This document shows positions 1 to 64,000 of a stretch of 64,000 nucleotides of DNA, piece by piece. Position 1 is the first letter of the stretch; each line of letters starts with the position of its first letter. This DNA is from Pirellulales bacterium. Its GTDB lineage: Bacteria > Planctomycetota > Planctomycetia > Pirellulales > PALSA-1355. Under the pieces are notes generated by a model. That model ran no database searches and had not been told where the DNA came from. It was given only the letters and a program-made list of their open reading frames with translations. The position numbers were made by a program, and so were the translations under genes. The stretch spans positions 64,001 to 128,000 of the forward strand of contig CAVTBU010000004.1 in NCBI GenBank assembly GCA_963733035.1, written 5' to 3'.

Positions 1-14
1 AAAAAAAATACAGC

Positions 15-254
15 TTGGCGGTTATCGACTATCAATTGCCAGGCATGGACGGCATCGAGCTATTCCGCCGGATGCGTCGACTACAGCCCGATATCGCCGC
101 CATCTTCTTGACCGGCCACACGTCGATCGACGTCGTATACCCTGCCATCGAGGCCGGAATCCTGAGGGTGTTGGCCAAGCCCGCGAACTTCCAAGAACTG
201 ATGCCGATCATTGAGCAACATGCGGGAGGAAGTGCGTACGACACGCTGGCTTGA
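15..254 (+). CDS. Response regulator receiver-domain protein, 5' partial at window edge
   Basis: CheY-like motifs VID-YQLPGMDG, FLTG and LAKP. Confidence 0.85.
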   Translation: MAVIDYQLPGMDGIELFRRMRRLQPDIAAIFLTGHTSIDVVYPAIEAGILRVLAKPANFQELMPIIEQHAGGSAYDTLA

Positions 255-597
255 TGAACGCGAACGCCGGAGCAAGTGTCGGAGAGCCCGGGTCGGGAAA
301 TGCGGCGTCTCTTGCGGGGGTTGAGACGATTGTTTCAACGGGCGCCGCGACGGTAGCAAAGAGTTCCTCGAATCCCTCAATGGGTTCCAACTTCCCTCGA
401 CGATGATCATCGGCACCGACGGCACGCTGCAGGCGATTCACGCCAAGGGCTACTCGCTGGATGCCAACCATCCAAACGGTCGCTTCAAAGAAACGCTCAC
501 CGCCGACCTCGAAGCTCTGCTATCCGGCAAGAACCTGGCAGCGGAATATCTGTCCCATCGCGCGAAAGAGGGCGGTGACGAAACGACGGCGAAATGA
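254..597 (+). CDS. Small hypothetical protein with a TlpA/thioredoxin-like C-terminal segment; probable 1-nt frameshift near 342-345
   Basis: ATG overlaps the upstream stop (TGATG). One added base at GGCGCC joins it to the frame reading EFLESLNGFQLPSTMIIGTDGTLQAIHAKGY, which resembles the redoxin P-T-x-I-I-D-x-x-G segment. Confidence 0.4.
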
Positions 598-714
598 ACA
601 GCCGGACCGCCGCACTCGAGCGCGAGGCGCATGCAAAAGGAAACCGCGTCAGGAGCACCGGCAATCCGCCAGAGCCCGACGCGGTATTTATTTGTTGCTG
701 GAGCTATCCGGCGA

Positions 715-2316
715 TTAGCCGCGGCGGCGGTAACCCCAGAGTACCGCGACGATGCCAATGCCCATGAGGACCAGAGAGCTCGGTTCCGGAACGAGTTGCG
801 TGACGAACACGCCTGAGCTGCCGTCCAAGAAGCTGGCGGCAAAACCGACTGAGCCATCGTCGCTGAATCCGGAGCTGAAGTTGTTTTCGTGCCCGGCATC
901 GGATCCATCAAGACCGTGGAAGGACAAGAATTCGATCTGGCGGAAATCGCCCGGCGCAACTTCAAGCGATTGTCCCTCGGCGACCACCTCGTGCAGCACG
1001 CCGGACTGATCTTGGGCAAAGATGGCCTCCGAGAAATCGGACAGTTGGGCGAGAAACGCGGTTTGACCGTTTTCGTTGATCGTCCAGCGCACGATGCCGA
1101 TGAACGTCAGGCCGCCGGTGTCTGGCGCCACGTCGCCCGTCAGTGCAACCGCGTGCAGTCCGCCGAAGGATTCGGAATACAAACCGAGTCGGCCGTCAGA
1201 AAGATACGCGGTGAACGCGGCGTCGCCGGCGGCGTCGATGCCGAGTGTGGTCGAGTTGATGCCGGTACCGCCGGTGCCGAACACCGCGCCGCCCCCGCCG
1301 GGAGCCAGATCGCCCTCGACCGCCACTTTGTCGATGCCGCCGCCGCGTGCTACCCAAATGCCGTCGGGAACGGTGCCGCCGACCAATCGAGCGCTGAAGA
1401 CAATGTCGTCGCTGTTGTTGATTGCCGTGGTGTCGTTAAACAGGATGCTGAACGTTCCGCCGCCCGGCGCGAGATCGCCGCTGGCAACGACTTTCGACAG
1501 GGAGCCGCTGCTGTCGGTCCAGACGCCTTCGCCGCTGCTGCCACCGGTAATTCCACCGACCATGGCGATGTGTCCGGCATTGTTAATGGCTGGCGTGGCG
1601 AAGGCGTTGAAGATGCCGGCGGTGCCGGGCGCGCCGTCCCCTTCCTCGGCAACCTTAGCGAGCGACCCGGAACCTTGCGACCAGACTCCGGTCGAAGGGA
1701 AGTTTCCGGGAGGCGCGGCCGTCGGAGGCATGTCGCCCATGAACGTCGCTTGTCCACTGTCGTTGAAACCCCCGGTCGTTCCGAAGAAGGGCTGAAAGAC
1801 ACGATTCGGGTCTGTGGTGCCCGGCGCTGGGTCGCCACCGGCCGCAACTTTCTGCACCGCGTTGCCGATGCCGGTTTCGGAAAACAATCCGGCCGTGTTG
1901 AAGTCACTGAGATCTTGTTGGAAAGCGGCTTGTCCAGAGTTGTTCAGATAGAAACGAACGTTTGGATCAGAGAAGTCTCCAAAATTGAGCGCGGTGCCCG
2001 GTGCGGCCTCGCCTTGCAAGGCAACCTTGGCGAGCGAACCACTTCCTTCTGACCATAGCCCCGATGAAAAGTCGTTATCGTCGATACCGCCGATGAACGC
2101 GGCCTGATCGCTGTTGTTAATGATTGGCGCGCTGAGATAGCTGTAGTTGAAGGATGTTCCCGGCGCCGCCGCGTCAGATAAGGTGACGGTCCGAACGTCA
2201 ACCGCGTTTGCCAATCGGGAGACCGCGAACTGGCTGGCGAGTGCCAGCAGCAAACCAAGAGCGAGTGGTAACGTTGAAATTCGCTTTGAGCAGTGAGACA
2301 CGGTTGTTGACATCAT
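715..2316 (-). CDS. PEP-CTERM surface protein with NxxGxxAF beta-propeller-like repeats
   Basis: Signal peptide; repeats NNSDQAAF, NNSGQAAF, NDSGQATF, NNAGHIAM, NENGQTAF; C-terminal VPEPSS + TM + RRR. Confidence 0.9.
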   Translation of the reverse strand: MMSTTVSHCSKRISTLPLALGLLLALASQFAVSRLANAVDVRTVTLSDAAAPGTSFNYSYLSAPIINNSDQAAFIGGIDDNDFSSGLWSEGSGSLAKVALQGEAAPGTALNFGDFSDPNVRFYLNNSGQAAFQQDLSDFNTAGLFSETGIGNAVQKVAAGGDPAPGTTDPNRVFQPFFGTTGGFNDSGQATFMGDMPPTAAPPGNFPSTGVWSQGSGSLAKVAEEGDGAPGTAGIFNAFATPAINNAGHIAMVGGITGGSSGEGVWTDSSGSLSKVVASGDLAPGGGTFSILFNDTTAINNSDDIVFSARLVGGTVPDGIWVARGGGIDKVAVEGDLAPGGGGAVFGTGGTGINSTTLGIDAAGDAAFTAYLSDGRLGLYSESFGGLHAVALTGDVAPDTGGLTFIGIVRWTINENGQTAFLAQLSDFSEAIFAQDQSGVLHEVVAEGQSLEVAPGDFRQIEFLSFHGLDGSDAGHENNFSSGFSDDGSVGFAASFLDGSSGVFVTQLVPEPSSLVLMGIGIVAVLWGYRRRG

Positions 2317-2750
2317 GAGCGCCCTTCACGCAAAGAAAAGTAGGTCTAGCTGACAATTCCCGTTACGTTGACCCGCCGCCTTTCCAGGCCAGCAACCGCC
2401 ACGATTGTAATCACTTGCCCCCCCAACGGTGCATGATGAAAGCTAACTTTTTCGTTATTCTTTTGGGGGGCGATATGTCGTGCTGCGAAACGGAATCATA
2501 AATCATTGCCCGACAATGCCTTTTGGCCGTCAAGCTAAGAATTGGGATAAGTCTCGCTAACAAGAAGCTAATAGAGCGAAGGTCTCCCGAACGAGATCCC
2601 GGCAGCCTAGCTGGCTTGCTGTTTTGCCTCAGCAGTGCGATGGCTGAATTGCCTGGACGCGGCTCATCACGGCAACCGCCACGCGCTAGCAACGTGCGCT
2701 TTTGGCGAAGTCGTGAGACGAACGCGTAAACGACAAGGGGGCACGCGCGC

Positions 2751-3848
2751 TCACTTGAACTTGCGGTTCAACCAATCGATCATCACCCGATTGACCTCGT
2801 CCGGCTTTTCCTGCTGGGTCCAGTGGCCGCAGTCTTTGACCGTGTAGCGGTCGAAGTCGACGATGAAATCTTCCATGCCGTCGGCCGACGAGGGACGCAA
2901 AATCACGTCATTCTCGGCGCCGATATATAGACACGGCACGTCGATCTGCCACTTGGCGCCCTTCATCGAGGCCGGGGCGCGGGCAATGTTGCGATACCAA
3001 TTCAATCCGCCGCGGAAACCGGTGATCTCGAACGTCTCGACGAAGTAGTTCAGCTCGTCGTCACTGAGAAAGGCCTCGCCGGCAAACTTGTCGCGCTCGA
3101 GCATCGCCAGCAGATTGAGCTGCCTCTCGGGCGAACCCTTGGGAAGCGCCTTGAAGCGTTCGACGTTCCAGATGTCGCCACGGGTGAGAATCATGCGGAA
3201 CGTCTTGCGAACGTCTTTCTCCAGGGCCGCCTCGGCGACGCCCGGCTTTTGAAACTGCGCCACGTAGTAGTTCGGAGACATCTCGATGAGCGGCGGCTCG
3301 GCTGGTTTCTTGAGCGCCAACCCCGGCGGGCGCGAGCAAGGCGTGTTGACGCCAATAACGCCCAGGCAGCGCTCGGGGTGGATGCGGACCATCGCCCACA
3401 CCACGCCGCCGCCCCAATCGTGTCCGCAGAACACGGCCTTCTCAATACCCAGCGCGTCGAGCATGCCAGCTAGGTCGTCGCACAAATGCTTGAGGTCGTA
3501 CGTGGTGACGTCTTCGGGGCGATCGGTGAGCCCATAACCGCGCTGATCGGGCGCGATGGCGCGATAGCCCGCCTCGCGGAGTGCCTTGACCTGGTGTCGC
3601 CAGGAAAAGGCCAACTCTGGAAATCCATGGCACAAAACCACCGGCACGCCTTCGCCCTGCTCGTAGACCGCCATGCGAATGCCGTTAGTCTGGATGAACT
3701 TGGGGGCCGGCATCTGCGGTGCGGGGCGCACTTGGTTAGCGGGCGCTTTTTCGTCTGCGCACATCGCAGGTGATCGATTCCAAAGCAAAACGACGAGAAC
3801 AATCATGGCAAGCGACGTTAGGCGCCGGCGGAAGCGGTTGTCAGTCAT
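2751..3848 (-). CDS. Alpha/beta hydrolase, epoxide hydrolase-like
   Basis: HGFPE, GHDWGG, GLNWYRN and CGHWTQQE motifs; start chosen at MTDNRF, before the signal peptide. Confidence 0.9.
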   Translation of the reverse strand: MTDNRFRRRLTSLAMIVLVVLLWNRSPAMCADEKAPANQVRPAPQMPAPKFIQTNGIRMAVYEQGEGVPVVLCHGFPELAFSWRHQVKALREAGYRAIAPDQRGYGLTDRPEDVTTYDLKHLCDDLAGMLDALGIEKAVFCGHDWGGGVVWAMVRIHPERCLGVIGVNTPCSRPPGLALKKPAEPPLIEMSPNYYVAQFQKPGVAEAALEKDVRKTFRMILTRGDIWNVERFKALPKGSPERQLNLLAMLERDKFAGEAFLSDDELNYFVETFEITGFRGGLNWYRNIARAPASMKGAKWQIDVPCLYIGAENDVILRPSSADGMEDFIVDFDRYTVKDCGHWTQQEKPDEVNRVMIDWLNRKFK

Positions 3849-4041
3849 GGCGGGCGACTCCGACCAATTGCAGATGGAGCTGAACTTCACGGCAATAGAA
3901 GGCCAATTGCCAGGGACATCGTACCACGACCGCAGGCGGGGAGAATAACGAAATCCATGACGCGCGGATTGAGCGGGTTCGTGCGAACCGCATTGACGTC
4001 TCGGCGGCAGCGTACGGGCAGCGCGGACGGGTGAGGACGGG

Positions 4042-5046
4042 CTAATAGCGGAAGGAAAAGCCGACACCCGTGAAAAAGTTGTCGGCGTTCTGATTCAGGC
4101 CCAGGCCCGCGCGCCAGTCGAACTGGACGTTGTGCGACGGGCGCCACTTGAGGCCGCCGTCGAGGTACGGTGCCACGTAGCTCTCGTCTCGGTACGCGAA
4201 ATAACCGTAACCGTAATACAAACCGGGAAAATAGAAGTACCGATACACCTTCTGGTGGCCGAACACGGCATAACCTTCGGCGAACAAGCTGAGCCGCGGT
4301 GTGCATTGATAGCGCAAGATGACTGATTGAAAATACTCGGTCAGAGAAAAGTAATCCTCGCTGTCGAACACGCCGCCGGTGCTGCCGCCGAGCGAAAGTT
4401 TGTCGGTGAGCGACCAGGTATAGATATAGTCGACCAGCGGCGCAACGTGCTGACTACGATTGAGCATATTGCTGGGTATTGGCAGCGCCCACCCGTCGCC
4501 GGTCGGCACGAATAAGGTCGTCACCAGCGCCGATTGCGGCATCCAGCCGCCGTGCGTCGATATCTGAAACTTGAATCCTACCTGCAAGTTCGCCACCCAG
4601 TTGTTGGAATAATCGTATTCGGAGTAGCGACCGCCACCCAACAGCGCCGGGCCGTTCCAGATGGCGCGAAACTCCACCCGACGCGTCATGCCCAATCGCA
4701 GGGCAAGCTCGGGCAGCACGTGCAGGCTCCGCGACGGATAGCTTGACCGGTTCGCGTACAAGTAGCCACTCTCCACCTGGGCCCACCCCTTGGGAACCGT
4801 TGTGTCTGAGTACGTGAAGCTTGGCCGATCAGTGATGATGCCCGTCTCGTCAACAGCGGCGCGCCGCGCGTGATCCTGCTGCCAGCGACGAAAGAAGCCG
4901 GGTTCGTCGGTAAAGTCGACCAGAGGAACCACTGGTTCCAAAGGGGGCAATGGCTCGAGTTGGTCGGCGCCGGCGCACACCGCCCAGACGGTGCACAATA
5001 CTGCCAAAACACCGCCCAAGATTAAAAGGAAATGTCGGCAAGGCAT
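4042..5046 (-). CDS. Outer-membrane beta-barrel 'transporter' family protein (Phenol_MetA_deg-like), paralog 1
   Basis: Signal peptide, ITDRPSFT..TVPKGWAQVESG motif, amphipathic strands, C-terminal GFSFRY. Confidence 0.75.
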   Translation of the reverse strand: MPCRHFLLILGGVLAVLCTVWAVCAGADQLEPLPPLEPVVPLVDFTDEPGFFRRWQQDHARRAAVDETGIITDRPSFTYSDTTVPKGWAQVESGYLYANRSSYPSRSLHVLPELALRLGMTRRVEFRAIWNGPALLGGGRYSEYDYSNNWVANLQVGFKFQISTHGGWMPQSALVTTLFVPTGDGWALPIPSNMLNRSQHVAPLVDYIYTWSLTDKLSLGGSTGGVFDSEDYFSLTEYFQSVILRYQCTPRLSLFAEGYAVFGHQKVYRYFYFPGLYYGYGYFAYRDESYVAPYLDGGLKWRPSHNVQFDWRAGLGLNQNADNFFTGVGFSFRY

Positions 5047-5085
5047 TGATCAATCAGGATTTGAAACGGGAAGCTGCTTCGACGG

Positions 5086-6054
5086 TTAATAGCGGAACGA
5101 AAACCCGGCGCTGGTGAAAACGCCGTTGCCATCGTGGATGCCGGGTCTGCCGATGATCCAATCGAGCTGGGCGTTGTTGAAGAAGCGCCACTTGACGCCG
5201 GCGTCGATTCCGGCGCCGTTGCCGCCGTAGTACTGGTCGGTGAACACCTCATAGTATTCCGTGAACAGCGTTAATCGTCGCGTCCAATGAAACTTGAGAA
5301 TGGCCGATTGGAAAAAGTGATCGACGGTCGTACCGTTGTTCGTTCCAATCACCAATCCACTGCTGCCGCCGACCGAGAACCGCTCGCTCAGCCGCCAAAA
5401 GTAGATGTAATCGATCAGGGGACTCGCCGATTCCCAAGCGTAAAAGGCGGTCAGCTGGTAGGGGGTGCCATAGAAGTTGCCGGTCGGAATGATCACGTCG
5501 GTGATCAGTGCCGACTGCGGGAGCCATCCCCGCTGTTGGCTGACTTGAATTTTGACGCCAAACTCCGTGCTCGACGCACCCGCAAAGCGCAGCGTGCCAT
5601 GGCTCGATTTACCGGTGAGCCTGGCGGTCGAAATACCGCCCCATAGAGCCCGAAACTCAACGCGCGGCAGAATTCCGATCCGCAGATTCATCTGCGGGAA
5701 ACTGTTCCACGTGAACGTGCTCTGGCTATCCTCTGCCGAAACCGTGACAAACCCCGTTTCGAGTTGCACCCAGCCCTGCGGCACCGTGGTGGGCGCTAGC
5801 GTGAAACTGGGGCGGTCGGTTTGAATCATGGTGCCCTGCGCAACGCGCCACGCATGGTTTTGCTGCCAACGCTGCAGGAAGCCCAAGTCGGTGGTGAACA
5901 TTTCCAGCGGCACGACGGGCTGGGCCTCGGGCATGAGCTCAACGGCATCGAGCGCGGGAAGCGTTTCCACGCCGCCGGCTACTTTTGCAATGCAGCAGGC
6001 CAACAGCGCTGCAAACGCTAGCGGCGCCGCGGATGAGCGACGGGCGGTATGCAT
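5086..6054 (-). CDS. Outer-membrane beta-barrel 'transporter' family protein, paralog 2
   Basis: QTDRPSFT..TVPQGWVQLETG motif and C-terminal GFSFRY; collinear with 4042..5046. Confidence 0.75.
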   Translation of the reverse strand: MHTARRSSAAPLAFAALLACCIAKVAGGVETLPALDAVELMPEAQPVVPLEMFTTDLGFLQRWQQNHAWRVAQGTMIQTDRPSFTLAPTTVPQGWVQLETGFVTVSAEDSQSTFTWNSFPQMNLRIGILPRVEFRALWGGISTARLTGKSSHGTLRFAGASSTEFGVKIQVSQQRGWLPQSALITDVIIPTGNFYGTPYQLTAFYAWESASPLIDYIYFWRLSERFSVGGSSGLVIGTNNGTTVDHFFQSAILKFHWTRRLTLFTEYYEVFTDQYYGGNGAGIDAGVKWRFFNNAQLDWIIGRPGIHDGNGVFTSAGFSFRY

Positions 6055-6245
6055 CGGGAAAAACCGGGAGGTGGAAAAGTTCGAAGCAGAATTGGCAGGG
6101 GCCGCCAGGTTGGTCGGGAGCGGCCCCTAAAGACGGGGTATAAGGCCTATCGGCCATTTGTGTACTTACGATATATGAATTCTGCGGACTGCGCCCGGCA
6201 CTTTTGGCAGGCCGAATGCTAGCAGCGCGAACGCCCGGCCGATCG

Positions 6246-7079
6246 CTATTTGAGCCCGAACACCCTTCGCGCGTTGACCGCGAGGAATTTGGCCTTGGTC
6301 TCGGGCTTGAGCTCCAGTGCGCGGGCCTGCTCAGCGCATTGCTTGAGGTCGAGCATCGGGAAGTTGCTGCCGAAGAGGACTTTGTCCTGACCGTAGGTGT
6401 TCATGAAGTGCAGCAGTTGCGGCGGGTAGTAGCGCGGCAGGTAGGCGCTGGTGTCGATGTAGACGTGCTCGTGCTTCCAGGCCAGTGCGATCATCTCGTC
6501 GGTCCACGGGTAGCCGATGTGGCCGCCGACAATCTTGAGTTGGGGAAACGTCAGGGCCACTTCGTCGATGTAGGGGATCGGGCGGCCGGTGTCCGACGGC
6601 ATGAGCGGCCCGGTGTGCCCCACCTGCGTGCAAAACGGAATGTCGAGCTCGACACACTTGACGTACAGCGGATAGTACAGTCGGTCGTTGGGCGGCAGCT
6701 TCCACAACCAGGGAATCACCCGCAACGCTTTGAAGCCAAACTCGCGAACCGCGCGGTCCAGCTCACGGACCGCCTCGACCGGGTGTTCGAGATCGACGCC
6801 GGCCACGCCGACGAAGCGGTCGGGATAATCGCGAATGAACTCGGCGATCCGCTCGTTCGAGGCGATCTGGCGGCCGGGCGCCGTCCAACTGGTGACGAGC
6901 AGTCGCTCAATGCCGGCGGCGTCCATCGCGGCCACAAGCTCGGCGGGGCTGAGGCCTCCCTGCCGCTTGTGTGCGCCCGATTGCTCAAAGAGTCGCTTCA
7001 CCTCGGGAAGCTTGTCGCTCATCTCGGCCAGCGGCGGATTGACCCAAGCGTCGATGATCGGGAGCGGTTCGGTCGTCAC
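6246..7079 (-). CDS. Amidohydrolase family protein (Amidohydro_2)
   Basis: IIDAW, YYPLY.KC.ELDIP, GGHIGYPW, YIDTSA and VLFGSNFP motifs; GTG start inferred. Confidence 0.88.
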   Translation of the reverse strand: MTTEPLPIIDAWVNPPLAEMSDKLPEVKRLFEQSGAHKRQGGLSPAELVAAMDAAGIERLLVTSWTAPGRQIASNERIAEFIRDYPDRFVGVAGVDLEHPVEAVRELDRAVREFGFKALRVIPWLWKLPPNDRLYYPLYVKCVELDIPFCTQVGHTGPLMPSDTGRPIPYIDEVALTFPQLKIVGGHIGYPWTDEMIALAWKHEHVYIDTSAYLPRYYPPQLLHFMNTYGQDKVLFGSNFPMLDLKQCAEQARALELKPETKAKFLAVNARRVFGLK

Positions 7080-7107
7080 AAGGAATTCTCCGGCGGCGAT
7101 GACTCGG

Positions 7108-7797
7108 CTACTTGTCGAGCGGCTTGAGTTTGATGTTCTTATACCAGCAATCGCCGCCGTGATCTTGGAGGCCGATGTAGCCGCGGCGGGGATGGTCTTT
7201 GTAGGCCACGTCAAACTTGTGCTGACTGCCGTCGGGACGCTTGTTCTTCTCGGTCCACTGGTCGAAGTCGATGCGGTTGACCTGCCGGCCGTTGAGTTCG
7301 ACGGTCATGAGGTTGTCGTCACAGGTCACCTGCAAGTGGTTCCACTGGCCGGCGGGCTTCATGGCATTCTCCTTCGGCGGCACCAAGTCGTAGATCGCGC
7401 CGGTGTCGTGCAGGCCGGCGGTCGTGGTGTCGTCGACGGCCACCTCGATGCCGTTGTAGCCGACGTCTTTGCCGGGCCGTGGCTCGAGCGGCCAGGTGCG
7501 AACGAACACGCCGCTGTTGCACTTGGGACTGATTTTGAATTCGAGCGAGAGCACAAAGTCACTCCAAGGTCGATCGTGGATCATCATGTAGCCGCCGCAG
7601 CCGTGCGGATTGATGGCATGATCCTCGACCGGCTTGCGGCTCGGCTTCTGGCTGCTAGTCATCCAGCCGTCAAGCGAGTGGCCGTCGAAGAGGAGAATCC
7701 AGCCGTTTTGTTTTTCTTCGGGCGTGAGCCGGTTTTCGGCGGCAAGGGCGACCGTAGCGGTGATGAAGCACCCCGAAGCAATGACTAGCCATTTCAC
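7108..7797 (-). CDS. DUF1080 (3-keto-disaccharide hydrolase family) secreted protein
   Basis: GWILLFDG.SLDGW, NSGVFVR, GQWN and GYIGLQDHG..WYKNIKLK motifs. Confidence 0.9.
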   Translation of the reverse strand: MKWLVIASGCFITATVALAAENRLTPEEKQNGWILLFDGHSLDGWMTSSQKPSRKPVEDHAINPHGCGGYMMIHDRPWSDFVLSLEFKISPKCNSGVFVRTWPLEPRPGKDVGYNGIEVAVDDTTTAGLHDTGAIYDLVPPKENAMKPAGQWNHLQVTCDDNLMTVELNGRQVNRIDFDQWTEKNKRPDGSQHKFDVAYKDHPRRGYIGLQDHGGDCWYKNIKLKPLDK

Positions 7798-8051
7798 GTT
7801 GGTGGCCCTTTCGGCATGGTGCGAGGTTGACGGCATTGTGGCCGGCAAACGCCCAGCTTAGCGAACTCCGACGAATCCCGACAGCGCGGCCCCGGGGCGG
7901 GACCGTCGAACACTCGAAATGCACCGCCTGCGCGAGAAGACATTTGCATCGAAATACTGACCCCTCATGTCGTCGCTTGACGCTATTAGAGGGGCAGACT
8001 AGACTCGCCCTGTTCGGTCTATCTGTCCTTTTTCGTCTAGGGGCATAGGGC

Positions 8052-8693
8052 GTGTCAGCCAAACGATTGGCTCGCTCGTCGAGCACGCGGTTCGACCGCT
8101 CGCTGGTAGAGGCGCGCCACGGCTCGTTCTCGGCCTTGGGCCAATTGCTCGAGCAATATCGGGACTATTTGCTGCGTATTGCGCAGGCGGAGCTGCGCGC
8201 CGATCTGGCGGCCAAGGTGGCCCCCTCGGACCTTGTGCAGGAGACATTTTTGCGGGCGGCCAAAGCGTTCGACCGTTTTCACGGGACGACTGAAGAACAA
8301 CTGCGATTTTGGCTGCGTCAGATCTTGCTCTACAACGTGCTCGACGCCGTCAAATACTATCGAGGGACCCAGAAACGGGCAGCCGGCCGAGAGATCTCGC
8401 TGGAGGCGATTTCCCCGGCCCACTTCCCCAAGGAAATGGAGCGCAGCGGCGGCGCAAGTTCACTGTTGAGGCAAGCGGAAACGCAATGCCTGGTCAGAGA
8501 GATACTCAGCCGACTACCTACGGACTATCGTCGAGTGATCGAGTTACGAAGTATCGAAGAACGTCCCTTTGAAGAAGTGGGCCGCATACTTGATCGGTCC
8601 GCCGACGCGGCCAGGCAGTTGTGGGCTCGGGCGATTCAGCGTTTTGCCGGCGAATTGCAGGGAACGACCTGTGACGAAGCAAGACCCATTTGA
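8052..8693 (+). CDS. ECF RNA polymerase sigma-70 factor, Planctomycete type
   Basis: ALGQLLEQYRDYL, SDLVQETFLRA, WLRQIL and a region-4 HTH (LPTDYRRVIELR...ARQLWARA). Confidence 0.92.
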   Translation: MSAKRLARSSSTRFDRSLVEARHGSFSALGQLLEQYRDYLLRIAQAELRADLAAKVAPSDLVQETFLRAAKAFDRFHGTTEEQLRFWLRQILLYNVLDAVKYYRGTQKRAAGREISLEAISPAHFPKEMERSGGASSLLRQAETQCLVREILSRLPTDYRRVIELRSIEERPFEEVGRILDRSADAARQLWARAIQRFAGELQGTTCDEARPI

Positions 8694-11600
8694 CGATCGG
8701 CTGGTCGACTTACTGGTTGACTACGACGAGCATCCATCGAGCCCTACTCACGCGCCCAACTTCGATGAATCGACGGTCGCTGCCGAGCTAAGACCGCAAT
8801 TCATCCAAGCGAAGGCTGCCCTAGATTTGCTGCGAGAGCTAAGAACGAGCGGCGACAATGGTTTTGCAGATGATGAGGAGTTCGAGTCGCTGGTCTGCCG
8901 CGACATCCCACCCGTACGCAGAATTGGCCGGTTTGAAATCATCGCGGAGTTGGGTTGCGGCGGCTTCGGCATCGTTTACCGGGCCTGGGACCCCCGCACG
9001 TCTCGTGACGTCGCGCTCAAAATTCCGCGGCTCCAGGCTTTGGCCTCCGGCGATCTGAGGCAACGCTTCGAACAGGAAGCTCGCGCCGCAGCGCGACTGG
9101 ATCATCCTCACATCGCCACCGTGCTGGACGCCGGAATCGAGGCCGGCCTGCCGTACATGACGTCGGTCTATTATCCGGGCGTCACGCTGGCCACCTGGCT
9201 ACGGGAGCGCACGGTTGATGTCGATCAAGCCGAGGCAGCAAGACTGATCCAGCAGCTTGCTGAAGCAATGGCTCACGCGCACGAGCGCGGCGTGTTGCAT
9301 CGCGATATCAAGCCGAGCAACGTGCTGCTGGTTGCGCAGGAAAAGTGTTGCGGCGAAGCGATCGAACTACACCTGACCACTCCCAAATTACTGGATTTCG
9401 GCCTGGCCAAGCTCACCGCCGAAGCTCACGATCTGACGCAGACGGGCATGCTGCTGGGTACCATTCGCTACCTGCCGCCCGAGCAGGCGGCAGGGCGCGT
9501 GCGTGAGATTGGCCCCGCGGTAGACGTCTACGCGCTGGGTGCCATTCTATACGAGTTGCTGACCGGGCAGCCGCCGTTTGCGGCCGATTCCGATCTAGAA
9601 GTACTCCGCTGCATTGAGCAGCGCGATCCGAGCAAGATCCGCGAGCTGCGCCGCGGAGCATCCAAGGACTTGGAGACCATCTGTCACAAATGCCTGGAGA
9701 AAGATCCGAGCAGGCGTTATCCCACCGCCAAGACGCTTGCCGAGGACTTGGGGCGTTACCTACAAGGAGCCCCCATCCTGGCTCGGCCAGCGACAAGCCC
9801 GGAACGTGCATGGAAATGGATCAAGCGCAACCCAGCCCGGGCGAGCCTGTTGGCATTGGCGCTCGCGTCGACGACGGTCTTGATTCTGGGGTTGGCGATA
9901 TCGAACCACCGTATCCGGCTCGAGCGCGACCGTGCGACCGCCAGCGAAGCGGAGGCGACGAAGCAGACCTTGATTGCCCGCCGGTACGCCTATGGGACGG
10001 ATTTCCGACTGGCTCAAGAGGCCTGGGATCATTCAGCGCCCGAGGAAGCCATCCGGATCATGGACCGGTACGTGCCGAGTGCGGGCGAAACCGATTTGCG
10101 GGGCCCGGAGTGGCATCTGTTGTGGAACCAGATCCATCGTCAAAACCAAATCTTGACCCAATCCGACGCGATCGCCTGGTCGCTCGCAGCCAGTACTGAC
10201 GGCAAGCTATTTGCCATCGGCGATTCCGCAGGCAAGATTCAACTTCGATCGGTCAACCCGCCGCGACTGTTGCGCGAAATTTCCACCGGATGGACCGGCA
10301 ACATCGACCAGGTCCTATTTGCGCCCAGCGGCAGGGAATTGATTAGTGGAACCGAGGATGGTGCGATCCGAATCTGGTCCGTTTCCGATGGAAAGCTGCT
10401 CGACACTTTGCTGGAACACAAGAACTGGGTCGGCGCACTCGCAATATCGCCGGACGGTGAAATTCTATTTAGCGGCGACGGCGATGGTCGGGTGTTGATG
10501 TGGGACCTCAATCAAAGAAAGCTATTGTGCCAGCTGATGCAGCAGCAGGGAGAGGTTCGCTGCCTGGCAATCGATTTCGTACATCCCATGATAGCGAGCT
10601 TCACAGAAGAGGGTGCTGCGGGCGTTTGGGACTATCGACGGCGCATTCCCCAAGATGCGCTGCCCGACGGGAAGCTCGCAGTGCCGTCGAAGAGGCCCAT
10701 TCGGGCCGCAGCATTCAGTCACAACGGGCACGCTTTGTACGCGCTGCAAGACAAGAACATCTTGCAATGGGACGCCAACCGTCAATTCCAGCTTACGACG
10801 CTGCCGGAACCAGCAAGCGACCGCACGCTGGCGATTTCCGGTGATGACAAATGGTTGATTGTCGGGGGTTCGAATGCGACTCCCAACGTTTTTTTGTATC
10901 GCAGCTCGGACTTCGCTCAGCGAATGCTGCGTGGACATTCCCGACGGATTCGTTGTTTGGCACCGATTCCGCAGACCGACCGGTTTCTGTCCGCGTCGGA
11001 CGATGGCTCGGTAAGACTGTGGAAGACAAGTTCAACGGATGGCCTGAAAGTCGGAGACATCGACATTGATTTGAACGCCGATGTTAAGTCACTCGCCTTC
11101 TCGGCTGACGACCGGCAACTGGCCATTGCAACCGACAACGGAGAAGTGCGGGTTCACTCATCGCACGACGGCCAACTGCGCGCTTCCGGAGAATTTACAA
11201 AACCAATCCGCTACGTCGCATTTGCCCGCAATAGTCAACATGTCTTTGTTATGGACGGCTCGTTTGAACTGGTTAGTTGGGATCCCGTAAGGGGAAGCAA
11301 GAAGACCGTGCTTCGCCTGGTGGATGGATCGCGTTTTTGCCTTGCCGGAAACGACAGGCTTTTGTGCTATGAAATGGGCAGGGAATATCTGGCGGTCAGG
11401 TTAGACGACGGACGCGAGGTCTGGCGACTAGCGATGGCCGACGACGTGATGGACACTGATGCCGACGGCAATCGGGTATTTGCGAGCTGCGGCGACGGTA
11501 GACTGTATGCTTTCGATGCCAATACCGGGCACAAAATCGCCGAGGCGATGCATCGCGGAACCGTCATGGCACTCAGCATCGATCGTGCCGGCAAGCGAGT

Positions 11601-11892
11601 CGTAACAGCATCACACGACAAGACCGTGCGGATTTTCGATCGCGACACGCTGCGCGAGTTGGCCCGATTCTCCCATGAGACTTCGGCCGATGTGGCATTC
11701 CTTATCGGCGACGGATCCAGGCTGATGGTGCACGACGGAAAGAGAATGAACATCATTGACCCCGAAACTGCGCAGGTCGTCTTGGCGCTGGCTGATCCGG
11801 TGGATAACGCAATGGCGGTGGCCAGTTCCAATGGGAGACTCGTTGCCGTACAAACCGAGGCAGGCGTCTCGATTATCAAGTTCGTTCCCTAG
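8671..11892 (+). CDS. Hanks-type Ser/Thr kinase with TM segment and WD40 repeats, paired with the ECF sigma factor
   Basis: LGCGGFG, VALK, HRDIKPSN, DFGLAK, TM segment and GH..WD-type repeats; GTG start overlaps the 3' end of the sigma gene. Confidence 0.93.
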   Translation: MTKQDPFDDRLVDLLVDYDEHPSSPTHAPNFDESTVAAELRPQFIQAKAALDLLRELRTSGDNGFADDEEFESLVCRDIPPVRRIGRFEIIAELGCGGFGIVYRAWDPRTSRDVALKIPRLQALASGDLRQRFEQEARAAARLDHPHIATVLDAGIEAGLPYMTSVYYPGVTLATWLRERTVDVDQAEAARLIQQLAEAMAHAHERGVLHRDIKPSNVLLVAQEKCCGEAIELHLTTPKLLDFGLAKLTAEAHDLTQTGMLLGTIRYLPPEQAAGRVREIGPAVDVYALGAILYELLTGQPPFAADSDLEVLRCIEQRDPSKIRELRRGASKDLETICHKCLEKDPSRRYPTAKTLAEDLGRYLQGAPILARPATSPERAWKWIKRNPARASLLALALASTTVLILGLAISNHRIRLERDRATASEAEATKQTLIARRYAYGTDFRLAQEAWDHSAPEEAIRIMDRYVPSAGETDLRGPEWHLLWNQIHRQNQILTQSDAIAWSLAASTDGKLFAIGDSAGKIQLRSVNPPRLLREISTGWTGNIDQVLFAPSGRELISGTEDGAIRIWSVSDGKLLDTLLEHKNWVGALAISPDGEILFSGDGDGRVLMWDLNQRKLLCQLMQQQGEVRCLAIDFVHPMIASFTEEGAAGVWDYRRRIPQDALPDGKLAVPSKRPIRAAAFSHNGHALYALQDKNILQWDANRQFQLTTLPEPASDRTLAISGDDKWLIVGGSNATPNVFLYRSSDFAQRMLRGHSRRIRCLAPIPQTDRFLSASDDGSVRLWKTSSTDGLKVGDIDIDLNADVKSLAFSADDRQLAIATDNGEVRVHSSHDGQLRASGEFTKPIRYVAFARNSQHVFVMDGSFELVSWDPVRGSKKTVLRLVDGSRFCLAGNDRLLCYEMGREYLAVRLDDGREVWRLAMADDVMDTDADGNRVFASCGDGRLYAFDANTGHKIAEAMHRGTVMALSIDRAGKRVVTASHDKTVRIFDRDTLRELARFSHETSADVAFLIGDGSRLMVHDGKRMNIIDPETAQVVLALADPVDNAMAVASSNGRLVAVQTEAGVSIIKFVP

Positions 11893-12173
11893 CCGGCCGT
11901 TTCGCGTGAATCAGGCAAGCGAGGCAAAGTATTGCCGACATTAGATTTGCGCATAAGTGATTTGCGTTCCTGGGCCGGCGGCCTAGAATGGGGCGATTGC
12001 AAGGGGGGCGTGTGAAGAACCTCGCGGCCCATCGCCAACGAGAGAGACCGAAAAATTCGGAATTGCTGCGAACTAAACGCTCAAACTTTCGTATAACACG
12101 GCGCAGTCGGGGAGACCGACTGGCTCGTTTTTAGTCGACTCACAATTTCTTAGGCTTCGGAGGAGTTTCCACG

Positions 12174-12740
12174 ATGAAAGCTTTCAGTTTGGCAGTGGCC
12201 ATTGCGTTGGTTGCGGTCGGTACGTTGCGTGCCGCCGAATTGACCAGCGGTTTGCAGCCGGGTGACCTTGTCGGTGCGTTCAATGTCGAGAAATGCGGCG
12301 GCGCGGTGAACGACGGCCGTGAAGTAGGCGCCAACTTCTGCTATCGGTGCATGCTCGGCAACAAGCCGGTCGTGATGGTCTTTGCCCGCAAGGCCGACGA
12401 TAAGCTATCGGCCCTGGCCAAGCAATTGGACAAGCACGTTGCCAAAAACTCCGATCAAAGGCTGTCGTCGTTCATCAATTTGCTCGGCAGCGACCCGGCC
12501 GAGTTGAAGGGCGAGGCCAAGGCATTTGCCGCCAAGAACCAGCTTGAGAACGTGGCCCTGGTTGTGCCTGACGACAACGAGAACGGTCCGGAAGAGTTCC
12601 AGATCAACCCCGAAGCCGAAGTGACCGTCACGATTTATCGCAACGGCAAGGTGGCCGCCACGCACGCGCTTGGCCCCGGCGAGCTCACGGACTCCGAGAT
12701 CCAGAGCATCATCAAGGACACCGGCAAGATTCTGAAGTAA
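12174..12740 (+). CDS. Exported thioredoxin-fold-like hypothetical protein
   Basis: GGAGG SD, signal peptide, SGLQPGD.VGAF and CYRC motifs. Confidence 0.7.
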   Translation: MKAFSLAVAIALVAVGTLRAAELTSGLQPGDLVGAFNVEKCGGAVNDGREVGANFCYRCMLGNKPVVMVFARKADDKLSALAKQLDKHVAKNSDQRLSSFINLLGSDPAELKGEAKAFAAKNQLENVALVVPDDNENGPEEFQINPEAEVTVTIYRNGKVAATHALGPGELTDSEIQSIIKDTGKILK

Positions 12741-12771
12741 GCCGGTCGGATTGCCAGCGACTTAACCCCCT

Positions 12772-12811
12772 GGGGCGCGATTCGGTTCGCCGAGTCGCGC
12801 CCCGCTTTTTT
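12772..12811 (+). terminator. Intrinsic terminator
   Basis: GGGGCGCGATTCGG-TTCG-CCGAGTCGCGCCCC hairpin followed by a T-run. Confidence 0.85.
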
Positions 12812-12928
12812 CTGGGTGCCGTCCGCGTATTCCTAGCTACCGAGCGGCTCTTTTATTTGTCGTTTCGCCGGGCGGCAATTCTCGCTAACATTGTGCGATT
12901 GCCCCGCGATTCGTTCCTTTGTTGATCC

Positions 12929-14718
12929 ATGACCGTACTCGTTCAAATCAGGGACGCCCATAAAAGCTATGGCGACCAGGCGCTGTTGGACGGTGCCGAG
13001 GCGACGCTGACCGACGACCACAAAATCGGTTTCATCGGCCGCAATGGCGCCGGCAAGTCGACGCTCTGCCGCATCCTGCTCGGCGAAGAGGAACTCGACG
13101 TCGGTGAAGTGGTGTTTCATCCCACGCTGCGGCTCGGGTACTTGCGGCAGCACGACCCGTTTCTGCCCGGCGAAACGGTGCTCGAATTTCTCATGCGCGA
13201 CAGCGGCCAGCCGGATTGGAAGTGTGGCGAGGTGGCCGGCCGCTTCGAAATCAAGGGACCGTTTTTGGAAGGCCCGGTGCAAGAGCTCTCGGGCGGTTGG
13301 CAAACCCGCGTCAAGCTGGCCGCGCTGCTGCTGCACGAGCCGAATTTACTGGTGCTCGACGAGCCGACGAACTTCCTGGACCTGCGGACGCAAATTCTGC
13401 TCGAGCATTTCCTGCGCGACTTTCGCGAGGCTTGCCTGGTCGTTTCGCACGATCGGGCGTTCCTGAACGCCACTTGCAGCCAAACGCTGGAACTATCGCG
13501 CGGCAAACTCACGCTGTATCCCGGCAAGGTCGACGCCTTCCTCGAGAATCAACAACAGCGCCGTGAACACGACGAGCGCGTGAACGCCGCCGTGCTGGCG
13601 AAACGCAGGCACCTGGAAACCTTCATCGACAAGAACCGCGCGCGGGCAAGCACGGCCTCGCAAGCCCGCTCAAAGAGCAAGCAACTCGAACGGTTGCAAA
13701 CGATCGAAGTTGCCGGTGCCGAAGCCACGGTCAACATTCGCGCCCACAAGTCGAGCCGCGCAAAGGCCCTGCCGTGCGTTGCAAGGACCTGGCGATCGGC
13801 TACCCTGATCACGAAGTGGCCAGCGGCATCGACGTCGAAATCGACCACGGCAACCGCGCGGCGATCGTCGGCGACAACGGCCAGGGCAAAACGACATTTC
13901 TGCGGACGCTGGTCTCCTCGCTCAATCCCCTGGCCGGCGAGGTGCGATGGGGCTACGGCTGTGAGCTAGGCGTCTACGCCCAGCACGTGTACACCAGCCT
14001 GCCCGAAAGGCAGACAGTGCTCGAATACCTGGAGTACCACGCCGCCCCGGGCACCAAGTCGCAGGCGGTGCTCGATTTGGCCGGCAGCTTTTTGTTCCGC
14101 GGCGATCATGTGAACAAGCGAGTCAACGTGTTGAGCGGGGGCGAGCGAGCACGGCTCTGCCTGGCCGGCATCTTGCTGGGGCAATGCAACGTGCTGGTAC
14201 TCGACGAACCAGGCAACCACCTGGATGTCGAAACCGTCGAAGCCCTGGCGACGGCGTTAAACGACTATCAAGGCACCGTCATCTTCACGAGTCACGATCG
14301 ATATTTCATGCAGCGCGTGGCGACGTCGGTCATCGAGGTGCGCGGCGGCCGCGTGGTGAACTACCGGGGCGACTACGAGGCCTACGTCTACGCGGTCAAC
14401 AAGGAGATCGACGAAGGGGAACGCGAGCTGGCGGCCAAGCAATCGCCCGGCAAATTAAAGACGCCGCGCAAGCCAGAGAATCGCAAACAGCGAAACCAGG
14501 AGCAGCGCGAACTGCGCAAGCAGCTGACGAGCCTCGAGCGCACGATCGAGCGACTCGACGCGCGTACGCGAGAGGTGAAAGAAAAGCTACTTAATACGAC
14601 CGACGCCGACGAAGCGATGCGCTTGCACGAAGAACTGACCTCGATCGCCTCGGAGCTAACGCCGGCCGAAGAGCGGTGGTGCGAAGTGCAGGCCGAGCTC
14701 GAAACCGATGACGAGTAG
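12929..14718 (+). CDS. ABC-F family ATP-binding protein; apparent 1-nt frameshift near 13745
   Basis: Two ABC cassettes (GRNGAGKST/LSGG/LDEPTN and GDNGQGKTT/LSGG/LDEPGN) and a C-terminal coiled coil; one extra C at CGCGCCC restores RAPQVEPRKG. Confidence 0.92.
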
Positions 14719-17088
14719 TCAGTCGGCTTGGCACCAACCGCGCCATAGGTCACGGTATGCCGCTTCCAGATTACGCGTGAAGCCCTCGAAATCCAACAGC
14801 GGCGAGGCGGCCATCCGCTGGCGGAGCGTCGAGCGATAGTCGGCCAGCCGGCCGCGGTCGTTGGCCAGGGCAACCGCCGTGGCAATGTACTGATCGCGGG
14901 AGTGGCTAATCAACTCCGTCAGGCCCAGCGTGGCCAGCCCGCTGCCGCCAAACCGCGAGACATAAGTCTGCCCGGAAAGCGTAACGACCGGCACGCCCTG
15001 CCACAGGCAGTCGCAGGTAGTTGTGTGCCCGTTGAACGGGAAAGGATCGAGGGCGATATCGACGCTGCTGATCAGATCGAGATACTTCTCGCGCGGCAGG
15101 CGGCGCACTAATTCGAGGCGTCGTGGCTCCACCCCCTGCCCCGAAAATGTCTCCCGTAGCGACTGTTCGACCGAAGCGGTCATCTCGGCCAGCAACACGA
15201 GCCTCGATTGCGGAACCGCGCGAAGAATCGCGGCCCAGGCCGCGAGCACTTCGCGGTTGATTTTCGCCAGACTATTGAATGAGCCGAACGTGATATTTCC
15301 TCGCAAGTTCGCTGGCAGCGTGCCAACCGGCGGCGCAAAGATCGAGGGTTGATAACAGAAGAACGTTTGAGGCAGACGCATCAGCCGTTCGGAATGGAGT
15401 AACTCGGTCTGGCCCGGCGGATCGGCGTATGCGTCGGTAAAGCGAACGTCCATCGCCTGCATACCCGTGGTGTTCTGGTAGCCGATGTACGTTGCTTGCA
15501 ACGGCGCCGGCTTACGCGCGAACATCGGGAGTCGATTTCCACCGATATGTCCCGTGAGATCGACCAGGATGTCGATGGCGTCGTGGCGAATCTGGCGGCT
15601 GATGTGCTCATGCCCCTGCCCGCGGATGGCGCGCCAATGATCGGCGTAGGTTCGTAGCCGCGCGGTGGTGTCGTCTTCGACCGCGACGTCGCTGTAGCAG
15701 AACACTTCGAAGTTTGCATGATCGTGCGAGGAGAGGATCGGCTCGGTGAAGAAGTTTACCGCATGGCCGTAGAAATGCGGCGAGACATAGCCGATCCGCA
15801 GCCGGCGGTCGGGCGAACGGTCGTTGGCGTGGGGCGGACTGGCAATCGAGAACGGGTCGGCGTGCCGCTGGCCCCAAAGTCGATGCTCGGCAAAGATCGT
15901 CTGGGCATCCAGCCCGGGATGGTAGTTGAGGCAGTACAGGTAGTTGCTGTGGTGCAACGCGGAATTCGGATTCAACTCGATCTCGCGGCGGTGGTGTTCC
16001 AGGGCTTCCTCGACACGACCCTGTAAATGCAGTGCAACCGCGAGATTGCCATGGGCCGACGGCAGTTTTGGGTCGAGTTCGATCGCGCGGCGGCCATATT
16101 CGATCGCCTCGTCGCGGCGCGCTTGCTCGTTGAGCATCTTGGACATGTTCAAATAGGTCTGCGCGTCGCTTGGATCGATTTCGAGTGCTCGCCGGCAAGC
16201 GGCCAGCGCTTCGTCGAGCTGTTGCCGGGCATAGTACACGCTCGCCAAACCATGATGCGCGGCGATCGAACGAGGGCTGATCCGCAGCACTTCGGTGAAG
16301 CACGCCTCGGCCTCATCCAGCTGACCCAACCGTTGCAATAGCGCTCCCAGGCTAATGCGGGCGGCGGTTGCGGCTGGACTCGCCGTGATCGCGTTGCGAT
16401 AACAAATCAGGGCCTCGTCGGTTAATCCCTGGAGTTCGTAGGTCGCGCCCAGGTTGCCGAGCGCCACCGCGTTGCCCGGCTGCAAGGCTAGTGCGCGCTG
16501 GAAGTTTTGAACAGCCTCGTCCAACCGCCCCTGTTGTTTGTGAATCGTGGCCTGATTAACGAGTGAGAGCGCGTGGTTGGGGTCGATGCCCAGCGCCGCC
16601 GTGTAGCAACGAGCGGCGGCGTCAACTTGTCCCAACATTTGCAGGGCGCTCCCCAGGTCGAAATGGGCGTCGGCCGACGGTTCGGCGACAACGACCCGCC
16701 GAAAACATTCGCTCGCTTCCGCGAACCGCCCTTGCGATTGCAGCAACGTTCCGAGGACGGACGCGACTTGCACCCAGCCGGGTTCCAACTCCAACGCCCG
16801 CCGCAGCGCGCATTCCGCTTCGGCAGGGCGTCCGAGATGGCGAAAGCAGTCTCCCAGGCTCGCGTGAAAAGCAGCCTGCCGTTCGTCGAGTTCGATGGCG
16901 GCCGAATACAGCCGCACCGCCTCGTCGAATTGTCCGGCCTCCATTGCCAGCACGCCAAGGTGGTACAACGCCGTCAAGTTGCGCGGGTCGAGATGCAGCG
17001 CCGCGCGGTATGCCGCCTCGGCGTCGGACATCCGCCCGGAGCGCAGGTGCCGGCTGGCGGATTCGAGAATCTCTGGCAGCGTCGGCAT
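14719..17088 (-). CDS. TPR-containing O-GlcNAc transferase-like protein (SPINDLY/GT41), copy 1
   Basis: Many TPRs; RLRIGYVSPHF, DILVDLTGH, PAPLQ, DPFPFNGHTTTCD.LWQGVPV motifs. Confidence 0.92.
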   Translation of the reverse strand: MPTLPEILESASRHLRSGRMSDAEAAYRAALHLDPRNLTALYHLGVLAMEAGQFDEAVRLYSAAIELDERQAAFHASLGDCFRHLGRPAEAECALRRALELEPGWVQVASVLGTLLQSQGRFAEASECFRRVVVAEPSADAHFDLGSALQMLGQVDAAARCYTAALGIDPNHALSLVNQATIHKQQGRLDEAVQNFQRALALQPGNAVALGNLGATYELQGLTDEALICYRNAITASPAATAARISLGALLQRLGQLDEAEACFTEVLRISPRSIAAHHGLASVYYARQQLDEALAACRRALEIDPSDAQTYLNMSKMLNEQARRDEAIEYGRRAIELDPKLPSAHGNLAVALHLQGRVEEALEHHRREIELNPNSALHHSNYLYCLNYHPGLDAQTIFAEHRLWGQRHADPFSIASPPHANDRSPDRRLRIGYVSPHFYGHAVNFFTEPILSSHDHANFEVFCYSDVAVEDDTTARLRTYADHWRAIRGQGHEHISRQIRHDAIDILVDLTGHIGGNRLPMFARKPAPLQATYIGYQNTTGMQAMDVRFTDAYADPPGQTELLHSERLMRLPQTFFCYQPSIFAPPVGTLPANLRGNITFGSFNSLAKINREVLAAWAAILRAVPQSRLVLLAEMTASVEQSLRETFSGQGVEPRRLELVRRLPREKYLDLISSVDIALDPFPFNGHTTTCDCLWQGVPVVTLSGQTYVSRFGGSGLATLGLTELISHSRDQYIATAVALANDRGRLADYRSTLRQRMAASPLLDFEGFTRNLEAAYRDLWRGWCQAD

Positions 17089-17114
17089 CGTAAGGCTTTC
17101 GTCGAGACGGTGGA

Positions 17115-19604
17115 CTATGCTTCGGCAACCGGTTGTTGTTGGTCGCACCACTGGCGCCACATCTGCCGATAGGCGGCTTCCAGGTTGGCCGTGAACGTTT
17201 TGAAGTCCAACAGCGGTGAAGCGGCCATCCGCTCGCGAAGCGTAGAGCGATAATCGGCAAGCCGTTCGTGGTCGTTGGCCAACGCTACGGCCGTTTGAAT
17301 GTACTCATCCGGCGAGTGGGTAATTAGTTCCGTAAGCCCCAGCGTGGCCAGCCCACTACCGCCAAATCGGGATACATAGCTTTGACCCGAAAGGGTCACG
17401 ACGGGCACGCCCTGCCACAGGCAATCGCAGGTGGTTGTATGCCCGTTGAAGGGAAACGGATCAAGCGCCACGTCAAGTCGCGCGATGAGTTCCAGATATT
17501 TCGGCCGCGGCAAGCGGTTCACAAGTTCCAGCCGATCGGGAGCGATGCCGAGTCCGGCGAACGTTTCGCGAAGCCGTGCGTGCAGTGATTCGGTCATGTC
17601 AGCTCGAATGACCAGCCGCGCTTCAGGCACGCGGCGGAGAATCTCGGCCCAGGTTTCCAAAACCTGGGGAGTCACTTTCGTAAATGCATTCACCGACCCG
17701 AACGTCACGTAGCCGTTTGACGCGGCCGGCGACGGACCGACCGGCGGTGCGTAGGTCGACGGCTGGTAGCAGAAGAAGGTCGTCGGCAGGCGCCAGAGCT
17801 TCTCGGTATGCAAAGCGTCGGTTTGGCCGGGCGGATCCGAATAGTCGTCGGTGATCCGGTAGTCCATGGCCTGCATGCCGGTCGTGTTTTGATAGCCGAT
17901 ATACGTGATTTGCACCGGAGCCGGCTTGCGGGCGAACAGCAGCATGCGTTCGCCGCCCGTAATGTGGCCCGTCAGATCAACCAGAATTTCGATCTGATCG
18001 TCACGCACCATCGCCGCAACGTCCTCGTTCTTGCGGCCGCGCACTTGGCGCCAGTGGTCGGCATAGGTGCGCAGCCGCGCAGTGGTGTCGTCGGGCTCGT
18101 CGACGTCCGAGTAGCAAAAAATCTCGAACTGCTGGTGATCGTGCGACGCCAGGATCGGCTCGACGAAGAAGTTGACCGCGTGCGCAAAAGTGGGGCGAAA
18201 CGTAGCCGATGCGCAACCGCCGGTCGGGTGATCGCTCGTTTGTGTGCGGAGGACTGGCGGCGGAGAGCGGGTCGGCATGACGCGCCCCCCAGGCCAGATG
18301 CTCGGTGAAAATTGTCAGGGCGTCATAGCCCGGGTGATAGTTGAGCGAATAGAGCAGATTGCTGTGCTGTCCGGCGGCATGGGGATTTTGACGGATTGAC
18401 TCGCGATGCGCCGCGATGGCTTCGTCCAACAGACCAAGCGACTGCAGCGAGACGCCGAGGTTGCCGTGGGCCTGGGCCATTGCCGGAGCCAATGCGATGG
18501 CCTGCCGCGCGGCGACGATCGCTTCGTCGTGACGCCCCTGGCCCGCATACGCCACGCACAGATTGTTGTATGGCTCGGGCGTTCCGGGCGCAGGCGAAGT
18601 GCCTCCTCGCAATGCACAATCGCTTGCTTGTGTCGTCCCTCGAGCTGATAGAGATAGCTCAGTCCCAGATGAGAATCGGCGTGTTCCGGGTCGGCGGCCA
18701 ACGCCCGCTCAAAGTAGCCTTTCGCTTCGTCCAGATAGCCCTGCCGCTGCACGAGCGTGCCCATGCCGTGCAGTGCGACAACCGAGTTGGGTTCAATCTC
18801 CAGGGCCGCTCGATAGCTGGCGGCCGCCTCCTCCATGCGATCTTGCATCAGCCGGATCACGGCGACGTTGATGTGCGCCGGGGCAAACCGCGGGTTCACT
18901 CGAAGGGCCGCGTTCAGGTGGCGCTCGGCATCTTCAAACTGGCCGCGGGATTTGTAGATCGTGCCCAGATTGTTGTGGGTTTCGATGTGGTCGGCCTGCC
19001 GAGCCAGCACGGCCTGATATTCGGCGATCGCTTCATCCTCGCGCTCGAGGCTCTGCAAGACGCTGGCCAAATTGAAATGCGCGGTTACCGAATCTTCGGT
19101 CCGCAACACCCGGCGGAAACAGGCCTCGGCCTCGCTGAACTTATTCTGCTGGTCGAGCACGTGTCCTAACCGCGAACGGGCCTGCGCGTTGTCGGGCTGC
19201 AATCGCAGCGCCTCGCGCAAGGCCACGGCCGCCTCCTCGAGCCGACCTTCGTCGTGCAACAGCGTGCCCAGCAGCATGTGCACGGGGGCCATGCCCGGAT
19301 TCAGCCGCAAGGCTTTGCGATAGCTTTCCGAGGCTTCCGCCGCGCGGCCCCAATGTCGGTAGGCCTCGCCCAGATTTGCATAAAACGCGGCCTGTGATCG
19401 GTCGGCCTGCACGGCCTGATTTATCAGGTCAACCGCCGTCTGAAACTGCCGGGCCTGCATGGCCAACATGCCCAATTGATGCAAGGCATGCGGATGCCGC
19501 GGATCGGCGGCCAACACATGGCGATACGCGCGCTCGGCCTCGGCCAGACGTCCCGCCTGATGCAATTGCGTTCCCTGGGCCAGAATTTGCTCGATGCTGC
19601 TCAT
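17115..19604 (-). CDS. TPR-containing O-GlcNAc transferase-like protein (SPINDLY/GT41), copy 2; apparent frameshifts near 18587 and 18183
   Basis: ORFs 18315..19604, 18001..18612 and 17115..18278 join into a full-length paralog of copy 1. Confidence 0.88.
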
Positions 19605-19688
19605 TCGTTCATTGTCCTACTGCCCGGACAATCAGGCAACCGCCGGCCTGAATAACCGGAACTGCTTCGGAGTCGGGCTCGCGGCCAG

Positions 19689-20438
19689 CTAGGATTTGAC
19701 TCGCCCTGATCGCAGGTAAAGCGGCCAAACGACGGAGCGGCTCTCTCCCGGCAAGCCCCACGCGGCGGTCAACTCACCTTTGATCTGTTCGATGGCGCTG
19801 GTCCCATGCTGCTGGAGATACTTCTGGGCACTCGACCAGGTGCTCAGATAGCCAAGCAGCTCGTCCAGATTCCAGCGAGCCTGCATGGTAAAATTGGGAG
19901 CCTCGATTTCCTCGAACGGAAATGGGAGGCCGGCGTAGCGGTCTTCCACCAGTCGTCGTTCGGGCGGCCAGAAGTCCCCCAAGATGTCGGCATACAACCG
20001 CCATACCACGGCGTCGACCTCCGCCGAGATCGTCGCCAGGCCGTACGTCCACAGCGCGATCGCTCCGCCCGCACGCGCGACCCGGCGGACCTCGCCATAA
20101 AACGCAGCGAGGTCAAACCAGTGTGCCGCTTGGGCCACCGTGACCAGATCGACCGACTCGTCGGCCAGCGGACACCGCTCGGCTGGAGCCACAAGATAGG
20201 TTACGCCGACCAGCGGCTGGGCATGTTCGATCTGTCGCTCGCTGGGATCGGTGGCAACCACTTCGCGAAAGTAGTCGGCCAGCGCAACGGCGGCCTGCCC
20301 GTTCCCGGTCCCACAATCCCAAGCCCGCTCGTGCCTGGCCGGAAGCGATGCCAGAAAGGCAAAAAGGTGGCGCGGATAGCGCGGCCGAAACCGAATGTAG
20401 CGGTCGGCCTGCGGCGAAAAATGGTCTTTGAACTCCAA
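19689..20438 (-). CDS. Class I SAM-dependent methyltransferase
   Basis: FKDHFS, WDCGTGNGQAA and DLVTVAQAAHWF motifs; TTG start inferred. Confidence 0.9.
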   Translation of the reverse strand: MEFKDHFSPQADRYIRFRPRYPRHLFAFLASLPARHERAWDCGTGNGQAAVALADYFREVVATDPSERQIEHAQPLVGVTYLVAPAERCPLADESVDLVTVAQAAHWFDLAAFYGEVRRVARAGGAIALWTYGLATISAEVDAVVWRLYADILGDFWPPERRLVEDRYAGLPFPFEEIEAPNFTMQARWNLDELLGYLSTWSSAQKYLQQHGTSAIEQIKGELTAAWGLPGESRSVVWPLYLRSGRVKS

Positions 20439-20693
20439 CGGAAAAACGCCCCGGGATGATCGGACTTGGCTGGTGCGGTTCTCTTGAAGTTTACACCGAG
20501 AACGCCATTTTGAGATGCCCCAAGCAACCGCCTTGCCAGCGGGCGCCGTCGGCTTAAAGGCACTGGGCAACCGGACTTGTCGCCGACGAGTCGCATGGTA
20601 CACTTGGGTCTCGGAAGTCGCCTGGCGACGACCAGCAAACGATGGGGAAGTGCCCAACGGCATCGACCGTAAGCAATTTCCCCCCGATCCAAC

Positions 20694-20767
20694 GGCGGCG
20701 TAGCTCAGTTGGTTAGAGCAGCGGAATCATAATCCGCGTGTCCGGGGTTCGAATCCCTGCGCCGCTA
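20694..20767 (+). tRNA. tRNA-Met (CAT), probably elongator; CCA not encoded
   Basis: Cloverleaf with acceptor GGCGGCG/CGCCGCT, anticodon arm GCGGA-ATCATAA-TCCGC and T-loop GTTCGAATC. Confidence 0.93.
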
Positions 20768-20828
20768 CTTTTGCACGTCGCGGCACCGTGTCGCACGGTG
20801 TCGCTCAAGTCCTGAGCCTCTGAGAGGT

Positions 20829-21212
20829 TTAGGCTATCAATGCCGGCCAGTGTCGGCGTAGCCTCGTCGCACTGGCCTGCATGGCTTGGCGCCAATTCGC
20901 TTCGCGACTGTTGCGCTCGGCGTTGCGCGCCTCTCCGGCACCCGCTGGCAGGGCGGAGTCGGTTGCGGTCGCTCGCGCCGCCGTCGCCACTTCTCCAAAG
21001 CCCTTGCGGCGCTCGGCCACAATATTCGCGTGATACCTCGTCCGGCCTTGCGCCGCTTTTCGCTCGTTGTCAATTTGGCGAAACTCTGGCCTCCGGCGTA
21101 ACAGCCGGCTACGAAGCCTCGCGCGTTCGCGTTGCCGCTCTTGGCCGGTGAGGCCGGCAAGCGCGGCTTGGATTTGGTCGCGCTCGTCGGGGGTGAGGGT
21201 GAAAGCGGGCAT
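20829..21212 (-). CDS. Basic hypothetical protein, possibly a mobile-element remnant
   Basis: 127-aa Arg-rich ORF immediately 3' of tRNA-Met; no family recognised. Confidence 0.4.
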   Translation of the reverse strand: MPAFTLTPDERDQIQAALAGLTGQERQRERARLRSRLLRRRPEFRQIDNERKAAQGRTRYHANIVAERRKGFGEVATAARATATDSALPAGAGEARNAERNSREANWRQAMQASATRLRRHWPALIA

Positions 21213-21294
21213 GGCTGAGGCTGGGATCGACTATAATTTGGGCTTAGTGACGCTGCGCTTTTGCATACGTCACCTGCGATTTGGTCATCGTGCG

Positions 21295-21960
21295 ATGGCC
21301 TATCAAGCATTCAAGGGGCATCCGTCGGTGCAGTCACCAGCAGGCGTTGAGCTGTCAGATCGGGATGGAATCGTAACAATCCGTTTGCCGAGAATTGAAG
21401 GCAAGCGACTTGTCCGATTGATGGCTCCATATCTTCTGCTGGCGATTGTTGCCATCGGAATGTTCGCTTTCGGCGTGTGGCATTTCGGCACTCACTGGGT
21501 CGAAGTTCAGCGGGAGGTGCCCATCCTGCCACAACTGTTTCTCTCATTCATGGCCCTGTTTTTCGTCTTAGCCGTCAGTGCGGCTGTCACATTCTACTTT
21601 GCGAACCGCTGCGTTACGATCCGTGTTGACGGCGAAGGTTTGACAGTGTCGTCCGAAGGCAGCATTGGACAAAAACACTACTACTACCGCCGCACCACTA
21701 TCACGGCAGTGTATGCCGACCGATACTGGCTGTGGGTTCACGGGTCTGAACGACGTCCAAGCCGTGTCTTGTGGCAGCGGCTTCCTGAAGAACGCCATTG
21801 GCTCGCTGTAACTCTCGCGCGGCAATTGGGAGTACGCGGCTCGTTGCCCCTTGGGCGGGACGAATTAGAAGTCCGAGTTGTCATCCTGGATGACGACAAA
21901 TTGAGACGATGCCTACACCGGAAAAGAAATCGGCCGCTATTCCTCGGTTTGGGGATTTGA
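21295..21960 (+). CDS. Hypothetical membrane protein, two TM helices plus a PH-like soluble part
   Basis: Two hydrophobic segments followed by TIRVDGEGLTV; TATAAT at 21232-21237. Confidence 0.6.
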   Translation: MAYQAFKGHPSVQSPAGVELSDRDGIVTIRLPRIEGKRLVRLMAPYLLLAIVAIGMFAFGVWHFGTHWVEVQREVPILPQLFLSFMALFFVLAVSAAVTFYFANRCVTIRVDGEGLTVSSEGSIGQKHYYYRRTTITAVYADRYWLWVHGSERRPSRVLWQRLPEERHWLAVTLARQLGVRGSLPLGRDELEVRVVILDDDKLRRCLHRKRNRPLFLGLGI

Positions 21961-22089
21961 ACTCTATTGAATGTGAACCGCCAAAAAATAGGCCGGCGCA
22001 ACGCTCGCTACGCTATGCCGGCCAAGCATGCCCGCCGCCGGCAGCGAATCGCTTTCTCGGACAATCCCGCAACCGGCTAAAATACTCCT

Positions 22090-22498
22090 ATGAGCGAAGC
22101 AGGCCCCAATCCGACCCCTGCCCCTAAGCGACGATGGTTCCGATTCTCTTTGCGGATGCTCGTTGTCGTCGTCATGCTGTTCGCGCTCTGCTGGTTGGGA
22201 TACGAATTAAATTGGATTCGGGAGCGTCACCAAATCGTGGCGCGCCAGTTCGTTCGATTTCAGCTACTCACCCAACCCATAACCGGCGTCGCAGTCTACT
22301 CGCCTGCCCCGACCACTCCTCCGCTGTCGGTGCGCTGCCTCTCATGCTTCGGCGAACCCGCGCGAGATGGTGATCGTCGTCCTCTATGACGAGGAAGGCC
22401 ACCGCGAGCCGAGCGAACAGCACACATACGAGCTCAACAGAGCCCGCGAAATGTTTCCGGAATCGGCAATTGCTTGGTACCTGACGGATGATTTCTAG
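22090..22498 (+). CDS. Small membrane-anchored protein with a PKRRWFRFSLR N-terminus; apparent frameshift near 22361
   Basis: -10 TAAAAT sits 6 nt before the ATG; basic-aromatic motif then a TM segment; continues in another frame to TAG at 22498. Confidence 0.6.
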
Positions 22499-22643
22499 CT
22501 AGACAATCCTGTCCAGCACGACGGTTCACGTATCGCAGAGCGTCCGTTCTAGTTCGTCAAAGTCGTATTGCGGCCGTATCGTCCGGGCTGGCGCGGCGGG
22601 CGGCTGGCACGGGTTGGATCAGCAGAATGTCTGGCTGGCTGGT

Positions 22644-22877
22644 TCACGTCGAAGGCGCCGGCGGGCGGCCGACGTTGTCGCAACTCAGGTAGTGCAATTC
22701 CAGGTGCAGGTCCTGCAACTTCTCGCGGGCCCGGCAGACCAGTACGAGCAGGCGGTCGTCGTCGGAGAATTGCTGGTCCCGCATTCGCTTTTCCAGCCGC
22801 GCCAGATACGCCATCATCGGGCGAACGCGCGCGGCGAGGGCCGAAAGCTGGTCGTCAGTGAGTTGGTCGGAACGCAT
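22644..22877 (-). CDS. 77-aa helical hypothetical protein, apparently leaderless
   Basis: MRSDQLTDDQL...YLARLEKRM...LHYLSC; consensus-like promoter ends 6 nt upstream. Confidence 0.65.
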   Translation of the reverse strand: MRSDQLTDDQLSALAARVRPMMAYLARLEKRMRDQQFSDDDRLLVLVCRAREKLQDLHLELHYLSCDNVGRPPAPST

Positions 22878-22883
22878 GGGAAT

Positions 22884-22912
22884 AATGTACATATGTATAC
22901 ATTTCATGCCAA
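22884..22912 (-). promoter_or_regulatory. Sigma-70 promoter overlapped by a palindromic operator
   Basis: TTGGCA-N17-TACATT-N6-ATG; AATGTA-N8-TACATT inverted repeat and perfect TACATATGTA palindrome in an AT-rich patch. Confidence 0.65.
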
Positions 22913-23016
22913 GCACCTTTGGCGGGGGGCTCGTGCGACTTTCAGAGTGCCAGCGTTTCGCGCACCCATCGCCGCGCACGAAATTCCGCCGGACCACCGA
23001 ATGCCGGGCGTCGCCA

Positions 23017-23556
23017 TCAGGTCGCGCAGCACGCCGTCAGCTTGAGCACGGTGTTCCAGTTGCGCCCCGTGCCGCGGGTGGCCAGGTGTTTTTCGATGGC
23101 GGCGCCGGAGAGCTTTGAGGTACCGATCCCATCCGGGTAAACGATGTACAACTGTTTGCCGCGTGGCGCAGGGTTTCGCGGCCGCGAATGGAGTCTTTAA
23201 GCGTTTGCACAGGCCGTGTCCTGGCGGTCTCTTTGAGAAACATTACCACCAGGTGCGACGGATCGCGCTCGGCCTCTCGGGGAAACGGATTGTCGGCCAA
23301 CACGCGCTGAAATTCCTTGGCCGAACGGACCAGATAGTCAACGTCGATGCCAAAACGCCGCTTCGTCTCGGCCTCGAGCCGCCGCTCGAGCGACGCGGTT
23401 TGGGCCGGGCTGCCGTGGAACACAACGTTACCGCTTTGCAAAAGCGTTTGCACGTCGCAAAATCCAAGCCCGCCGAACATCGCGCAGGTCGGCCATGGCG
23501 ATGCGATTGCGTCCTCCAACATTAATGGCTCGCAGCAGTGCGACGTAGGCTGGCAT
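23017..23556 (-). CDS. DUF1697 family protein; apparent frameshifts near 23483 and 23167
   Basis: YVALLRAINVGG, LQSGNVVF, NPF and GTGRNWNTV motifs spread over three frames. Confidence 0.85.
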
Positions 23557-23687
23557 GGATTTTCCTTCGTTCGCCCGTGCGCGGAGTGCCGGCCGGTCGC
23601 CCGGCGCTGTTCGCTCCGACTATTTGACCCGATCGACGCCGGGCAGCACAATGCGCGAAACGCCAAGCTCATCGTGCGAGGTTATCC

Positions 23688-24263
23688 ATGCTCGAGATTG
23701 CCATCCTGCTCGGTTCGGTGCGTAGTGATCGCATCGGTATCAAGCCCGCGCGATACTTGGAGCGGAAATGCCGCGAGCGCGGTCTGGTCACAACGCTGGT
23801 CGATCCGGTTGAGTATCGCCTGCCGCTGCTCGACCGGATGTACAAGGAACATCCACCGGGGAAGGCACCCGAGGTGCTCGAACGATTGGCCGAGATCATC
23901 AAGAGGGCCGACGGGTATCTGATCGTCTCGGGGGAATATAATCACTCCATTCCGCCCGCCCTGTCGAACCTGATCGATCACTTTTTGGAAGAGTACTTCT
24001 TCAAGGCGTCGGCCATCGCCTGCTATTCGGCCGGTTCGTTCGGCGGCGTGCGCGCGGCGATGCAATTGCGGGCCATGCTCGCCGAGATCGGTACGGCCAG
24101 CATCCCTTCGCTGCTCCCATTTCCCAAAGCGCATGACGCCTTCGACGACGAGGCCAACCCGATCGATCCGCGCACGGATCGATCAACCGACCGTTTTCTG
24201 ACGGAGTTTGAGTGGTTCGCAGGCGCTCTGAAACAAGCACGGGCGAGCGGCACTCCGTACTAG
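23688..24263 (+). CDS. NADPH-dependent FMN reductase
   Basis: GSVR, EYNHSIPPALSNLID and YSAGSFGGVRA motifs. Confidence 0.92.
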   Translation: MLEIAILLGSVRSDRIGIKPARYLERKCRERGLVTTLVDPVEYRLPLLDRMYKEHPPGKAPEVLERLAEIIKRADGYLIVSGEYNHSIPPALSNLIDHFLEEYFFKASAIACYSAGSFGGVRAAMQLRAMLAEIGTASIPSLLPFPKAHDAFDDEANPIDPRTDRSTDRFLTEFEWFAGALKQARASGTPY

Positions 24264-24351
24264 GCAAGAAAAAATGCTTGCCAGACAAACGGCAGATAGC
24301 TACATTGGCGAAACTGACACCACCCACTGTAGCTACCTGGGGGAAAATCCG

Positions 24352-25803
24352 ATGTATCGGCCACGCACGTCTTTGGGCCGGGTCCTGCCAATTTGCCTGG
24401 CGCTGACGTTGTTCTTGGCGGCCGTGGCCCACGCGGCCGAGCTGGTCGACGTCGTGCGGCAGGTGGAAAACTCGGTGGTCCGCGTCAACACCGACGTGGC
24501 CGTCGGCAGCGGAGTGATCGTCGGCGATGAGGGGTTGATCCTGACGAACTATCATGTGATCGAGGGGGCCCGCAGGGTCGAAATCGTGCTGCGAAGCGGC
24601 CAGAAGCTGACCTGTTCGGGTTACCTGATCGTTGACCCGACGCACGATCTGGCAGCACTGCGTACCCCGAAGCTGCCGGCCGGTTCAGCGATGAAAATTG
24701 CGGCCGGATTGCCCCCCGTGGGTGAGAAGGTGGCCGCGTTCGGCAATCCGCAGGGGTTTTCGTTCACCACGTCCGAGGGCATCGTCTCGGCCGTGCGGAG
24801 CGGCCAGGAAGTCGAGCAGACGATCGGTAGCGCCGAATATCAGGCGTTGGGATTCGCGGTCGATGCGACCTGGGTGCAAACCACCGCCGCCATCTCGCAC
24901 GGCAATAGCGGCGGTCCGCTGGTGACCATGGAGTGCGAGTTGGTGGGCCTCAACACCTGGAATCACACGGACGGGCAGCAGCTGAATTTTGCAATCAGCG
25001 TGGTCGATGTCCGGCGCGTGCTGGCCAAGATCAATGACCGTACGCCGGTGCAAGGCTTCGACACACTGCCCAAGATTCGCAGCACGCCGATTGCCGGCGA
25101 TTGGAAAGGACCGCGCGAGCCGTTTCGGCTGGAATTGCCGACGGGGCGCGTATTCGGCTTCGAAGTGTTTTTGACCGACGCCAGCGCACTGGGCAAACTG
25201 GCACAAACGACCAAATCGGATCGGGTCGTGATCAGTCATCCCAACGGCGCGATGTACGCGGCGGCTGAGCAACAACACGGCGTTCTGCACGGACTGACCG
25301 TGGCGCAGTGGGACAATCGGGAACCCATGGTCCACGTTAGCTACATCGACGGCCGCCGGCACGGCCTCTTGAAGACCTGGGACGAGGCGGGCGACCCGGT
25401 GATGTTCGGTCAGTACGAACGCGGGCGGCGCAGCGGGTTCACCTGCCTGTTCGAAGACACGGCGCCCGTCTTGATCGCCCAGTACGACAACAATCGGCTG
25501 GAGTACCTGCAATTGATGTCCGGGCTGACGCCGCGGGAAGGATTCGCCAGCGAGGAAGAGGCGCTCAAAAACCCCGCGGCCAAGGCCTACCTCGACCGCC
25601 TCGAAGAGCTCGACGCGAAGCTGAAGAAAAACGAAGTGCAATTCCGCCGGCAGGTCAAACAGATCGAGATTGAAAAACGGCGGGAACTGGCCGCCCGGCT
25701 CGGACCCAAGAAGCGCGCCCTGGAATCGCAGCGGGCCAAGCAGCGCGCCGCCGCCGAGAACGCCTTCATGCAGCGGATTTACCGCCTGGCCAACGGTCGC
25801 TAA
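24352..25803 (+). CDS. Secreted trypsin-like (S1C/HtrA-type) serine protease with MORN/YwqK-like repeats and a coiled-coil tail
   Basis: GSGVIV, LTNYHV, DLA and AISHGNSGGPL (catalytic triad); HG..HG repeat units; no PDZ domain seen. Confidence 0.85.
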   Translation: MYRPRTSLGRVLPICLALTLFLAAVAHAAELVDVVRQVENSVVRVNTDVAVGSGVIVGDEGLILTNYHVIEGARRVEIVLRSGQKLTCSGYLIVDPTHDLAALRTPKLPAGSAMKIAAGLPPVGEKVAAFGNPQGFSFTTSEGIVSAVRSGQEVEQTIGSAEYQALGFAVDATWVQTTAAISHGNSGGPLVTMECELVGLNTWNHTDGQQLNFAISVVDVRRVLAKINDRTPVQGFDTLPKIRSTPIAGDWKGPREPFRLELPTGRVFGFEVFLTDASALGKLAQTTKSDRVVISHPNGAMYAAAEQQHGVLHGLTVAQWDNREPMVHVSYIDGRRHGLLKTWDEAGDPVMFGQYERGRRSGFTCLFEDTAPVLIAQYDNNRLEYLQLMSGLTPREGFASEEEALKNPAAKAYLDRLEELDAKLKKNEVQFRRQVKQIEIEKRRELAARLGPKKRALESQRAKQRAAAENAFMQRIYRLANGR

Positions 25804-25891
25804 CCAAACGGCTCGACGTTCGCTCGGGGCGCCCGCGCCCCGTATCGGGCATCATTCACGCTCCCAGCTGCCAAGCGCGCACTTCGGCGCG

Positions 25892-27226
25892 CTACCGGTA
25901 GTTCACCATCACGTCGCTCATGGTCTCGGGCGAGATCGCCCCCTCGTCGACCAGGTTTTGCAGCGAGGTTTGCATTGAGACCATGCCGAACTTCTTGCCG
26001 GTCGTAATCACGTTCCGCAGGAAGAATGTGCCCCGGTTGCGAATGATGTGCTTGGTGGCCTGATTGACCACCAGAATTTCACTTGCCACGCGTTTGCCGC
26101 CGTCGCGCGTGGGCACCAGTTCCTGATGAATGATACCCACCAGCGTGTCGGCCAGCACGTAGCGAATGTGGCCTTCGTCTTCGATCGGCACGAAGCTCAA
26201 CAGCCGCTCGATGATCTTGTCAATCGACATGATGTGCAGTGTCGAAAGCACCAGGCAACCGGTCTCGGCCGCGGTAAGCGCGATGCGAATGGTCTCGAAA
26301 TCGCGCATTTCGCCGATCGAAATCACGTCAGGATTTTGTCGCAGGGCCGCCCGCAGGCCGCTATGAAAGTCCGCCGTGTCGCGTCCGATCTGCCGCTGCC
26401 GCACGAGGCCCACCTTGTTCGTATGCAGGTACTCGATGGGATCCTCGATGGTAATCACGTGCCGCGGCTGGGATGAGTTAATCTCGTCGATGATGGCGGT
26501 CATCGTGGTCGTTTTGCCCTGGCTGGCGCTGCCGGTCAGCAGCACCAGGCCCTTGGTCGCCGAGGCCAGGTCGCGCACCACGTCGGGCAATTTCAACTCG
26601 GCCAGCGTCTTGGGCCGCTGAGCCAAAATACGGATCACGGTGCCGACGTCGCCGTCGAAGTAGCCGACGTTGACGCGATAGCGGCCGTAGTCGTCGATGG
26701 CCATGTAGTCGAAGTCGAGGTCCTTGCGAAACTGGGCCTCCTGGTGCTCGTTGAGCAGTTGCAGCGAAAGCCGCTCGCTTTGCTTGCTGGTGAGCGGCTG
26801 CTCGGTGGCCGGCACCAGACGGCGAGCGATGCGAAACAACACCGGCGAACCTGGCGCCACATGAATGTCGCTCACCTTGTGCGCTCGACCGTGCCTGAGT
26901 ACCTCGTGAATCGAAAGCTGGTCGAGCGGCGTCTGCAGCCTTGAAATCGTGGGGATGGCGGTCGGTCGCTCGGGCGCGAGCAGCGAATCGGGCTCGATCT
27001 CTTGGATCGAGGGGGCCACGCGCTGCGGCCGTCCGGTCTTGGGCCCGACGTTGATGTTCGGCGGCGCCACCGTGGCTGCCCCGCTGGGCACGGCGGCCAC
27101 CGGAGCCGAGGCGGGAATCTTCACCACCCCCCGGCAATGCGTGCAGTTGACCTGCTGCTCGCGCGGCTGTGGTTCCACCTGAAACGTACCGGCACAGTGC
27201 GGGCAGCGAAAGCGAACGGGCGCCAT
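25892..27226 (-). CDS. pilT: PilT/PilU-family ATPase with an N-terminal zinc ribbon
   Basis: SDIHV, GSASQGKTT, TIEDPIEY, ALRQNPDVI.IGEMRD and AETG.LVLSTLH motifs; N-terminal CPHC...CTHC. Confidence 0.82.
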   Translation of the reverse strand: MAPVRFRCPHCAGTFQVEPQPREQQVNCTHCRGVVKIPASAPVAAVPSGAATVAPPNINVGPKTGRPQRVAPSIQEIEPDSLLAPERPTAIPTISRLQTPLDQLSIHEVLRHGRAHKVSDIHVAPGSPVLFRIARRLVPATEQPLTSKQSERLSLQLLNEHQEAQFRKDLDFDYMAIDDYGRYRVNVGYFDGDVGTVIRILAQRPKTLAELKLPDVVRDLASATKGLVLLTGSASQGKTTTMTAIIDEINSSQPRHVITIEDPIEYLHTNKVGLVRQRQIGRDTADFHSGLRAALRQNPDVISIGEMRDFETIRIALTAAETGCLVLSTLHIMSIDKIIERLLSFVPIEDEGHIRYVLADTLVGIIHQELVPTRDGGKRVASEILVVNQATKHIIRNRGTFFLRNVITTGKKFGMVSMQTSLQNLVDEGAISPETMSDVMVNYR

Positions 27227-27499
27227 GGGCGTTCCTCTCCTAGCACGGGCAAGCGCCCGGCCATTTCTGGACTGGGATTCACTGTTCCTGGGACCTCTAG
27301 TCTACACCGGGAAGAGAGCCGGAGCAGCATGCCGCGCGACAGACGGGAAACTGTCGGTTGCAAACGCAACGATCGCGGGGAGTTTTCAGGCGGGAATGCG
27401 GTGAGCGCGGCTCGACGCGAAAAAAGAAACCCCGATGGCGTAGCGTGGGCGGACCTCGTCCGAGTGATGGGGCATCTTCACGCGCGGTAGAATGTTGGC

Positions 27500-27628
27500 A
27501 TGGAACCAACCCAGCTCATATTCAGAGCGGTCCAACAGGTGATTCAGTGGTCGGTATGGGCAGCGGTGATACTGGCGGCATCCGTGACACTGGCCTGGCT
27601 CTTTTATCGGCGCCCCCGACCACCGTAG
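27500..27628 (+). CDS. 42-aa single-TM microprotein, apparently leaderless (absent from the ORF track)
   Basis: TAGAAT(27488-27493)-N6-ATG; MEPTQLIFRAVQQVIQWSVWAAVILAASVTLAWLFYRRPRPP. Confidence 0.6.
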   Translation: MEPTQLIFRAVQQVIQWSVWAAVILAASVTLAWLFYRRPRPP

Positions 27629-27690
27629 TCCTAGGACACTACCGACAGGCGCGGGTAGTGGGTGATTAGTGTGTGCAGGGGCGGAGGCGC

Positions 27691-27984
27691 CTATGGACCG
27701 CCGCAAATCAAAGCCAGTAACGGAATGACTACAACGAGAATCGGCACGACCGCTATGCATGCCCCCACAATTGCCCCCTTGAACCACATTCCAAACAGAG
27801 CCCCACACGCCGCTCCGAGAAAAGTGGCGGTCAGGAATACCAAACACAACGTGGACATAATGCTCGTTCCCCACGGGAGCCTCCAGACCGCCAATCCACA
27901 CCCGATGAAGAACGTGCATAAGAAGATGCGTCGAATCGTGCTCCCAGCTGTGCGCTCCCGCGTTTCGTCAACGGCTTCGCTCAT
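27691..27984 (-). CDS. Small multi-TM membrane protein (cassette passenger), apparently leaderless
   Basis: TAGAAT-N6-ATG; starts MSEA; about three hydrophobic helices. Confidence 0.65.
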   Translation of the reverse strand: MSEAVDETRERTAGSTIRRIFLCTFFIGCGLAVWRLPWGTSIMSTLCLVFLTATFLGAACGALFGMWFKGAIVGACIAVVPILVVVIPLLALICGGP

Positions 27985-28064
27985 TCCGGCATTCTAGCAG
28001 GGGAGCGGACGCGCACGAAAAAGCCCGCGAGGAACTTTTCCGCCTCGCCGGCTATACTGGCAGT

Positions 28065-28388
28065 ATGAGCGAGGCATGCGACAAACCGCGATCGCGTAGA
28101 AAAAGTTCCGCCGGAATTTCGGTTGCGCTGACTTGCGGTCTAATTACTGGCTCGTCTCTGTTTCAGAGTTCCGGCATCCTTCCCTCGATTGCCGGATTCG
28201 CAGTAACCGCTGCAATGGCCTTTGGGCTCTGGTGGCTTGTCGATCCGCGAAAGAGTCATTGGACCGGGCTTCTATTGGCGGTCGTGCTCACTGCAGCCGC
28301 AGCAACTATTCTGGTCACCACGCCCGTCCTCCCCGACCTCCTGACCTGGGCAGGTTTCTTCGACATCGGCCCAATCCCTGACCCGTAG
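28065..28388 (+). CDS. Small multi-TM membrane protein (cassette passenger), apparently leaderless
   Basis: TATACT-N6-ATG; starts MSEA; about three hydrophobic helices. Confidence 0.65.
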   Translation: MSEACDKPRSRRKSSAGISVALTCGLITGSSLFQSSGILPSIAGFAVTAAMAFGLWWLVDPRKSHWTGLLLAVVLTAAAATILVTTPVLPDLLTWAGFFDIGPIPDP

Positions 28389-28496
28389 CCGTATCGGCAA
28401 TTCCAATTTCAGACTGACCCACTAGGTAGTGGGTGATTAGTCAGGCGCGACACGCCTTGAACCGCACGCCCCTTGGCCTTATAAATTGTTGTTTGG

Positions 28497-28580
28497 GCCG
28501 AAGTGGCGGAATTGGCAGACGCGCTAGCCTCAGGAGCTAGTCCGGGTAACCGGGTGCAGGTTCAAGTCCTGTCTTCGGCA
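28497..28580 (+). tRNA. tRNA-Leu (CAG); CCA not encoded
   Basis: Acceptor GCCGAAG/CTTCGGC, anticodon arm CTAGC-CTCAGGA-GCTAG, long variable arm, T-loop GTTCAAGTC; TTGAAC-N17-TATAAA upstream. Confidence 0.95.
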
Positions 28581-28724
28581 CTTTCTTGAAAGTTGCGGGG
28601 CGGATCGGCTCAAGTAGCCGCCCGCCCCGTTCTCTTTGGCTGCGGGGCGATTTACAATGCCTCCCCGGCGCTGCGTGCGTCAACTCTCCATGCCAGCCGA
28701 ACCGCCACCCCCTGCTCCGTCACT

Positions 28725-29841
28725 ATGAAAATCTCCCAAATCGTCTGCCAGATTCTTCGCATCGAAAACGTCGAGGCCAAAACGGCCAGCAGCCAGGACG
28801 CGGTGATCGTCCGCGTCCGCACCGACTCGGGTTTGGAGGGAATTGGCGAGGCGGACGCTTCGCCCGAGGTCGTCAAGGCGATCGTCGACGCGCCGTTCAG
28901 CCACAATATCGCCTGCGGCCTGCGGGAAATTCTCATCGGCGAGAACCCGCTCGAAACCGAGCGGCTCTGGCAAAAGATGTATCGCCGCACGATGTACTTC
29001 GGCCGCACGTCGGTTGGCATCGCCGCAATGGCCGCCGTCGACATGGCGCTGTGGGACCTCAAAGGCAAGCACTACCACGAGCCGATCCACCGGTTGCTCG
29101 GTGGCAAGCAACACGACAAGATTCGGGCCTACGCCTCGATTCTGTTCGGCCACGACGGCCAGGCCACGCGCGATATCGCCTGTCGCTGGCGCGATGCCGG
29201 CTACACGGCCGTCAAATGCGGTTGGGAACCGATGGGCACCAGCGAAGCGGTCGACATCGACCTGGTGCGCGGGCGCGCGAAGGGGTTGGCGATGGCACGC
29301 TGCTCGTCGACGCTGGCTGCGTGTGGGACGCGCGGACCGCCCTGCGGCGCGCCCACGCTTTCGCCGAGTTCGGCATCGAGTGGCTGGAAGAACCGCTGCG
29401 CGAGGACGATCTGGACGGCTACTGTTGGCTGCGCGACCGCTCGCCGGTGCCGATTGCCTCGGGCGAAGGAGAATGCGGCCGAGAAGCGTTTCGCCCCTGG
29501 ATCGATCGCCATGCCCTCGACGTTTACCAGGTCGACCTGTCGAGGTGTGGTTTCACTGACGCTGCATTTATTCGCGCGCGGGTCGAGGAGCGCGGGCGCG
29601 GCTCTGCAACCACAGTTACACCAGCCCGCTGACCGTCGCGGCCAGTTTGCATTGGCTGTGCACGTGCCGCGATGCGTTCCTGTTTGAAGACTGCGTGGAA
29701 GATTCGCCGCTGCGGCACGAGCTGACCACCGAGAAGGTGCAAGCAGTCGATGGCTGGATCACGCCGACCGAAAAGCCGGGCCTGGGCGTGACATTGGACG
29801 AGAAGTTTGTGAAGCGACATTTGGTCTGCGAGAGTTTATAG
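28725..29841 (+). CDS. Mandelate racemase/muconate lactonizing enzyme family protein; apparent frameshifts near 29270 and 29595
   Basis: AAVDMALWDLKGK, LLGG, AYAS, VDAG, WLEEP, IASGE and PGLGV motifs across three frames. Confidence 0.88.
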
Positions 29842-29908
29842 CGCAAGCGAGAATGCGTACCACGCAGCGTCGGCGCTGCCTCCGGGCGAGACTTGTGAGT
29901 GAGGAGCG

Positions 29909-31360
29909 ATGCACGTCGATACGCCACAGACTCATTGCCTGGCGGCCGCGGCTCGGCGAGACATCACGCCGCCGGTGGGAATCTATCATCGGATGTGGGG
30001 TGCCGCGACGCACGACCGCTCGATCGGCGTGCATCGACCGCTGACATGCACGGCGCTCGCACTCGCGCCGGACGAGGGAAAGCAGCCGACGGCGAAAACG
30101 GCCGTGCAAGTCGTCGTGGCAGTAGATCACTGTTTGCTCTGGAACGACGACATGCAGGCGCTCAGCGAGCGCGTTTGTCGTGCAACGGACCTGGAGCGCA
30201 GCCAACTGCAAATCGCCTTCTCGCACACGCACGGCGCGGGCTTGATGGACTCATCGCGGGCCGACTTGCCCGGCGGCGAATTGATCGGGCCGTACCTGGC
30301 CTTGCTGGCAACGACGATCGGCGACGCGGTCAACCAGGCGGTCAACTCACTCGCGCCGGCGGGCATCGTTTACGGCGCGGGGCATTGCCGTTTGGCAGCC
30401 AACCGCGATTTTCGCGACACCGAAAACGGATTGTACGTTTGTGGTTTCAATCCGCAGGGTGACGCCGACGATACGGTTGTCGTCGCTCGTGTCACAGACG
30501 CGCGGCAGCGGGTAATTGCGACCGTGGTAAACTATGCGTGCCATCCGACGACACTTGCTTGGGACAACACTCTGATCAGTCCTGACTATGTCGGTGCAAT
30601 GCGCGAGGTGATTGAAAACGCCACGGACGGGGTCCCTTGCGTGTTTCTGCAGGGAGCTTCCGGCGACCTGGGACCGCACCGCGGATTCGTCGGCGACCCG
30701 GCCGTCGCCGATCGAAACGGCCGCGAGCTGGGGTACGCGGCGCTGGCCGCGCTCGAATCGCTACCCGCCGCCGGAACTCGCTATGAATACGCCGGACCCG
30801 TCGTCTCGGGCGCCACGATCGGCATGTGGAGCGACCGTCCGCTGCCGAACGACGATCTGTGCCAAAAGTATCGTTGGCAGGTCGAAACGCTCGAGATCCC
30901 TTTGCCCTACCGACCCGACCTGCCGAACCGCGAACACACCGAGGAGGAACTGGCGCGCTGGATGCGCGAGGAGCATCAGGCGAAACAAGCTGGCGACGCG
31001 GCGCTGGCGCGGGATTGTCGTGCGCAGATCGAACGCATGACCCGGCAACTCAGCCGACTGCGTGCCCTGCCGCCGGGAGACTCGGCCACGGTTCGCGCGG
31101 TCCTATGGCGGTTGGGAGATGCGCTGTGGGTGTTGGTCGCCGGCGAGCACTATCAAACGCTGCAGCGCAGCCTGCGCGAGCGATTTTCCGATCGTCCGCT
31201 CATTGTTGCCACGGTTACCAACGGCTGGCTCCCCGGTTATTTGCCGACGGCCGAGACGTACGGCCAGGGAATATATCAAGAGTCGATTGCGGTCGTTGCC
31301 GCGGGCTCGCTGGAACGGTTGATTGAATTGCTGGCGCACGAGCTTGAGCGGCTCTTGTAG
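29909..31360 (+). CDS. Neutral/alkaline ceramidase N-terminal-domain family protein
   Basis: DITPP, SHTHG, NYACHPT, SPDYVG and FLQGASGD motifs. Confidence 0.75.
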   Translation: MHVDTPQTHCLAAAARRDITPPVGIYHRMWGAATHDRSIGVHRPLTCTALALAPDEGKQPTAKTAVQVVVAVDHCLLWNDDMQALSERVCRATDLERSQLQIAFSHTHGAGLMDSSRADLPGGELIGPYLALLATTIGDAVNQAVNSLAPAGIVYGAGHCRLAANRDFRDTENGLYVCGFNPQGDADDTVVVARVTDARQRVIATVVNYACHPTTLAWDNTLISPDYVGAMREVIENATDGVPCVFLQGASGDLGPHRGFVGDPAVADRNGRELGYAALAALESLPAAGTRYEYAGPVVSGATIGMWSDRPLPNDDLCQKYRWQVETLEIPLPYRPDLPNREHTEEELARWMREEHQAKQAGDAALARDCRAQIERMTRQLSRLRALPPGDSATVRAVLWRLGDALWVLVAGEHYQTLQRSLRERFSDRPLIVATVTNGWLPGYLPTAETYGQGIYQESIAVVAAGSLERLIELLAHELERLL

Positions 31361-31379
31361 TGTGCCGCCGGACGGCGAC

Positions 31380-31400
31380 TGCCGCCGCCCATCGGCGGCA
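31380..31400. terminator. Hairpin between convergent genes
   Basis: TGCCGCCG-CCCAT-CGGCGGCA. Confidence 0.5.
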
Positions 31401-31471
31401 AATGCACGACGTCGAGGAACTCGGTAAATCGGCAGCATCCTGCGCAATCTGATCGCGCAGTCGGCGCCATT

Positions 31472-32350
31472 TTACTTTGCGTACTGCAGCACCGCCGTCA
31501 CTGGAAAGTGATCGGATGGGTATCGGCCATCGCGACTAGCACGGTCGATCGTCGCCTCGATCGGCTTGAAGGCGGGCGACGCCAGGATGAAGTCGATCCG
31601 CCCCCCTCGCGTGCGCCCCTTAAATCCGTTGAACGTGGCTTCTTCCTCGTCGGCCATCGGATGCAGCTGCCGGTAGACGTCGAGGAACTTCAGCGAGTCC
31701 GTCTCGGAAGTCATCAGGGCCCGCAGACCCGGGTGAGTTTCGTTGACGTTAAAATCGCCCGTGATGATCGTCGGCTGGTTGGCGGCTTTCTCGCCCATCC
31801 AGGTATGAATGATCTTGCCCGACTCGATGCGGGCCTGGTTGCCGACGTGATCCCAGTGCGTATTGAGAAAGACGATCTCGCGGCCATCCGACTGCACGTC
31901 GCGGAGCTTGGCCCAGGTGGCCACGCGCGGCAGCGAGCTATCCCAGCTTTTGCTGCCAGGCTTGCGCGGCGTTTCGCTCAGCCAGAACGTGCCCGAGGAG
32001 ACGGGCTGGAAGCGGTCCCTTTTATAGAACAGCGACGAAAACTCGCCGCGTCGTTGGCCGTCGTCGCGCCCCACGCCAATCATCTCGTACTCGGGGAGCC
32101 GCTCGCACAGAAAGTCAGCCTGAAAGTCCAGCACTTCCTGGGTGCCGAGCAGATCCGGCTTGAAATTGCGAATCGTCTCCACGACCAGTTCCTGGCGGTT
32201 CTTCCAGGCATTGTCGCCATCGCCGGCCGTGCCGTAGCGGATGTTGAACGTCATCACGCGGACACTTGGGCCGACGGCAAAGGTCGCGCTGCTTGCGCAC
32301 ATGGCAATAACAAACATGGTCAGCCGGCAGGCGGAATCAAAGTAGCTCAC
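31472..32350 (-). CDS. Endonuclease/exonuclease/phosphatase family protein
   Basis: MTFNIRY, GTQE, NTHWDH, GDFN, IDFI and SDHFPV motifs; GAGGAG SD before GTG. Confidence 0.92.
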   Translation of the reverse strand: MSYFDSACRLTMFVIAMCASSATFAVGPSVRVMTFNIRYGTAGDGDNAWKNRQELVVETIRNFKPDLLGTQEVLDFQADFLCERLPEYEMIGVGRDDGQRRGEFSSLFYKRDRFQPVSSGTFWLSETPRKPGSKSWDSSLPRVATWAKLRDVQSDGREIVFLNTHWDHVGNQARIESGKIIHTWMGEKAANQPTIITGDFNVNETHPGLRALMTSETDSLKFLDVYRQLHPMADEEEATFNGFKGRTRGGRIDFILASPAFKPIEATIDRASRDGRYPSDHFPVTAVLQYAK

Positions 32351-32405
32351 GGCTGTCTCCTCAGTGGAAGCGATATACACCGGCGGTCGCGGCACCGACA
32401 AGCAC

Positions 32406-33509
32406 TCAGCCCTCGGCCACTTCGACGTAGACCTTCAGCGCGTCCTGGTCTTCAACCAGAGCCTTCATCATTTGACCGTAGTTTTCCAGGCCCTCGATCG
32501 GCGTGGTTAAAATGCGCTGGATCACACCAGGAAACATGACCTCGCCGAGGGCCATGTCTTTGATGCCCATCTCGAAGTGTTCGCGGTTCGCGTTAACCGA
32601 TCCGAGCAGTAGCTTATTGCCCAGCACCCAGTCGAGATTGACCTTGTCGGACGGAACTTCAACGTGCTGGCGGCCGCCGGTGACACTCGTCCACACGAGC
32701 ACGCCGTTGTGACCCAACAGTTGCATGCAGCCGAAAGCAATCGCGCTGCTGCCGGTGGCGTCGATGATCAGATCGGCCTTGCCAGCCTTCTCCGGCATCG
32801 CATCGAGAGGCACCTGCCGCGTGCTGACGTAGTGAGCTCCCATCGCTTCGACAATTTCTGATTTGAGCGACGGGCCCTCGCCGCGAGCCAACGTGTAGAC
32901 TTCCAGCCCACGCAGGCGCAGCGCCAACGTCGTCAGCAGGCCGATCTGTCCGGCCCCCATCACATACGCAATTTGTGGCCGCCAGACGCGCAGACGGCGC
33001 TGCACCTCGAACGCCTGCTGCACGGCCTTGGTCGCGCAGCTCATCGGTTCGGCCAGTACATGCAGATGTTTCAGTCCCGCGGGCATGCGGACAATGAATT
33101 CGGCATCGTCGACGTAGTGTTCAGTGAGGAAGCCGTGCAGCAGGTTGATGCCGCGCTCGTAGTACGTCTCCTCGCTGGTCATGTCCGAGGTACCGATCTG
33201 GTCGTAGATCGAACCGCCGGGCCGGCGAACCGTGGCAGTGACATAGTCGCCCGGCTTCACGTGGCGAACGCCGGGGCCAACAGCTTCGACGATGCCAAAC
33301 GATTCGTGCCCCAACACCAGAAAGTCGTAGCCTGGCGGCGAGGCGCCGTATTTGGCTTCGTTGATTTCTCGGTCGGTGGCGTCGACACCGACCTTGAGCA
33401 CGCGCACCAGCACGCCGCGGCCCCGGGGCACGTCATCCACGCGCGGCTTGGGCAACTCGGTCAAGTGGACGCTGTTCGGGTTTCCGGGTGTAACGGCGAC
33501 AGCTTTCAT
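32406..33509 (-). CDS. Zinc-dependent glucose 1-dehydrogenase-like protein (archaeal-type MDR)
   Basis: VGVDATD, LGHES.G, TVRRP, ERGI...HGF, GAGQIG and GSVNA motifs. Confidence 0.85.
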
Positions 33510-33815
33510 GCAATTAAACCAGGGGAGTAGAGGCGCGGAAACTAGGCGACAGGTCGCCGGCCTGACGACTGCACGGACAGCCCAAAAAATCGTGCCGTCG
33601 CGAGTCAACAGCCTAGCCGCTGGCCGGGCGATGTCAACGCGGCCAGAGATCTCAGCCCAAGTGGCACGGCGCTTTCGACTAACCGCACCAAGTTCAATGA
33701 CCGATAACCAGCTTATCAAGGCCGCGCGACACCCTCGACAGATCTGGCAGACCACGCTAGCTTGGGAGGCGATGGCTTTTGGGCGGAACCGCGTTCGAAC
33801 CGGGAGGCTCGCAGC

Positions 33816-34214
33816 ATGCCGGCAACTACGATTGGTTTTGGCGCGGTGTTGTGCGCAATCGGGCTATGGGGTTACTTTGGCGCCGCGCCCGACAAGCAAA
33901 GCCTCACGGCGTTCATCCCAACCGCTTTCGGCGCGGTATTGATCCTGTGTGGCATCCTGGCCTTCAATGCCAAATTGCTCAAGCACGCCATGCACGCCGC
34001 CGCGGGCGTGGGGCTATTGGGATTCCTGGCAGCCGCCGGGCGTGGCCTGCCGAAGCTCGGTAACGCGATTTCCGACGATCCCGAGTTCAACCGCGCACCG
34101 CGATTAGTGCTGCTGATGGCGCTGGTTTGTCTGGTGTTTGTCGGCACGTGCGTCTGGTCGTTCATTTCCGCACGGCGGCGTCGGGCTGCCGGTGGCAGCG
34201 AAGCGACTGGCTAG
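33816..34214 (+). CDS. Small four-TM membrane protein
   Basis: Hydrophobic helices; S.TAFIP.AFG and KHAMH motifs. Confidence 0.75.
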
Positions 34215-34263
34215 GAAAACACTATACGGTGTTGATCAGCGCCGTGCCGCGCAACCGAAGCGA

Positions 34264-35672
34264 TCAGATCAACTCTCGAATCGGCTCGCCTGCTTCGACG
34301 TAGTAGCGCGGCCGACCGCGGTTGTCGAGATAGGTTCCATCGAGTGGCACGCCCATGTGCCGATAGATGGTCGCCGCCAAATCGCCCGGCGTGACGGGGC
34401 GATGCTTGATTTGTCCGCCGTCGCGCTCGGTGGCGCCAATGACCTGGCCATGCCGCATGCCACCGCCGGCCAGGGTCATCGACATCACGACCGGCCAGTG
34501 ATCGCGGCCGTCGGTGCTACCCTGCGTGCCAAGCCGCGGCGTGCGACCGAATTCTCCCATCGCCATCACGAGCACGTCGTCGAGCAGGCCGCGCTCTTCG
34601 AGGTCGCTCACCAGTGTTGTCAGTAAGTGATCGAACACCGGCAATAGCGGCCGCAGTCCGTTCCAGATGCCGCCATACGGCGGAATGTTATCGCCGTGCG
34701 TGTCCCAGGTGCCCGAGGCGCCGTGATTGCTCAGGTCGATCGTCACGTAGCTGACGCCGGCCTCGACGAGCCGCCGGGCGAGCAGTGCCTGTTGACACCA
34801 ATCGTGTGACCCGTACCGCTCGCGAACGGCCATCGGTTCGCGCCCGAGGTCGAACACTTCCTGCGCCTGTTGTCCGGTGACGATGTCGATCGCCTGTTGT
34901 TCGAAGCGATCGACCGCGGCCATCGACCCGCTCAGGTCCAGGTCGCGCCGCAGGCGGTCAAACTGTTGGACCAGGTCGTGCCGCGTGCGGATGCGCTGCT
35001 GGTCGAGGCCGCTCGGCAGTGAAAACAACGAGCTGGCCTGATTTCCCAGAAACGGGTCGAACTCCTTGCCCAAGTAGCCAGCCCAGGCCACGTGCGACCG
35101 CGATTTCATATTCAGCACCACGCTCGGCGGCATCGCGCGGTTGGCGGCTCCGCGATGCCGGGCGACAATCGAGGCAATGGCCGGGAACTTGTCCCCTTCC
35201 AATTGATTGACGCGCGGGGCGGCCGCCCGATTGCCGGTCTGGAATACCTGGTTGGGTTCATGGTTGCTGAAGCGCGCGTCGACCGAGCGAATGATGGTTA
35301 ATTTGTCCATTAGCGCCGCCTGCTTGGGCAGGTACTCGCAGAGCCGCACGCCCGGCAGCTTGCTGGCGATCGTGCCGAACGGGCCGCGGATTTCCGGCGG
35401 CGCGTCCGGCTTGACGTCCCAGGTGTCGATGTGGCTGGGGCCACCGGTCATCCAAATCAGAATGACGCTCTTGTTGCCGGGAAGCGGCTCTCCGGCGTCA
35501 GCCGCGGCGCTGCGCGCCGAAGTAGATCGCCGAAAGACAAGCCGGCGATGCCCGCCAGGCCGGCCTTCAGGACGCTGCGACGGCTGAAGGCCGCCAGCCC
35601 GTCGCGCCATCGCGCGTTCAAAAAACCAAAGGCATGACCCGCCGACGGCGGGTGAGGCAGGTGGGGGTTCAT
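34264..35672 (-). CDS. DUF1501 family protein with a Tat-like N-terminus; apparent frameshift near 35510
   Basis: SRRSVLKAG; GGPSHIDTWD, LLARRLVEAGV, WDTH, GEFGRTP and GRDHW motifs. Confidence 0.9.
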
Positions 35673-35775
35673 GGACGGGTATTGTAGCCTATCGGCCGCG
35701 AGAGCCCAAACGCAGACTGTTGGCGTGATCAAAAATCGCCAACTCTGCCAGAATCGCAGCCCTCGGATGATTTGC

Positions 35776-36240
35776 TTAATTCCGGTTGATCTTCTTCAGC
35801 AGCGAGATCTGGCCGGCGTGGTAGATGTTGTGCTGGATGATCCCGTGCAGGGCGACATACGTTTTCGACATGTTTTCGATGATGGGCATTTCTAGCCGAG
35901 CTTCGTCGAGCGCCATCACCTCGTCTCGCAACTGGGAGTTGGCGCGTCGCAAATCGCGCAAGGCGTCTTGCCAGGCGCCTTCGCTAGTGTGTCGCACCTC
36001 AGGCCAGTCGTCGCCCGGGCCGGGCCGAACTCCTTCGCCCTGCAGCCAGCGCCGCACGGTGTCTTGCCAGAAGGTGAGATGCAAGACGATTTGCCAAATC
36101 GAATGCGCGCCGGCCGGCGAGTTGGCAGCGGCCAGGTCGGCATCGACCCCGTCGAGGGCTTCATCGACCGCCGGCCCGTGAAACGCTCTCCCCTCGAAAG
36201 TCCGCTGCAATTGCTTGGCGATCCGATGCACTTCGCTCAT
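35776..36240 (-). CDS. DinB family protein
   Basis: HSIWQIVLH and GIIQHNIYHAGQI motifs. Confidence 0.9.
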   Translation of the reverse strand: MSEVHRIAKQLQRTFEGRAFHGPAVDEALDGVDADLAAANSPAGAHSIWQIVLHLTFWQDTVRRWLQGEGVRPGPGDDWPEVRHTSEGAWQDALRDLRRANSQLRDEVMALDEARLEMPIIENMSKTYVALHGIIQHNIYHAGQISLLKKINRN

Positions 36241-36281
36241 GTATTCATCCACCTACAAAAAACCGGTCGCTTCAAGATATC

Positions 36282-37130
36282 CTACGGATCGTGACGATTG
36301 ATGAACTCTACCAGTGAGTCAATGTACTGACGCGGCATGTAACCGGCCATGATGGCCGTTAGATGCGACTTGCCCGGCAAGACGACAGCCTGAAAGTCGG
36401 CCAGTTCGCGTTGCATGCGATGCGTCTTGGCATTCGGCCGATCGAACTCGCCGTTGATGGCTAGCACCGGAATCGTGATCTTCGTCAGATCGAGCGTGGG
36501 CCGCTCGCCCGGCTTCCAGTCGTATTGTCGCACGGCGGCCAAAGCCTCTTCGTCGCGATCGGGACGGGCCGACAGCTTCTTCGACGCCTCGGCCTCTTGC
36601 GGGTCCGGCCCTGGCCTATCCTCGGGCACTTGCGAGATGTATGCCTGCTCGACTTCCGGCACGCCCGACCCACCGTACGATGCCGTGATGAATCGCTCGG
36701 GATGGGTGGCCAACAGCTGCGAGACAATGAAACCACCCATCGAGTAACCGTGAACATGCGCCTTGTCGATGTGCAAGTGATCCATCAGTTCAACGACGTC
36801 CTCGGCCATGTGCGGTCCGTACTTGGCCGGATCGTGTGGCTTGTCACTTTCGCCGTGTCCGCGGCAATCGATGGCCACCACGCGATGATTCTTGGCGAGC
36901 GCGTCGGCGACGCCGTTGGCAAACCAATTACCCCGCGCCGATCCAGTGTAGCCGTGGATCAGGACGACGGGAGTACCCTTGCCGGCTTCGAGGTAATGAA
37001 TCTTCACGCCATCGGAGGCCGTGAACGAGCCGTCAATGGGTTCAAGCCCAGCGGCCTGCCGCCCGACCAACATCACGCCGACGATCAGCCACAGTCCGCC
37101 GATTAGCAGCCACCGCCTGTCGATTTGCAT
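36282..37130 (-). CDS. Secreted alpha/beta hydrolase
   Basis: LIHG, D.RGHGES, GYSMGG and GEFD...H motifs. Confidence 0.9.
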   Translation of the reverse strand: MQIDRRWLLIGGLWLIVGVMLVGRQAAGLEPIDGSFTASDGVKIHYLEAGKGTPVVLIHGYTGSARGNWFANGVADALAKNHRVVAIDCRGHGESDKPHDPAKYGPHMAEDVVELMDHLHIDKAHVHGYSMGGFIVSQLLATHPERFITASYGGSGVPEVEQAYISQVPEDRPGPDPQEAEASKKLSARPDRDEEALAAVRQYDWKPGERPTLDLTKITIPVLAINGEFDRPNAKTHRMQRELADFQAVVLPGKSHLTAIMAGYMPRQYIDSLVEFINRHDP

Positions 37131-37354
37131 CGCCGCCGCCTTTCCGCGCCGCATCGTGCCGCTAAATGCATGAGAACTTGCCCGAGACGATTTTCCCGCC
37201 GGAGGAGTGAAAAAGCAAGATTTCTCTATTTGACGCGCAAAACGCTCCGCGGCCAGGGATCTGTCGAAAGTTGACCCGGGCAGCCGCGGTAGACTAAGTT
37301 TGCGGTGGAACGGTTGGGTGCCTTTCAGTTCTTGCGGATGAGGAAACTCTTGCC

Positions 37355-37977
37355 ATGTTGCGCGCCAGCTTTGTGATCGGACTGCTCGTTCTTTTCAGCG
37401 CGTCGGCCACGGCCGGCAAATACAACTCGGTGCTCAACATTGGCGACGCGGCGCCGGCCTGGAACAACTTGCCAGGCGTCGACGGCAAGCAGCATTCGCT
37501 CTCGGACCTGGCCGACAAGGACCTGGTCGTCGTGGTCTTTACATGCAACAGTTGTCCGGTGGCCACCGACTACGAGGATCGGATTCTGGACTTCTCAAGG
37601 AAATACGCGGGCCCTAAGGGAAAAGTCGGGTTGGTGGCGATCTGCGTCAATCAAATCCCCGAAGACCGGCTTCCCAAGATGAAAGAGCGGGCTGAATCGA
37701 AGGGGTTTGATTTCCCCTACCTTTACGACGAGTCGCAAAAGATCGGTAAGGAGTACGGCGCGGCCTTCACTCCTGAGTTCTTTGTTCTCGACAAGAGTCG
37801 TAAAGTCGTCTACATGGGTGGGATGGACGACAGCAGCAATCCAGAGATGGTGAAAAATCAGTATCTGGAACCGGCCGTCGAAGCGGCTCTGACGGGTGGC
37901 GCCCGGAAACGGCCGAGGCGCCGGCCATTGGCTGCCGCGTGCGCTATGCCCGCCAGCGGAGAAGCCGGGCGAACTAG
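37355..37977 (+). CDS. Exported thioredoxin-family (AhpC/TSA-like) protein; apparent frameshift near 37901
   Basis: CNSCP, FPYLYDESQ and TPEFFV motifs; one added base restores the C-terminal AIGCRVRY. Confidence 0.88.
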
Positions 37978-38115
37978 ATTTGGCGTGCTCTGCGCGTCCT
38001 TCCCAAAAGCGGCGCAGCCCCCCAAATACCGCCAGCTTCGCGATTTCCCGAGAAGTCACTCTGACGACGATCGGACTGAGCGGCGACGCGCGCCAAAAAT
38101 TTGGGCCCTCTTTGC

Positions 38116-38217
38116 TTGACAGATTTCGCGTTTTCGTCTTAAATCAAAACAGAATCAGAATTCTAGTTCAAAGCCGCTCAATTCTCGGCCGAATTCACTA
38201 TTTAGAATTCGTGTTCT
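38116..38217 (+). promoter_or_regulatory. Sigma-70 promoter and two palindromic operators upstream of the TetR gene
   Basis: TTGACA-N17-TTAAAT; AGAAT-CAGA-ATTCT (38151-64) and AGAAT-TCGT-GTTCT (38204-17). Confidence 0.7.
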
Positions 38218-38223
38218 GATTCG

Positions 38224-38928
38224 ATGCCCTGGGAGGTTCCCCCCGACGTGTCACACATGTTGAACAAGGTGGAGTGGGTCAAACCGACTCATCAAGCACG
38301 CAGCCAGGAGACGCTTGAACGCCTGCTGGATGCGGCCGAAGAGTTGGTCTCCGAGCGCGGCTTTGACAATGCCACGGTTTCGGAAATCGTCCGTCGCGCC
38401 AATTCCTCGGTCGGCGCGATGTATGCCCGCTTCAGCGACAAGGACTCGCTGCTGGTCTGCCTACATGAGCGATTTTGCGAACAGGCCTTGGCCACGGCTG
38501 ACATGGCGCTCGATCCGCAGCGTTGGGAGGGCTCGCCAATCGCCGACATCATCACGACGACCGTCCCCTTTCTGGCGCACACCTACTATCACAAGCGGGG
38601 TTTGGTGCGGGCGTTCATTGCTCGATGCGTAAGCGACGACAGCTTCGCCGAGCGCGCCAGCCGCGTGGGCCGCGAAATCTCCGAGAAGTTGATTTCGCTG
38701 TTGTTGGCCCGTCGCGAGGAGATTCGCCACCCCGATCCGATGCTGGCCATCGACTTTGGCCTGCGATTGATATTCGACTCGCTGGATCACGAGACGATGT
38801 ACACCAACTTCCAGCGTGGCAAGATTCGATTCACCAGGGAGCAGTTGGCAGAGGAATTGTCCCGGGCATTTTTAAGCTATCTCGGCGTGGAATCCCCCCA
38901 GGTTTGGCAAAACGGATCCGCTGTTTGA
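38224..38928 (+). CDS. TetR/AcrR family transcriptional regulator
   Basis: QARSQETLERLLDAA..GF..ATVSEI....SSVGAMYARF.DK HTH. Confidence 0.93.
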   Translation: MPWEVPPDVSHMLNKVEWVKPTHQARSQETLERLLDAAEELVSERGFDNATVSEIVRRANSSVGAMYARFSDKDSLLVCLHERFCEQALATADMALDPQRWEGSPIADIITTTVPFLAHTYYHKRGLVRAFIARCVSDDSFAERASRVGREISEKLISLLLARREEIRHPDPMLAIDFGLRLIFDSLDHETMYTNFQRGKIRFTREQLAEELSRAFLSYLGVESPQVWQNGSAV

Positions 38929-38985
38929 CGTGGTGGACGGGTGTTCCGCGCAAAACTCGCACTAAAAAAGGATGGAGGTTGAACG

Positions 38986-41292
38986 ATGGGCAAAGTCTTC
39001 CTTTCCATGTTGGCAACTCTCGCGCTAGGGATTGGCGCGCTGGAAGCCGTGGCAGACGAAGCAACGCCAATCGGCAAGAAGATCGACGACTTCACGGCTA
39101 GCGACTTCCGCGGCAAGGAAGTCTCACTCAAAGACTTCGCTGGCAGCAAGGCCGTGGTTGTCGCCGTGCTGGGCACCGAATGCCCGCAAGCCAAGCTGTA
39201 TGCTCCGCGACTGGCGGAACTGGCCGAGCGGTTCAAGGCGCAGGGCGTCGCCTTTGTCGGCATCGATGCCAACCAGCAAGACTCCGTGACTGAGTTGGCT
39301 CACTACGCCAAGGAGCACGGCATCAACTTCCCGCTGCTGAAAGACGCCGGCAACGTGATCGCCGATCAGCTGGGCGCGGTCCGCACGCCAGAGGCCTTCC
39401 TGTTGGACGGCGATCGCGTGGTTCGCTACTGGGGCCGCATTGACGATCAATATGGGTTTCAGGACGGCGGAGTAGCCTACCAGCGCGAAGCGCCGGAACG
39501 GCAGGATCTGGCCGTGGCCATCGAGGAAGTGCTCGCCGGCAAGCCCGTTACGGTGGCCGTGGCACGCAGCCAGGGCTGCCATATCGGCCGCATCAAGCAG
39601 CCCGTGGCAGATAGCGACGTAACCTACACCAAGCACATCGCCAAAATCCTCAACAATAACTGCGTTTATTGCCATCGCGAAAAGCAAATCGCGCCGTTCT
39701 CGCTCACCAGCTACGACGACGCCGTCGGCTGGGCTGAAATGATGCGCGAGGTGGTCAATGAAAACCGCATGCCCCCTTGGCATGCCGATCCGAAGTACGG
39801 GCACTTCTCCAACGATGCCCGCTTGAGCGACGAGGAAAGGGAACAACTCAACAAGTGGGTCGACAATGGGGCTCCCGAGGGTGATCCGAAAGACTTGCCC
39901 GAGCCGCCGAAGTTTGCCGAGGGGTGGCTGATTCCCAAGCCCGATGAAGTGGTCTACATGCCCGAGGAGTACGACGTGCCGGCGACCGGAACGGTCGAGT
40001 ATCAGCGGTTCATCGTCGATCCGGGCTGGACCGAGGACAAATGGATCAAGGCCATGGAATGCAAGCCCGGCAACGCGTCGGTCGTGCATCACATCATCGT
40101 CTACCTGGTTCCCTCGGGCGTGACGCCCACGGGCCGGGCCGGGCGCGTGCGAACGAACTGGCTGGGAGCGTTTGCTCCCGGCGTGCGGCCGCAGGTGCTC
40201 GACGACGAGATGGGGCGCTTCGTGCAAAAGGGCTCCAAGCTGCTGTTCGAAATGCACTACACGCCCAACGGCTCGGCCCAAAAGGACCGCAGCTACGTGG
40301 GCTTCAAGTTTGCCGATCCCTCGAAGGTGAAGCGCGAAGTGGCGGTGCAAAACGCCGGCAACTTCACATTCAAGATTCCGCCCGGAGATCCGAATCACAA
40401 GGTGGAGGCGGATTTCACGTTCCGCCAAAAGACGCTGCTATTGTCGGTTTCTCCGCATATGCACGTTCGAGGTAAAGATTTCCGCTACGACCTGGTCTTT
40501 CCGGACGGCCGCAGCGAAACGGTGCTGTGGGTGCCGCAGTACGACTTCGGCTGGCAGACAACCTACATGCTCGACAAGCCAATGGAATTACCGCGCGGCA
40601 CAAAGCTGCACTGCGTCGCACATTTTGACAATTCTGCCGACAACTACGCCAACCCAGATCCGACTAAGGAAGTGACCTGGGGCGAACAGACCTGGGAAGA
40701 AATGATGTTCGGTTGGTTCGAAATGTCCCTGGCCGATCAGGACCTGACAAAGCCGGCCACCGAGCAGGCCGAGCGGGTCAAGGAGTTCCTCGAGGTGGCC
40801 GACACGACCCAGCTCGACGAACAGATGAAGGCCCTGGCTCGTACTGCACTAAAGGACGACAAGTCGTTCGAACTGATCGGCTATCAGCTCATGGAGTTGG
40901 TGCCGCAGATCGACCGGATTTGCGTTACCAGCGTTGAGAAAGGCCGCATCCGACTGAAGTTTTTGCAGGAGCGGTTGGGCCTCGACACATCGTTCCGCAG
41001 CAAATCGACCATCATCCGCACCAAGGGGCAGTCGCTGGCCGACTACATCCAAGGGGACAAGACGGTCGTGAACCCCACCTTGGCAAATACCCAGGGTTCG
41101 GTAATGGTCAACATGTCGCGCAAGGACATTCGTTCGAGTATGCACGTGCCGGTCGAAATCGACGGCGCGCCCGCGACAATTAACTTCTGGAGTTCCGAAG
41201 CAAGTGCGTTTCCGCCGCAGGCCGTGAAGATCCTGGAGGAAGTCGCGCACTTGATGGCCGAAGGGGCGACCAAGGTCGCCAGCGCCAAGTAG
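38986..41292 (+). CDS. Secreted fusion of redoxin, cytochrome c, type II copper monooxygenase-like and GAF-like domains
   Basis: GTECP, CVYCH, VHHIIVY, EMHY, PHMH and EEMM motifs; C-terminal IRSSMHVPV...NFWS GAF-like segment. Confidence 0.8.
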   Translation: MGKVFLSMLATLALGIGALEAVADEATPIGKKIDDFTASDFRGKEVSLKDFAGSKAVVVAVLGTECPQAKLYAPRLAELAERFKAQGVAFVGIDANQQDSVTELAHYAKEHGINFPLLKDAGNVIADQLGAVRTPEAFLLDGDRVVRYWGRIDDQYGFQDGGVAYQREAPERQDLAVAIEEVLAGKPVTVAVARSQGCHIGRIKQPVADSDVTYTKHIAKILNNNCVYCHREKQIAPFSLTSYDDAVGWAEMMREVVNENRMPPWHADPKYGHFSNDARLSDEEREQLNKWVDNGAPEGDPKDLPEPPKFAEGWLIPKPDEVVYMPEEYDVPATGTVEYQRFIVDPGWTEDKWIKAMECKPGNASVVHHIIVYLVPSGVTPTGRAGRVRTNWLGAFAPGVRPQVLDDEMGRFVQKGSKLLFEMHYTPNGSAQKDRSYVGFKFADPSKVKREVAVQNAGNFTFKIPPGDPNHKVEADFTFRQKTLLLSVSPHMHVRGKDFRYDLVFPDGRSETVLWVPQYDFGWQTTYMLDKPMELPRGTKLHCVAHFDNSADNYANPDPTKEVTWGEQTWEEMMFGWFEMSLADQDLTKPATEQAERVKEFLEVADTTQLDEQMKALARTALKDDKSFELIGYQLMELVPQIDRICVTSVEKGRIRLKFLQERLGLDTSFRSKSTIIRTKGQSLADYIQGDKTVVNPTLANTQGSVMVNMSRKDIRSSMHVPVEIDGAPATINFWSSEASAFPPQAVKILEEVAHLMAEGATKVASAK

Positions 41293-41331
41293 AGATCATG
41301 AGGAAACCCACCTGGGGGGTGGGGGCAAGTG

Positions 41332-41375
41332 GAGTGCCCCGTGGGTCCAAAAGGCTCACGGGGCACTCGCGTTTT
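41332..41375 (+). terminator. Intrinsic terminator
   Basis: GAGTGCCCCGTGGG...CTCACGGGGCACTC hairpin followed by GCGTTTT. Confidence 0.75.
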
Positions 41376-41482
41376 CATGGGCCATGCCCTGTCCACGCGA
41401 TTCGAAGGAGCTTAGCCTGGCCCGGAGACATCGTCGACGGCGCGTCGCTTCGAAACAATTTGAGACGGCCCCCACTTCGCCG

Positions 41483-42295
41483 CTACTGCTCCGGCTTTGT
41501 GGTCGAAGACGCGTCATCCGAAGTCCAGGGCAGGAAGTGCTTCCGCAGATCGCCAAAGCGAATCTCGACGCCGCCCATCAGCACGACGTTGTTCATTGTG
41601 GGCAGTCCGCCGCCGCCGATCGTCAAATTGTCGACCAGGTCGGCGCGAAGCGCCAGCCAGTCTCGAATGGGGTACTTGAACCCCAGACCAAACGGCACGT
41701 CCGCCAGCACGCGGCTCACATGCTGGTTTTGGCTATCGTTCACGTTGAAGTTAGCCATGCCCGCTCCGAGCGTGACGAAGGGTCGGAATCGCGTATTCTC
41801 CCAAGGATAGTACATCAGGCTGGCATCCCAAAAGAGCGCGCGTTCGATCTGTGTGTCGCTGGGGTTGAAGCGCGTTGAATTGTTGAGCCAGGCGTCCGTC
41901 AGCTTGGTTTCCAATCCCCAATGTTCGGCAAAGTCCCAGCCATAGCGCTTGGATATCGCGAGCCCCACGGCATCGTCGCCGTGGCCGCTATGAAACGGAT
42001 CGCCCGCGATCGCGCCGGCGAAGTAACCGCCGCTGAAGGGGTGATCGCGCCAGCGATAGCCGTCCGATGCCACGGCCGGCTCGACCGCAGGCGGCGCGGT
42101 TGAAATCGGTTTGGAGTCCCCCACTCCGCTCACGGGCGGCACGCGTTCGGAGGTCACTGCCGTAGAACGTGCGCAACTCGGTTCAACTTGCGGAGGCACC
42201 AACGTCGAAGGGGCCGAGCGACGCAGTTCCGCACATCCAGCGATCAAGCCGAGCAGCAACATTGCCCAAACCAAAGTATCGCCGGATTGTCGCAA
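41483..42295 (-). CDS. Outer-membrane beta-barrel domain protein, possible lipoprotein
   Basis: LIAGC lipobox-like segment; YGWDF..WGLE, RPFVTLGAG, PFGLGFKY and GVEIRFG motifs. Confidence 0.75.
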   Translation of the reverse strand: MRQSGDTLVWAMLLLGLIAGCAELRRSAPSTLVPPQVEPSCARSTAVTSERVPPVSGVGDSKPISTAPPAVEPAVASDGYRWRDHPFSGGYFAGAIAGDPFHSGHGDDAVGLAISKRYGWDFAEHWGLETKLTDAWLNNSTRFNPSDTQIERALFWDASLMYYPWENTRFRPFVTLGAGMANFNVNDSQNQHVSRVLADVPFGLGFKYPIRDWLALRADLVDNLTIGGGGLPTMNNVVLMGGVEIRFGDLRKHFLPWTSDDASSTTKPEQ

Positions 42296-42602
42296 AATGG
42301 CTGTACGCCTGCGTTTGACCCCGCCTCAACTGCCGTAGGGCAATTCGGTCAAAACCGACGTAATCTCCGTTAGCCGCCCGTACCGTTGAGAGGGGTGCGA
42401 GTATCCTGCGACGCGCCCGGCATGTCAACGCGGAAACGCTGGCACATGCCGAACCTTTCCAAACTTTCAGGGTTTTGGACCATTTCGGTGAGATCACACG
42501 CACGAAAACGCAAGCAGACTTGAGATGGCACTCTTCACATCGAAGTGGCGTGTCAGAAGGTCGCTTGTCGAAGGACCTCGCGCACTTGCAACAGCTATCG
42601 AT

Positions 42603-44212
42603 CTAAGCAATCTGTAGCGGTACCTTCTGAGTCTCTTGTTCCTTCCGCAGAGCGATGGTCTTTCGGAACTGCTCTGCCTTGGGAATGGTGACGAATGTGA
42701 CGTGCCCGAAATGTTCGGCGACGGCCGCACGAACTTCATCGAGCGTAATCTGAAAGAACTCGCGGCGTAGATTGACCATATTCACACGGCGTTCGGCGAA
42801 ATGTCGGTGAAGCGCATTCTCTAGTTTCGGAGCATCTTCACTATAGATCATCGCATGCACGTCGAAGGGGAATGGGACAGCGGCGCCACCAAGTTCCTTG
42901 ACGCGCTCGAGCGGCTCAAGTCGACGGGTCATTCCGATCTTGTATACGCCTTTGCCAAGAGTACCGAGATTCGAGAGAATATACACATGCCCGGACCGTG
43001 TTAGTTGTGCCCTTGCGATTGCTTTTGCTTTGCGATCGATCGCCTCTTGGAGCTCATTCTCGAGTTTGGCCACGAGTGCTTCGAGTTTGGCGGTTTGCTG
43101 GCCGTTCCTTTGGGCTAGTTCCTCGCGCGCTTTTTCGAGTGGCGCATCCGAACGGCCTCGTCCCGTTCTGCATCTTCGCGGGCCTTTTCGATTTCCTTGG
43201 CAACTTTCTCTTCTTCGCGCATCTGGTCTCTGATGCGCTGGCGCTCTTCTCGCTCCTCTTGTTTCTTCTCTTGGTACTCGTAGGCCAAATGGAGCTCGTT
43301 GTACTTTAAGTGGCAGTATTCGGCGACCAGATAGATCCTCTTGGTTTCGCCGAGTTTGTTGATTGCCTCAAATGAACGCTGGATGCGCTTTTCCAGTGTT
43401 ACGACGTTGTTGTACCGCACCTTCTCAACCGCCGCATCACATTCCCCATTGAACGCTCGCAACATCAGTTTAACTTGTTGGTTCACCATCTTTTGCCCCT
43501 CGCGCTTGTTCCCATCGACAGTCCACTCAGTCTGACAAACGCAAGCGGTCTTTTCCTTGAGCATAGCCTTTTGTCGCACCCGAACTTCAGCGAGACGTTG
43601 CTTATAGTCATCTGACGTATCGAAGTCGAACCGCGATCGATAGAAACCAAACTCCTGCAATTCGCCTGCCTCTTCGACGGCCTCGATATCGGCCTTAAGT
43701 TGCGAGAGGTAGTTCTCATAATATGTGACCCGCGCTGCAATTTCGCTGGCGGACTTGGCTCCTCCGATGCACTTCGAAATCTCATCGAGTTCACTTCTGC
43801 GATGCGTAATCAACGCTTCTTGTTTCTTCAAGTATTCATCGAGTTGCGAAGCGCGCTCAAGCTTTTGTAAAGTCGCACCTAGTTGCTTGGCTTGATGCGT
43901 ATCGATTCGAATGCGCTCTTGCAGATCTGCAGCCGTTTTGAATTTCCCGAGTAACTGCTGGTATCGCGCGACTCTGTTCCTATTCTCGGTGATCTGTAAC
44001 TGAATTGCAGCGCTCTCTCCTTCGAGTCGCGCCGCTTCGGCGATGGCAGCGCGGCTCTTCCCTTCACAATCCAATTTGTAAGCTTCTAAATCAGCTACAC
44101 TTCGAAAGTGCCGCAACGAAGCCCGACTTTGCAGATACAGCCAAAGTAAGGCGACGGTGGCCGCAGCCAATATCACCGCGAGTGAGGAGACTAGTGCAAG
44201 CATTGCAAACAC
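42603..44212 (-). CDS. DUF4041 + T5orf172 (GIY-YIG-like) domain protein; apparent frameshift near 43143
   Basis: N-terminal TM, coiled coil, LMLRAFNGECD, EEREERQRIR, GHVYILSN.G...VYKIGMTRR, VPFPFDVHA and VN.RREFF motifs. Confidence 0.88.
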
Positions 44213-44333
44213 CTATCTGGCAGTAACTATCTGGATGCCCAATAGCCTCGCTTAATAAAGGGGGACAGTCAACATCTGGAGAGGGGCAAACGGGCGTGGC
44301 CGAAGGCGGTTCCGCATCATATGTTGGACACTA

Positions 44334-44375
44334 GAAAACAACGGGTGCCACAGCCAATGGCCGTGACACCCGTTT
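44334..44375 (-). terminator. Intrinsic terminator of the 44405..45385 gene
   Basis: On the minus strand, AACGGGTGTCACGGCCA-TTGGCTGTGGCACCCGTT followed by GTTTT. Confidence 0.7.
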
Positions 44376-44404
44376 CTGATTGCAATCGCTGGTGAGGAGG
44401 AGCC

Positions 44405-45385
44405 TTACTTCTCCTCGTCCTTCTTGTCTTCCTTCTTCTCGTCCGTCACCGACTTGTCGGTGGGGCTCTTGCCGAGCTTCATGCTCATGGTTTCCTTGAT
44501 CTTTTGGGTTACTTCCTGGGGCCCGGATACCTCCATGGTCAGTTCTTGAAAACCGTCGGCTTTCGCCATGTGACCACCCGCGCGGTCGAACAGGTACGTG
44601 GCTTCGGCGGATTGGTCGACGATTTCCAGTTCCGCCCGAGGGTTTTCCTCAGGTTCGAACAACAATTCCGTTTCGGCGGTGATCTTGGCCAGCTTCTGAT
44701 TGTCCTGCTGTTCGACGCCCGCGACTGAGAAGGTCGTTTCAGAGATTTGGGTTCCCATCCCCGGCAGCACGTTTTCAAACGACTGCGTCCAGGTGGTGTC
44801 CTCGCCGCTGGTCTCCGGTAGCGGCAGCACCGACTTGGAAATCAACTCCTTGATTCCCTTCTCGTTGAACGCGTTACCGCCGATGCCGAATCCCTGGCGG
44901 CGATTCTCGCCAACCTCCTGCTTGCCGAGCACTTCGGCCAGCTTGGCGGGCAGTTGGATGTCGGTCACTTCGCCGAGCGCGGAGATCTTGGCCTTGAAGG
45001 GCGCACCGAGCATGTTCGTCATGGTCGGCTTCATCTGGGCCCAAACCGGTCCCTCGGGTTCTTTGGGGTTGTTCGAGTCGTAGGCCATGCGTCCAAACAG
45101 GGGCGAATCCATCGCGATTTGAATCCGCTCGACCGAGAGGTCGACGTCGGCCGTACCGTCATCGGCCACGGCGGTCGGTTTCCAGGTGGTGTCGAAGATC
45201 ATTTGCAGATTAAATGCAATCTCCGAACCCGACAACGTAATGTTGCCGGCGACGGCGCGCGACAGGACATAATTGAGCGACTCGTCGGTCTTGAATTTCC
45301 AGCGCAGATCGTCGCCGCGCGTCGATGCTGCGGCCAACAGCAGGCTGGCTACGAGGGCCACGCGAGTGGCAGTCTTGATGTGCAT
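44405..45385 (-). CDS. Secreted hypothetical protein (DUF6263-like)
   Basis: Signal peptide; LRWKF, YDS, G.TW and FD..GG pattern; AAGGA SD. Confidence 0.7.
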   Translation of the reverse strand: MHIKTATRVALVASLLLAAASTRGDDLRWKFKTDESLNYVLSRAVAGNITLSGSEIAFNLQMIFDTTWKPTAVADDGTADVDLSVERIQIAMDSPLFGRMAYDSNNPKEPEGPVWAQMKPTMTNMLGAPFKAKISALGEVTDIQLPAKLAEVLGKQEVGENRRQGFGIGGNAFNEKGIKELISKSVLPLPETSGEDTTWTQSFENVLPGMGTQISETTFSVAGVEQQDNQKLAKITAETELLFEPEENPRAELEIVDQSAEATYLFDRAGGHMAKADGFQELTMEVSGPQEVTQKIKETMSMKLGKSPTDKSVTDEKKEDKKDEEK

Positions 45386-45562
45386 GGGGTGCTTTCCTTG
45401 AGGTTGGTTTGAACGTCAGGTTTGTTGAAAAACCACACCGTTCTGCGGGGTTGGGGCGCACTCAATTTATAGCTCGCGACCGAAAAGTTTGCAAAAACAC
45501 CCCGCGTTTGCCTACGATCAATGCAAACGGAACAGAATTCGATCAACATTCAAGGATTGCAA

Positions 45563-47118
45563 ATGGTTGGCCGCCGTTGCACGTCGCTGACAGTCATAGT
45601 CGTCTGCTTGCTTGCACTGCCCGTGCCCTGCCGAGCCGACGGCCAGCCCGCAACGGTGCGCGTGGGCGGCGTCGTGTTGAAATGGATTCGAGGCGACAAG
45701 GAAGCAAACCTCCGCCGTGCGGAACCGCTCATTCGCGAGGCAGCGAGCGGCGGCGCACAAATCGTGTGCACAACCGAATGCTTTTTGGACGGCTATGCGA
45801 TTGCCGACAAGTCCATCCCATTGGACGTTTACCGCGCGCTGGGCGAACCGATTCCCGAGGGACCGTACTTCAAACGCCTGGCGACGCTCGCTGACCAGCT
45901 CAATATTCATTTGGTCGCCGGCATGCTTGAAGCTGAGGACGAGAATCGCTACAACACGGCCGTGCTGTTAAGTCCCGAAGGTAAGTTGGCGGGTAAGTAC
46001 CGTAAGCAAAAGCTGCAGCACGAACTGGTGCGCAACCGGCCGGGCAGCAAATCGCGCGTCTTCGATACGCCCTATGGCAAGCTGGGCGTGATGATTTGCG
46101 CCGACCGCACCGAACCAGACATCGTCGGCCGGTTCTGCGCGGCCGGCGCCGACTTTTTGATCTGTCCGTCCGGCGGGATGTTCGGCCCGCGCAAGAACGA
46201 TCCGATCTTGGTGTCCCGCTCGCGCGAGAACAACGTGTCGATCGTGTTCGTACATCCGGCGGAGTTTCTGGTGACGGCGCCCGACGGAGACATCGTGACG
46301 GCGGAACTATTCGGTGACCGCTTGTTGATCGATCCGGCCGACGAGAATTCGGAGGTCGACTCGAAGGGGGTGCGCTTCTACGACCTGCCGCTGACGAAGG
46401 AGGCGACCTTTCCCCCGCTACCCTTAAACGGTGACTTCAGCGATTGGCCGGGCTACGCCGGCAAAGGCGTGACCACGACCAGCGTGGGCGTGCCGCCAAA
46501 GTCGATCTTCACGCACTGGTACGGCGGTCCGGGCGGGGCGCGACGGCCACGTACGACGCGGTTGCCTTCCCGGCCGATCAAACCGACGTGCCGGGAAATC
46601 CCAAGCAGTATTTGCGCGTCACCTGGCACGAGCCTCCTAGCGCGGATTGGCCGGGGGAGACGCACCATCAGCCGGACTTTCGCTTTACGTTTCTGGAGAA
46701 TTTCAGCATCGACGACGTTCGCCGCTTCGCAGGTCAGACCGTGGCTGTCAGCTTTTATGCCCGCGCGAGCGAGGGAACGGTCGGCGTGACGCCCATTATG
46801 TGGCACAGCTACGACGCTCAGACTCCGGGCATCGTCGGCGTGAAGGGCCAGGGATACGAACTATTCGAAGCGTCTGGCAAGCCCGGCGAGATTGCAGTGG
46901 CGCACGGATCGCCTCGCCCCGCGGCCGTGTGCCATGTGACCGATCGCTGGCAGCGCTTTGAAAAGCTGATCACGCTCCCCACGACCGAGGGCAAATCGAT
47001 CACGGCCGGTCACTACACCGGTGTCGGCTTCGATCTGGCCTCGCGGCGGCGGCTGGCGATCGATCTGGCCAACGTCCAGGTTCATGCCGTGCTACGCCGT
47101 CCGCTCAATGCGAACTAA
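45563..47118 (+). CDS. Secreted carbon-nitrogen hydrolase with a C-terminal beta-sandwich domain; apparent frameshift near 46539
   Basis: E-K-C triad (TTECFL, YRK, MICAD); the C-terminal NGDF...VSFYARA...WQRF continues in ORF 46444..47118. Confidence 0.8.
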
Positions 47119-47139
47119 GTCGCTCACTCACGCTGGTCT

Positions 47140-47514
47140 TTAAAGCGCGTCACGTCCGACGCGCACAAAGGCGTAAGCAAACAGCACGGCGAGCACGAGG
47201 TCGATCAGGCCGCCGGCTGCCGGACCGCCGGATATCTCGCCGCACGTTAACATCACGATCACGGTGATGCCGTAACCCAGCTTTTCGAGTACCGCCGGGA
47301 TGATCATCGGGCGGAAGCGGCGCGGGTCGCTCGCCAGGATCAGAAACAGCACCTGCCAGGCGATCGCCACGCCAAGAAAGCCGTAATAGAATTCGCGATG
47401 CGTGATCTCGGGCGGACTGTCGGCACCCAACCGATCGGCAAGGAAGTACAGCGGAACGAGGACGACCAGTCCATAAATTCCCGCGATGAGAAACAACCGC
47501 CGAGCAAACTTCAT
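47140..47514 (-). CDS. Small four-TM membrane protein
   Basis: AGIYGL, EFYYGF and DP.RFRP motifs within hydrophobic helices. Confidence 0.8.
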   Translation of the reverse strand: MKFARRLFLIAGIYGLVVLVPLYFLADRLGADSPPEITHREFYYGFLGVAIAWQVLFLILASDPRRFRPMIIPAVLEKLGYGITVIVMLTCGEISGGPAAGGLIDLVLAVLFAYAFVRVGRDAL

Positions 47515-47560
47515 AGCTGAGATTCCCGCGACATTCCCCTAGCAAGCGATCGTGCGCTCG

Positions 47561-48898
47561 TCATTTCGCCGCCGTGGCCGCGGGCTCCTGGCGCGGCTGC
47601 TCGATGGTGTTCGGCGGAAAGCGGCCGAGGAACGTGTAAATGTTGACGAGCGCCTGGTTCATCATTTTCTCTCCCGCGCCAACTTCGACGGGCGAGACCG
47701 ACGCGTCGCCGCCGTAGCCCCCTTCGGATGCTGCCTCGATCGTGGGAAAGTACATGTGGTGGCCGTTGCAATAGCCAAAGAACAAGGTGTCGGGCAGATA
47801 GGCCCGCTCTTTCAAGCGGTTCGAGTGATTGCAGAAGAATTCACCCGAGCCGGTCACGATGGCCAGATTACCGTTAAGCAGCACGGTGGTCGATTCCGGA
47901 CGAATGCCGCTACCGAACTCGCGTACGAAATTATTTACCAGCTCCGGAAAAAACGATCGCTGGAAAACCGAAACCAGCACGCGGTTGTTGAAATCGAGCC
48001 GGCTGGTGAATTCGAAGCTGTCCGTCTTGGCTTTGATTGACGGTTTCTCGGGAACCTTGGTTTCGACGCTTTTCGCCAGCTTGACGGCGTCGTTGCCCAG
48101 CGCCTCGCCAAAGCCCTTGGTGTCGAGATCGTGCTTATCGGGACTCAAGTCGCCTGCCGCACCCTGCATGAACACACAATTCGTGCCGAGTTCCGACTCG
48201 ACGCGGGCTTGCAGGAAGCCCGGATAGTCGGGCGAGAACTTGAGCAGACTCGACGGGAGCGTGACGGGATGGGCGGCAAAATTGACGAGCACCGCCAGCG
48301 GCTTGTCGTCCAGCGAATCGAAGCGAATGACGGCCAGCATCGGGTCGGTGGGGCGCACCGGCTGCTTGGTGTGCCGATTGCGATTCCGTTTGACGTCGGC
48401 CTTGGCCACGCCGATCTTCGCCGGCTGCAAATTGCCGGCCGCCTCGACGATCGCATCGCGAAGCAGCTCGGGCAGCCGCTTGCTGTAGGCCACCGCGTCG
48501 TCATACTTGCCCTTGCCGAAATCCGGGGCATCGGTCAATTCAATGACCGGACCGTGATGCGAATGGCTGCCGGCGATCAACACCGTGCCAACGTTCGCTT
48601 TGTCGGCCACCTCCTTACGAATCTGCTCCATCATGGCGGGCGTCGGACCACGGCCGATGTCCGTGCCGACGATGGCCAGGCGATCGCCGCCGGCCTCGAT
48701 GACAATGGCCTTGGCCATCAATGGTTCGAGCACGCCCGTCGAAAGTGCATTGTGCCGATCGCCATAACCCCACATTGGCACTGGAGCAGTGGGTGTGATG
48801 TCGCGCTTGGCAAAGCCAACCTGAAAGCCGGCATCCGCTGCCAGGGCGGCAGCCGAGAGTAACATCCAGGCACAACTGACAATGACAATCCGCCTCAT
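47561..48898 (-). CDS. Secreted neutral/alkaline ceramidase N-terminal-domain family protein
   Basis: GFAKRDITP, SHSHHGP, NFAAHP, SPDYPG, QGAAGD and GYCN motifs. Confidence 0.8.
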   Translation of the reverse strand: MRRIVIVSCAWMLLSAAALAADAGFQVGFAKRDITPTAPVPMWGYGDRHNALSTGVLEPLMAKAIVIEAGGDRLAIVGTDIGRGPTPAMMEQIRKEVADKANVGTVLIAGSHSHHGPVIELTDAPDFGKGKYDDAVAYSKRLPELLRDAIVEAAGNLQPAKIGVAKADVKRNRNRHTKQPVRPTDPMLAVIRFDSLDDKPLAVLVNFAAHPVTLPSSLLKFSPDYPGFLQARVESELGTNCVFMQGAAGDLSPDKHDLDTKGFGEALGNDAVKLAKSVETKVPEKPSIKAKTDSFEFTSRLDFNNRVLVSVFQRSFFPELVNNFVREFGSGIRPESTTVLLNGNLAIVTGSGEFFCNHSNRLKERAYLPDTLFFGYCNGHHMYFPTIEAASEGGYGGDASVSPVEVGAGEKMMNQALVNIYTFLGRFPPNTIEQPRQEPAATAAK

Positions 48899-49191
48899 GA
48901 AAAACTCCCCAGTGCAAAAAGCCAAACGGGACGCCTCAAACGTCCAATGTCGCGCGGCGCGTGGAATGTTGTACACGACGGGCGGCAACTCGAACGCGCT
49001 GCCGTATTGTGACTAACATAGTTGTAGACCGTACGTTTGTAAACGCGCCGCGGCACGCGGCGAGCGTACGATGGATGGTGATTCCGAGGTTCTAATCACG
49101 CCGCGGTTCTTGCTTCTGGACCGCACCGGCCGTAAGCTCACGTTCACTTGCGATGGGCCGACGAATATCCGCGTTTCGGAGACAGAACATC

Positions 49192-51165
49192 ATGAAGCGG
49201 TATGCCTTGCTGTGGGGCCTGCTGGCCGGATGGGTCGCCGGTGCCGCAATGGCCGCCGAGCCGGCAGTTGTTACACCAGGCGATAACCTGGTGGCGGAGG
49301 GCATTCCGCCGATTCCCGAGTCGCTGGCTGAAAGGGCAGGCCGCTACACCGAGTTTCGCTCGGCGGCGCTTTTCAGTTGGCATCCGCGCGAGCGCGCCAT
49401 TCTCATCGGCACCCGGTTCGGCGATACGCAACAGGTGCACCATGTAGCCATGCCCGGCGGCGAGCGGAAACAACTGACGTTCTTCGCCGACCGCGTCGGT
49501 GGCGCGTCTTACCATCCCCACGTGGGCGACTACTTTCTCTTCGGCAAAGACGCCGGCGGCAGCGAGTTCTATCAGTTCTATCGCTACGATCTCGACAGTG
49601 GTCAGTCGGCGTTGCTGACCGACGGCAAGTCGCGCAACACAGGCGCCCGGTGGTCGAACGCCGGCGATCAAATTGTCTACGGTTCGACGCGTCGCACGGG
49701 GGCCGATGTCGACTTCTACACGATGAACCCAACCGATCCGCGCGAGTCGAACAGGTTGCTCACCGAAAACCCCGGCGGTGGTTGGTTTGTCGCCGACTGG
49801 TCGCCCGACGACAAGCGGCTGCTGGTGGGCGAGTACGTGTCGATCAACGAAAGTTACGTCTGGCTGGTCACAGTTGCCGACGGAACAAAATCGCTCGTGA
49901 CGCCCAAAGGAAGCGACGAAAAGATCGCGTACGAGCCGATTGCTTTCAGCACGGACGGCAAGGGCATTTACGTCACGACCGATCGCGACTCGGAGTTCAT
50001 GCGTCTGACGTACATCGACCTGGAAAGCGGCAAGCAGACCTGCCTGGTTGAAGATATTCCCTGGGATGTCGAGTCGGCCGCCCTCTCGCACGACGGCAAA
50101 CGAATTGCCCTGGTGACCAACGAGAACGGCATCAGCAAGCTGCATCTGTTCGACACCCAGTCGCGCAAGCGATCGCCGGTCGAGGGAGTGCCGGTCGGAG
50201 TGATCGGCGGTTTGGATTGGCACGAAAACAATCGCGACCTGGGGTTCGTCGTCGCCTCGGCGCGGGCCACGGCCGACGTATACTCGCTCGACGCCGACTC
50301 GGGCCAGGTCGAACGCTGGACCTACAGCGAGACAGGTGGGCTCAATGCCGAAACGTTCTCCGAGCCCGACGTTGTTACCTGGAAGAGCTTCGACGATCGT
50401 CGAATCTCCGGCTTTCTGTACCGGCCGCCAGCCCGGTTCAAGGGGCCGCGTCCGGTGATCGTTGTCATTCACGGTGGCCCGGAAGGCCAGGCTCGTCCCG
50501 GGTTCTTATCGCGAAACAACTACTTTCTCAACGAGCTGGGGATTGCGCGAATCTATCCCAATGTGCGCGGCTCGGCCGGCTATGGCAAATCATTCCTCAA
50601 GCTCGACAACGGGTTTCTGCGCGAAGGAACCTACCGCGACATCAATGCACTGTTCGATTGGATCGGCACGCAACAGGACCTCGACGCCGATCGAATCATG
50701 GTCACCGGCGGCAGCTACGGCGGTCACATGACCCTGGCCGTGGCAGTTCTCTATAGCAATCGCATTCGCTGTGCGCTCGACGTCGTGGGTATCTCGAACC
50801 TGGTCACGTTCCTCGAACGCACTGAAAGTTATCGCCGCGATTTACGCCGCGTCGAATACGGCGACGAACGCGACGCCAAGATGCGGGCTTTTCTGGAAAG
50901 GATTGCCCCCCTAAATCATGCCGACGAAATCAAGAAGCCGTTGTTCGTCGTGCAAGGCAAGAACGACCCCCGCGTACCGCTCAGCGAATCGGAGCAGATT
51001 GTCGAAACGCTGCACAAAAATAAGACTCCCGTCTGGTATTTGATGGCCAAGGACGAAGGCCATGGATTTGCCAAGAAGCAGAACGCCGACTTTCAGTTTT
51101 ATGCCACGATCCTGTTCGTGGAGAAATATCTGCTAAGCGTCCCGCTCACCAGCGTCCAGCGCTGA
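49192..51165 (+). CDS. S9 family (prolyl oligopeptidase-like) peptidase
   Basis: Beta-propeller region plus HGGPE, GGSYGG, NDPRVP and DEGHGF motifs. Confidence 0.93.
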   Translation: MKRYALLWGLLAGWVAGAAMAAEPAVVTPGDNLVAEGIPPIPESLAERAGRYTEFRSAALFSWHPRERAILIGTRFGDTQQVHHVAMPGGERKQLTFFADRVGGASYHPHVGDYFLFGKDAGGSEFYQFYRYDLDSGQSALLTDGKSRNTGARWSNAGDQIVYGSTRRTGADVDFYTMNPTDPRESNRLLTENPGGGWFVADWSPDDKRLLVGEYVSINESYVWLVTVADGTKSLVTPKGSDEKIAYEPIAFSTDGKGIYVTTDRDSEFMRLTYIDLESGKQTCLVEDIPWDVESAALSHDGKRIALVTNENGISKLHLFDTQSRKRSPVEGVPVGVIGGLDWHENNRDLGFVVASARATADVYSLDADSGQVERWTYSETGGLNAETFSEPDVVTWKSFDDRRISGFLYRPPARFKGPRPVIVVIHGGPEGQARPGFLSRNNYFLNELGIARIYPNVRGSAGYGKSFLKLDNGFLREGTYRDINALFDWIGTQQDLDADRIMVTGGSYGGHMTLAVAVLYSNRIRCALDVVGISNLVTFLERTESYRRDLRRVEYGDERDAKMRAFLERIAPLNHADEIKKPLFVVQGKNDPRVPLSESEQIVETLHKNKTPVWYLMAKDEGHGFAKKQNADFQFYATILFVEKYLLSVPLTSVQR

Positions 51166-51210
51166 ATGTCGAACCATTCCCCGCCCAACCAACCCTCAGG
51201 AGGTCCCGCC

Positions 51211-52533
51211 ATGTCGACTCCCGATCGTCGCGAGTTCTTGAAGCTAACTGCCACCAGCGCGGCCATCGCAGGCGCCACGGCCCTGGTCACCGCGCCTCGA
51301 GCTTTCGGCGCCAACGACCGATTGAAAGTGGGCGTCATTGGCCCGGGCGGAATGGGAAGTAATCACGTCAAACTGCTCAGCCAGAACAAGCAGGTGGACG
51401 TGGCTTGGGTTTGCGATGTCGACGAGATTCGCCGCGGCAAGGCCGCCGAGACGGTACAGAAACTCAGCGGACGGCCGCCCAAGGCGGTCAAGGACCTGCG
51501 CGAAGTGCTGGACGACAAAAGCGTCGACGCCGTGTGGATCGCGACGCCCGACCACTGGCACGGCCCTGCCACGATCCTGGCCTGCGACGCCGGTAAGCAC
51601 GTCTACGTGGAGAAGCCCTGCTCGCACAACATTCGCGAGGGCCGGCTGATGATCGAAGCCGCCCGTCGCAATAACCGCGTGGTGCAAGTCGGCACGCAAA
51701 CCCGCAGCACGGCGGCCGTGCGCGAGGCCATCGAAAAGCTGAACAACGGCGTGATCGGCGACGTGCTGGTTTCAAAAGCCTGGAACAGCCAGCGTCGCGG
51801 CTCGATCGGACACACCGAGCCGAGCGACCCGCCCTCGACGCTCGATTTTGATTTATGGGTCGGGCCAGCGCCGATGGTGCCGTATCGTACGAATCTGCTG
51901 CCGAGCATCTGGCGGTGGTGGTACGCGTTTGGAGCTGGCGACATGGGCAACGACGGTGTACATGAAATCGACGTTGCCCAGTGGGGGTTGGGAGTCGACA
52001 CGCATCCCTCGTCGATTTCCGCGCTGGGTAGCAAGTTCTTTTTCGACGACGACCAGCAATTCCCGGACACGCAATATTGCGTATTCGAGTACCCCGGCGA
52101 CGGCAAGATCGGCCACAAACGGCAACTGATTTTTGAGCAGCGCATCTGGTCTCCCTACGTGCAAGAGGGTTGGGAAAACGGCAACGCGTTCTATGGCACC
52201 GAGGGTATGATGATCCTGGGCAAGAAGGGAGGCTATAAGATCTTTGGCCCCCGCAACAAGCTCATCGAAGAAGTGACTTTCGACGGGCCCGACCTGCCGG
52301 CTCATCACGCCAATTTCATCGAGTGCGTCAAAACCGGTGCCAAGCCCAACGCGGAGATCGCAATCAACCACCTGTCGACGACGCTCTGCCACCTGGGCAA
52401 CATCGCCACGCGGGTGTGCGCGACGCTCGAGTTCGACCCTCAAACCGAACGGATCACCAACAGTTCGGACGGTGCGGCCCTGGTGAGGCGGCAATATCGC
52501 GACGGCCACTGGGCCGTTCCCGGCGGGGTGTAA
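51211..52533 (+). CDS. Tat-exported Gfo/Idh/MocA oxidoreductase
   Basis: DRREFLK Tat motif; IATPDHWH, VYVEKP and GVHEID motifs. Confidence 0.93.
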   Translation: MSTPDRREFLKLTATSAAIAGATALVTAPRAFGANDRLKVGVIGPGGMGSNHVKLLSQNKQVDVAWVCDVDEIRRGKAAETVQKLSGRPPKAVKDLREVLDDKSVDAVWIATPDHWHGPATILACDAGKHVYVEKPCSHNIREGRLMIEAARRNNRVVQVGTQTRSTAAVREAIEKLNNGVIGDVLVSKAWNSQRRGSIGHTEPSDPPSTLDFDLWVGPAPMVPYRTNLLPSIWRWWYAFGAGDMGNDGVHEIDVAQWGLGVDTHPSSISALGSKFFFDDDQQFPDTQYCVFEYPGDGKIGHKRQLIFEQRIWSPYVQEGWENGNAFYGTEGMMILGKKGGYKIFGPRNKLIEEVTFDGPDLPAHHANFIECVKTGAKPNAEIAINHLSTTLCHLGNIATRVCATLEFDPQTERITNSSDGAALVRRQYRDGHWAVPGGV

Positions 52534-52629
52534 GCCGAGCCGTGGCCGGTTATTATGGGGGTTTGGCAGTCGGCGGGTCGCGTTGCCCGCCGGGCACGAT
52601 TCGTTCACTTTCCGCGAGAGAGGCTTGGG

Positions 52630-53676
52630 ATGGGGTTCGTTAGAAAGTCTGTGTTGGTCGCCCTGGCGATAGCCGTTTCGGCGTCGTGGGCATCGGCCGA
52701 GGGGCCGGCGAAATACGTGATTCAAGTCAGCGTCGACGGGCTAGGATCGAGTTACTTGCAGGCCCTGCTCGATCGAAACGAACTCCCCACGTTCAAGCGG
52801 TTGCAGGCCGAAGGCGCCTACACGCACAACGCGCGGACCGATTGGGACTTCACGATCACGCTCCCCAATCACACCAGCATGGTCACCGGGCGGCCTGTGC
52901 GCGATAAGGCCGCCACGCCCAATGCAATCGCCGGGCATCAGTGGACCATCAATACGGACCCCGGCGAAAAGACGCTGCACAGCAACCGTCACGACTACGT
53001 GGCCAGCGCCTTTGACGTGGCCCACGACCATGGCTTGCGAACCGGCATGTTCGCGTCCAAGAGCAAGTTCTCGCTCTACGACCAGTCGTACGACGCGCGC
53101 AATGGAGCCCCCGACCAAACCGGCGAGGACAATGGCCGCGATAAGATCGACGTCTACGTTCGGGAAGGCTGCGAGCAGATGACCGACGACTTCATCGAGC
53201 AGATGAAAGCCGATCCATTCAATTACGTCTTCCTGCACTTTGCCGACACCGATTCGGCCGGCCATTCCAAAAAATGGGGCAGCCCCGAGTACAACGAGGC
53301 CTTGCGGAAGATCGACGGCCTGCTCGGCAAAATCCTCGCGATGATTGATTCCGACGAGCGTTTCCGGGGGAAGACGGCACTCATCTTGTCGGCCGACCAT
53401 GGCGGAATCGACTTCAACCACGGGTTCAACACAAACCCAATCAACTACACTATTCCGTTCTATGTGTGGGGTGCGGGCGTCAAACACACAAACGACCTCT
53501 ACAAACTGAATACGTCGTCACGCGTTGATCCCGGCAGCGGGCGACCCGACTATCTGGAACGGACGAGCCAGCCAATTCGCAATGGCGACGGTGGAAACCT
53601 GGCCCTGAAGCTGTTAGGGCTGGGTCCGATTCCCGACTCGACGATCAACGCGTCGCAGGATCTGAACGTCCAATAG
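52630..53676 (+). CDS. Alkaline phosphatase superfamily (nucleotide pyrophosphatase-like) protein
   Basis: SVDGL, TLPNHTSM.TG, D.AGH and SADHGG motifs. Confidence 0.9.
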   Translation: MGFVRKSVLVALAIAVSASWASAEGPAKYVIQVSVDGLGSSYLQALLDRNELPTFKRLQAEGAYTHNARTDWDFTITLPNHTSMVTGRPVRDKAATPNAIAGHQWTINTDPGEKTLHSNRHDYVASAFDVAHDHGLRTGMFASKSKFSLYDQSYDARNGAPDQTGEDNGRDKIDVYVREGCEQMTDDFIEQMKADPFNYVFLHFADTDSAGHSKKWGSPEYNEALRKIDGLLGKILAMIDSDERFRGKTALILSADHGGIDFNHGFNTNPINYTIPFYVWGAGVKHTNDLYKLNTSSRVDPGSGRPDYLERTSQPIRNGDGGNLALKLLGLGPIPDSTINASQDLNVQ

Positions 53677-53689
53677 TGAGAAGTGCACG

Positions 53690-55111
53690 ATGCTCCGAGC
53701 GAACATTCTGCTCGCCCTTGCCGCCGGCGTGATCGGTCTCCAAGTTGCGACCGTCGTCAGTCGAGCCGACGAGCCGGTCTATTTTCGCCACGACTTTGGA
53801 CTGGCCGACGACGACAGCCGCGCCCTTCCCGAGGAACTCGACCCCCAGAAAGCGCTCTGGCGGCAGCCGGTGCCGCAGGGACATTCCACGCCCACGCTGG
53901 TCGGCGAGCGGATTTTTTTGACCGGTCACGACGGCAACGAATTGCTGACACTCTGCCTCGATCGGGCCAGCGGCCAGGAGCTGTGGCGCCAGGGCATCAC
54001 GGTCGATCATCTCGAAAAGTATCACCGCGAAGGGAGCCCCGCAGCCGCCACCGTGGCCTATCAAGACGGTCGCGTGTTCGCCTTCTTTGGCAGCTACGGC
54101 CTCTTGTGCTACGACCTCAACGGCAAACTGCTGTGGTCGAAACCGATGGGCCCGTTCCGCGACGAGTTCGGTTCGGCCAGCTCGCCGATTCTTGTTGACG
54201 GCAAAGTGATCCTTTGCGAAGACCACGACCTGGATAGCTTTCTGATTGCCATCCGCCAGGACAACGGCGAAACCGTCTGGCAAACACAGCGCGAGGGATT
54301 TACTCGCAGCTATGCCACGCCCGTGGTGTGGGACGTGAATGGGCGGCGGCAACTCGTGGTCGCCGGGTCTCTGCAGTTGGTCGGATACGACATCGCCACC
54401 GGTCGTCAGCTTTGGTCGCGCGACGGCTTTGCCCGAATTGTCAACACGACGCCGACGGTCGGCGATGAAACTTTGTATGTCGCCACCTGGTCGCCCGGCG
54501 GCGACACCGACGCGCGGATTGCCATGGAGCCCTGGGACGTCGCGCTGGGCATGTGGGATGCCAACAAGAACGGGCGGCTCGAGAACGCGGAGCTACCAGC
54601 CGGCGAGGTGCAGTCGCGGTTTTTTCGGATCGACCTCAATAGCGATCAGGCACTCGATCAGGCCGAATGGGAAAAGTACGCCGCGATTTTCGAACGGGCG
54701 CAAAATACGATGATAGCTCTCAAGCCGGACTCGAGCGGCGGACCGCCGCAAGTTGCCTGGCAGTACAATCGCGGCCTGCCCTACGTTGCCAGCCCACTGG
54801 TCTATCACGATCAGATCGTGCTGGTGAAAGACGGCGGCATCGTCACGGTTCTCAACGCCGACGATGGCGAATTGATCAAGCAGGCTCGCAGCCCCGGACA
54901 AGGAAGCTACTACGCCTCACCCGTGGCCGGCGACGGAAAAATGTACGTGGCCAGCGGTGGCGGCGTGCTGACCGTGTTCAAACCGGGCAAACAGCTTGAG
55001 CGGCTGTCGTCGCACGACTTTGGCGAGCGAATCGCGGCGACTCCGGTGATCGCCGATGGCCGAATCTATCTGCGTACCGCCAAGGCGCTGTATTGCTTTG
55101 GAGCCCGATAA
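53690..55111 (+). CDS. PQQ-like beta-propeller protein with an EF-hand-like insertion
   Basis: Repeated G...W units and SP motifs; DANKNGRLENAE and DLNSDQALDQAE. Confidence 0.85.
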   Translation: MLRANILLALAAGVIGLQVATVVSRADEPVYFRHDFGLADDDSRALPEELDPQKALWRQPVPQGHSTPTLVGERIFLTGHDGNELLTLCLDRASGQELWRQGITVDHLEKYHREGSPAAATVAYQDGRVFAFFGSYGLLCYDLNGKLLWSKPMGPFRDEFGSASSPILVDGKVILCEDHDLDSFLIAIRQDNGETVWQTQREGFTRSYATPVVWDVNGRRQLVVAGSLQLVGYDIATGRQLWSRDGFARIVNTTPTVGDETLYVATWSPGGDTDARIAMEPWDVALGMWDANKNGRLENAELPAGEVQSRFFRIDLNSDQALDQAEWEKYAAIFERAQNTMIALKPDSSGGPPQVAWQYNRGLPYVASPLVYHDQIVLVKDGGIVTVLNADDGELIKQARSPGQGSYYASPVAGDGKMYVASGGGVLTVFKPGKQLERLSSHDFGERIAATPVIADGRIYLRTAKALYCFGAR

Positions 55112-55113
55112 CG

Positions 55114-56057
55114 ATGCGCGTGCATTTGATTCTCGCGGCGTTATGTGTTGGCCTCTTGTCGGCGTGGGTTATTGCCGCTGAAAGCCGGCGACCCGAGAAT
55201 GACGAACAGCTGCGCTATTGGCTCACCAACATGGTGGCCTACCATCGCTTCACACCGGACGAAGTTCACGCCGCCACAGGCCTCGCCCTGCCGGAGGTCG
55301 ACGCGGCACTCAAACGCTTTGACATCATCGCCGGCACAGTTCCCCCGCGCTAATGGATGCTCCCCTGCTGGTGCTCCCCTACCCTGGCGGCCGGCATCCG
55401 CGAATCGGTTTTCTGGAAGGGGCCATCGACCCGCAGCGCGAGACCAAGATCAGCGTGTTCACGCCATGGCCCAATGGTGGCTATGTCGTGGCCGACATTC
55501 CCGAGGCGATCTGGTCGAACCTGGGGCTGACGTATCTGGCACATACGCACGTGCCGACGATCTGGACCAAACAGAACGTGGCGCTCGACAAGCTCGAATG
55601 GATGCGCCACGCCGACGGCACGCTGTCGTTCGAGCGCACGCTTCCAAACGGCATTCGCTTTGGAACGAAGGTCATGCCCGAGCCGAACGCCGTGCGCATG
55701 GAAATGTGGCTGACCAACGGAACCGATGCGCCGCTGAGTGACTTGCGCGTGCAGAACTGCGTGATGCTCAAAGCAGCGCGTGGCTTCGCGGCCCAGACGA
55801 ACGATAACAAGATCTTCGAGTCCCCCTACACGGCCTGCCGCTCGGCCGATGGCACACATTGGGTGATCAGCGCCTGGGAGCCGTGCCAGCGGGCCTGGGG
55901 AAACGACCGCTGCCCTTGCCTTCACTCCGATCCGCAATTTCCGGATTGCCCGCCGGGCGAATCCCGCCGGCTGCGCGGCTGGCTCTCGTTCTACCAGGGG
56001 ACCGACATCGAGGGCGAATTCCGCCGCATCGACACGCTCGGCTGGCGGGCCGACTGA
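55114..56057 (+). CDS. Secreted hypothetical protein; apparent frameshift near 55348
   Basis: A signal-peptide ORF abuts ORF 55353..56057 (PYPGGRHPRIGF...CPCLHSDP). Confidence 0.7.
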
Positions 56058-56150
56058 TTTTGGTGAACCACCGCCGGGCCAGACGTATCTCTCTTGCCAG
56101 TATTTGGATATACTGTCGCATTCGTTTCGAAAGCCGACCACAAACCGACC

Positions 56151-57157
56151 ATGATTCGCGTCGCCATCATCGGAGCCACGGGCTACACGGCCCTCGAACT
56201 GATCAAGATCCTGCTGCGGCATCCCGGCGTGGAAATCACCACGTTGACCAGCCGTAGCGAGGGCAGTCCGCACGTTGCTAGCGTCCATCCACAGTTGGCG
56301 GGCCGGATCGATTTGCAGATGGCCGACCTGGGGCCGGCGGAAATTGGCTCGCGGGCCGACGTGGCCTTTAGTTGTCTTCCGCACGGCGTAACCGCGGCGC
56401 TGGTGCCGAAACTGCTCGACACGGGCACGAAAGTCGTCGACCTGAGCGCCGACTATCGGCTGGACGACCCCGAGGTCTATGCCCTGTGGTACGGTCAAAA
56501 ACATGCCGACGCGGAGCGACTGGCCAGCACCGTCTATGGGTTGCCAGAGTTGTTCCGCGAGCGAATTCGTGAAGCCCGCCTGGTGGCGAACCCGGGCTGT
56601 TATCCAACCTCGGCGATCTTGCCGCTGGCGCCGTTTCTCAAAGCCGGGCTCATCGATCCGCGCTCGATCATCATTGATGCCAAGAGCGGTGTCTCCGGCG
56701 CCGGACGCTCCCCCAAGCTGACGACGCACTTTCCCGAGTGCAACGAAAGCATCTCGGCCTACAACGTCGGTCGACATCGGCATACGCCGGAAATCGAACA
56801 AATTCTTTCGACGGCGAGCGGCGAGACGGTGGAAGTGGTTTTCACGCCGCATCTGGTGCCGATGGATCGCGGCATCCTGTCGACAACCTACTCGCAACCG
56901 ATCGGTGAAATCACCGAAGAGCAAGCCCTCGATGCGCTCCGCAAATTTTACGTCGATGAACCGTTCGTACGCGTGGTGAACCATTTGCCGGGAACGAAGG
57001 ACACAGTGGGCACGAATTTCTGCGACATCACGGCTCGCGTCGTGCGCGGGCGGCTACTGACGATCAGTTGCATCGACAATCTGATCAAAGGCGCTCGGGC
57101 GCGGCCGTGCAGAACTTCAACCTGATGTACGGGTTTGGCGAAACGACGGCATTGTGA
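56151..57157 (+). CDS. argC: N-acetyl-gamma-glutamyl-phosphate reductase; apparent frameshift near 57093
   Basis: GATGY, CLPHG, DLSADYR, ANPGCY, SGVSGAG and HRH.PEI motifs; one added base restores DNLIKGASGAAVQN. Confidence 0.95.
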
Positions 57158-57242
57158 CGGCCGGTTGACTTCCCGGGTCGCAAGCACAGCTCGCTCGAGT
57201 TGCCATACCTTTAAAACATTCACCAGTTTGGAACCGAAGCCG

Positions 57243-58436
57243 ATGACCGTTGCCGTTCCCCAGGGATTTCGCGTCGCCGGTGTGTACGCCGGGATCAAGC
57301 GAAACACGTCGAAGCTGGACATCTCGCTGGTCGTGTCCGACCGCCCGGCCGTCGCTGCCGGCGTCTACACGCAAAACCGAGTGTTCGCCGCTCCGGTGGC
57401 GCTCGACCGCGCGCGCACGCCGGCTTGTGACATTCGCGCGGTCGTGATCAACTCCGGCAACGCCAATGCCTGCACGGGCGAGCGCGGCATGCGCGACGCT
57501 GAAACCATGGCGAACGCGGCCGCTGGCGCATGCGGCGCCGATGGAAAACAGGCCCTCGTGCTGAGCACCGGCATCATCGGCGCCTTCCTGCCGATGGAGA
57601 AGATTCTGCCGGGCATCGAGCAGGCCGCGCAAGGACTCGGCACGGACGAAACGGCGCTCGTGAATGCGGCCCGGGGAATGCTGACTACCGATACGGTCCA
57701 CAAGCTGGCCGGCCGGACGCTGAAGCTGGCCGGTCGTACGGTGCGGATTTGCGGCATGGCCAAGGGCGCCGCGATGATCGGTCCGAACATGGCCACCATG
57801 CTGGGAGTCGTACTAACCGATGCGCCGCTGGAAGTGGATGCTGCCCAGCAGCTGCTGCGCGAGGTCACCAACGCCACGTTCAATTGCATCAGCGTGGATG
57901 GCCATATGAGCACCAACGACACAGTGCTGTTGCTGGCCAACGGCGCGGCGGGTGGCGCACCTCTGGCAGGCGAAGATTTCACCGCGTTCGCCCGGGCCTT
58001 GCAAGAAACCTGCAGTGAGTTGGCCCGCTCCATCCCGGCCGACGGCGAAGGGGCGACGCACTTGATCATGCTCGACGTGGAGGGCTGCACGACGCCCGAC
58101 GCGGCTCGCCAGATTGCCCGCACGGTGGCCGATAGCGCCCTGGTCAAAACGGCCGTGGCCGGGGCCGATCCGAATTGGGGACGCATCGTTTCGGCGGCCG
58201 GCTATGCCGGTATCGAGTTCGACCCCTCGGGAGTCGACCTGTCGATCAACGGGTTCTCGCTCTACCAACGCGGAGCCCCGGTCGAAGTCGACGCCGAGCG
58301 TGTCTCGAAGTCGATCCGCGACAATCGCGACACGCAAATTGTGTTGCGGTTCTCCGAGGGTCAGGCCAATGTGCGGTTCTGGACGACCGATTTGACGACC
58401 GAATACGTACGGCTCAACGCGGACTATCACACATGA
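57243..58436 (+). CDS. argJ: Ornithine acetyltransferase / N-acetylglutamate synthase
   Basis: NSGNANACTG, STG.IG, MLTTDT, KGAAMIGPNMATM, DGEGAT and DPNWGR motifs. Confidence 0.96.
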   Translation: MTVAVPQGFRVAGVYAGIKRNTSKLDISLVVSDRPAVAAGVYTQNRVFAAPVALDRARTPACDIRAVVINSGNANACTGERGMRDAETMANAAAGACGADGKQALVLSTGIIGAFLPMEKILPGIEQAAQGLGTDETALVNAARGMLTTDTVHKLAGRTLKLAGRTVRICGMAKGAAMIGPNMATMLGVVLTDAPLEVDAAQQLLREVTNATFNCISVDGHMSTNDTVLLLANGAAGGAPLAGEDFTAFARALQETCSELARSIPADGEGATHLIMLDVEGCTTPDAARQIARTVADSALVKTAVAGADPNWGRIVSAAGYAGIEFDPSGVDLSINGFSLYQRGAPVEVDAERVSKSIRDNRDTQIVLRFSEGQANVRFWTTDLTTEYVRLNADYHT

Positions 58437-59430
58437 GTGTCTCGCTCCGGCGAGTTCGCGCGGCGCAGTCGTGCTGGCGACATTGATCGTGGCCGCAGTG
58501 GTCGGCTATCGCATGACCGGACGGGACTGGCTCGATGCGGTCTACATGGTCATGATTACCATCTCGACGGTGGGATTTGGCGAAACCAGTTCCCTTTCTT
58601 CCACCGAGCAGGTGCTCACCATTGGGGTGATCGTGCTCGGCATCTCGGCCGCGGTTTTTACGCTGGGAGGATTCATCCAAATGACGATGGAAGGCGAAAT
58701 CGAACGATCGCTCCAATTGGGACGGACCACACGCGCCATCGAAAAGCTCTCGGGCCATGTGATCCTCTGTGGCTATGGGCGGATCGGCCAGATATTAGCT
58801 CGCGAGCTGACCGCTAAGAAGCAACCGTTCGTCGTGATCGACAACAACGCCGAAGTGATCGCCGACGCCCAAAACTCCGGGTATCTCGTCCTGCTGGGCG
58901 ACGCCACCGACGAGTCGATGCTCGTGGCGGCCGGAGTCCAGCGGTCTCGCACCGTCGTGACGGCTTTGCCGAGCGATGCGGCCAACGTGTTCATCACGCT
59001 CACAGCGCGCAATCTGAATCATTCGCTGCAAATCATTGCCCGCGGCGAACAGCAATCGACGGAAAAAAAGCTCTTGCAGGCCGGTGCAAATCGCGTCGTG
59101 CTGCCCGCAGCCATCGGTGCCATGCGGATGGCCGCGATGGTCACTCGACCCTCGACGATCGAGTTGATGGAGCTCGTGGCCGGGCAAAGCACGCTCGACG
59201 TGGAAGTCGATGAAATCCAGGTTGTCGTCGGCAGTCCGCTCGTCGGAAAAACACTCGGTGACGCCCGACTGCGGAGCGCGGGGGGACTGCTGGTAGTCGC
59301 CGTCAAACTGGCCGCCGGCGGAATGATCTTCAATCCTGGTACGGAACTCAGTTTCTCGGCAGGTGATACGCTGATTGTGCTGGGCAAGCTTGACGATATC
59401 GACCGCTTTCGCCGCGAACACGGGCTCTGA
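58433..59430 (+). CDS. Two-TM potassium channel with RCK (TrkA-N/C) domains; apparent frameshift near 58463
   Basis: Filter TISTVGFGE, ILCGYGRIG, GDAT and a TrkA-C domain; ATG overlaps the argJ stop. Confidence 0.9.
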
Positions 59431-59592
59431 TTGGCTCCGGGCGTGGCCGTCGGAGGACTTCTCTGGCACTTGACAGCCACGTGTCGTTAGGGGGAAATGG
59501 GACGTAGCGGCGATGGTTCGGAATTCGGCCGCCAGGCAGTCTGTACCCGCGGCTAACCCACCTGGTTTCGTTCCCTCCTCCAAAGGCGTGGC

Positions 59593-62500
59593 ATGACGCG
59601 ACTACTACGATTCCACGGTTTTCCGGTACTCGTTCTCGTCGTGTTGGCGCTCGGCATTTCCAATCGCTCTCGGGCGGCTAAGGCCGCCGACGACGTACCA
59701 GCCGATCATCCCGAACAGATGGCCACCAGTCTTGAGTTGTTCAAGGAAAACGTCCGCGGCTTGTTATCGCGACAATGCGTCGACTGTCACGGCGGCAAGG
59801 AGACGCACGGCGAGTTCGACCTCACGACGCGTGAGGGACTGCTCAAGGGAGGTGAACTGGGGCCGGCCGTCGTGCCGGGAAAACCAGCCGACAGCCTGCT
59901 GATGCAATTGGTGCGGCATGAGAAAGATCCCAACATGCCGCAGGACGGGGACAAGCTGGCGGACGAGTCGATCGAACAGTTGTCGGCCTGGATAGCCTCC
60001 GGGGCCGCCTACGACAAGCCGCTGGTCGACACGGCCGCGGAGTTGACCGCCAAAAAGGTTTCCGAAGACGATCGGCGGTTCTGGTCGTTTCAGCCGCTGT
60101 CGAAGCCGAGCGTTCCCACGACCGACGACCACGGCTGGTGCAAAAACACGATCGACCATTTCGTGTGGGGCAAGCTGGCGGAAAAGGGGCTCAAGCCGAA
60201 CGGCATGGCCGACCGCCGCAAGCTCATTCGCCGAGCCTACTTCGACCTGATAGGCCTTCCGCCCAGCCCCGCGGAAGTCGACGCCTTTCTGGCCGACGAA
60301 TCGGATGATGCCTACGACCGGCTCATCGACACTTTGCTGGCCAGCCCTCACTATGGCGAACGGTGGGGCCGGCATTGGCTCGATCTGGCTCGATTTGCCG
60401 AGAGCCACGGCTACGAACAGGACTACGACCGGCCGAGCGCCTACCACTATCGCGATTTCGTGATTCAGGCGCTCAACGACGACATGCCGTACGATCAATT
60501 CGTGCGCTGGCAATTGGCCGGCGACGAGTTCGAACCGGACAACAACCTGGCGCTGATGGCCACCGGTTTTCTCGGGGCCGGCACGCACGCCACGCAAATC
60601 ACGGCCAACCAGGTGGAAAAAGAACGCTACGACGAATTGGACGACATGGCGGCCACGGTCGGCACGGCGATGTTAGGCCTGACGATCGGTTGCGCTCGCT
60701 GTCACGATCACAAGTACGACCCGATTCCGCAAGTCGACTACTACCGCCTGCTTTCGACGTTTACGACCACGGTGCGGACGGAGGTCGAACTCGATTTTCA
60801 TCCCGAGGTCACCGCCGAAAAAAAGGCGACATTCGAGCGCGAACACGCACCGCTCGTGGCGGCACTCAAGCAATTCGAGGACGAGCAACTCGCCAGCCGC
60901 TACGAAACCTGGCTGGCCAGCGGCGTCAAAAACGTGCTGCCCACCTGGATGGTCCTTGAGCCGGCGACGCTGACGTCGGCCGGTGGGGCGGAGTTTGAAA
61001 AACTGTCCGACAGCTCGGTCCTGGCCAAGGGAACTAACGCCGAGTTTGACACTTATACTTTCGTCGTGCCGACAAAGATGGCGAGCATCACAGCCATCCG
61101 CCTCGAGACGCTCGCACATGAATCGTTGCCGAAGAACGGTCCCGGGCGCGCGGAAAACGGCAACTTTGCCCTTTCGGATTTCCAGCTCTGGGCCGCTCCA
61201 CCAGGAACGCAAACGCCCGGCGCGCCGGTCAAGCTTGTCAGCCCCAAGGCCACTTTCGAGCAGGAAGGATTGCCGATTTCCGGGACGCTCGACGACAACA
61301 AGAAAAGCGCCTGGGCCGTCGATGGCGAAATCGGCAAGAACCAGGCGGCCAGCTTCGCCTTGGAAACGCCGCTCAAGAACGACGCCGGCACGACGCTTAC
61401 GTTTGTTCTCAAATTCGAAAACAACAAGGGCCACAACCTGGGTCGGCTGCGGCTCTCAGCGAGCAGCTTCACCAAGGAGAGCGAGCCCAAGAGCGACGAA
61501 GCGGCGCAGTCCACGGTCGAGCAGATCAATCAGGCACTCGCGATTCCCGCCGAACAACGCGACGAAGGCCAGCATGCGGCGCTCGCCAAGTGGTATCGCG
61601 AACACGAAGACACCGAGTGGCAGCGGTTGTCCAATGCCGTTGCCGACCACGCGGCGCAAGCGCCACAGCCGGAACTGACAAAGGTGATGATTTGCACCGA
61701 AGGGTTGCCGGCGATTCGTCTGCATACGCAAGGGGCCGATTTCTTCGAGGAAACGTATTTTCTAAAGCGTGGCGACTTGAATCAGAAGCTCGGCGTGGCC
61801 CCGCAAGGCTTCCTGCAGGTTCTCATGCTCACGCCCCAAGGTCCCGAGCAATGGCTGCAAACGCCGCCCGAGGGGTGCCGCACGTCGTATCGCCGGCGCT
61901 CGCTGGCCGCATGGATCACCGACACTCGCGCCGGCGCGGGGAACCTTTTGGCGCGGGTCATCGTCAATCGGCTCTGGCAGCACCATTTCGGCCGCGGCAT
62001 CGTGGCCACACCTAGCGACTTCGGCGCCTCCGGCGAGCGCCCACGCATCCCGAGTTGCTCGACTATCTGGCCGGAGAGCTGGTTGCCGGCGGTTGGCGGC
62101 TCAAGGCGTTGCACAAGGAAATGATGACCAGCGCGGCGTATATGCAATCGACCGAGGTCGACCCGGACCGCGCGGCGATTGATCCAGACAATCTCTACCT
62201 CTGGCATCGCTCGCGGCAACGGCTCGAGGCGGAAGCGATTCGCGATAGCATGTTGGCCGCCAGTGGGCTGCTGGACGAAACGATGTACGGCCCCGGCTCG
62301 CTCGACGAGTCGCAAAAGCGTCGCAGCATTTATTTCACGGTCAAGCGGAGCAAACTGATCCCCAGCATGATGCTCTTCGACGCGCCAGATTCGTTGCAGG
62401 GGCTGGGTCAGCGGGCCGCCACAATCGTCGCCCCCCAGGCGCTGGCGATGCTGAACAATGAACAAGTCCAGGCAAATGCGCGAGCGCTGGCCGAACGGAT

Positions 62501-62723
62501 TTTGGGCGAGAAGCACCCTTCACTTGACGAGACGATCCGCAGGGGATACGAGGTCACGCTTGCTCGGTTGCCAGACGACACGGAAGCCTCGCAGTCCGCA
62601 GAATACATTCGACATGCGACCGAACTTTACAAAGCCGCCGGAAACGACGAGGCCGAGACACAGGCCCTGGCCGATTTTTGCCAGGTGCTTTTCGGCCTGA
62701 ACGAGTTCATTTACATCGACTGA
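59593..62723 (+). CDS. Planctomycete cytochrome c / DUF1549 / DUF1553 (PSCyt1-PSCyt2-PSD1) protein; apparent frameshift near 62041
   Basis: [44 protein letters not shown] and RLEAEAIRD motifs. Confidence 0.92.
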
Positions 62724-62759
62724 TCGCGCCAGTCCCTTGGGACCAGGAGCTACGTTGTC

Positions 62760-64000
62760 ATGCATCTTCCGCACCTGTTTGCCTCGCCGCCGTCGCAATT
62801 CGCCACGCGCCGGCAGTTTTTGCGTCAGGCCGGTTCCGGCGCGGGATGGCTCGCGCTGGCCGCCCTGCTCGAAGATCAAGGCCTGATTCGGCAAGCACAC
62901 GGAGCGACGCCCGGCATGGCGATCAATCCGATGGCCCCGCGCGAGTCGCACTTTCCGGCCAAGGCCAAGAGCGTTATTTGGTTGTTCATGAACGGTGGCC
63001 CCAGCCAGGTCGACACCTGGGACTACAAACCCGAGTTGGCCAAGCGAGACGGCAAGGAACTACCCGGCTTCGACAAGAACACCGGTTTCTTCACCGACCA
63101 GGTCGGGCCGCTGATGCAGTCGCCGTTCCAGTTCGCCCAGCACGGCGAGTCGGGCGCCTGGGTCTCTGAGATATTTCCCAAGATGGCCGCGCACGTCGAC
63201 GAGATGGCGTTCATCCACTCGTGCTTCACCAAGACCAACAACCACTCGCCGGCCCTGTTCGAAATCAACACCGGTATGAGCCGCATGGGTTTCCCCTGTA
63301 TGGGCGCGTGGGTCACCTACGGGCTGGGAAGTGTAAACCGCAACCTGCCTGGCTTCATCGCCATGTACGACACGTTGGGCCGCGGCCTGCCGAAAGGGCA
63401 CGCCCAAAACTGGGGCGCCGGTTTCCTGCCGGGCGTCTTCCAGGGGACGGCGCTCAACGCCCAGGGTGCGCCGATTAACAACCTCTATCGCCGCAACGGA
63501 ATGACCGATGAAGAGCAGGTTGCCCAGCTCGACTTGCTGCGCCGGCTCAACCAGCATCAGCCGGGCTCGGACGAAGCCGATCTGGCAGCCCGCATCGAAA
63601 GCTTCGAGCTGGCCTACCGCATGCAAATAGCGGCGCCCGAGGCGCTCGACATCGACAGCGAGCCGGCGCATATTCGCGAGCTGTACGGCATCGACAACCC
63701 CAAGTGCCAACACTTCGCCAAGCAAGTGCTAACCGCGCGGCGGCTGGTCGAGCGCGGGGTCCGCTTCGTGCAGATTTATTCCGGCGGCATGGAAAACGAG
63801 CGCAGCTGGGACGGCCATCAGAACATCAAAGCCAACCACACACAGTTCGCCGGCGAGACCGACATTCCGATCGGTGCCCTGCTGACGGACCTCAAACAAC
63901 GTGGGCTGCTCGAATCGACTCTCATCATCTGGTGCGGCGAGTTTGGTCGTTTGCCGATCGTGCAGAAGGGTGGCACCGGCCGCGACCACAATCCGCACGC
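62760..64000 (+). CDS. DUF1501 family protein, 3' partial
   Basis: TRRQFL Tat motif; KAKSVIWLFMNGGPSQVDTWD, ARRLVERGVRFVQ, WDGH and GEFGR motifs. Confidence 0.92.
   Translation, partial: MHLPHLFASPPSQFATRRQFLRQAGSGAGWLALAALLEDQGLIRQAHGATPGMAINPMAPRESHFPAKAKSVIWLFMNGGPSQVDTWDYKPELAKRDGKELPGFDKNTGFFTDQVGPLMQSPFQFAQHGESGAWVSEIFPKMAAHVDEMAFIHSCFTKTNNHSPALFEINTGMSRMGFPCMGAWVTYGLGSVNRNLPGFIAMYDTLGRGLPKGHAQNWGAGFLPGVFQGTALNAQGAPINNLYRRNGMTDEEQVAQLDLLRRLNQHQPGSDEADLAARIESFELAYRMQIAAPEALDIDSEPAHIRELYGIDNPKCQHFAKQVLTARRLVERGVRFVQIYSGGMENERSWDGHQNIKANHTQFAGETDIPIGALLTDLKQRGLLESTLIIWCGEFGRLPIVQKGGTGRDHNPH

Follow-up and report, generated by a model that had tools for sequence, protein, structure and literature searches.

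A probable mosaic IS1-family cassette with a directly repeated left tip upstream of tRNA-Leu in a Pirellulales bacterium

The 64-kb stretch of Pirellulales DNA analysed here (the window; its genome is G000) contains a 788-bp unit, delimited by sequence comparison at 27654-28441. The unit lies in the spacer between pilT and a forward-strand tRNA-Leu(CAG) gene (28497-28581), just upstream of the latter, as an earlier note on this DNA had placed it. The tRNA promoter, read by eye on the same strand as TTGAAC (28457-28462), 17 nt, and TATAAA (28480-28485), was not reported by a consensus scan covering the same stretch. Synteny of pilT and tRNA-Leu is kept among relatives, with spacers of about 120 to 590 bp in 11 of them and of about 1.9 kb in another; the spacer in the window measures about 1.2 kb. 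In 11 of 12 relatives the spacer is thus shorter by about 1 kb. Similarity to the relatives starts again at 28451, with the conserved tRNA-Leu promoter and the gene following.

The unit begins and ends with the 17-mer GGTAGTGGGTGATTAGT (R1, 27654-27670; R2, 28425-28441), in direct orientation and with 100% identity, at a start-to-start distance of 771 bp. Three matches to this 17-mer at up to 3 mismatches are present in the window, compared to 0.03 expected, and none of 100 shuffled windows had three. The 8-mer CAGGCGCG occurs exactly twice in the window, immediately outside R1 (27646-27653) and R2 (28442-28449). As a word it is not over-represented (8.7 expected anywhere), while two 8-mers at a single fixed pair of positions would agree by chance with a probability of about 2.2e-5, given this base composition. 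The identical ends, the flanking 8-mers, and a partial inverted copy ahead of each direct repeat (CACTACC at 27637-27643 and CCCACTA at 28418-28424) are all as first described. The hexamer CAGGCG occurs three times in the spacer, at 27386, 27646, and 28442.

R1 constitutes nt 1-17 of a longer left terminal inverted repeat, GGTAGTGGGTGATTAGTGTGTGCAGG (27654-27679, forward strand), and the 27-mer at 27653-27679 is identical to C3:11521-11547 of G000. R2 is on the same strand in the same orientation and ends exactly after nt 17 of the left repeat. Directly before it is an internal right terminal repeat of a second subtype (28403-28424, forward strand, ending in CAGACTGACCCACTA), which lacks the terminal CC and is followed without a gap by the first G of R2. 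The stretch 28403-28425 matches the right end of a 458-bp cassette elsewhere in G000 (C5:2136309-2136766) at 22 of 23 positions. The right boundary of the unit is not an inverted repeat. Among four direct GGTAGTG pairs examined in G000, the window unit is the one with a flanking 8-bp duplication, and a second structure of the order target, 17-mer, body, 17-mer, target was found neither in G000 (these four pairs) nor among the 17-mer matches of the family. The direct orientation of the two 17-mers beside the duplication is the remaining oddity of the locus. The left junction (27541-27691) is covered, with one difference, by a 151-nt contig from run X4, which is possibly the source sample, so this contig is not independent support; no contig from the runs covered the right junction. 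A 17-bp repeat is below the usual word sizes of assemblers. No empty or solo-17-mer allele of the locus was found among the relatives, which are 73% to 84% identical, have unalignable spacers, and include no conspecific genome. Among sequencing runs no RNA run with the sequence was listed, and the best DNA run had 0.18 of its words; there, no contig joined the flanks as in an empty or solo-17-mer allele, and none spanned the junction of a circle, an outcome that speaks neither for nor against such forms.

Two divergent open reading frames, both hydrophobic by eye, lie within the unit, in agreement with the two small membrane-protein genes proposed earlier. Gene B (27691-27984, reverse strand, 97 aa) has a -10-like TAGAAT on the complement of 27991-27996, 6 nt before the ATG, and its mRNA is for that reason probably leaderless. 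Gene C (28065-28388, forward strand, 107 aa) has a -10-like TATACT at 28053-28058, also 6 nt before the ATG. Both are read as genes for small membrane proteins with probably leaderless mRNAs. Gene B has one clear homologue, in a genome of the same genus (G003; 51% identity, E 1e-23), at a different locus without flanking repeats. Its promoter-plus-start module recurs at C3:11176-11202 (26 of 27 positions) and is also present in an 879-bp cassette of G046. The corresponding module of gene C matches C5:2136410-2136435 at 25 of 26 positions. Homologues of gene C below E 0.001 were not found in the 32 other genomes of the family, and neither gene has a Pfam family.

Upstream of the unit, an older element that we call module A (27488-27643, forward strand) carries a -10-like TAGAAT (27488-27493), 6 nt before an ATG, together with a hydrophobic 42-aa ORF (27500-27628). 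It closes with a right terminal repeat (27616-27643) that has the tip CACTACC as its last bases. This repeat matches the right end of the transposon at C8:74032-77760 at 26 of 28 positions, and four promoter copies on C6 share 17 of 18 positions with the stretch 27477-27494. The best left-repeat candidate in 27200-27640 matches at 15 of 26 positions, which is not convincing, and module A is therefore treated as a one-ended remnant. Its tip is followed by GA and then by the left copy of the 8-mer. Altogether, three transposon ends crowd the spacer between pilT and tRNA-Leu in the window.

Across this planctomycete family, where it is widespread, an IS1-family transposon has terminal inverted repeats of 25 to 28 nt, and comparison shows that the 17-mer is their tip. 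The earlier note had allowed for the 17-mer occurring nowhere else; at up to 2 mismatches it has 58 matches, in 25 of 33 family genomes, compared to 9 matches for a reversed control. The full 26-nt repeat is present in 41 of the 58, and in three more by eye (a contig end, a 1-nt shift, and an internal duplication). The outer boundary of the repeat is sharp, and similarity extends inward to about nt 26. In the exact form, nine loci were found in a genome collection, five of them planctomycetal and four likely chance matches in other phyla, as judged by titles and flanks. In metagenomes the 16-mer has at least 120 loci; among the matches listed, nearly all are unrelated repeats and about four resemble this repeat by eye, and they are not usable for break-point statistics. 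A flank-repeat scan with a loose tip pattern gave 753 matches, mostly chance, and was left out. A high-copy REP-like repeat was considered as well and rejected, with 13-mer counts along 27380-28620 of at most 10 and three strong genome copies in a PWM scan.

The same repeat forms inverted pairs around transposase-bearing elements in two relatives, one in G022 (L066 382-4682; 28-bp inverted ends, duplication GCGGCTGC) and one in G041 (L065 372-5057; 25-bp perfect inverted ends). G000 itself has two such elements. The copy at C8:74032-77760 (duplication CGAATTGC) has a transposase ORF with an in-frame TGA stop, while the one at C5:1179095-1184417 (duplication GAATCTCG) is intact, with a 343-aa transposase ORF at C5:1180560-1181576. 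Complete elements are 3.7 to 5.3 kb long and contain a single transposase ORF of about 340 aa plus passenger genes, which by eye are toxin-antitoxin-like genes and a methyltransferase in G022 and a kinase-like ORF in G041. Their tips read GGTAGTG, GGTACTG, or GGTGGTG at both ends and conform to GGnnnTG. Perfect 8-bp duplications were found for G022, G046, the L095 mini-element, and the G000 copies at C8, C5:1768206, C10, and C5:1179095, a tally that covers all complete elements except that of G041. GGnnnTG tips and target duplications of 8 to 9 bp are the attributes given for the IS1 family in Table 8 of PMC10425158 and in a section of PMC6807381. The earlier reading of the 8-mer as a target-site duplication is consistent with this, as 8 bp is the rule in this transposon family.

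The transposases of G022 and G041 are homologous to IS1-type DDE enzymes. The Pfam model PF03400 (DDE_Tnp_IS1) scores 26.1 bits for the G022 ORF, against a cut-off of 24.1, and 21.4 for that of G041. The NCBIfam model NF033558 (IS1) matches both (E 5e-20 and 1.6e-19), with scores of 72 and 71 bits that are below the curated cut-off of 100. Of eight plasmid records retrieved by tblastn (22% to 33% identity, 53% to 92% coverage), six carry the annotation IS1 or IS1 family transposase. By these similarities, the transposase lineage is a distant member of the IS1 family, an assignment made at the family level. The G000 copies are 73% to 76% identical to the G022 ORF. Of the 33 family genomes, 24 have homologues, and so do 20 of the 25 with the 17-mer. 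The 64-kb window contains no homologue, both G000 copies being on other contigs. The unit has no transposase of its own, and mobility would, as previously supposed, have to be supplied in trans. Repeats of the transposase-bearing G000 copies (GGTAGTGTCCTA...) diverge from the window type after nt 7, so G000's own transposases are only candidates for mobilising the unit; the window-type repeat adjoins a transposase only in other genera (G022).

Smaller relatives of these elements are also present. G000 has three transposase-free cassettes, of 458, 673, and 951 bp, with inverted ends and 8-bp duplications, the two copies of which agree at seven of eight positions in the 458-bp cassette. The 879-bp cassette of G046 is likewise transposase-free, with inverted ends and the duplication GAAGCCGT. 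A 50-bp mini-element at L095 (duplication TACATCCC) retains 21 nt rather than 17 nt of each repeat. In G024, of another genus, a solo 17-mer is found between copies of the 9-bp repeat CCTGCCCCG, while its sister species G006 and G020 have one copy of CCTGCCCCG and no 17-mer, and thus represent empty sites. A candidate third solo 17-mer, at L045 of G001, has the flanks GCGGGTG and GCGGGATG, and the comparison with G000, G002, and G003 is too diverged to reveal an empty site. At L088 of G046 and L036 of G007, a 17-nt piece of the left repeat abuts a 15-nt piece of the right one. This palindrome has the flanks CTTTTTGC and CTTCTTGC at L088 and no recognisable duplication around it at L036; order-wide, the pattern was found in two of 401 genomes, both already known. 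The window unit, the solo 17-mer of G024, and the two 17+15 palindromes share a break after nt 17, in a search whose pattern was the 17-mer itself, so that break points before nt 15 are not visible.

Taken together, we consider the 788-bp unit to be a non-autonomous IS1-family derivative, a mosaic mobile insertion cassette, with a probability of roughly 80%. The established parts are the identity of the ends, the 8-bp duplications of the family, the autonomous and non-autonomous copies in G000, and the additional ~1 kb relative to most relatives. Judging from sequence similarity, the left half (left repeat, gene B, and its promoter) resembles the C3 module, and the right half (promoter, gene C, and right repeat) is similar to the C5:2136309 cassette of 458 bp. 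A match of the ends to a known IS, which the earlier note had said would reduce the unit to a non-autonomous derivative, was indeed found at the family level. A transposase supplied in trans, with the intact ORF at C5:1180560-1181576 as a candidate source, would have inserted the cassette at the 8-bp target CAGGCGCG. This site directly precedes the tRNA-Leu promoter and is separated by 2 bp from the solo end of an older transposon.

For the direct orientation of the 17-mers we tentatively prefer the integration of a circular cassette via a single left end, which is possible rather than probable. In such a circle the right and left ends would be abutted, and it would integrate through the lone left end. 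The transposase would nick one strand at the repeat tip and the other after nt 17, and repair of the gap would then duplicate the 8-bp target together with the 17-nt tip. The product would have the topology of a copy-in cointegrate (target - IS - donor - IS - target), the 17 bp standing in for the IS. If the two 17-mers later recombined with each other, what remained would be a solo 17-mer between the two copies of the duplication. The solo 17-mer of G024 and the empty sites in its sister species suggest a cointegrate-like or one-ended integration. The 17+15 palindromes at L088 and L036 and the topology shared with copy-in cointegrates also speak for this inferred mechanism. Standard insertion into a solo 17-mer site was rejected, as equal flanking 8-mers are found only at the 27654-28441 boundaries and the scan gives k = 17 alone. 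Since its internal right repeat lacks the terminal CC, the present unit seems not to be mobilisable by the standard two-ended reaction.

The same IS1-family debris may instead have acquired its direct 17-mers through several ordinary events, one upon another, at a hot spot for insertion, a possibility that we favour slightly less. An earlier element would have left a solo left-repeat stub flanked by CAGGCGCG, into which a circular or neighbouring cassette would have recombined via the 17-bp homology, either with the host's recombination machinery or in a targeted conservative reaction like that of IS26. The independent existence of a solo 17-mer with a flanking duplication in G024 argues for such a history, as do the three CAGGCG copies and three transposon ends in the window spacer and the repeat ends that abut other ends at L043, L053, L058, and L065. 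It would, however, require a separate, unexplained event to produce a solo 17-mer with intact duplications. Moreover, 17 bp is short for host homologous recombination, and we know of no conservative targeted reaction for IS1-family enzymes. The IS26 family does add circular units beside a resident copy without a new duplication, according to a section of PMC6952201. An unlikely variant of single-end integration is that the first 17 nt of the repeat are a self-sufficient recombination site with a 17-nt stagger like that of the P element, in which case any circle with one tip could be integrated in the manner of a cointegrate, duplicating 8 bp of target and the 17-bp repeat, and later be lost with a solo 17-mer left behind.

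It is very improbable that the unit belongs to an undescribed cassette-shuffling system, unrelated to IS or MITE, in which a dedicated site-specific recombinase uses the 17-mer as a direct-repeat attachment site. The direct repeats, the passengers that differ between copies, and the adjoining tRNA gene are consistent with such a system, whereas in relatives the same sequence forms the inverted ends of IS1-like DDE elements with 8-bp duplications, and the repeats do not overlap the tRNA. Integron attC cassettes have a GTTRRRY core in an imperfect palindromic attC and an IntI integrase nearby, whereas the boundaries of the unit read GGTAGTG. The earlier suggestion of an undescribed shuffling system is thus not sustained, given that the ends match IS1-family transposons with complete copies in relatives and in G000. 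Its argument that the unit is neither an IS or MITE nor an attC cassette agrees with the boundary sequence for attC but is not supported for IS or MITE, the 17-mer being an IS1-family repeat tip. A tRNA-targeting integrative element, in which the direct attachment repeats take in a portion of the tRNA gene and the element encodes an integrase, was also rejected; R2 ends 56 bp upstream of the tRNA 5' end, outside the tRNA promoter, both repeats are outside the tRNA gene, and the unit contains no integrase-sized ORF. Least credible is that this is not mobile DNA and that the C/A-rich complement of the repeat (CCTGCACACACTAATCACCCACTACC), which has one G in 26 nt and in many genes lies 0 to 90 nt past the stop codon, serves a family of small genes as a conserved element of the 3'-UTR, Rho-entry, or terminator-like kind: the genes upstream are unrelated (small membrane proteins, transposase, methyltransferase), the outer boundary of the motif is sharp, Rfam gave nothing at the locus besides the tRNA, no terminator-like site was found in 27200-28650, and this reading, with that of a small RNA, was dropped on finding inverted pairs with 8-bp duplications.

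If the unit is an IS1-family derivative, a mystery cassette becomes an annotated piece of the mobilome. A distant planctomycete IS1 lineage would move passengers both in 3.7- to 5.3-kb transposons and in transposase-free cassettes of 0.45 to 0.95 kb, many of which would bring small leaderless membrane-protein genes with their own promoter. A literature search found no account of such elements in planctomycetes. Their movement would account for several orphan small genes and for interspecies differences in spacer length, here at a tRNA promoter. If the nt-17 break reflects the pattern of cleavage, it would tell how the second strand is processed by IS1-type enzymes and would show that a single tip is enough to shuttle circles. 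A self-sufficient 17-nt site, if true, would mean that small gene cassettes are truly inserted and excised by these elements, much as the earlier note suspected, and would offer what is to our knowledge the first view of second-strand processing in the IS1 family.

Among known systems, the Drosophila P element makes 8-bp target duplications and is cut with a stagger that reaches 17 nt into its terminal repeat, and its footprints hold up to about 17 nt of each repeat, resembling the 17+15 and solo-17 structures described here. Its transposase is a eukaryotic, GTP-dependent THAP protein unrelated in sequence, and the resemblance is an analogy that may serve as a lead only. Tn3-family transposons, which make 5-bp duplications, have a different type of transposase. 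In one-ended transposition of Tn21, a member of that family, a single repeat can drive the insertion of DNA with a precise start, at the repeat, and a variable end (PMC4133298, in a passage citing Avila et al. 1988), whereas the end point in the window is precise, at nt 17 of the second repeat copy.

The order of duplication, repeat, passenger, direct repeat, and duplication, with 8 bp duplicated, is shared with copy-in cointegrates of IS6/IS26, which resolve to a single IS flanked by the 8-bp duplication according to a section of PMC6952201; GGnnnTG ends are common to IS6/IS26 and IS1 in a passage of PMC6807381. In IS26, however, the whole 820-bp IS, with both ends and the transposase gene, is duplicated, whereas here it is 17 bp of one end, and two complete direct IS copies around a passenger are absent. 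At most, the window unit would work like an IS26 translocatable unit, without being a member of that family. The likeness to IS1 extends from the GGTAGTG tip, which fits GGnnnTG, and the 8- to 9-bp duplications to a DDE transposase with an IS1/IS1595-type N-terminal zinc-binding motif. The differences are the single ORF of about 340 aa, its 22% to 33% identity to annotated IS1 transposases and scores below the NCBIfam cut-off, the size and passengers of the 3.7- to 5.3-kb elements, and a window unit without transposase. An IS1 subgroup carrying passenger genes exists in ISfinder. Cointegrate chemistry is listed for the IS1 family in Table 8 of PMC10425158 and a section of PMC6807381.

Mobile insertion cassettes (MICs) are defined in a passage of PMC3129680 as non-autonomous units bounded by IS ends, with or without passengers, and activated in trans by a cognate transposase. 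Four proper examples are present here, three in G000 and one in G046. Like these and like MITEs, the window unit lacks an internal transposase and has cognates elsewhere in the genome (the intact C5 and TGA-interrupted C8 copies). Its left end (27654) is an inverted end that abuts the duplication, whereas its right end is a directly repeated, truncated tip of the left repeat. As this boundary is not inverted, the unit is filed as an aberrant variant rather than a canonical MIC, a cassette of an ordinary kind with an unusual, doubled end.

The 788-bp unit at 27654-28441 is built as the earlier note described it, with two copies of the 17-mer GGTAGTGGGTGATTAGT (27654-27670 and 28425-28441), the 8-mer CAGGCGCG abutting the outer side of both and having no other copy in the window, partial inverted copies (CACTACC, 27637-43; CCCACTA, 28418-24), and two divergent small ORFs. 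At up to three mismatches the 17-mer has three matches in the window where 0.03 are expected, and the chance of 8-mer identity at one fixed position pair is ~2e-5. To the left lies a C8-subtype right repeat (27616-27643, 26/28 matching) preceded by a 42-aa ORF; since it has no detectable partner, it is read as an older solo end. CAGGCGCG begins 2 bp past this repeat and is followed by a 26-nt left repeat (27654-27679) and gene B (27691-27984, minus strand), whose single genuine homologue, with 51% identity, sits elsewhere in a relative (G003), at a locus unrelated to this one. A back-to-back promoter region separates gene B from gene C (28065-28388, plus strand), which has no family homologue with an E value under 0.001. 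Next come an internal right repeat of another subtype (28403-28424; 22/23 against the right end of a 458-bp cassette, terminal CC absent), the abutting second 17-mer, CAGGCGCG, the conserved tRNA promoter and, 3' of the unit, tRNA-Leu(CAG) (28497-28581). This makeup marks the unit as a mosaic in which two cassette halves are joined. The pilT-tRNA-Leu neighbourhood is kept across the family; between the same landmarks the spacer is ~1.2 kb long here, compared with ~120-590 bp for 11 relatives and ~1.9 kb for G016. Similarity to relatives restarts at 28451, one base past the right 8-mer; an exact empty site is not definable because the relatives' spacers are unalignable.

A third exact 17-mer copy in the same genome (G000; C3:11530-46) shares 27 nt with the left copy. 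At up to two mismatches, 58 matches occur in 25 of the 33 family genomes; the reversed control gives 9. When 32 instances are aligned, the upstream sequence is unconserved, the start is sharp at GG and similarity runs to about nt 26; 41 of the 58 matches extend as one of four 26-nt variants, with 3 more by eye. Some matches form inverted pairs. The pairs at G022:C6 (L066; 28-nt ends 4.3 kb apart, GCGGCTGC flanking both sides) and G041:C10 (L065; 25-nt perfect ends 4.7 kb apart) each surround an ORF of 318-342 aa together with passenger genes. Judged by eye from translations, the former holds a gene pair resembling HigB/HigA and a 511-aa ORF resembling a DNA methyltransferase (L066 498-1332 and 3108-4643), and the latter an ORF resembling a protein kinase along with two small proteins with MTAPRRRWFQFSLRTLL-like starts (L065 2045-3267 and 4014-4963).

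Sequence comparisons identify the enclosed ORF as a distant IS1-family transposase. It matches Pfam DDE_Tnp_IS1 (26.1 bits, cut-off 24.1) and NCBIfam IS1 (E 5e-20, although the score is under the curated cut-off), has the IS1/IS1595 zinc motif, and in tblastn hits eight plasmid records at 22-33% identity, six of which carry the annotation IS1 or IS1 family transposase. Since the 17-mer bounds elements with such an ORF in relatives, the novel cassette system proposed in the earlier note is unsupported; its expectation of mobility supplied in trans holds. Transposase homologues are present in 24/33 genomes (20/25 with the 17-mer, 4/8 without it), counts that come from related, non-independent genomes and leave other repeat subtypes uncounted. 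The three other species of the genus are without the transposase.

G000 itself holds two transposase copies. The transposon at C5:1179095-1184417 has inverted ends flanked by perfect copies of the duplication GAATCTCG, and its 343-aa ORF is open; in that at C8:74032-77760 (duplication CGAATTGC) the ORF is broken by one in-frame TGA. This stop splits the C8 transposase (C8:75252-76268; L069 1498-2532) into 139 aa and 204 aa while the 8-bp duplications are perfect, reflecting either recent inactivation or read-through. When G000 was scanned for paired tips whose 8-bp flanks match, four elements were recovered: the C8 transposon and three cassettes (458, 673 and 951 bp) that lack a transposase. 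Duplications are perfect in three of the four, and all four show extended repeat identity; each of the seven pairs from the reversed-motif control had one mismatch and lacked repeat identity. The cassettes encode two different 95-aa proteins, by eye small membrane proteins, and a 230-aa protein that looks PEP-CTERM-like. Elsewhere, an 879-bp cassette in G046 is flanked by GAAGCCGT and has the same promoter-start module as gene B, and a 50-bp mini-element in a Pirellulales MAG (duplication TACATCCC) keeps 21 nt of each repeat. With 8-bp duplications flanking related elements, the reading of the window 8-mer as a target-site duplication stands. Three G000 tips (C3:11078, C6:210201, C10:55585) are preceded by (G/C)AAAA(A)TG, which may reflect target preference or related copies; the C3 and C6 copies are also alike over ~12 nt beyond the tip. 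The stretch C3:11000-12200 holds three tips of the left-repeat type in one shared orientation (C3:12197, 11546, 11078), followed by reverse-oriented genes and with no right repeats between them, an array-like layout not explained by simple insertions.

Several small ORFs share a start arrangement in which ATGAGCGA (Met-Ser-Glu/Asp) follows a -10-like hexamer, either TAGAAT or TATACT, at a spacing of exactly 6 nt. Hexamer-start sites occur in the window (27488-27502, 27982-27996, 28053-28067) and elsewhere in G000 (C3:11182, C4:32194, C5:2136415, C6:943957, C8:5726). The module heads seven small ORFs in G000 (reversed control, 0) whose protein bodies are otherwise dissimilar, and a transposon end lies within 50 nt of the stop in 4/7; the arrangement resembles a portable module for leaderless expression. 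The one-ended remnant at 27488-27643 is excluded from the seven because its start differs, though the -10 spacing is the same. Its promoter type, TTCATGCGCGGTAGAATG, occurs four times within 1.3 kb at C6:944211-945484, which suggests a tandem array of tiny genes. The sequence AGCGCGGCTCGACGC (27404-27418) is a short repeated word: its 11-mers have 21-58 genomic copies, counting both strands, and adjacent 11-mers are far less frequent. The G003 gene-B homologue is flanked by a different palindromic repeat, GGGTGCCACTGCTGGC...CCAGCAGTGC (L101, G003:C6, 1301-1335 and 2301-2335), and similar palindromes lie in the G014 pilT-tRNA spacer (L026); these would be a second repeat family.

The direct orientation of the window 17-mers is harder to explain. 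A direct copy adjoins the right 8-mer, where insertion by the standard two-ended route should have placed an inverted repeat, and neither a pair scan nor reading of the sequence found an alternative cut point giving equal flanks. Three other structures break where the unit does. G024 has a solo 17-mer with CCTGCCCCG on each side; the sister species G006 and G020 have a single CCTGCCCCG and no 17-mer. In G046 (L088), a left-repeat piece of 17 nt runs directly into a right-repeat piece of 15 nt between CTTTTTGC and CTTCTTGC, the product expected if two 17-nt ends overlapped by GC, and G007 (L036) has a similar 17+15 structure with no recognisable duplication. Break points nearer the repeat tip would have escaped notice, because the 17-mer was the search pattern. 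In the topology outlined in PMC6952201, a copy-in cointegrate and its resolved product stand in the same relation as target-17mer-body-17mer-target in the window and target-17mer-target in G024, and the entry for IS1 in PMC10425158 (Table 8) lists cointegrate formation. From the shared break point, these layouts and the IS1 mechanism, we propose, at a probability of about 0.3, that a circular cassette with abutted ends may have been nicked at the repeat tip and after nt 17 and integrated through its single left end, so that repair would have duplicated both the target and 17 nt. Against this, the 50-bp mini-element retains 21 nt, not 17, at either end, and pattern searches found no second full target-17mer-body-17mer-target example. 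Recombination of an abutted-end circle into a pre-existing solo stub is rated only slightly less probable, and the probability left by these two routes goes to stacked events that are unreconstructable. The shared break point is a hint, open to testing, that the repeat may be cleaved 17 nt from its tip.

In kind, the unit is a mobile insertion cassette or MITE-type derivative of an IS, as defined in PMC3129680; its right boundary departs from the canonical form, and it is therefore filed as an aberrant variant. Membership among integron cassettes, tRNA-integrase elements or IS26 units fails in each case on a defining feature. In planctomycetes the elements make up an IS1-like lineage that is apparently undescribed and includes numerous cassettes of small genes. 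Their GGTAGTG tip fits the GGnnnTG rule, and their duplications the 8-9 bp, that PMC10425158 (Table 8) and PMC6807381 give for IS1.
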